From contig CAVUXE010000041.1 in the NCBI GenBank assembly GCA_963745235.1, positions 1 to 14,899 of the forward strand: a DNA stretch of 14,899 nt. Direction: 5' to 3'. This DNA comes from an uncultured Spirochaetota bacterium. GTDB taxonomy: Bacteria; Spirochaetota; Spirochaetia; SZUA-6; Fen-1364. Positions 1-14,899 of the stretch are shown piece after piece; the stretch's first letter is position 1, and every line of letters begins with the position of its first letter. The position numbers were made by a program, and so were the translations under genes. The notes beneath the pieces are model-generated. The model was not told the DNA's origin. It worked only from the letters and a program-made list of their open reading frames with translations, and did not search any database.

Positions 1-24
1 GAATGAGTATTGGTGGAGGTGCCT

Positions 25-1035
25 GTGCTGCTTGAAGTGAATCCAAAGTCTCTCTACGCCGAGAAAGTCCGAGGCGCTCGTTTGCAGGATTTTGGGTTGG
101 ACGAGCGTAAACTCCAAGAGATTCTGTTCAAGTCCCTTGACAGACTTTTCCCCGATGACGAGTTGATCCTGCTGATGCAATCCAGGCAATGGCAAGAAGA
201 GCCAGACCTAATGGCTATCGACAAGACTGGCAGCCTCTACATTTTCGAGTTGAAGGTCTGGGAGGCATCGTCTGAACATTTGCTCCAGGTTCTGCGATAT
301 GGGCAGATATATGGCTCGTCCAGTTATGAAGACCTTGATGGGTGGTTTCAGAGGCGCAAGACAGGACAAACATTGAAAGCCGCTTTCAACGAGAAATTTG
401 GTTTTGAGTTGCCCGAGCAGGACTACAACAAGAAACAAGTCTTCGTCTTGATCACCAACGGCGTGGACTACTCCACAAGAGAAGCGATTCAGTATTGGCA
501 ACGATGTCATCTTGATGTACGCCCGTGGGTCTACCGAGCGTACAAGGGGAACGAAGGTCGGATGCTCATGGAGATTGCTGCATTCCGAGTAAACGACAAC
601 CCCTATGAGGACTTGGCAGAAGGCTACTACATACTAAATACGAACACGCAGGGCGGCGACGAAGATCAGGAGGACATGCTGAAAAACAAGAAGGCTGCCG
701 CCTACTTCGATCCGTGGAAATACAAGATCGAGAGACTGGCAAAGGGCGACGTGGTTTTCCTCTATCAGTCCGGCGTAGGAATAGTGGCGGTTGGAGAGGC
801 GGATGGGAAACTCGAAAAGCGAGCCTATCATGGCAACCCTGAAAATGATGATGAAGAATACTTCAGGAAACTAAACCACTTCCAACCTGTTGATCCGCCT
901 GTCACTGCCAGAGAGATCAAGGAGGTCACAGAAGTCGATTGGGTGTTTAGGCAGACAATGTTTGGTTTGGATGAGGAAAGCGGTAAGAGACTTCGCCAGT
1001 TTGTGGTCAATAAGCGTGTGCAAAGTGGAGACTGA
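25..1035 (+). CDS. NucS/EndoMS-like PD-(D/E)xK endonuclease fused to a C-terminal EVE/PUA-like domain; candidate modification-dependent restriction nuclease
   Basis: Motifs E-x-x-L-Q, PDLMAIDKTGSLYIFELK, QVLRY; C-terminal YYILNTN...LAKGDVVFLYQSGVGIVAVG resembles EVE/PUA. Start moved to GTG 25 because GGAGGT lies at 15-20. Confidence 0.75.
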   Translation: MLLEVNPKSLYAEKVRGARLQDFGLDERKLQEILFKSLDRLFPDDELILLMQSRQWQEEPDLMAIDKTGSLYIFELKVWEASSEHLLQVLRYGQIYGSSSYEDLDGWFQRRKTGQTLKAAFNEKFGFELPEQDYNKKQVFVLITNGVDYSTREAIQYWQRCHLDVRPWVYRAYKGNEGRMLMEIAAFRVNDNPYEDLAEGYYILNTNTQGGDEDQEDMLKNKKAAAYFDPWKYKIERLAKGDVVFLYQSGVGIVAVGEADGKLEKRAYHGNPENDDEEYFRKLNHFQPVDPPVTAREIKEVTEVDWVFRQTMFGLDEESGKRLRQFVVNKRVQSGD

Positions 1036-1046
1036 TTGTAGGTGCT

Positions 1047-1649
1047 TTGGAAATAGTTGGACAGGTTGCGCCGTTCGCTCTCTCGCTCGTGTCCCTCGCT
1101 CTTCAAGGCTATGCAACTTTCAAGAAATCAAAGGTTGAAGGCTTCTTCGGATTGCTTCTCGCCAATCCTATGAAGGCGAGAGAGGTCTTGTTGGCTGTAG
1201 TGGAACACGAAGACCTGCAATGGCTCTACTCTATCTTGGATCGAATCGCCAGCGAGGAAACGCAAGAGAAGATCAGAAACTGGAAAAACCTGCTGGTTCA
1301 TCTCTCAACCGATTTTGCCGGAGTAGATTTCAAGGACATCTACACACGAGTATTAGACAGCCTCTCCTCCCTCGATCTACTCGTTCTTCATCAGGCTTAC
1401 GCAGCGGAGTATCAGAAGGGGAAGATTGAGCAAGAAGTAGTGAGGTTGCTCGTGGCGAAAGGAATCGAGATGCCCCTCGTCGTTCAATCTATGAAGAAAC
1501 TTGCCTCACTCGGTTTGGTCGATGAACTGCAGGATACTATGAGCGTTCGGACAGGCTCGGATGAGCCGATCCTGGAAAAACTGAACTATGATCCAAACGA
1601 GTTGGGACGAAGGTTGTTGCGAATGATCTCGGACGACGAGATCGAATGA
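1047..1649 (+). CDS. Hypothetical protein resembling Abi-alpha/DUF4393 (helical core plus C-terminal winged helix)
   Basis: 200 aa ORF 11 nt after the previous stop; EKIRNWKNLL...VLDSLSSLDLLVL and SMKKLASLGLV...NELGRRLL patterns. Confidence 0.5.
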   Translation: MEIVGQVAPFALSLVSLALQGYATFKKSKVEGFFGLLLANPMKAREVLLAVVEHEDLQWLYSILDRIASEETQEKIRNWKNLLVHLSTDFAGVDFKDIYTRVLDSLSSLDLLVLHQAYAAEYQKGKIEQEVVRLLVAKGIEMPLVVQSMKKLASLGLVDELQDTMSVRTGSDEPILEKLNYDPNELGRRLLRMISDDEIE

Positions 1650-1732
1650 CGCTCATGTCTGGCACGAAGGACAAGAATGCCGACAGGCAGTAATGATTGC
1701 CTCTTGTTTCTGTCTCTTGAGGCACAAGGACA

Positions 1733-2480
1733 ATGATCACTTTTCACACCAACCCAAACAGCGACATCTTCAAGTTCGTAAAACCAGCGCACATCCATAC
1801 CATACTTGAAGGCAAACTGCATTTCCACAAACAAAAAGACCGGATACTGGCGCTCAAACACGACGAGATAGAGTATAAGGAAGCAACTGATCTTCTTGGT
1901 TGTTGTTTCTCAAGTCAAGACTCTGCCTTCACGAATGCCCAAATGTGGAATGACTTCGCTGACGACAACGGTGGGAAAGGCAACGGGATGTGTTTCTGGT
2001 TCTCAATCTCTTGCAACAAGACCTATGGCAGTGCCAGTGGCGATCTTCAACTTGAACTCAAGCGAGCGAGGGAGCGCTTGAACCTCCCGAATGACCAACC
2101 CTGGTCTCGATATGGAAGGTGTGCCTGTCTACAAAGTGGATACACCTTATGGCGTTGTCTATGACGATGCTGCTGCAAACGCTCCAGCACAGACCACCTC
2201 ATCTTCGAGTAGCGCTTCCCTGCATTCTGTCATGAAGGAAAAGAAGCACGAGGACGAAAATGAGGTCAGGTTATTCACGGAGGCACGACCAGGTGAGACC
2301 GGACGAGACATTGGATTCACAACTGCCGTCAATGGTTTCTTGAGATTGCGAGCGGCATTTTTCGGACCGGATTTTGATCAAAGTCAAAGGGCAGCCATAA
2401 GAGACAGCATCAAGAGCAAGTTCGGGCAGCAGGTTCTCGTCTACCAAATGGATGATCAAACGGGCTACGACCCATACTGA
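1733..2480 (+). pseudogene. DUF2971-like gene split over two frames (1733-2164 and 2091-2480)
   Basis: First frame has CFSS...MWNDFAD...GMCFWF; second has VVYDD, KEKKHEDENEVR, LRAAFFG...VYQM. These are consecutive motifs of one family in frames offset by +1. Confidence 0.65.
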
Positions 2481-2631
2481 ATCTGCTTATGGAGGGAGGT
2501 CTTGGAGCCGCCGCTGTTGCCAGTTCTACTCTTCCCGGAGCGGTTGTTCGGCGATCTCGGCGAGTCGGTTAGCGGGGATTCCATCGAGTTCAAGATGGAT
2601 CAAGTCCACGGTTGTCATGGCTGTCTGCTCT

Positions 2632-2763
2632 TCACTCGACCTCCACCCACTTCGTCTTTGCGGCGATCTCCCTCGTAAGGCGGCAGAAGGCAATGTCATA
2701 GTCCTCGAAAGTCAGCGTGATGAGGTAGCGTTGAGTGAGTTGCAGCGTGGTGCTTGTTGCCAT
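2632..2763 (-). CDS. Small hypothetical protein (43 aa, MATSTTLQLTQRY...)
   Basis: Translated by hand; GAGG upstream of ATG; co-oriented with the - strand cluster; below the ORF track size cutoff. Confidence 0.4.
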   Translation of the reverse strand: MATSTTLQLTQRYLITLTFEDYDIAFCRLTREIAAKTKWVEVE

Positions 2764-2804
2764 CGCTGATGACCTCTCGACCCTTTCCCGACATCTGGCA
2801 AGCG

Positions 2805-3008
2805 TCAGTCGGTGCTTCTGAACCGGCGGCAGATCGCTCGTGTCTGCGCTCTGGCTGCCGCCTCACCCCAGGTCTCGCTGGTGTCCCCCTCGTTCCAGAA
2901 CTCGCAATCCCTGTGAGCATCAAACAGCCGTTGGTAGTTGAGACAAGAAAAACAGGTGGTGCCACGCCGCAGCAACTCTGCGTATTCGGCGTCGGATGGT
3001 GTTTTCAT
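2805..3008 (-). CDS. Small Cys-rich protein (67 aa, CxxC...C...C), possible zinc-binding phage-type protein
   Basis: MKTPSDAEY...TCFSCLNY...DCEFW...ICRRF; ATG overlaps the stop of the upstream ORF (ATGA, 3005-3008). Confidence 0.55.
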   Translation of the reverse strand: MKTPSDAEYAELLRRGTTCFSCLNYQRLFDAHRDCEFWNEGDTSETWGEAAARAQTRAICRRFRSTD

Positions 3009-3175
3009 AGGACGCTTTCCACTTTGTCCGGCGTGGGCTGCGGCGAACCGAGGTCTCGAAGGAGCAGTCGTGCCAGGTATTCGCTGATGAACAAGTTGCG
3101 GACACTCGCCTGCTGCTTTATCTGGTTCTTCAAGAAAACGGGGATCGTCAGGGACGCTTTCATAGTTTGCTTCAT
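3005..3175 (-). CDS. Ribbon-helix-helix (CopG/Arc-like) DNA-binding protein, 56 aa
   Basis: Hand translation MKQTMKASLTIPVFLKNQIKQQASVRNLFISEYLARLLLRDLGSPQPTPDKVESVL: alternating beta strand, helix, SEYL helix; AAGGTAAGGG upstream; absent from the ORF track. Confidence 0.6.
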   Translation of the reverse strand: MKQTMKASLTIPVFLKNQIKQQASVRNLFISEYLARLLLRDLGSPQPTPDKVESVL

Positions 3176-3364
3176 CCCTTACCTTGTGCGGGGAAATCGT
3201 GATCCTACGCATTTCCACAAAGAAACTTGTTCGACTATTTCCTGCTGCTTCGGGGCGTGAAGGCGCTCTCGCATGTCCGACTCATCACGAGCGCTCGCTA
3301 TGATCTCGGCGAGGGGATGAGGCAAAAAAACGAGGGGCAAAGGCGCTTGAGCAAGCACTCCTGT

Positions 3365-4423
3365 TCAGTCGTCACCGTTCAATCTGCTTTGTCGTTCTGC
3401 TACCAGCCCGTCAACGACCCGCTGTGGCAATCCCTCGTATAGCACGCACTCCTGTACGAACTGCGTGAACTGATGATTGCGGTCAAACCACAAGTCCAGT
3501 TTCCAGTCCTTTATCAACAAGGCGATCATTCTGGGCTTCGCAAACGCCCATCTGCGTTCTTTTCTCGCATTCTCTTCATCCTTCCTGGCACGTTCCTTTC
3601 TTGCTTTCTCCGCTTTGATGGCTTTGACCATCTCGCCCTGTGCCAATACAAGCATCGCATAAGGATCATAGCCGAAGTTCGTGACACGCTGGTTGATGTC
3701 GGATGCATCGTGGACTGTTCGCCAGAGTGGGAGATTTTCGATGAATTCGTTGATTCTCCATTCGTCCTTGATGGCAAATACCGCCTCTATATCCTTCATT
3801 CGTGGAACACCCTTCGTCAGAACAAGTGGATAGGATTCGTGATGCTTTTCAAGGTAATGGATGTGAAATGGTTCCAAGGGTACTTGGCAGAGAATGGATT
3901 CAAGATTGAATGGACTGATCTTCTTTTGTACACCAGTTCCCATCTCTTTGGAAAAACCTTCAGTAGTAGTAGTCCCCTTGTTACTACTACTGGGGTTTTT
4001 GTTGCTAACTCCCTTGTTGCTATACTCCCTTGTTCTTTTACTGTGTCGGCTGTGAGAGTTCTCTGACTGTGAGTTCTCTGTATCAGAGTGATCTCCGGTC
4101 AGTGTGTCTGCAATCCGTAACTCTGACGGCTTGTCATTCCACTCGTAAATCCAGCCCACATTCCTGTTGCCAACACGCTTGGCTTTCAGGTGTAGGAATC
4201 CTTCGTCTTGGAGTTGAGCGATGGCTGCGTAATACCTGGCTCGTGACAACTTGAATCGACGCCTGACTTGCCACATTTGCGTATCCCAGGAGTCCACTTG
4301 TCCGAGGATGTAGTGAAGGATGGCAAAGGCATCGACGGAAAGGTCATCGTCGTCGTATGCCTCCATGTCCACTCGCTTGTATTTGGCTTTGTCTTCGACG
4401 TTCTTCTTGCTTCGCTGGATCAT
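3365..4423 (-). CDS. Phage/plasmid-type HTH replication initiator (replisome-organizer-like)
   Basis: N-terminal DLSVDAFAILHYIL...SRARYYAAIAQLQDEGFL winged helix followed by a low-complexity repeat linker. Start moved to ATG 4423 (GAGGAAGG upstream, ATGA overlap with the leader ORF). Confidence 0.7.
   Translation of the reverse strand: MIQRSKKNVEDKAKYKRVDMEAYDDDDLSVDAFAILHYILGQVDSWDTQMWQVRRRFKLSRARYYAAIAQLQDEGFLHLKAKRVGNRNVGWIYEWNDKPSELRIADTLTGDHSDTENSQSENSHSRHSKRTREYSNKGVSNKNPSSSNKGTTTTEGFSKEMGTGVQKKISPFNLESILCQVPLEPFHIHYLEKHHESYPLVLTKGVPRMKDIEAVFAIKDEWRINEFIENLPLWRTVHDASDINQRVTNFGYDPYAMLVLAQGEMVKAIKAEKARKERARKDEENARKERRWAFAKPRMIALLIKDWKLDLWFDRNHQFTQFVQECVLYEGLPQRVVDGLVAERQSRLNGDD
3961..4100. 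repeat. Iteron-like repeats and palindrome inside the rep gene; putative replication origin
   Basis: GAGTTCTCTG at 4056 and 4071; TTGTTGCTA at 3999 and 4014; CCCTTGTT at 3975, 4011, 4027; perfect 11-bp inverted repeat 3961-3971/3982-3992. Confidence 0.6.
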
Positions 4424-4518
4424 GATGCCTTCCTCGCTGCATCCAGTCTCCCGTGGCATAAATCTCTGCGTGCTTTTGTCATACATCGGCTGCGGGTCTT
4501 ACATTCTGTTCGCTTCAT
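4420..4518 (-). CDS. 32-aa leader peptide translationally coupled to rep
   Basis: GGAG-N6-ATG; MKRTECKTRSRCMTKARRDLCHGRLDAARKAS; TGA overlaps the rep ATG (ATGA). Confidence 0.5.
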   Translation of the reverse strand: MKRTECKTRSRCMTKARRDLCHGRLDAARKAS

Positions 4519-4566
4519 CTTATTCTCCATGCGGTCTGTAAGGCGTATTCGCCTCGGCTGTGCCGT

Positions 4567-4662
4567 AAACAAAAAGCCCATCGCTGCCTGGCGGGGCTTT
4601 GATGGGCTTCTTCAAGACACCGGTCACGAATGTCCGCCAACATTCGCAACCGTTCTTGTCTC
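4567..4662 (-). ncRNA. Two-hairpin cis-regulatory RNA with complementary loops; second hairpin is terminator-like
   Basis: Hairpin 1 at 4621-4652: 13-bp stem with two G-U pairs on the - strand, loop UGGCGG. Hairpin 2 at 4574-4609: AAGCCCAUC/GAUGGGCUU, apical loop CCGCCA, followed by a U-rich tail. Confidence 0.65.
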
Positions 4663-4979
4663 TAACTATGCGGTGGGTGTCTCTGTATCTTTGCTATGCG
4701 ATTCTCTCCAAGTGGGTGCGTGGGGCTGGTGGCTTCCACAGATGCCTGCTCGAAAACCAAGCCAGCGATACGATCAATCGTTTCCACATATGAGCGAGTT
4801 TCCTCATATGAGTGTGGAACGACCTTGAAGCGAACTGGCTTACCTGCTGCGATCCACTCGTCAACGAACGCTTCAAGAATCCTGCTTCCGGCCATCTTGC
4901 TTTCATTTGCTTCCTGGCGAAGTCGGGTAAGTGCGTCGGTCGCTCGATCTGGATAGCCATCTTTCCTGGGGTTGCTCAT
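4662..4979 (-). CDS. Hypothetical protein; N-terminal half possibly an RHH-like regulator
   Basis: 105 aa ORF; ALTRLRQEA...SRILEAFVDEWI two-helix pattern; start codon lies inside a palindrome. Confidence 0.4.
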   Translation of the reverse strand: MSNPRKDGYPDRATDALTRLRQEANESKMAGSRILEAFVDEWIAAGKPVRFKVVPHSYEETRSYVETIDRIAGLVFEQASVEATSPTHPLGENRIAKIQRHPPHS

Positions 4980-4984
4980 ATGAG
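4780..4984. promoter_or_regulatory. Repeated operator-like palindrome CTCATATGAG
   Basis: Perfect copies at 4803-4812 and 4975-4984; one-mismatch copy at 4785-4794. Confidence 0.5.
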
Positions 4985-5045
4985 TTCACATCAAACTATG
5001 CTTTGGGGAATGATCCGCCGAGAAAACCTATGGCGGTAGAGCCAG

Positions 5046-5074
5046 AAAAAGCCCTGGCTAAACATCCAGGGCTT
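5046..5074 (-). terminator. Rho-independent terminator
   Basis: AAGCCCTGG-N8-CCAGGGCTT then TTT on the - strand, downstream of the 5104-5397 ORF. Confidence 0.65.
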
Positions 5075-5103
5075 GTCCGTCAGGATCGGGTGTGCAGAAC
5101 ACC

Positions 5104-5397
5104 TTACGCTATTCCAGCAGTCCTCTTCTCGGCTCGATGTTCTTTGAGCCACGACCGCATAATACGATCCCCCAGGCGTCCGAGTTGGCTGGCAAGTTTC
5201 TCGTCATACTGCATCTCGAAGACATCAGCCACGAACTGATCCCACTCGTCGTCGGTGAAGGACGCTTCCAGTTCACTCATATTCGGCTCTCCGAACAGGA
5301 AGATGGCGATGCCTTCCTCTTGCAGCGTGATCCTGGCTTTGGTGGCTCTGTCGTCGGTCGAACGCCTGGGGTCAAGATGCGGGTTACGCTTCTTCAT
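5104..5397 (-). CDS. Hypothetical protein (97 aa)
   Basis: ATGA overlap with the upstream ORF; followed by a terminator. Confidence 0.6.
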   Translation of the reverse strand: MKKRNPHLDPRRSTDDRATKARITLQEEGIAIFLFGEPNMSELEASFTDDEWDQFVADVFEMQYDEKLASQLGRLGDRIMRSWLKEHRAEKRTAGIA

Positions 5398-5795
5398 ATT
5401 TGTATCCTCATCTTGAACATCACGACATCCACTTTCAGTCCTGGCGTCACCAGAGATTCAGCCCTCTCCACCCACGCACCCTTCTGGGCAGCGGCGACGA
5501 TCTCTGGATTGGCTGTCCAGTAATAGTCACGCTCATTATCAACCCTGGTGACGACCCACTTCTTTTCCATCAGTTCAGAGAACGTCCTGGCAAGCAGGTC
5601 TTTCTCTTTGGTGGTATTGATCTCGAACTTGCCTCCGGTTCCGTGGTCATAGACCATCATCGAGGCGAGTAGCGACCGATACATCACCTTGGCATTCATG
5701 TCGTTGGTGATGTGTCCCAGGTATTCATGCTCGATGGTCCGGTCGATCAGAGCATTCGGTGGATGATCCGCTCGTGTCATGATGATAATGTTCAT
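5394..5795 (-). CDS. Hypothetical protein (133 aa, MNIIIMTRADH...)
   Basis: Start moved to 5795, which gives an ATGA overlap with the upstream stop (5792-5795). Confidence 0.6.
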   Translation of the reverse strand: MNIIIMTRADHPPNALIDRTIEHEYLGHITNDMNAKVMYRSLLASMMVYDHGTGGKFEINTTKEKDLLARTFSELMEKKWVVTRVDNERDYYWTANPEIVAAAQKGAWVERAESLVTPGLKVDVVMFKMRIQI

Positions 5796-5983
5796 TCGGG
5801 AAACAACCTCCCGAGTTCCTTGCCGATGCTGACGGTCATCGCATCTGCCATAGCCTTCAGGTATTCCTTCTTCTCGGTATCCGTCTCTGCCTCTGCCTGT
5901 TCTTTGATCTTGGCGATCTCGTGAAACCAGTCTTTCTGATCCTGGCTCAACTTTGCCCACACCTGGTCTGCTGTCATCCTCAT
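5792..5983 (-). CDS. Small helical hypothetical protein (63 aa)
   Basis: AGGAAGGAG upstream of ATG 5983; MRMTADQVWAKLSQDQK... Confidence 0.6.
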   Translation of the reverse strand: MRMTADQVWAKLSQDQKDWFHEIAKIKEQAEAETDTEKKEYLKAMADAMTVSIGKELGRLFPE

Positions 5984-6056
5984 CTTGTCACTCTCCTTCC
6001 TTGATTTGCGTGCGGGCCCTGCCCGCACGCTTTCTCTCCATTACGCATTACGGGCA

Positions 6057-7004
6057 TTACACTGCCTGATACTTTCCGGTGCCTGTAATGCGTGTAATCT
6101 GCCCGTCCTTGTGCATCCGATGGATCAAGACCCTGGCGGAGTTCAGCGTGATGTCCATTTCTTTTGCGAGTTCGGAGGGCGTCTTCGGTTCCTGCAGAAT
6201 CTCCAGGGCGGCGGCACGGCTGTCAGAGATTTCCTCCACCGGCTCCGGCTCATCGGACATCTGCCACACCCCATCGACCAGTTCCAGGGGCAACTGCATC
6301 TCCTTGATGTCTCGACCAGTGATCGAGAGCGTTCCCTTCGTCTTGTTGCGGGGGCGGCGCAACTCTGCCACTGCATCCGCCACTGCCGTGATGCCCTGCG
6401 ACCCGATGGGGGACAAAACGAAATCGTCCTTTTTGTTCTTGGACGAGTGATGCATGGCGACCAACGCCAGGTGGTAAGTGTCGGCGAGGTTCTTGAGTTG
6501 CAGCAGCGAGGCGTAAGTGTTGGCGTAGTTGCTGCCAAGCACGACCTCGCCGCCCAACTGCGCCAAGGTGTCCACGACAACCAGTCTCGGGTGCAACTTC
6601 TTGATCTTCGCCTCAATGGTTGCCATCGCCCGACCAGGCGGAAGGCGGTCATAGGTGATGATCGAAAGTGAATCAAGTGGAGTCCCGTTCCGTAACATGT
6701 TGAGACGGTCGAAAACTCGCCGCTGCCCGTCTTCCAGTGCCAGATACAATACTTTCTGCCTGTGGATCGGGCGGTCGAAGAACCGCTTGCCCGTCGCCAC
6801 CGAGGTAGCAATCGCCAGCGACAGCAGCGACTTGCCGATCTTCGGTGACCCCACCATCACAGTGAGTCCCTCAACCAGCACATCGGGTATCACCCAGTGC
6901 AGCGGATCGAAACGCCTGCGTAGGAGTGATGATCCGCTGATCACCACATCGTCAGATACCTTGCCCTTCTTATTGCCCCTTTGGGGCGCTCCCCCGTTAT
7001 GCAT
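6057..7004 (-). CDS. AAA_25 / RepA-like (RecA-fold) helicase-ATPase with C-terminal winged HTH
   Basis: Walker A GSPKIGKS, VLYLALED, Walker B LVVVDTL, MHHSSK, GSQG; C-terminal TPSELAKEMDITLNSARVLIHRM. Confidence 0.85.
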   Translation of the reverse strand: MHNGGAPQRGNKKGKVSDDVVISGSSLLRRRFDPLHWVIPDVLVEGLTVMVGSPKIGKSLLSLAIATSVATGKRFFDRPIHRQKVLYLALEDGQRRVFDRLNMLRNGTPLDSLSIITYDRLPPGRAMATIEAKIKKLHPRLVVVDTLAQLGGEVVLGSNYANTYASLLQLKNLADTYHLALVAMHHSSKNKKDDFVLSPIGSQGITAVADAVAELRRPRNKTKGTLSITGRDIKEMQLPLELVDGVWQMSDEPEPVEEISDSRAAALEILQEPKTPSELAKEMDITLNSARVLIHRMHKDGQITRITGTGKYQAV

Positions 7005-7095
7005 TCTTGTTCCTCGATTCTTGTGCTGGCTCTTGGGTTTGGGAGCGGGCAGGGTTTGTGAAGATGTCGTCAGAGAGAGGTAGATAGGAAGGCAT
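6997..7095 (-). CDS. 32-aa leader ORF overlapping the helicase start
   Basis: MPSYLPLSDDIFTNPARSQTQEPAQESRNKNA; ATG follows GGAG and the U-tract of the leader hairpin; stop overlaps the helicase start (ATGcaTAA). Confidence 0.4.
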   Translation of the reverse strand: MPSYLPLSDDIFTNPARSQTQEPAQESRNKNA

Positions 7096-7210
7096 AAAAA
7101 AACTCCTTTGGGACAATACCCTCACGCAGTCCGCACACGGCAGACTAAAGCGTCAGTGGTATTCCCCAACAGGAGTTTCACTCCTTCCCTGGGTGCGTGT
7201 GCGAGGGTGT
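7091..7210 (-). ncRNA. Long-hairpin attenuator-like leader RNA
   Basis: AAACUCCU/AGGAGUUU, UUGGGGAAUACC/GGUAUUGUCCCAA, ACGC/GCGU, AGUCUGC/GCGGACU stems then U7-AUGCC; apex CGUGUGCG (7132-7139) is complementary to CGCACACG (7196-7203). Confidence 0.6.
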
Positions 7211-7542
7211 AATCTCACACACTGGGAGCAAGGGGTAACCTTGCCCTCCGAATATATCTCAACTTGTCGGGAAAAGCCATTCACTACGGGAAGGGGTGCC
7301 AGCCCCGCCAAGCCGTCAGGGGAGAGCCGAGCGGTGTGGATCACCGGGTTAGACGCCCCGAAACGGGTTTTGTCCGCCCAAAAAACCGGTAACCACAAAT
7401 GAGGCCGGATACGCCCGTTTTTCAGAAATGTGGAGTCATGGAGGTAAGAGGCGAGAAGGCACCGTCAAAACACCATTGATGTAGAAACCCCGTAAAATAC
7501 AGCGTTTTGTGGCATCCACGCGGAAAAGGCACGAAAAGGTAA

Positions 7543-7584
7543 TGCCGCCAAGGGGAATCGAACCCCTGACACACGGATTTTCAG
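7543..7584 (-). tRNA. 3' half of tRNA-Phe(GAA); att core fragment, not an intact gene
   Basis: CTGAAAA TCCGT GTGTC AGGGG TTCGATT CCCCT TGGCGGC A = anticodon loop, 3' anticodon stem, variable loop, perfect T-arm, acceptor strand; no D-arm or 5' acceptor strand upstream. Confidence 0.88.
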
Positions 7585-7704
7585 AAGCACATTGATTTTC
7601 TGAATCACAGATGGGAAAGCCCCTGATTCGTGCGGCTTTCTTCTTGACAAAACTCCTCCAAAAAACAATTCGTAGGCGCTCGTGTAGCCAAATGGAAATA
7701 TGCT

Positions 7705-8844
7705 ATGGCTAAATTCCATTCGCCCTTCACTCTTTACCAGCGACGAATGAAGGACGGCAGAGCCGTCTGGTATTTCCGCTTCTACCACAACGGCAGACGG
7801 ATGTCTGGGCAATCCACAGGAGAAACCCACCTCGCTCTTGCCCGTGAGTATGTGATGAAACTCTACAAGGACGGACGATTGGCTCCGTCCTCTCGTCTCA
7901 CATTCACTGAATACGCCAAAGGCTGGTGGGAGCCTCGCTGTGCCTATGTGAAATCACAAGAGGAAAGAGGACGGACACTTTCTGCCTCACACCTTGCGAC
8001 GATGCGGGGCTGCCTGGCTCATCACCTTATAGCCTTCTTCGGGGATACTCGGCTCACAGAAATCTCATCGAGCAGCATCATGCGGCTTTTCGCCGTCTTG
8101 AAAGAAAAGGGCTTGGCGTCCGCCACACGAACACAGATTTATGCGGGGCTACGGGTGATGATGACCTACGCTTTTCGGCAGCGGTTGATCGAGGAGAACC
8201 CGTGCGCCTATGTTCAGCCGCCAATCGTGCGCTCCAAACCAAGGGGCATCCTGACAAAAGGCGAAGTGAAACGGATGTTCGACTCCAAGACAATCAGAGC
8301 GGTGTGGAAGAATGACAGGCTATCCTACTGCTGTGCGCTCACCGCTGCGGCGACCGGGATGAGACTTGGAGAAATCCTTGCGCTGCAGCGTGAGGACATT
8401 CACATCGGCAAGGAGGGAGCCTTCGTCGATTGCCTTCACTCCTGGTGCCAGGTATCGCAGATGCTGAAAGACACCAAGACGCACGAACAAGCCCGCATCC
8501 CACTACCCAGCAAGGTCGCCAAGCACCTTGCGGCGCTGGCACGGCTCCATGATGGGTTCATTTTCTCAACAGACGGCACGAGACCTGTGAAGCACTTTGT
8601 CCCAGAAGGTGCGCTGCGGCGAGCCATGCGTCGGATCGGGATCAGCGAGGAAGAGCGGCTCCGCCGTGGGATTTGCTTTCACTCATTCAGGCACCTGTTC
8701 GTCTCTCTGTTGCGAGGCGAAGGAATCCCTGATCCTGTCGTTCAGTCGCTGTCTCGGCATCGGACGGCGGCTATGCTGACAAACTATTCCCACTTTGCCT
8801 TCATGGACTACTCGGCGGTGATCAAGAGTTTGGAAGCGTTGTAG
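7705..8844 (+). CDS. int: Tyrosine recombinase / phage-type integrase
   Basis: ATGMRLGEILAL (R), TKT (K), FHSFRH (HxxR), SRHR (H), TNYSH (Y); N-terminal arm-binding-like WYFRFY...STG; 120 bp from the tRNA fragment. Confidence 0.95.
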   Translation: MAKFHSPFTLYQRRMKDGRAVWYFRFYHNGRRMSGQSTGETHLALAREYVMKLYKDGRLAPSSRLTFTEYAKGWWEPRCAYVKSQEERGRTLSASHLATMRGCLAHHLIAFFGDTRLTEISSSSIMRLFAVLKEKGLASATRTQIYAGLRVMMTYAFRQRLIEENPCAYVQPPIVRSKPRGILTKGEVKRMFDSKTIRAVWKNDRLSYCCALTAAATGMRLGEILALQREDIHIGKEGAFVDCLHSWCQVSQMLKDTKTHEQARIPLPSKVAKHLAALARLHDGFIFSTDGTRPVKHFVPEGALRRAMRRIGISEEERLRRGICFHSFRHLFVSLLRGEGIPDPVVQSLSRHRTAAMLTNYSHFAFMDYSAVIKSLEAL

Positions 8845-8858
8845 GTTGGATTCGCCTC

Positions 8859-9434
8859 CTACGACGCCACTCGTTCTCGCTGTGATTGCCTTGCCAGTTT
8901 GTAGAAGGTGGTGCGGCGCATTCCCAGTTGCCGCATCGCAGCCGCCGCAGTAATCGTTCCCGCCTGCCACTCGGCATAGACCTGATTCCAGTCAGCGGGA
9001 TAGGTCGCTGGCGGTCGCCCCATCACCTTGCCTCGTTTTTGCGCCGAAACTATGCCTTCACGTTGCCGAAGGTGAATAGTTTCCTTTTCCATCTGGCTCA
9101 TGGCACCAAAGATGGTCAGCACAAATCGCCCCGCAGGACTGCTTGTGTCGATGCTTTCTTTGAGGCTGACGAACGCCACGCCCTTGGCTTCCAACTGCTC
9201 AACAATGGAGAGCAGGTCTTTCGTCGAGCGGGCAAGGCGGGAGATGCTCTCGACATAGATGGTGTCCCCTGCCCGCATGTAGCCGAGCATTTCTTGGAGA
9301 CCAGGGCGGGCAGTGTCTCTGCCGCTTGCCTTGTCGCTGAAAATCCTGTCCAGGTTCAACGCCTCGAATGCGTCCTGCTGGCGATCCAGGTTCTGCTCGA
9401 TGGTGGAAACCCTCGCATAGCCGATCCTGCTCAT
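8859..9434 (-). CDS. Small serine recombinase (resolvase/invertase), 191 aa
   Basis: IGYARVST...QNLDRQ, SRLARS, SLKESIDTSSPAGR, GRPP, C-terminal HTH; AGGAGG before ATG 9434. Confidence 0.93.
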   Translation of the reverse strand: MSRIGYARVSTIEQNLDRQQDAFEALNLDRIFSDKASGRDTARPGLQEMLGYMRAGDTIYVESISRLARSTKDLLSIVEQLEAKGVAFVSLKESIDTSSPAGRFVLTIFGAMSQMEKETIHLRQREGIVSAQKRGKVMGRPPATYPADWNQVYAEWQAGTITAAAAMRQLGMRRTTFYKLARQSQRERVAS

Positions 9435-9550
9435 CGTCCGCCTCCTGTTCGTAATGGTTATCGCACACCAATACAGACGGCAAGGGCAGTTTGCGAACAG
9501 AAAACGAATGTCCGGGCAAGGGTATCCGGGAAGGCATACCTTTGCGGAAG
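9435..9550. promoter_or_regulatory. Putative res site / resolvase promoter region
   Basis: Directly upstream of the resolvase; imperfect dyads such as AAGGGTAT...ATACCTTT and TTTGCG(A/G)A at about 9490 and 9541. Confidence 0.45.
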
Positions 9551-9559
9551 CAACCAGAT

Positions 9560-9686
9560 AGGCACCTGTTCGTCTCCCTGCCAACTGACGGGGCATTCGA
9601 CAGAGGCGATGACCGAGTTGTATTCGCACCTTCGGCTTGAAGACTTCCAGCCCATTGTTGCTATCGAGGAGAGCCTGGGGATTTAG
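9560..9686 (+). pseudogene. C-terminal relic of a second tyrosine integrase
   Basis: 9560-9580 matches 8689-8709 at 20/21 nt (RHLFVSL); then, out of frame, QLTGHSTEAMTELYSHLRLEDFQPIVAIEESLGI-stop aligns with the integrase tail SLSRHRTAAMLTNYSHFAFMDYSAVIKSLEAL. Confidence 0.8.
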
Positions 9687-10135
9687 GGTTGGCTTTTCAT
9701 TGACGAGGTGCTGTTCTCGAAGGTGTCGTCATAGATGCCCTTCTGAACATCCTGGATCATTTGTTTGATGTCCGCATCAGAACAACTCTTGAATCCAACA
9801 TCCGTAAGAACATCCCATCCCCTACCACCGATGATTGGAGCCACTTTACAGAGGTGCATTGCTGAAAGAGCATCCGAAATACGCCAGCGGCGATACCCCA
9901 AGATGTCAAAGAACTCAAACAACTTTTGTTCATCAACAACGATCTGCCGCCGCTCTGAAAGCAACTGCGCCCGTAGTGATGGAAGTTTTCGGAGAAAGTC
10001 GATCACCGCCTTTCGGTCGGCGTCATACTTTTTGCTGCTTCTTCTCTCCTTCCGTCTGTCCAGAAGCCACGCCACGAATCCGCTCAAAACAACCGAGATG
10101 ACGATAGGCACGACAGTCGTGAGGAACGGCGACAT
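9683..10135 (-). CDS. Hypothetical protein with an N-terminal transmembrane helix
   Basis: Hydrophobic residues 4-25 followed by a basic stretch; AGGGAGG upstream. Confidence 0.65.
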   Translation of the reverse strand: MSPFLTTVVPIVISVVLSGFVAWLLDRRKERRSSKKYDADRKAVIDFLRKLPSLRAQLLSERRQIVVDEQKLFEFFDILGYRRWRISDALSAMHLCKVAPIIGGRGWDVLTDVGFKSCSDADIKQMIQDVQKGIYDDTFENSTSSMKSQP

Positions 10136-10241
10136 TTGCTATTCCCTCCCTGCCGGACAGGGTAGCCGATACGCCGAGCGCCTTCAACGAGAGACCCACC
10201 GCAGCCGTTTGCGCTCGGGTGGCAACTCGCTACTCTTTGCC

Positions 10242-10589
10242 ATGAACAGCACAACCGCACTCTCCATCGTCCTCAAGCACATCATTCCTGCCTTGCAGTC
10301 CATCCAGCGGGAACTCGTTGAAGCGGAGATACGAGATACCACTCCACAACCGAAGAGCGAACCAACTCCCAGAGAAGTTATCAGCAAAAGGTTCTACCAA
10401 GTCAGCGAGGCGGCAGAGTTTCTGAATGTCAGCGAGAGTCTGATTCGCAAACTCCTTATGACCAAGCGGATTCCTCACTTCAAGATCGGACGCCGTGTGT
10501 TGTTCAGCGAAGAGCAACTCGTGGGTTGGGTCAAAGCCTTTGAGCATTTCGTCGAGGCGACTCCGCCCCGCAGCACACGAAGGAACTGA
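10242..10589 (+). CDS. Excisionase-like HTH_17 DNA-binding protein
   Basis: FYQVSEAAEFLNVSESLIRKL...IPHFKIGRRVLF...L..W; start moved to ATG 10242. Confidence 0.85.
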   Translation: MNSTTALSIVLKHIIPALQSIQRELVEAEIRDTTPQPKSEPTPREVISKRFYQVSEAAEFLNVSESLIRKLLMTKRIPHFKIGRRVLFSEEQLVGWVKAFEHFVEATPPRSTRRN

Positions 10590-10658
10590 CCGCACCTCTG
10601 TTGGCAACGAGTCCAGGGCAGGCACTTTGGTGTAGGATCACTCCGAAGGGAAGGGGAC

Positions 10659-11249
10659 ATGCGGGACACTGCGATAATCTCTCTGGTCGTAGGGGCTGCG
10701 AGTTTTCTTACCCACATCCTGATCGACCCTCGTTTGCGAAAGGACGCCGTTGCCAAATCGGTGAAGCCAACGCCGCACGATGAGGGGACTTCGAGACTCA
10801 TCCAAGTCGTGTTTCTCCTCTCGTGGCTCCTCCTGTTTCTCACCGCCCTTCCTAACGAGTTTCAGATCGGTGTCGTCGAACCGCACCTCCTTTTCACCGC
10901 CCTCGGCATCGTGCTGGCGGCGGCGGGCTTCCTCATTCGGGTGGTTGCGATGCGAACGCTGGGTGAGTTCTTTACAAGAACCCTGCGGATTCGTGAAAAG
11001 CATCGGGTTGTTTCCGAAGGCATCTATCGGCGCATTCGTCACCCTGGCTATCTGGGAACCATCTTGTTTTTCGTTGGATCAGGCATCGCCACAGCCAACT
11101 TCATCACCACCTTGCTCATCCTGGCGGCGATCCTCCCTACCTTCGTGCGAAGGATCGCCGTTGAGGAGCGGATGCTCACCGATCAACTTGGCAAGGAATA
11201 CTCTGACTACAAGGCAAAGACCTGGAAACTCATTCCTTTTGTTTTCTGA
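10659..11249 (+). CDS. Isoprenylcysteine carboxylmethyltransferase (ICMT/Ste14) family membrane protein
   Basis: LGEFF...HRVVSEGIYRRIRHPGYLG, RIAVEERML...GKEYSDY...LIPFVF; several TM helices. Confidence 0.9.
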   Translation: MRDTAIISLVVGAASFLTHILIDPRLRKDAVAKSVKPTPHDEGTSRLIQVVFLLSWLLLFLTALPNEFQIGVVEPHLLFTALGIVLAAAGFLIRVVAMRTLGEFFTRTLRIREKHRVVSEGIYRRIRHPGYLGTILFFVGSGIATANFITTLLILAAILPTFVRRIAVEERMLTDQLGKEYSDYKAKTWKLIPFVF

Positions 11250-11374
11250 TCTGGCACAAATGCCTGTCTCCTTCTTGACCCCGCTTGGCAGCGACTCAAA
11301 GAGGCGTTAGAACCTTTTCCCTTTCCCCGCCCAAAGGCGAAGCAATACCTTTCGAGAGGGAGGATTGTTCAGCG

Positions 11375-12028
11375 ATGTCGAGTTCCTACACCCATAGTTC
11401 TCAACTGGCACGAGGCATTCAGATTGAGTGGCTGTCCGCCGTGTGGATGGTCATCGAAGCGCTCGCCGCCTTGTTTGCGGGCATTCTTGCCCACTCGATA
11501 GCGCTGATCGCTTTCGGCGCAGACAGCGTGATCGAACTCGTCGCAGGGGGAGCGCTCCTGTTCAGGCTCTATGTTGAATCAAACGGAGGCGGTGCAGAAG
11601 GCGTCGAAAGGGCAGAGCGGGCAGCCTCATGGATCGTGGGGATCGCTCTTCTTGCGCTCGCCGCTTACATCGTGATCTCCTCTGCTGTCTCGTTTCTCAC
11701 GCAGTCGCATCCCGAAAGCACCACACTGGGAATCGGGATTGCGGTAGCGTCGAGCATCCTCATGCCCTTCCTCGCCACGGGAAAGAAAAGAATAGGGCGG
11801 CGCATCGGCAGCAAGGCGCTTGTCTCTGACGGCTCGTGCAGTATGGTCTGTGCCTACATGTCGTGGATTCTTCTCGTTGGCGTCGCCGCAACCTCCCTGC
11901 TGGGCTGGTGGTGGGCGGATTCTGTGGCTGCCCTGGGGTTCGTCTGGTTCGTGGTGCGTGAGGGGCTTGAAGCGATCAACGAGGCTCGTGAATCCGAGGC
12001 ACACGAACAGGAGACGCCCGATTCATAA
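11375..12028 (+). CDS. Short cation diffusion facilitator (CDF)-like transporter lacking the cytoplasmic domain
   Basis: HSIALIAFGADSVIE, SKALVSDG, WWWADSVAAL; about six TM segments; GGGAGG before ATG 11375. Confidence 0.82.
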   Translation: MSSSYTHSSQLARGIQIEWLSAVWMVIEALAALFAGILAHSIALIAFGADSVIELVAGGALLFRLYVESNGGGAEGVERAERAASWIVGIALLALAAYIVISSAVSFLTQSHPESTTLGIGIAVASSILMPFLATGKKRIGRRIGSKALVSDGSCSMVCAYMSWILLVGVAATSLLGWWWADSVAALGFVWFVVREGLEAINEARESEAHEQETPDS

Positions 12029-12032
12029 CTGC

Positions 12033-12057
12033 GCCCAGCGCAGTCCTCACGCTGGGC
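12033..12057. terminator. Hairpin between convergent genes, probable terminator
   Basis: GCCCAGCG-N9-CGCTGGGC followed by TTATT. Confidence 0.5.
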
Positions 12058-12113
12058 TTATTGCTGCCAACTCATTCTCGAATACTTTCTGACCTCGTTC
12101 TGATGAGTTCAGG

Positions 12114-12590
12114 TCAGGGAGAAGTGTTGGACGCTCTGAAATGCTCACGAGTGTCTGGAAGAAGGCGCTCCATTTGCCTTTGCGAATCGACAAGACCTGC
12201 CATTTGCCGTGTGAGCGTATCGAGTCTCTTGCTCACCTCTTCTGTTTGAGTCTTTATTTCTTCACTCACACTCTTATCCGAGAGGAATGGCAAAAAGCGT
12301 GGGGCAAGCAAAGTGGCGGCTGCGGCAAGTGCGGTGATTGCCGATAACCCAATCACTGCCAAAGTTAGCCACTTACTCCGCCTCTCTTGGAGTTCGTTTC
12401 GACCAAGTTTGAGCAGTTCCAAGTCTCGGAAGAAGTTCTCCGTGTCTTCCAGGCTGCTCACACTCGGGCTGGGTTTATATTTTCTGATTTCCTCAAAGAG
12501 AGATTTCATATGATGTTTGATTTCTCGCCTACGCAGATTGTCAGGGTATCTCTCTGGGATGTTCTCGCCCGTCTTGAAGTTTCCCGTCAC
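12114..12590 (-). CDS. Hypothetical single-pass membrane protein with coiled-coil tail
   Basis: 158 aa ORF; hydrophobic WLTLAVIGLSAITALAAAATLLA; start uncertain. Confidence 0.55.
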   Translation of the reverse strand: MTGNFKTGENIPERYPDNLRRREIKHHMKSLFEEIRKYKPSPSVSSLEDTENFFRDLELLKLGRNELQERRSKWLTLAVIGLSAITALAAAATLLAPRFLPFLSDKSVSEEIKTQTEEVSKRLDTLTRQMAGLVDSQRQMERLLPDTREHFRASNTSP

Positions 12591-12822
12591 TTCCAGCCCC
12601 CCTTCAAGTATTCCACTCTACTCTAATGCCTGCGGTTCTCTCCCGCAACGAGAGTGAGAAAACCAGGAGGACACGCCCAGTCCTCCTTCGGGCTGTTCTG
12701 CGGGAGTATTGAATTTGGAGAAAACGCCCTGGTGTTAGCTGCCGCACTCTGGTCCGCGGGATTCTCACGATCCCGTGCGCGTATTTGCCGAATTGACGGA
12801 TAGAATTCCCGCTTTAAAGGAC

Positions 12823-13626
12823 TCATCGTTGCACCACAGACTGCACATGCTCGGCTTCCACTTGAGTGCTCTTGGCAACGAAAGCCTTGAATAGAGCGGC
12901 GTTGGCGATGGTACCGATGGTACGAAGAATGCCGCCGGATGCCTGGTGAACGAGGGTGAGGGCATTCTTGGTAAACAGAGGCGCCCGTGCTCCACAAGCG
13001 CTGAGACGACCTTCGATGAAGCTGATGCTCTCTTCAGGAGGGAGTCCTTCCAGCGGAATGGTCACTGTGATGGAGTTGGCCAGGGCTTCCAACATAGACA
13101 AGCCGAAGCGCAACGAGAGGGTCTCCGCTCCGCAGAGCATCACCGTCAGGGCGTTGAGCGAGTCGATGTGGAAGTTGGTCAACAGTCGGATCTCAGCCAG
13201 AATCTCATTGCTCAAAAGGTGCGCTTCATCGATGAGCAATACCGGATGCAAGTGACGCGAACTGTTCATCGAGAGGATGTGGGCTTGGATGTCGCGGAAC
13301 ATGACTGCGCGACGGCAGGATGAGGACAGACCGAAAAGCGCGCACAGGTGGGTGTAGAACTCCAGGATCCCCACAGAGGTGTGGCAGAGATACAAGGGTT
13401 TGAAAAGACCTGCGGGCAGCCGGGAGACCAGCAGGCGCAAGAGGCAGCTCTTGCCTGTGCCCGATTTGCCGACCATCACTCCGATGCCGTGCGTGTCGAC
13501 CAGAAGCCGGGCGGCAGCGAGATTGTTCTCCACCGATGGCAGAAGCTGCAGAGACTCAGTGGGGATCTCCTTGCCGAAGGGCAACTGAGTCAGGCTGTAG
13601 TAGCTGAGCATCTCTTTCCAGTTCAT
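12823..13626 (-). CDS. ExeA-family AAA+ ATPase (transposition helper)
   Basis: YSLTQLPF, Walker A GKSGTGKS, Walker B LLIDEAH, SGGILRTI; ATGA overlap with the transposase stop. Confidence 0.9.
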   Translation of the reverse strand: MNWKEMLSYYSLTQLPFGKEIPTESLQLLPSVENNLAAARLLVDTHGIGVMVGKSGTGKSCLLRLLVSRLPAGLFKPLYLCHTSVGILEFYTHLCALFGLSSSCRRAVMFRDIQAHILSMNSSRHLHPVLLIDEAHLLSNEILAEIRLLTNFHIDSLNALTVMLCGAETLSLRFGLSMLEALANSITVTIPLEGLPPEESISFIEGRLSACGARAPLFTKNALTLVHQASGGILRTIGTIANAALFKAFVAKSTQVEAEHVQSVVQR

Positions 13627-14899
13627 GAACGCTGCTCCTTGGAGGTATCGAGGAGTCGAGAGGCCGCCAAAGAGGCACTCACCGGTGTGGCGGATGGTTG
13701 TGCAGACTGGCTGGGGTGCTGTTCCACAACCAACTGGTCGGAGTTGAAGGCGCGTCGGACGCGACTATTGGCGTAGGTATCCACGATGCGGGCATCTCCA
13801 CGGGGCTTGCCGTCAAGCAAGACCTCGACTCGGCGACGCAGGGGAGGAATGGAGACGTCGTAGCGCAGGTGGATGTGCTCGCCGATGAGAGTGGAGTCCA
13901 CCTCGTAGAGCACCCCCTGGAGGGTAACGGTGGAATCCTTGTGTACTTTGCGGATGTCCTCGTGCTTTAAAAGCTCATCGAGATTCACCGTGGGGTCGAT
14001 GGGAATGATCAGATGAGCCTTCTCCAGCCACAACTCCAGCGGGGTCCTGCCGCCTATGCCGCGATGAGGGCTTCGGTGGTACTCACTTTCCAGCCAGGTA
14101 TGAAACCGTGCGTCCAGGTCCTGGAGGCTGGCCAGTGATTCACAGTGGGTGCTGAGAAATTGTTGCCGTACGGTTCGGAAGAAGCGCTCGATCTTTCCAC
14201 GTCCCTTGGGCCTGTAGGGACGTGAGTGCACCAGCACGATGCCCAGGATGTCCAGGATGCGGCGTGTTTGCAGCGAAACAAACCCCGCCCCGTTATCTGT
14301 GTATAGGCGTCCGATCTTGCCGTGGGCGGCCAGCACGTGTTTGATGCCGCACTCGAAGGCCAGTGCATTCTCGCTGAAGCCGAAGCAGGCATAGAGAATC
14401 CTTCGGGTGGCATCATCCAGGAATGCCAGCAGCACCGCCTGGCGCAGCCTGCCCTTGGAGTCAGGCACTTCCACGGTGTACATGCAATCGACCTGCACGC
14501 ATTCCAGGGGGGCAAAGAACTCGAAGGGCAGTGTCTGTTCCTGCTGGTGCACTCGCAGGCGTCCCTCGCGATCCAACCCCGCCGAGCGCACAAGCCGCGA
14601 CAGGGAGGAGCTGGAAGGGTGGGACTGGATGCCGCCTTGGGCTTGCAACTTCTTCAAGGCGGCCGTCGCGGTGAGCTCCGGGTGAGTCTCAAGCTCGGTG
14701 ACCAGAAGCGCCGTCTCCTGCGGGCTCAGCGCACGGGAACTGCCACTGTCTCGGCGGGGGTTGGGCATCAGGCCCTCCATGCCTCGAGCCTTATAGGCTG
14801 TCAGCCACTTGCGTAGGCAGCTCTCCGTCAAGGTGCGCTTGCCCAGGAAGGGAATCTCATGCTCCCGCCCTGCTTTCTGCCGCATCAGCGTCCGTAGCT
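13623..14899 (-). CDS. DDE (rve) transposase with Mu-like C-terminal domain; 5' end runs off the window
   Basis: N-terminal HTH, VQVD, FLDDATR, LYTDNG, PKGRGKIERFFRT, YHRSPHRGI; frame stays open to the window edge. Confidence 0.92.
   Translation of the reverse strand, partial: LRTLMRQKAGREHEIPFLGKRTLTESCLRKWLTAYKARGMEGLMPNPRRDSGSSRALSPQETALLVTELETHPELTATAALKKLQAQGGIQSHPSSSSLSRLVRSAGLDREGRLRVHQQEQTLPFEFFAPLECVQVDCMYTVEVPDSKGRLRQAVLLAFLDDATRRILYACFGFSENALAFECGIKHVLAAHGKIGRLYTDNGAGFVSLQTRRILDILGIVLVHSRPYRPKGRGKIERFFRTVRQQFLSTHCESLASLQDLDARFHTWLESEYHRSPHRGIGGRTPLELWLEKAHLIIPIDPTVNLDELLKHEDIRKVHKDSTVTLQGVLYEVDSTLIGEHIHLRYDVSIPPLRRRVEVLLDGKPRGDARIVDTYANSRVRRAFNSDQLVVEQHPSQSAQPSATPVSASLAASRLLDTSKEQRS

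Follow-up and report, generated by a model that had tools for sequence, protein, structure and literature searches.

The window, by which we mean the whole stretch of 14,899 nt that was analysed, carries on its - strand a 105-aa ORF, two adjacent hairpins, a short leader ORF and a rep-like gene, which follow each other in this order of reading (Table 1). At higher coordinates lie an ATPase gene, an attP core and the integrase gene of an integrative element. The first-pass annotation had drawn attention to the segment 4420-4662 and to the complementary loops of its two hairpins, and everything that it had read directly from the letters of this segment is correct, position by position.

Table 1. 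Features of the rep region and of the element around it
Feature	Position	Strand	Remarks
Rep cassette, 2.2 kb	2520..4690	-	BLAST segments versus L018 and L003
rep-like gene, 352 aa	3365..4423	-	Predicted N-terminal winged helix; own SD GAGGAAGG (4428-4435)
Upstream (leader) ORF, 32 codons, MKRTECK...	4420..4518	-	GGAG 4525-4528, six nt before the ATG
Promoter-like site TTGTCA-18-TACATT, putative antisense start	4476..4505	+	9/12 match
Small hairpin 3	4540..4555	-	GAGGCG AAUA CGCCUU; z -1.30, 19/200 shuffles fold at least as well; not significant
Hairpin 2, predicted intrinsic terminator	4567..4612 (stem-loop 4571-4612)	-	Core stem GCCCAUC/GAUGGGC, apical loop CCGCCA, U-tract UUUUUGUUU
Hairpin 1	4615..4662	-	5-bp outer and 14-bp inner stem, three G.U pairs; tip GGCG within UUGGCGG (4634-4640)
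105-aa ORF	4662..4979	-	UAG stop (4662-4664) at the base of hairpin 1
AAA_25 (RepA/DnaB-like) ATPase	6057..7004	-	PF13481 E 9.4e-26; first gene of the - strand replication-side module
attP core, 42 nt	7545..7586	-	Identical to the 3' part of tRNA-Phe(GAA), contig C91
Tyrosine integrase	7705..8844	+	PF00589 E 6.1e-16; phrog_1 E 1.4e-52

Both hairpins fold far more stably than shuffled sequences and are clearly beyond chance. In hairpin 1, 4657-4661 pair with 4615-4619 to form the outer stem, and 4639-4652 with 4621-4634 to form the inner one of 14 bp; of the 6395 hairpins of the genome, 129 have an uninterrupted stem of 14 bp or more. On the - strand the structure reaches -23.5 kcal/mol (z -4.96), a stability equalled by none of 200 shuffles. 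Its + strand form contains two A.C mismatches and reaches only -16.3 kcal/mol, which makes it about 7 kcal/mol less stable, and the three G.U pairs thus indicate the strand, as had been argued. The loop itself is smaller than the six nucleotides first assigned to it. In the minimum-energy fold it is the tetraloop GGCG (4635-4638), with an unpaired probability of about 1.0; the 6-nt loop UGGCGG (4634-4639) requires that the closing U.G pair be opened, at a cost of about 2 kcal/mol.

Hairpin 2 is built from a 12-bp stem (4601-4612 with 4571-4582), an internal loop of 3+3 nt, a 3-bp apical stem and the loop CCGCCA (4589-4594), which is likewise unpaired with a probability of about 1.0. It folds at -21.9 kcal/mol (z -3.07). 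Since the G+C-rich stem GCCCAUC/GAUGGGC is directly followed by UUUUUGUUU at 4567-4575, as is usual for a Rho-independent terminator, hairpin 2 is predicted to be an intrinsic terminator that carries the partner of the first loop at its apex, in agreement with the earlier description. In this G+C-rich stem with a U-tract right after a stop codon it resembles an ordinary terminator, and the ORF preceding the 105-aa ORF is followed by a second one of the same GGGCUUUUU type (5046-5074), so that each small gene here is bracketed by predicted terminators. It differs from an ordinary terminator in its loop region and in the hairpin preceding it, which has an exceptionally stable 14-bp stem and a complementary tip. 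The loop region comprises 18 nt including the 3-bp apical helix and is atypically large for a simple terminator; a simple terminator scanner passed over hairpin 2 because its loop exceeds 8 nt.

Downstream of hairpin 2 the leader ORF ends on the start of rep: the TGA of the one (4420-4422) and the ATG of the other (4421-4423) are merged in ATGA 4420-4423. An ATG-initiated ORF of at least 25 codons that is preceded by an SD and ends in such an overlap was obtained in 0.86% of 20000 shuffles, and in 5.7% when no SD was required. The leader ORF is therefore moderately beyond chance, and the 32-aa ORF overlapping rep stands as first described. It belongs to no family in PHROGs or NCBIfam. Three relatives found with HMMER (P0004, a 185-aa fragment with 93% identity; P0005, 37%; P0006, 30%) share the N-terminus M-I-x-R with Rep, and this speaks for its start at 4423. 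Rep had been called a phage-type initiator, and its predicted winged helix and its matches to PHROG replication-initiation or primosomal families (E 1.4e-9 to 7.6e-3) make it an initiator-like protein. HTH_36 occurs in 11 of the 26 aligned relatives and DnaB_2 in one of them. A profile search against the PDB gave only MarR/GntR winged helices (E 0.034 or weaker), and Pfam and NCBIfam contain no family for the protein.

The ribosome-binding site of rep is predicted to be free of sequestering structure, as folds of 4405-4460 and 4412-4560 stay within the range of shuffles (z -0.47 and -0.74); the leader downstream of the terminator is equally predicted to be unstructured (z -0.74). From 4518 to 4423 the - strand contains no CGCC. 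Apart from the CGCC in the terminator loop (4589-4594), which precedes the rep AUG by about 165 nt, the closest one is at 4542-4545.

The genomic context gives a more distinct picture. Two related elements (L003 and L018) contain a homologue of the 105-aa ORF with 85% identity. They lack the rep cassette and have an unrelated stretch of 344 nt in its place. The boundary is sharp, at 4690/4691. Of the 105-aa ORF the final 28 nt belong to the cassette, which further contains the two hairpins, the leader ORF and rep and continues for about 845 nt beyond this gene; in L003 and L018 no such hairpins follow the homologous ORF. The pair of hairpins goes with rep rather than with the ORF upstream of it, a behaviour to be expected of a dedicated control region. 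No repeat at the other boundary of the cassette supports an IS end or an attC-like end, and this candidate was rejected. The cassette is reminiscent of the REx-C control modules of Pseudomonas PFP/RepJ plasmids, described in the relevant passages of PMC5304414 as stem-loops plus a putative leader peptide that recombine independently of their neighbours. Here, too, stem-loops and a leader appear as a portable module, joined with rep in a cassette with a sharp homology breakpoint. In contrast to REx-C, the control region and rep moved together in the two comparisons, and similarity to 72,556 plasmid records is missing.

The 105-aa ORF was assigned to no family by Pfam, PHROGs or NCBIfam. A repressor of the CopG/RHH type was considered for it and not retained, since the scores in the protein atlas do not exceed 0.80 (CopG cluster 0.78) and are a lead only; its AlphaFold model (pLDDT 54.9) is too poor for a fold search.

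The element had been described as an integrative one associated with a tRNA. The integrase and the link to a tRNA are correct; what the window carries beside the integrase is the attP core, a 42-nt 3' fragment of tRNA-Phe, and no tRNA gene. The intact tRNA-Phe gene (attB) is found on C91, a separate contig of the same genome bin, where the site is empty. The element is assembled in its excised attP form. Together with the empty attB this would fit autonomous replication, which would need a controlled initiator.

Relatives of rep and its leader are few. A homologue search with the Rep protein returned only the protein itself, and collections of genome contigs and viral contigs contained no relatives. 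No match was obtained by tblastn against plasmids and phages, nor in any of 60 relatives. The 400 genomes of the same phylum that were searched yielded a single distant one (G122, E 6.8e-9), and there unrelated low-G+C DNA lies upstream. Public contigs from two other studies (X2, 4517-4668, and X8, 4458-4709) extend over both hairpins and show 0 differences; pieces of further contigs are identical too, but those of X5 extend only as far as 4581 and those of X4 leave 4356-4788 uncovered. Comparison with Rfam at E values up to 10 gave eight weak matches in the window, none of them within 4400-4700. The hairpin pair is present once in its own genome and did not recur elsewhere among 151 genomes, for which a single-sequence covariance model of the two hairpins returned the window only, the other three matches having E values of 0.063-0.88. 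A blastn search in distant mode with the 301-nt region found nothing in 72,556 plasmid and 50,697 phage records.

On the basis of the observed structures, terminator features, ORF geometry and cassette boundary we see about an even chance that 4420-4662 is made up of a terminator or insulator, an accessory hairpin and an upstream ORF coupled to rep. The segment would then be the upstream boundary and expression region of the rep cassette on an excisable, integrase-bearing element. Hairpin 2 would act as a Rho-independent terminator and close the transcription unit of the 105-aa ORF, and rep would be reached only by read-through transcripts or by transcripts from an unrecognised promoter; a search for promoter-like sites on the - strand within 3300-7700 found none. 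Efficient termination at hairpin 2 would thus leave rep without a recognisable promoter, which argues for some regulated read-through. Hairpin 1, sitting on the stop codon, would most likely serve as a stabiliser of the 3' end or as a second barrier, and in its + strand form as a weak terminator for antisense transcripts. By way of the ATGA overlap, ribosomes that complete the leader ORF may reinitiate on rep, which in addition possesses its own SD. A nut- or put-type site for processive antitermination was also considered and rejected, hairpin 2 itself being the terminator.

What remains to be weighed is the match between the loops. Six Watson-Crick pairs are possible between them, or seven with U.G, and the free duplex would have an energy of -12.8 kcal/mol. 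The complementarity is only weakly beyond chance. When both loops were shuffled, a match of at least 6 nt was regained in 4.9% of the trials (P 0.049), and genome-wide 3 of 111 adjacent hairpin pairs show loop complementarity of at least 6 nt versus 1.19-1.3 expected. TGGCGG/CCGCCA ranks 46th of 2080 among the hexamers of the host genome, with 1.3 copies per kb. In the window TGGCGG has 16 matches versus 8.63 +/- 2.79 expected, a number reached by 0 of 200 shuffles, and TTGGCG is located at 17 of 6395 hairpin tips versus a mean of 13.2 per hexamer. The longer TTGGCGG was rejected as a strand-specific motif: its five matches are all on the - strand, yet 22 of 200 shuffles reach five. We consider the UGGCGG/CCGCCA match most likely a coincidence, built as it is from a G+C-rich hexamer that is very common; a tertiary contact that helps the unusually large terminator loop to close is the most that it would be. 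A G+C-rich match of 6-7 bp between two exposed loops is still uncommon, an event of about 1-5% for this pair under one null model. The general lesson is that in a genome of 61% G+C a G+C-rich loop match of 6 nt is weak evidence by itself.

Copy control by an antisense RNA of the R1, IncI or pMV158 kind appears unlikely, although several features are compatible with it. A countertranscript from the + strand would start near 4512, cross first the ribosome-binding site of the leader ORF and then the sequence complementary to hairpin 2, and end at that complementary to hairpin 1 with the tail UUCUUGUCUCU. Its contact with the rep mRNA would be made by way of the UUGGCG-type loop of hairpin 1 and would block translation of the leader ORF and hence of rep, and the CCGCCA of hairpin 2 would be a competitor in cis for the same loop. 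An RNA that crosses the leader and the two hairpins could originate at the + strand promoter-like site of Table 1, hairpin 1 in its + strand form has a U-rich stretch behind it, UUGGCG is at the tip of this hairpin, the leader ORF is non-random, and the hairpins co-occur with rep in the cassette. However, the site is a minimal match of a kind that occurs at chance frequency (2 found versus 2.6 expected), hairpin 1 is weaker in its + strand form, and the rep ribosome-binding site is not sequestered. Furthermore, no antisense or ctRNA family of Rfam matched at E values up to 10, DNA similarity to plasmids or phages was not detected, and the covariance model recovered nothing beyond the window.

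The gene order is also in favour of an antisense RNA. In R1 (copB-CopT-tap-repA) and pMV158 (copG-RNAII-repB), following the passages on these plasmids in PMC8053102, PMC4485353 and PMC5304414, the order is that found here, a small gene, stem-loops after its stop, a short ORF overlapping rep, and rep. With the copB - CopA/CopT - tap - repA region of R1 the locus shares the small upstream gene, the stem-loops in the leader and the short leader ORF, here probably coupled to rep; it differs by the lack of similarity to antisense families of Rfam, and the 105-aa ORF, with the atlas scores and the model given above, was not identified as a repressor. A sense-strand terminator is not known from the interval between copB and repA in R1, unlike the region described here. 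As in pMV158 (copG-RNAII-repB) and pT181/pIP501, the target hairpin starts right after the upstream stop and the antisense terminator would be its complement, and a sense-strand terminator ahead of rep is a further likeness to the attenuation systems of pT181/pIP501. The locus differs from this group of plasmids in that no pre-emptor or antiterminator fold, that is no pair of mutually exclusive folds, was found here, with the antisense RNA being putative; and by any match obtained this Rep is not of the rolling-circle type.

A slim chance may be given to an sRNA of about 100 nt on the - strand, stand-alone or derived from the 3'-UTR, which would consist of hairpin 1 and the terminator and would pair through one of its loops with a target elsewhere. 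Such an RNA would have the classic sRNA shape, in which a terminator hairpin and its U-tail come after a stem-loop, and a regulatory role has been demonstrated for terminator loops of sRNAs in work covered by PMC11979758. Against it speak that no promoter-like site was found upstream on the - strand, that neither its own genome nor those of 150 relatives hold a second copy or a detectable relative, and that no target was identified.

The first-pass annotation had inferred a switch of the IncI/IncB kind, in which the two loops of one transcript kiss or form a pseudoknot and so control termination or rep expression. Such an intramolecular contact as a switch we regard as very improbable. Both loops are predicted to be unpaired, their 6-7 pairs would be worth -12.8 kcal/mol, the U.G pair opens at the small cost of about 2 kcal/mol, and the large terminator loop might need a contact of this type to close. 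However, a loop-loop helix would keep the terminator stem, so that no obvious off-switch for termination results. Judged by the known geometry of kissing complexes, a coaxial 6-bp helix at the tips of two stems of about 19 and 15 bp, connected by a joint of a single nucleotide, would be sterically strained. The loop-match statistics are weak as well. The minimum-energy fold keeps both hairpins (-51.6 kcal/mol), and forcing the loop sequences into a nested helix yields -34.2 kcal/mol; this cost of 17.4 kcal/mol leaves no alternative fold of the antiterminator type.

The comparison with the IncI-alpha/IncB/IncL-M plasmids points in the same direction. Their mechanism, with the Inc RNA, the repY leader and the repZ pseudoknot of ColIb-P9, is outlined in the part of PMC8053102 devoted to it, and UUGGCG is the loop motif of the ColIb-P9 antisense target according to the title of a cited paper. 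The window shares with them a stem-loop with UUGGCG/GGCG at its tip upstream of the leader ORF, a downstream CGCC complement, and a short leader ORF whose end overlaps the start of rep. In those plasmids, however, the complement is beside the rep ribosome-binding site, whereas here it is in the apical loop of a terminator, far from the rep AUG; the rep ribosome-binding site is unburied, with no CGCC next to it; and this Rep has no Pfam family. No match to known antisense or leader RNA families was found within 4400-4700, and an antisense RNA is putative here. With the partner so distant, the binding site unstructured, no nested fold and a common hexamer, the IncI/IncB-like switch is not upheld, and the support for a new RNA switch does not go beyond one sequence. 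Taken as a whole, the first-pass annotation is confirmed in its observation and partly supported in its interpretation.

Hardly probable is, finally, a role at the DNA level, with the TGGCGG copies (inverted at 4634-4639, - strand, and 4589-4594, + strand, with a further TGGCGG and a near-copy CGGCGG at 5014-5036) as binding sites of Rep or a regulator or as part of an origin and the stems as incidental palindromes: the word is over-represented in the window and has copies in attP as well as in the intergenic regions on either side of the 105-aa ORF, but it is common throughout the host genome, so that its enrichment is not specific to the element, the G.U pairs favour a - strand RNA by 7 kcal/mol, which a DNA palindrome does not need, and the repeats at 3953-4082 inside rep are better candidates for an origin than the TGGCGG words.

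The firmer gains of this analysis are contextual, namely that the hairpins, the leader and rep form a discrete cassette of 2.2 kb in an otherwise conserved element backbone, and that the element was assembled excised while its tRNA-Phe attB in the same bin is empty. Beyond the reading as terminator, accessory hairpin and coupled ORF, it is conceivable, if improbable, that the hairpin pair is a hitherto undescribed module for the control of rep on an episomal integrative element; its UUGGCG-type loop would pair in cis with the apical loop of the terminator that gates rep transcription or in trans with a countertranscript, so that copy number would set how much transcription and leader-ORF translation reach the initiator. 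If the loop match were functional, it would be a new joining of kissing loops and attenuation, two classic devices of plasmid copy control, and such control would then reach beyond the Enterobacteriaceae to an integrative element in an uncultured bacterium from soil.

Folding bears out the two adjacent - strand hairpins that the first-pass annotation had described upstream of rep. Hairpin 1 has a folding energy of -23.5 kcal/mol (z -4.96) compared with -16.3 kcal/mol for its + strand version, in agreement with the strand formerly read from its G.U pairs. A contiguous stem as long as this one is present in only 129 of 6395 simple hairpins genome-wide, and the outer stem starts at 4661, one base past the UAG stop codon of the 105-aa ORF. 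Hairpin 2 combines a 12-bp stem (core GCCCAUC/GAUGGGC) with a 3+3 internal loop and a 3-bp apical helix, and is located directly 5' of UUUUUGUUU. Judged from the sequence, this hairpin and the downstream tract have the form of an intrinsic terminator, as its U-rich tail had suggested. A second terminator of like GGGCUUUUU design is found 3' of a 97-aa ORF at 5046-5074 (-) and shows the canonical intrinsic form (AAGCCCUGG-8 nt-CCAGGGCUU, then U's). With terminators on both sides, the 105-aa ORF would be its own unit.

Features of the rep region and of the surrounding element
Feature	Position	Strand	Description
Hairpin 1	4615-4662	-	5-bp outer stem, 14-bp inner stem, three G.U pairs
Hairpin 2	one nt after hairpin 1	-	loop CCGCCA at 4589-4594
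rep-like gene, 352 aa	3365-4423	-	last of same-strand gene series
105-aa ORF	4662-4979	-	same-strand gene series
Two small ORFs	between AAA_25 ATPase and 105-aa ORF	-	same-strand gene series
AAA_25 ATPase	6057-7004	-	PF13481, E 9.4e-26
attP core, 42 nt	7545-7586	-	between integrase and AAA_25 operon
Integrase	7705-8844		

The best-supported reading, in which we place moderate confidence, is a terminator or insulator that sits, together with an accessory hairpin, at the edge of the rep cassette and is followed by a probably coupled upstream ORF. This 32-codon ORF (4518-4420) has GGAG six nt ahead of its ATG and, just as had been claimed, a stop codon overlapping the rep ATG. An SD-preceded ORF of this kind arose in 0.86% of 20000 spacer shuffles, and in 5.7% when no SD was demanded. 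Between the terminator and the rep start, predicted structure does not exceed that of shuffled sequence (z -0.74 for 4412-4560, -0.47 for 4405-4460), and rep is preceded by its own SD, GAGGAAGG. Therefore, a rep ribosome-binding site unmasked by leader translation, as in IncI, IncB and R1, is not seen here.

The main rival is antisense control of the R1/IncI type, which we consider unlikely. A small gene is followed by stem-loops that begin at its stop codon, then by a short ORF that overlaps rep, and finally by rep itself. This order resembles R1 copB-CopT-tap-repA, and likewise pMV158 copG-RNAII-repB and the REx-C modules of Pseudomonas plasmids, as these are described in passages of PMC8053102, PMC4485353 and PMC5304414. 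However, the sole + strand promoter-like site (4476-4505) matches at 9/12 positions, and with 2 sites found against 2.6 expected the frequency is that of chance; on the - strand, 3300-7700 yielded no promoter-like site. The IncI/IncB-like logic proposed earlier is not supported, and the three defining features tested speak against membership in that group: the position of the CGCC partner does not agree, the rep ribosome-binding site is not sequestered, whereas leader translation unmasks it in IncI/IncB, and similarity to the RNA or protein families is lacking.

An intramolecular kissing switch between the two loops is conceivable but unsupported and highly improbable. Structure prediction leaves both loops unpaired, and they can form six Watson-Crick pairs plus one U.G (-12.8 kcal/mol as a free duplex). 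The complementary 6-nt loops of the first-pass annotation hold insofar as UGGCGG and CCGCCA can pair, but the minimum-energy loop of hairpin 1 is only GGCG, and exposing all six nucleotides requires opening a U.G pair at a cost of about 2 kcal/mol. Three controls weaken the case for a functional match. Because both loop regions are G/C-rich, complementarity over 6 nt or more arises in 4.9% of their shuffles. The whole genome has 111 adjacent hairpin pairs with stems of 9 bp or more and no more than 30 nt between them; loop-loop complementarity of at least 6 nt is seen in three, this pair included, with 1.19 expected by shuffling and 1.3 by cross-pairing unrelated loops (143/12210). Finally, TGGCGG/CCGCCA occurs 16 times in the window (8.63 +/- 2.79 expected) and 1.3 times per kb genome-wide, ranking 46th of 2080 strand-symmetrised hexamers. 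The tip of hairpin 1 contains UUGGCG, a hexamer that reportedly appears in the title of a ColIb-P9 paper; TTGGCG is present in 17 of 6395 genome hairpin tips, the mean per hexamer being 13.2. Nested pairing of both loop sequences would cost 17.4 kcal/mol (-34.2 vs -51.6), which leaves no room for an attenuator-type switch and makes a tertiary kissing contact the one conceivable form. Such a contact would leave the terminator stem intact, and bridging the tips of two long helices across a one-nt joiner appears sterically awkward. Searches of the literature on kissing and antisense loops turned up no case of rep control in which a terminator loop serves as the kissing partner. A role of sRNA terminator loops in regulation has been published, likely without base-pairing according to a section heading (PMC11979758).

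Rep belongs to no family in Pfam or NCBIfam. Over its first 170 residues it matches PHROG families of the replication-initiation and primosomal kinds (E 1.4e-9 to 7.6e-3). HTH_36 is present in 11, and DnaB_2 in one, of 26 aligned relatives obtained by a full HMMER search. The N-terminus M-I-x-R is common to the three closest relatives, which places the rep start at the ATG at 4421-4423 and not at the upstream ATG at 4486. The inter-domain linker (3953-4082) contains a 19-nt inverted repeat (3953-4000) as well as direct repeats of 15-16 nt arranged in tandem at 4008-4039 and 4053-4082. In this repeat region one public contig lacks 3 nt at 3972, and P0004, a relative with 93% identity to Rep, has extra ENSQS repeats there. 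This region could be an origin lying within the initiator gene, as is the case in phage lambda, or simply a variable low-complexity linker.

The window is the entire contig C41 (14,899 nt) of a 104-contig, 5.85-Mb genome bin (completeness 85.7%, contamination 5.9%). According to ARAGORN the bin contains two different tmRNA genes (C15 and C99), which fits the 5.9% contamination or a mixed bin. The contig has 54.3% G+C and rep 48.6%, compared with 61.2% for the genome. The tRNA-associated integrative element suggested earlier is borne out by the integrase and by the attP core, which matches exactly the 3' portion of the intact tRNA-Phe(GAA) carried by contig C91 (59269-59341); a tRNA gene was not found in the window. 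Since the flanks on C91 are unrelated, the window carries attP and C91 an empty attB, and the element was assembled in its excised, episomal form. At the right end (13600-14899) an insertion sequence copy, consisting of an integrase-core transposase and an ATPase gene, recurs on C58, C48, C6 and C65 at 92-100% identity and probably explains the contig end. Two + strand ORFs at 10-1649 weakly match the EVE domain (E 0.0089) and Abi_alpha (E 0.0019), below curated cut-offs, and may be defence-type cargo. The non-coding stretch upstream of the AAA_25 operon (7295-7330, -) holds a block ...GGC-TTGGCGG-GGCTGGCAC..., which by eye resembles ~590-630 of L003, a metagenome contig with a related element, upstream of its 105-aa ORF homologue; the block is absent from the BLAST matches.

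Rfam searched at E up to 10 gave eight weak matches, none within 4400-4700, and a covariance model of both hairpins found the window alone among 151 genomes (other matches E 0.063-0.88). Genome, viral, plasmid and phage DNA collections yielded no Rep relative with a retrievable leader beyond one distant match, whose upstream region is unrelated. Over 3300-5200 we compared public contigs from four runs of four studies (X2, X4, X5 and X8). The metagenomes are of soil, freshwater-sediment and peat origin. Their pieces agree with the window base for base, apart from a 3-nt indel at 3972 in a single piece and from short divergent matches of 35-47 nt at 3307-3342, 3736-3770 and 3945-3991, which have 3-5 differences and unrelated flanks. 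Both hairpins are covered in two of the four runs (X2 and X8) with 0 differences, and thus offer no natural variation to use. On these sequences, the element or its host strain is widespread and nearly invariant.

Compared with L018, the element contig of a same-genus relative, DNA identity is 82.6% for the AAA_25 gene and 86.1% for the 105-aa ORF; for L003 it is 76.4% and 86.1%. A palindrome-containing repeat with the core CTCATATGAG or a close variant occurs in three copies (4782-4813 and 4972-4985), one of which overlaps the 105-aa ORF's start codon while the other two are internal to this ORF. By eye, the start-codon copy and one internal copy are also present in the 85%-identical homologue (L003 ~729-741 and 903-915), and these repeats may be operator sites. 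Homology to both contigs ends at 4691, 28 nt short of the 105-aa ORF's stop codon, so that the breakpoint alters the C-terminus of the protein. In L018 it restarts at 2519, the window's 2171 nt (2520-4690) being replaced by an unrelated 344 nt (7834-8177); L003 departs from the window at this upstream breakpoint too, and its final 98 nt (1022-1119) correspond to the beginning of that replacement. The source genome of L018 has no rep match. From the breakpoints and the absent rep, a single cassette comprises the hairpins, the leader ORF, rep and ~845 nt downstream. This layout is compatible with a dedicated control region or with a terminator brought along from a former neighbour of the cassette.
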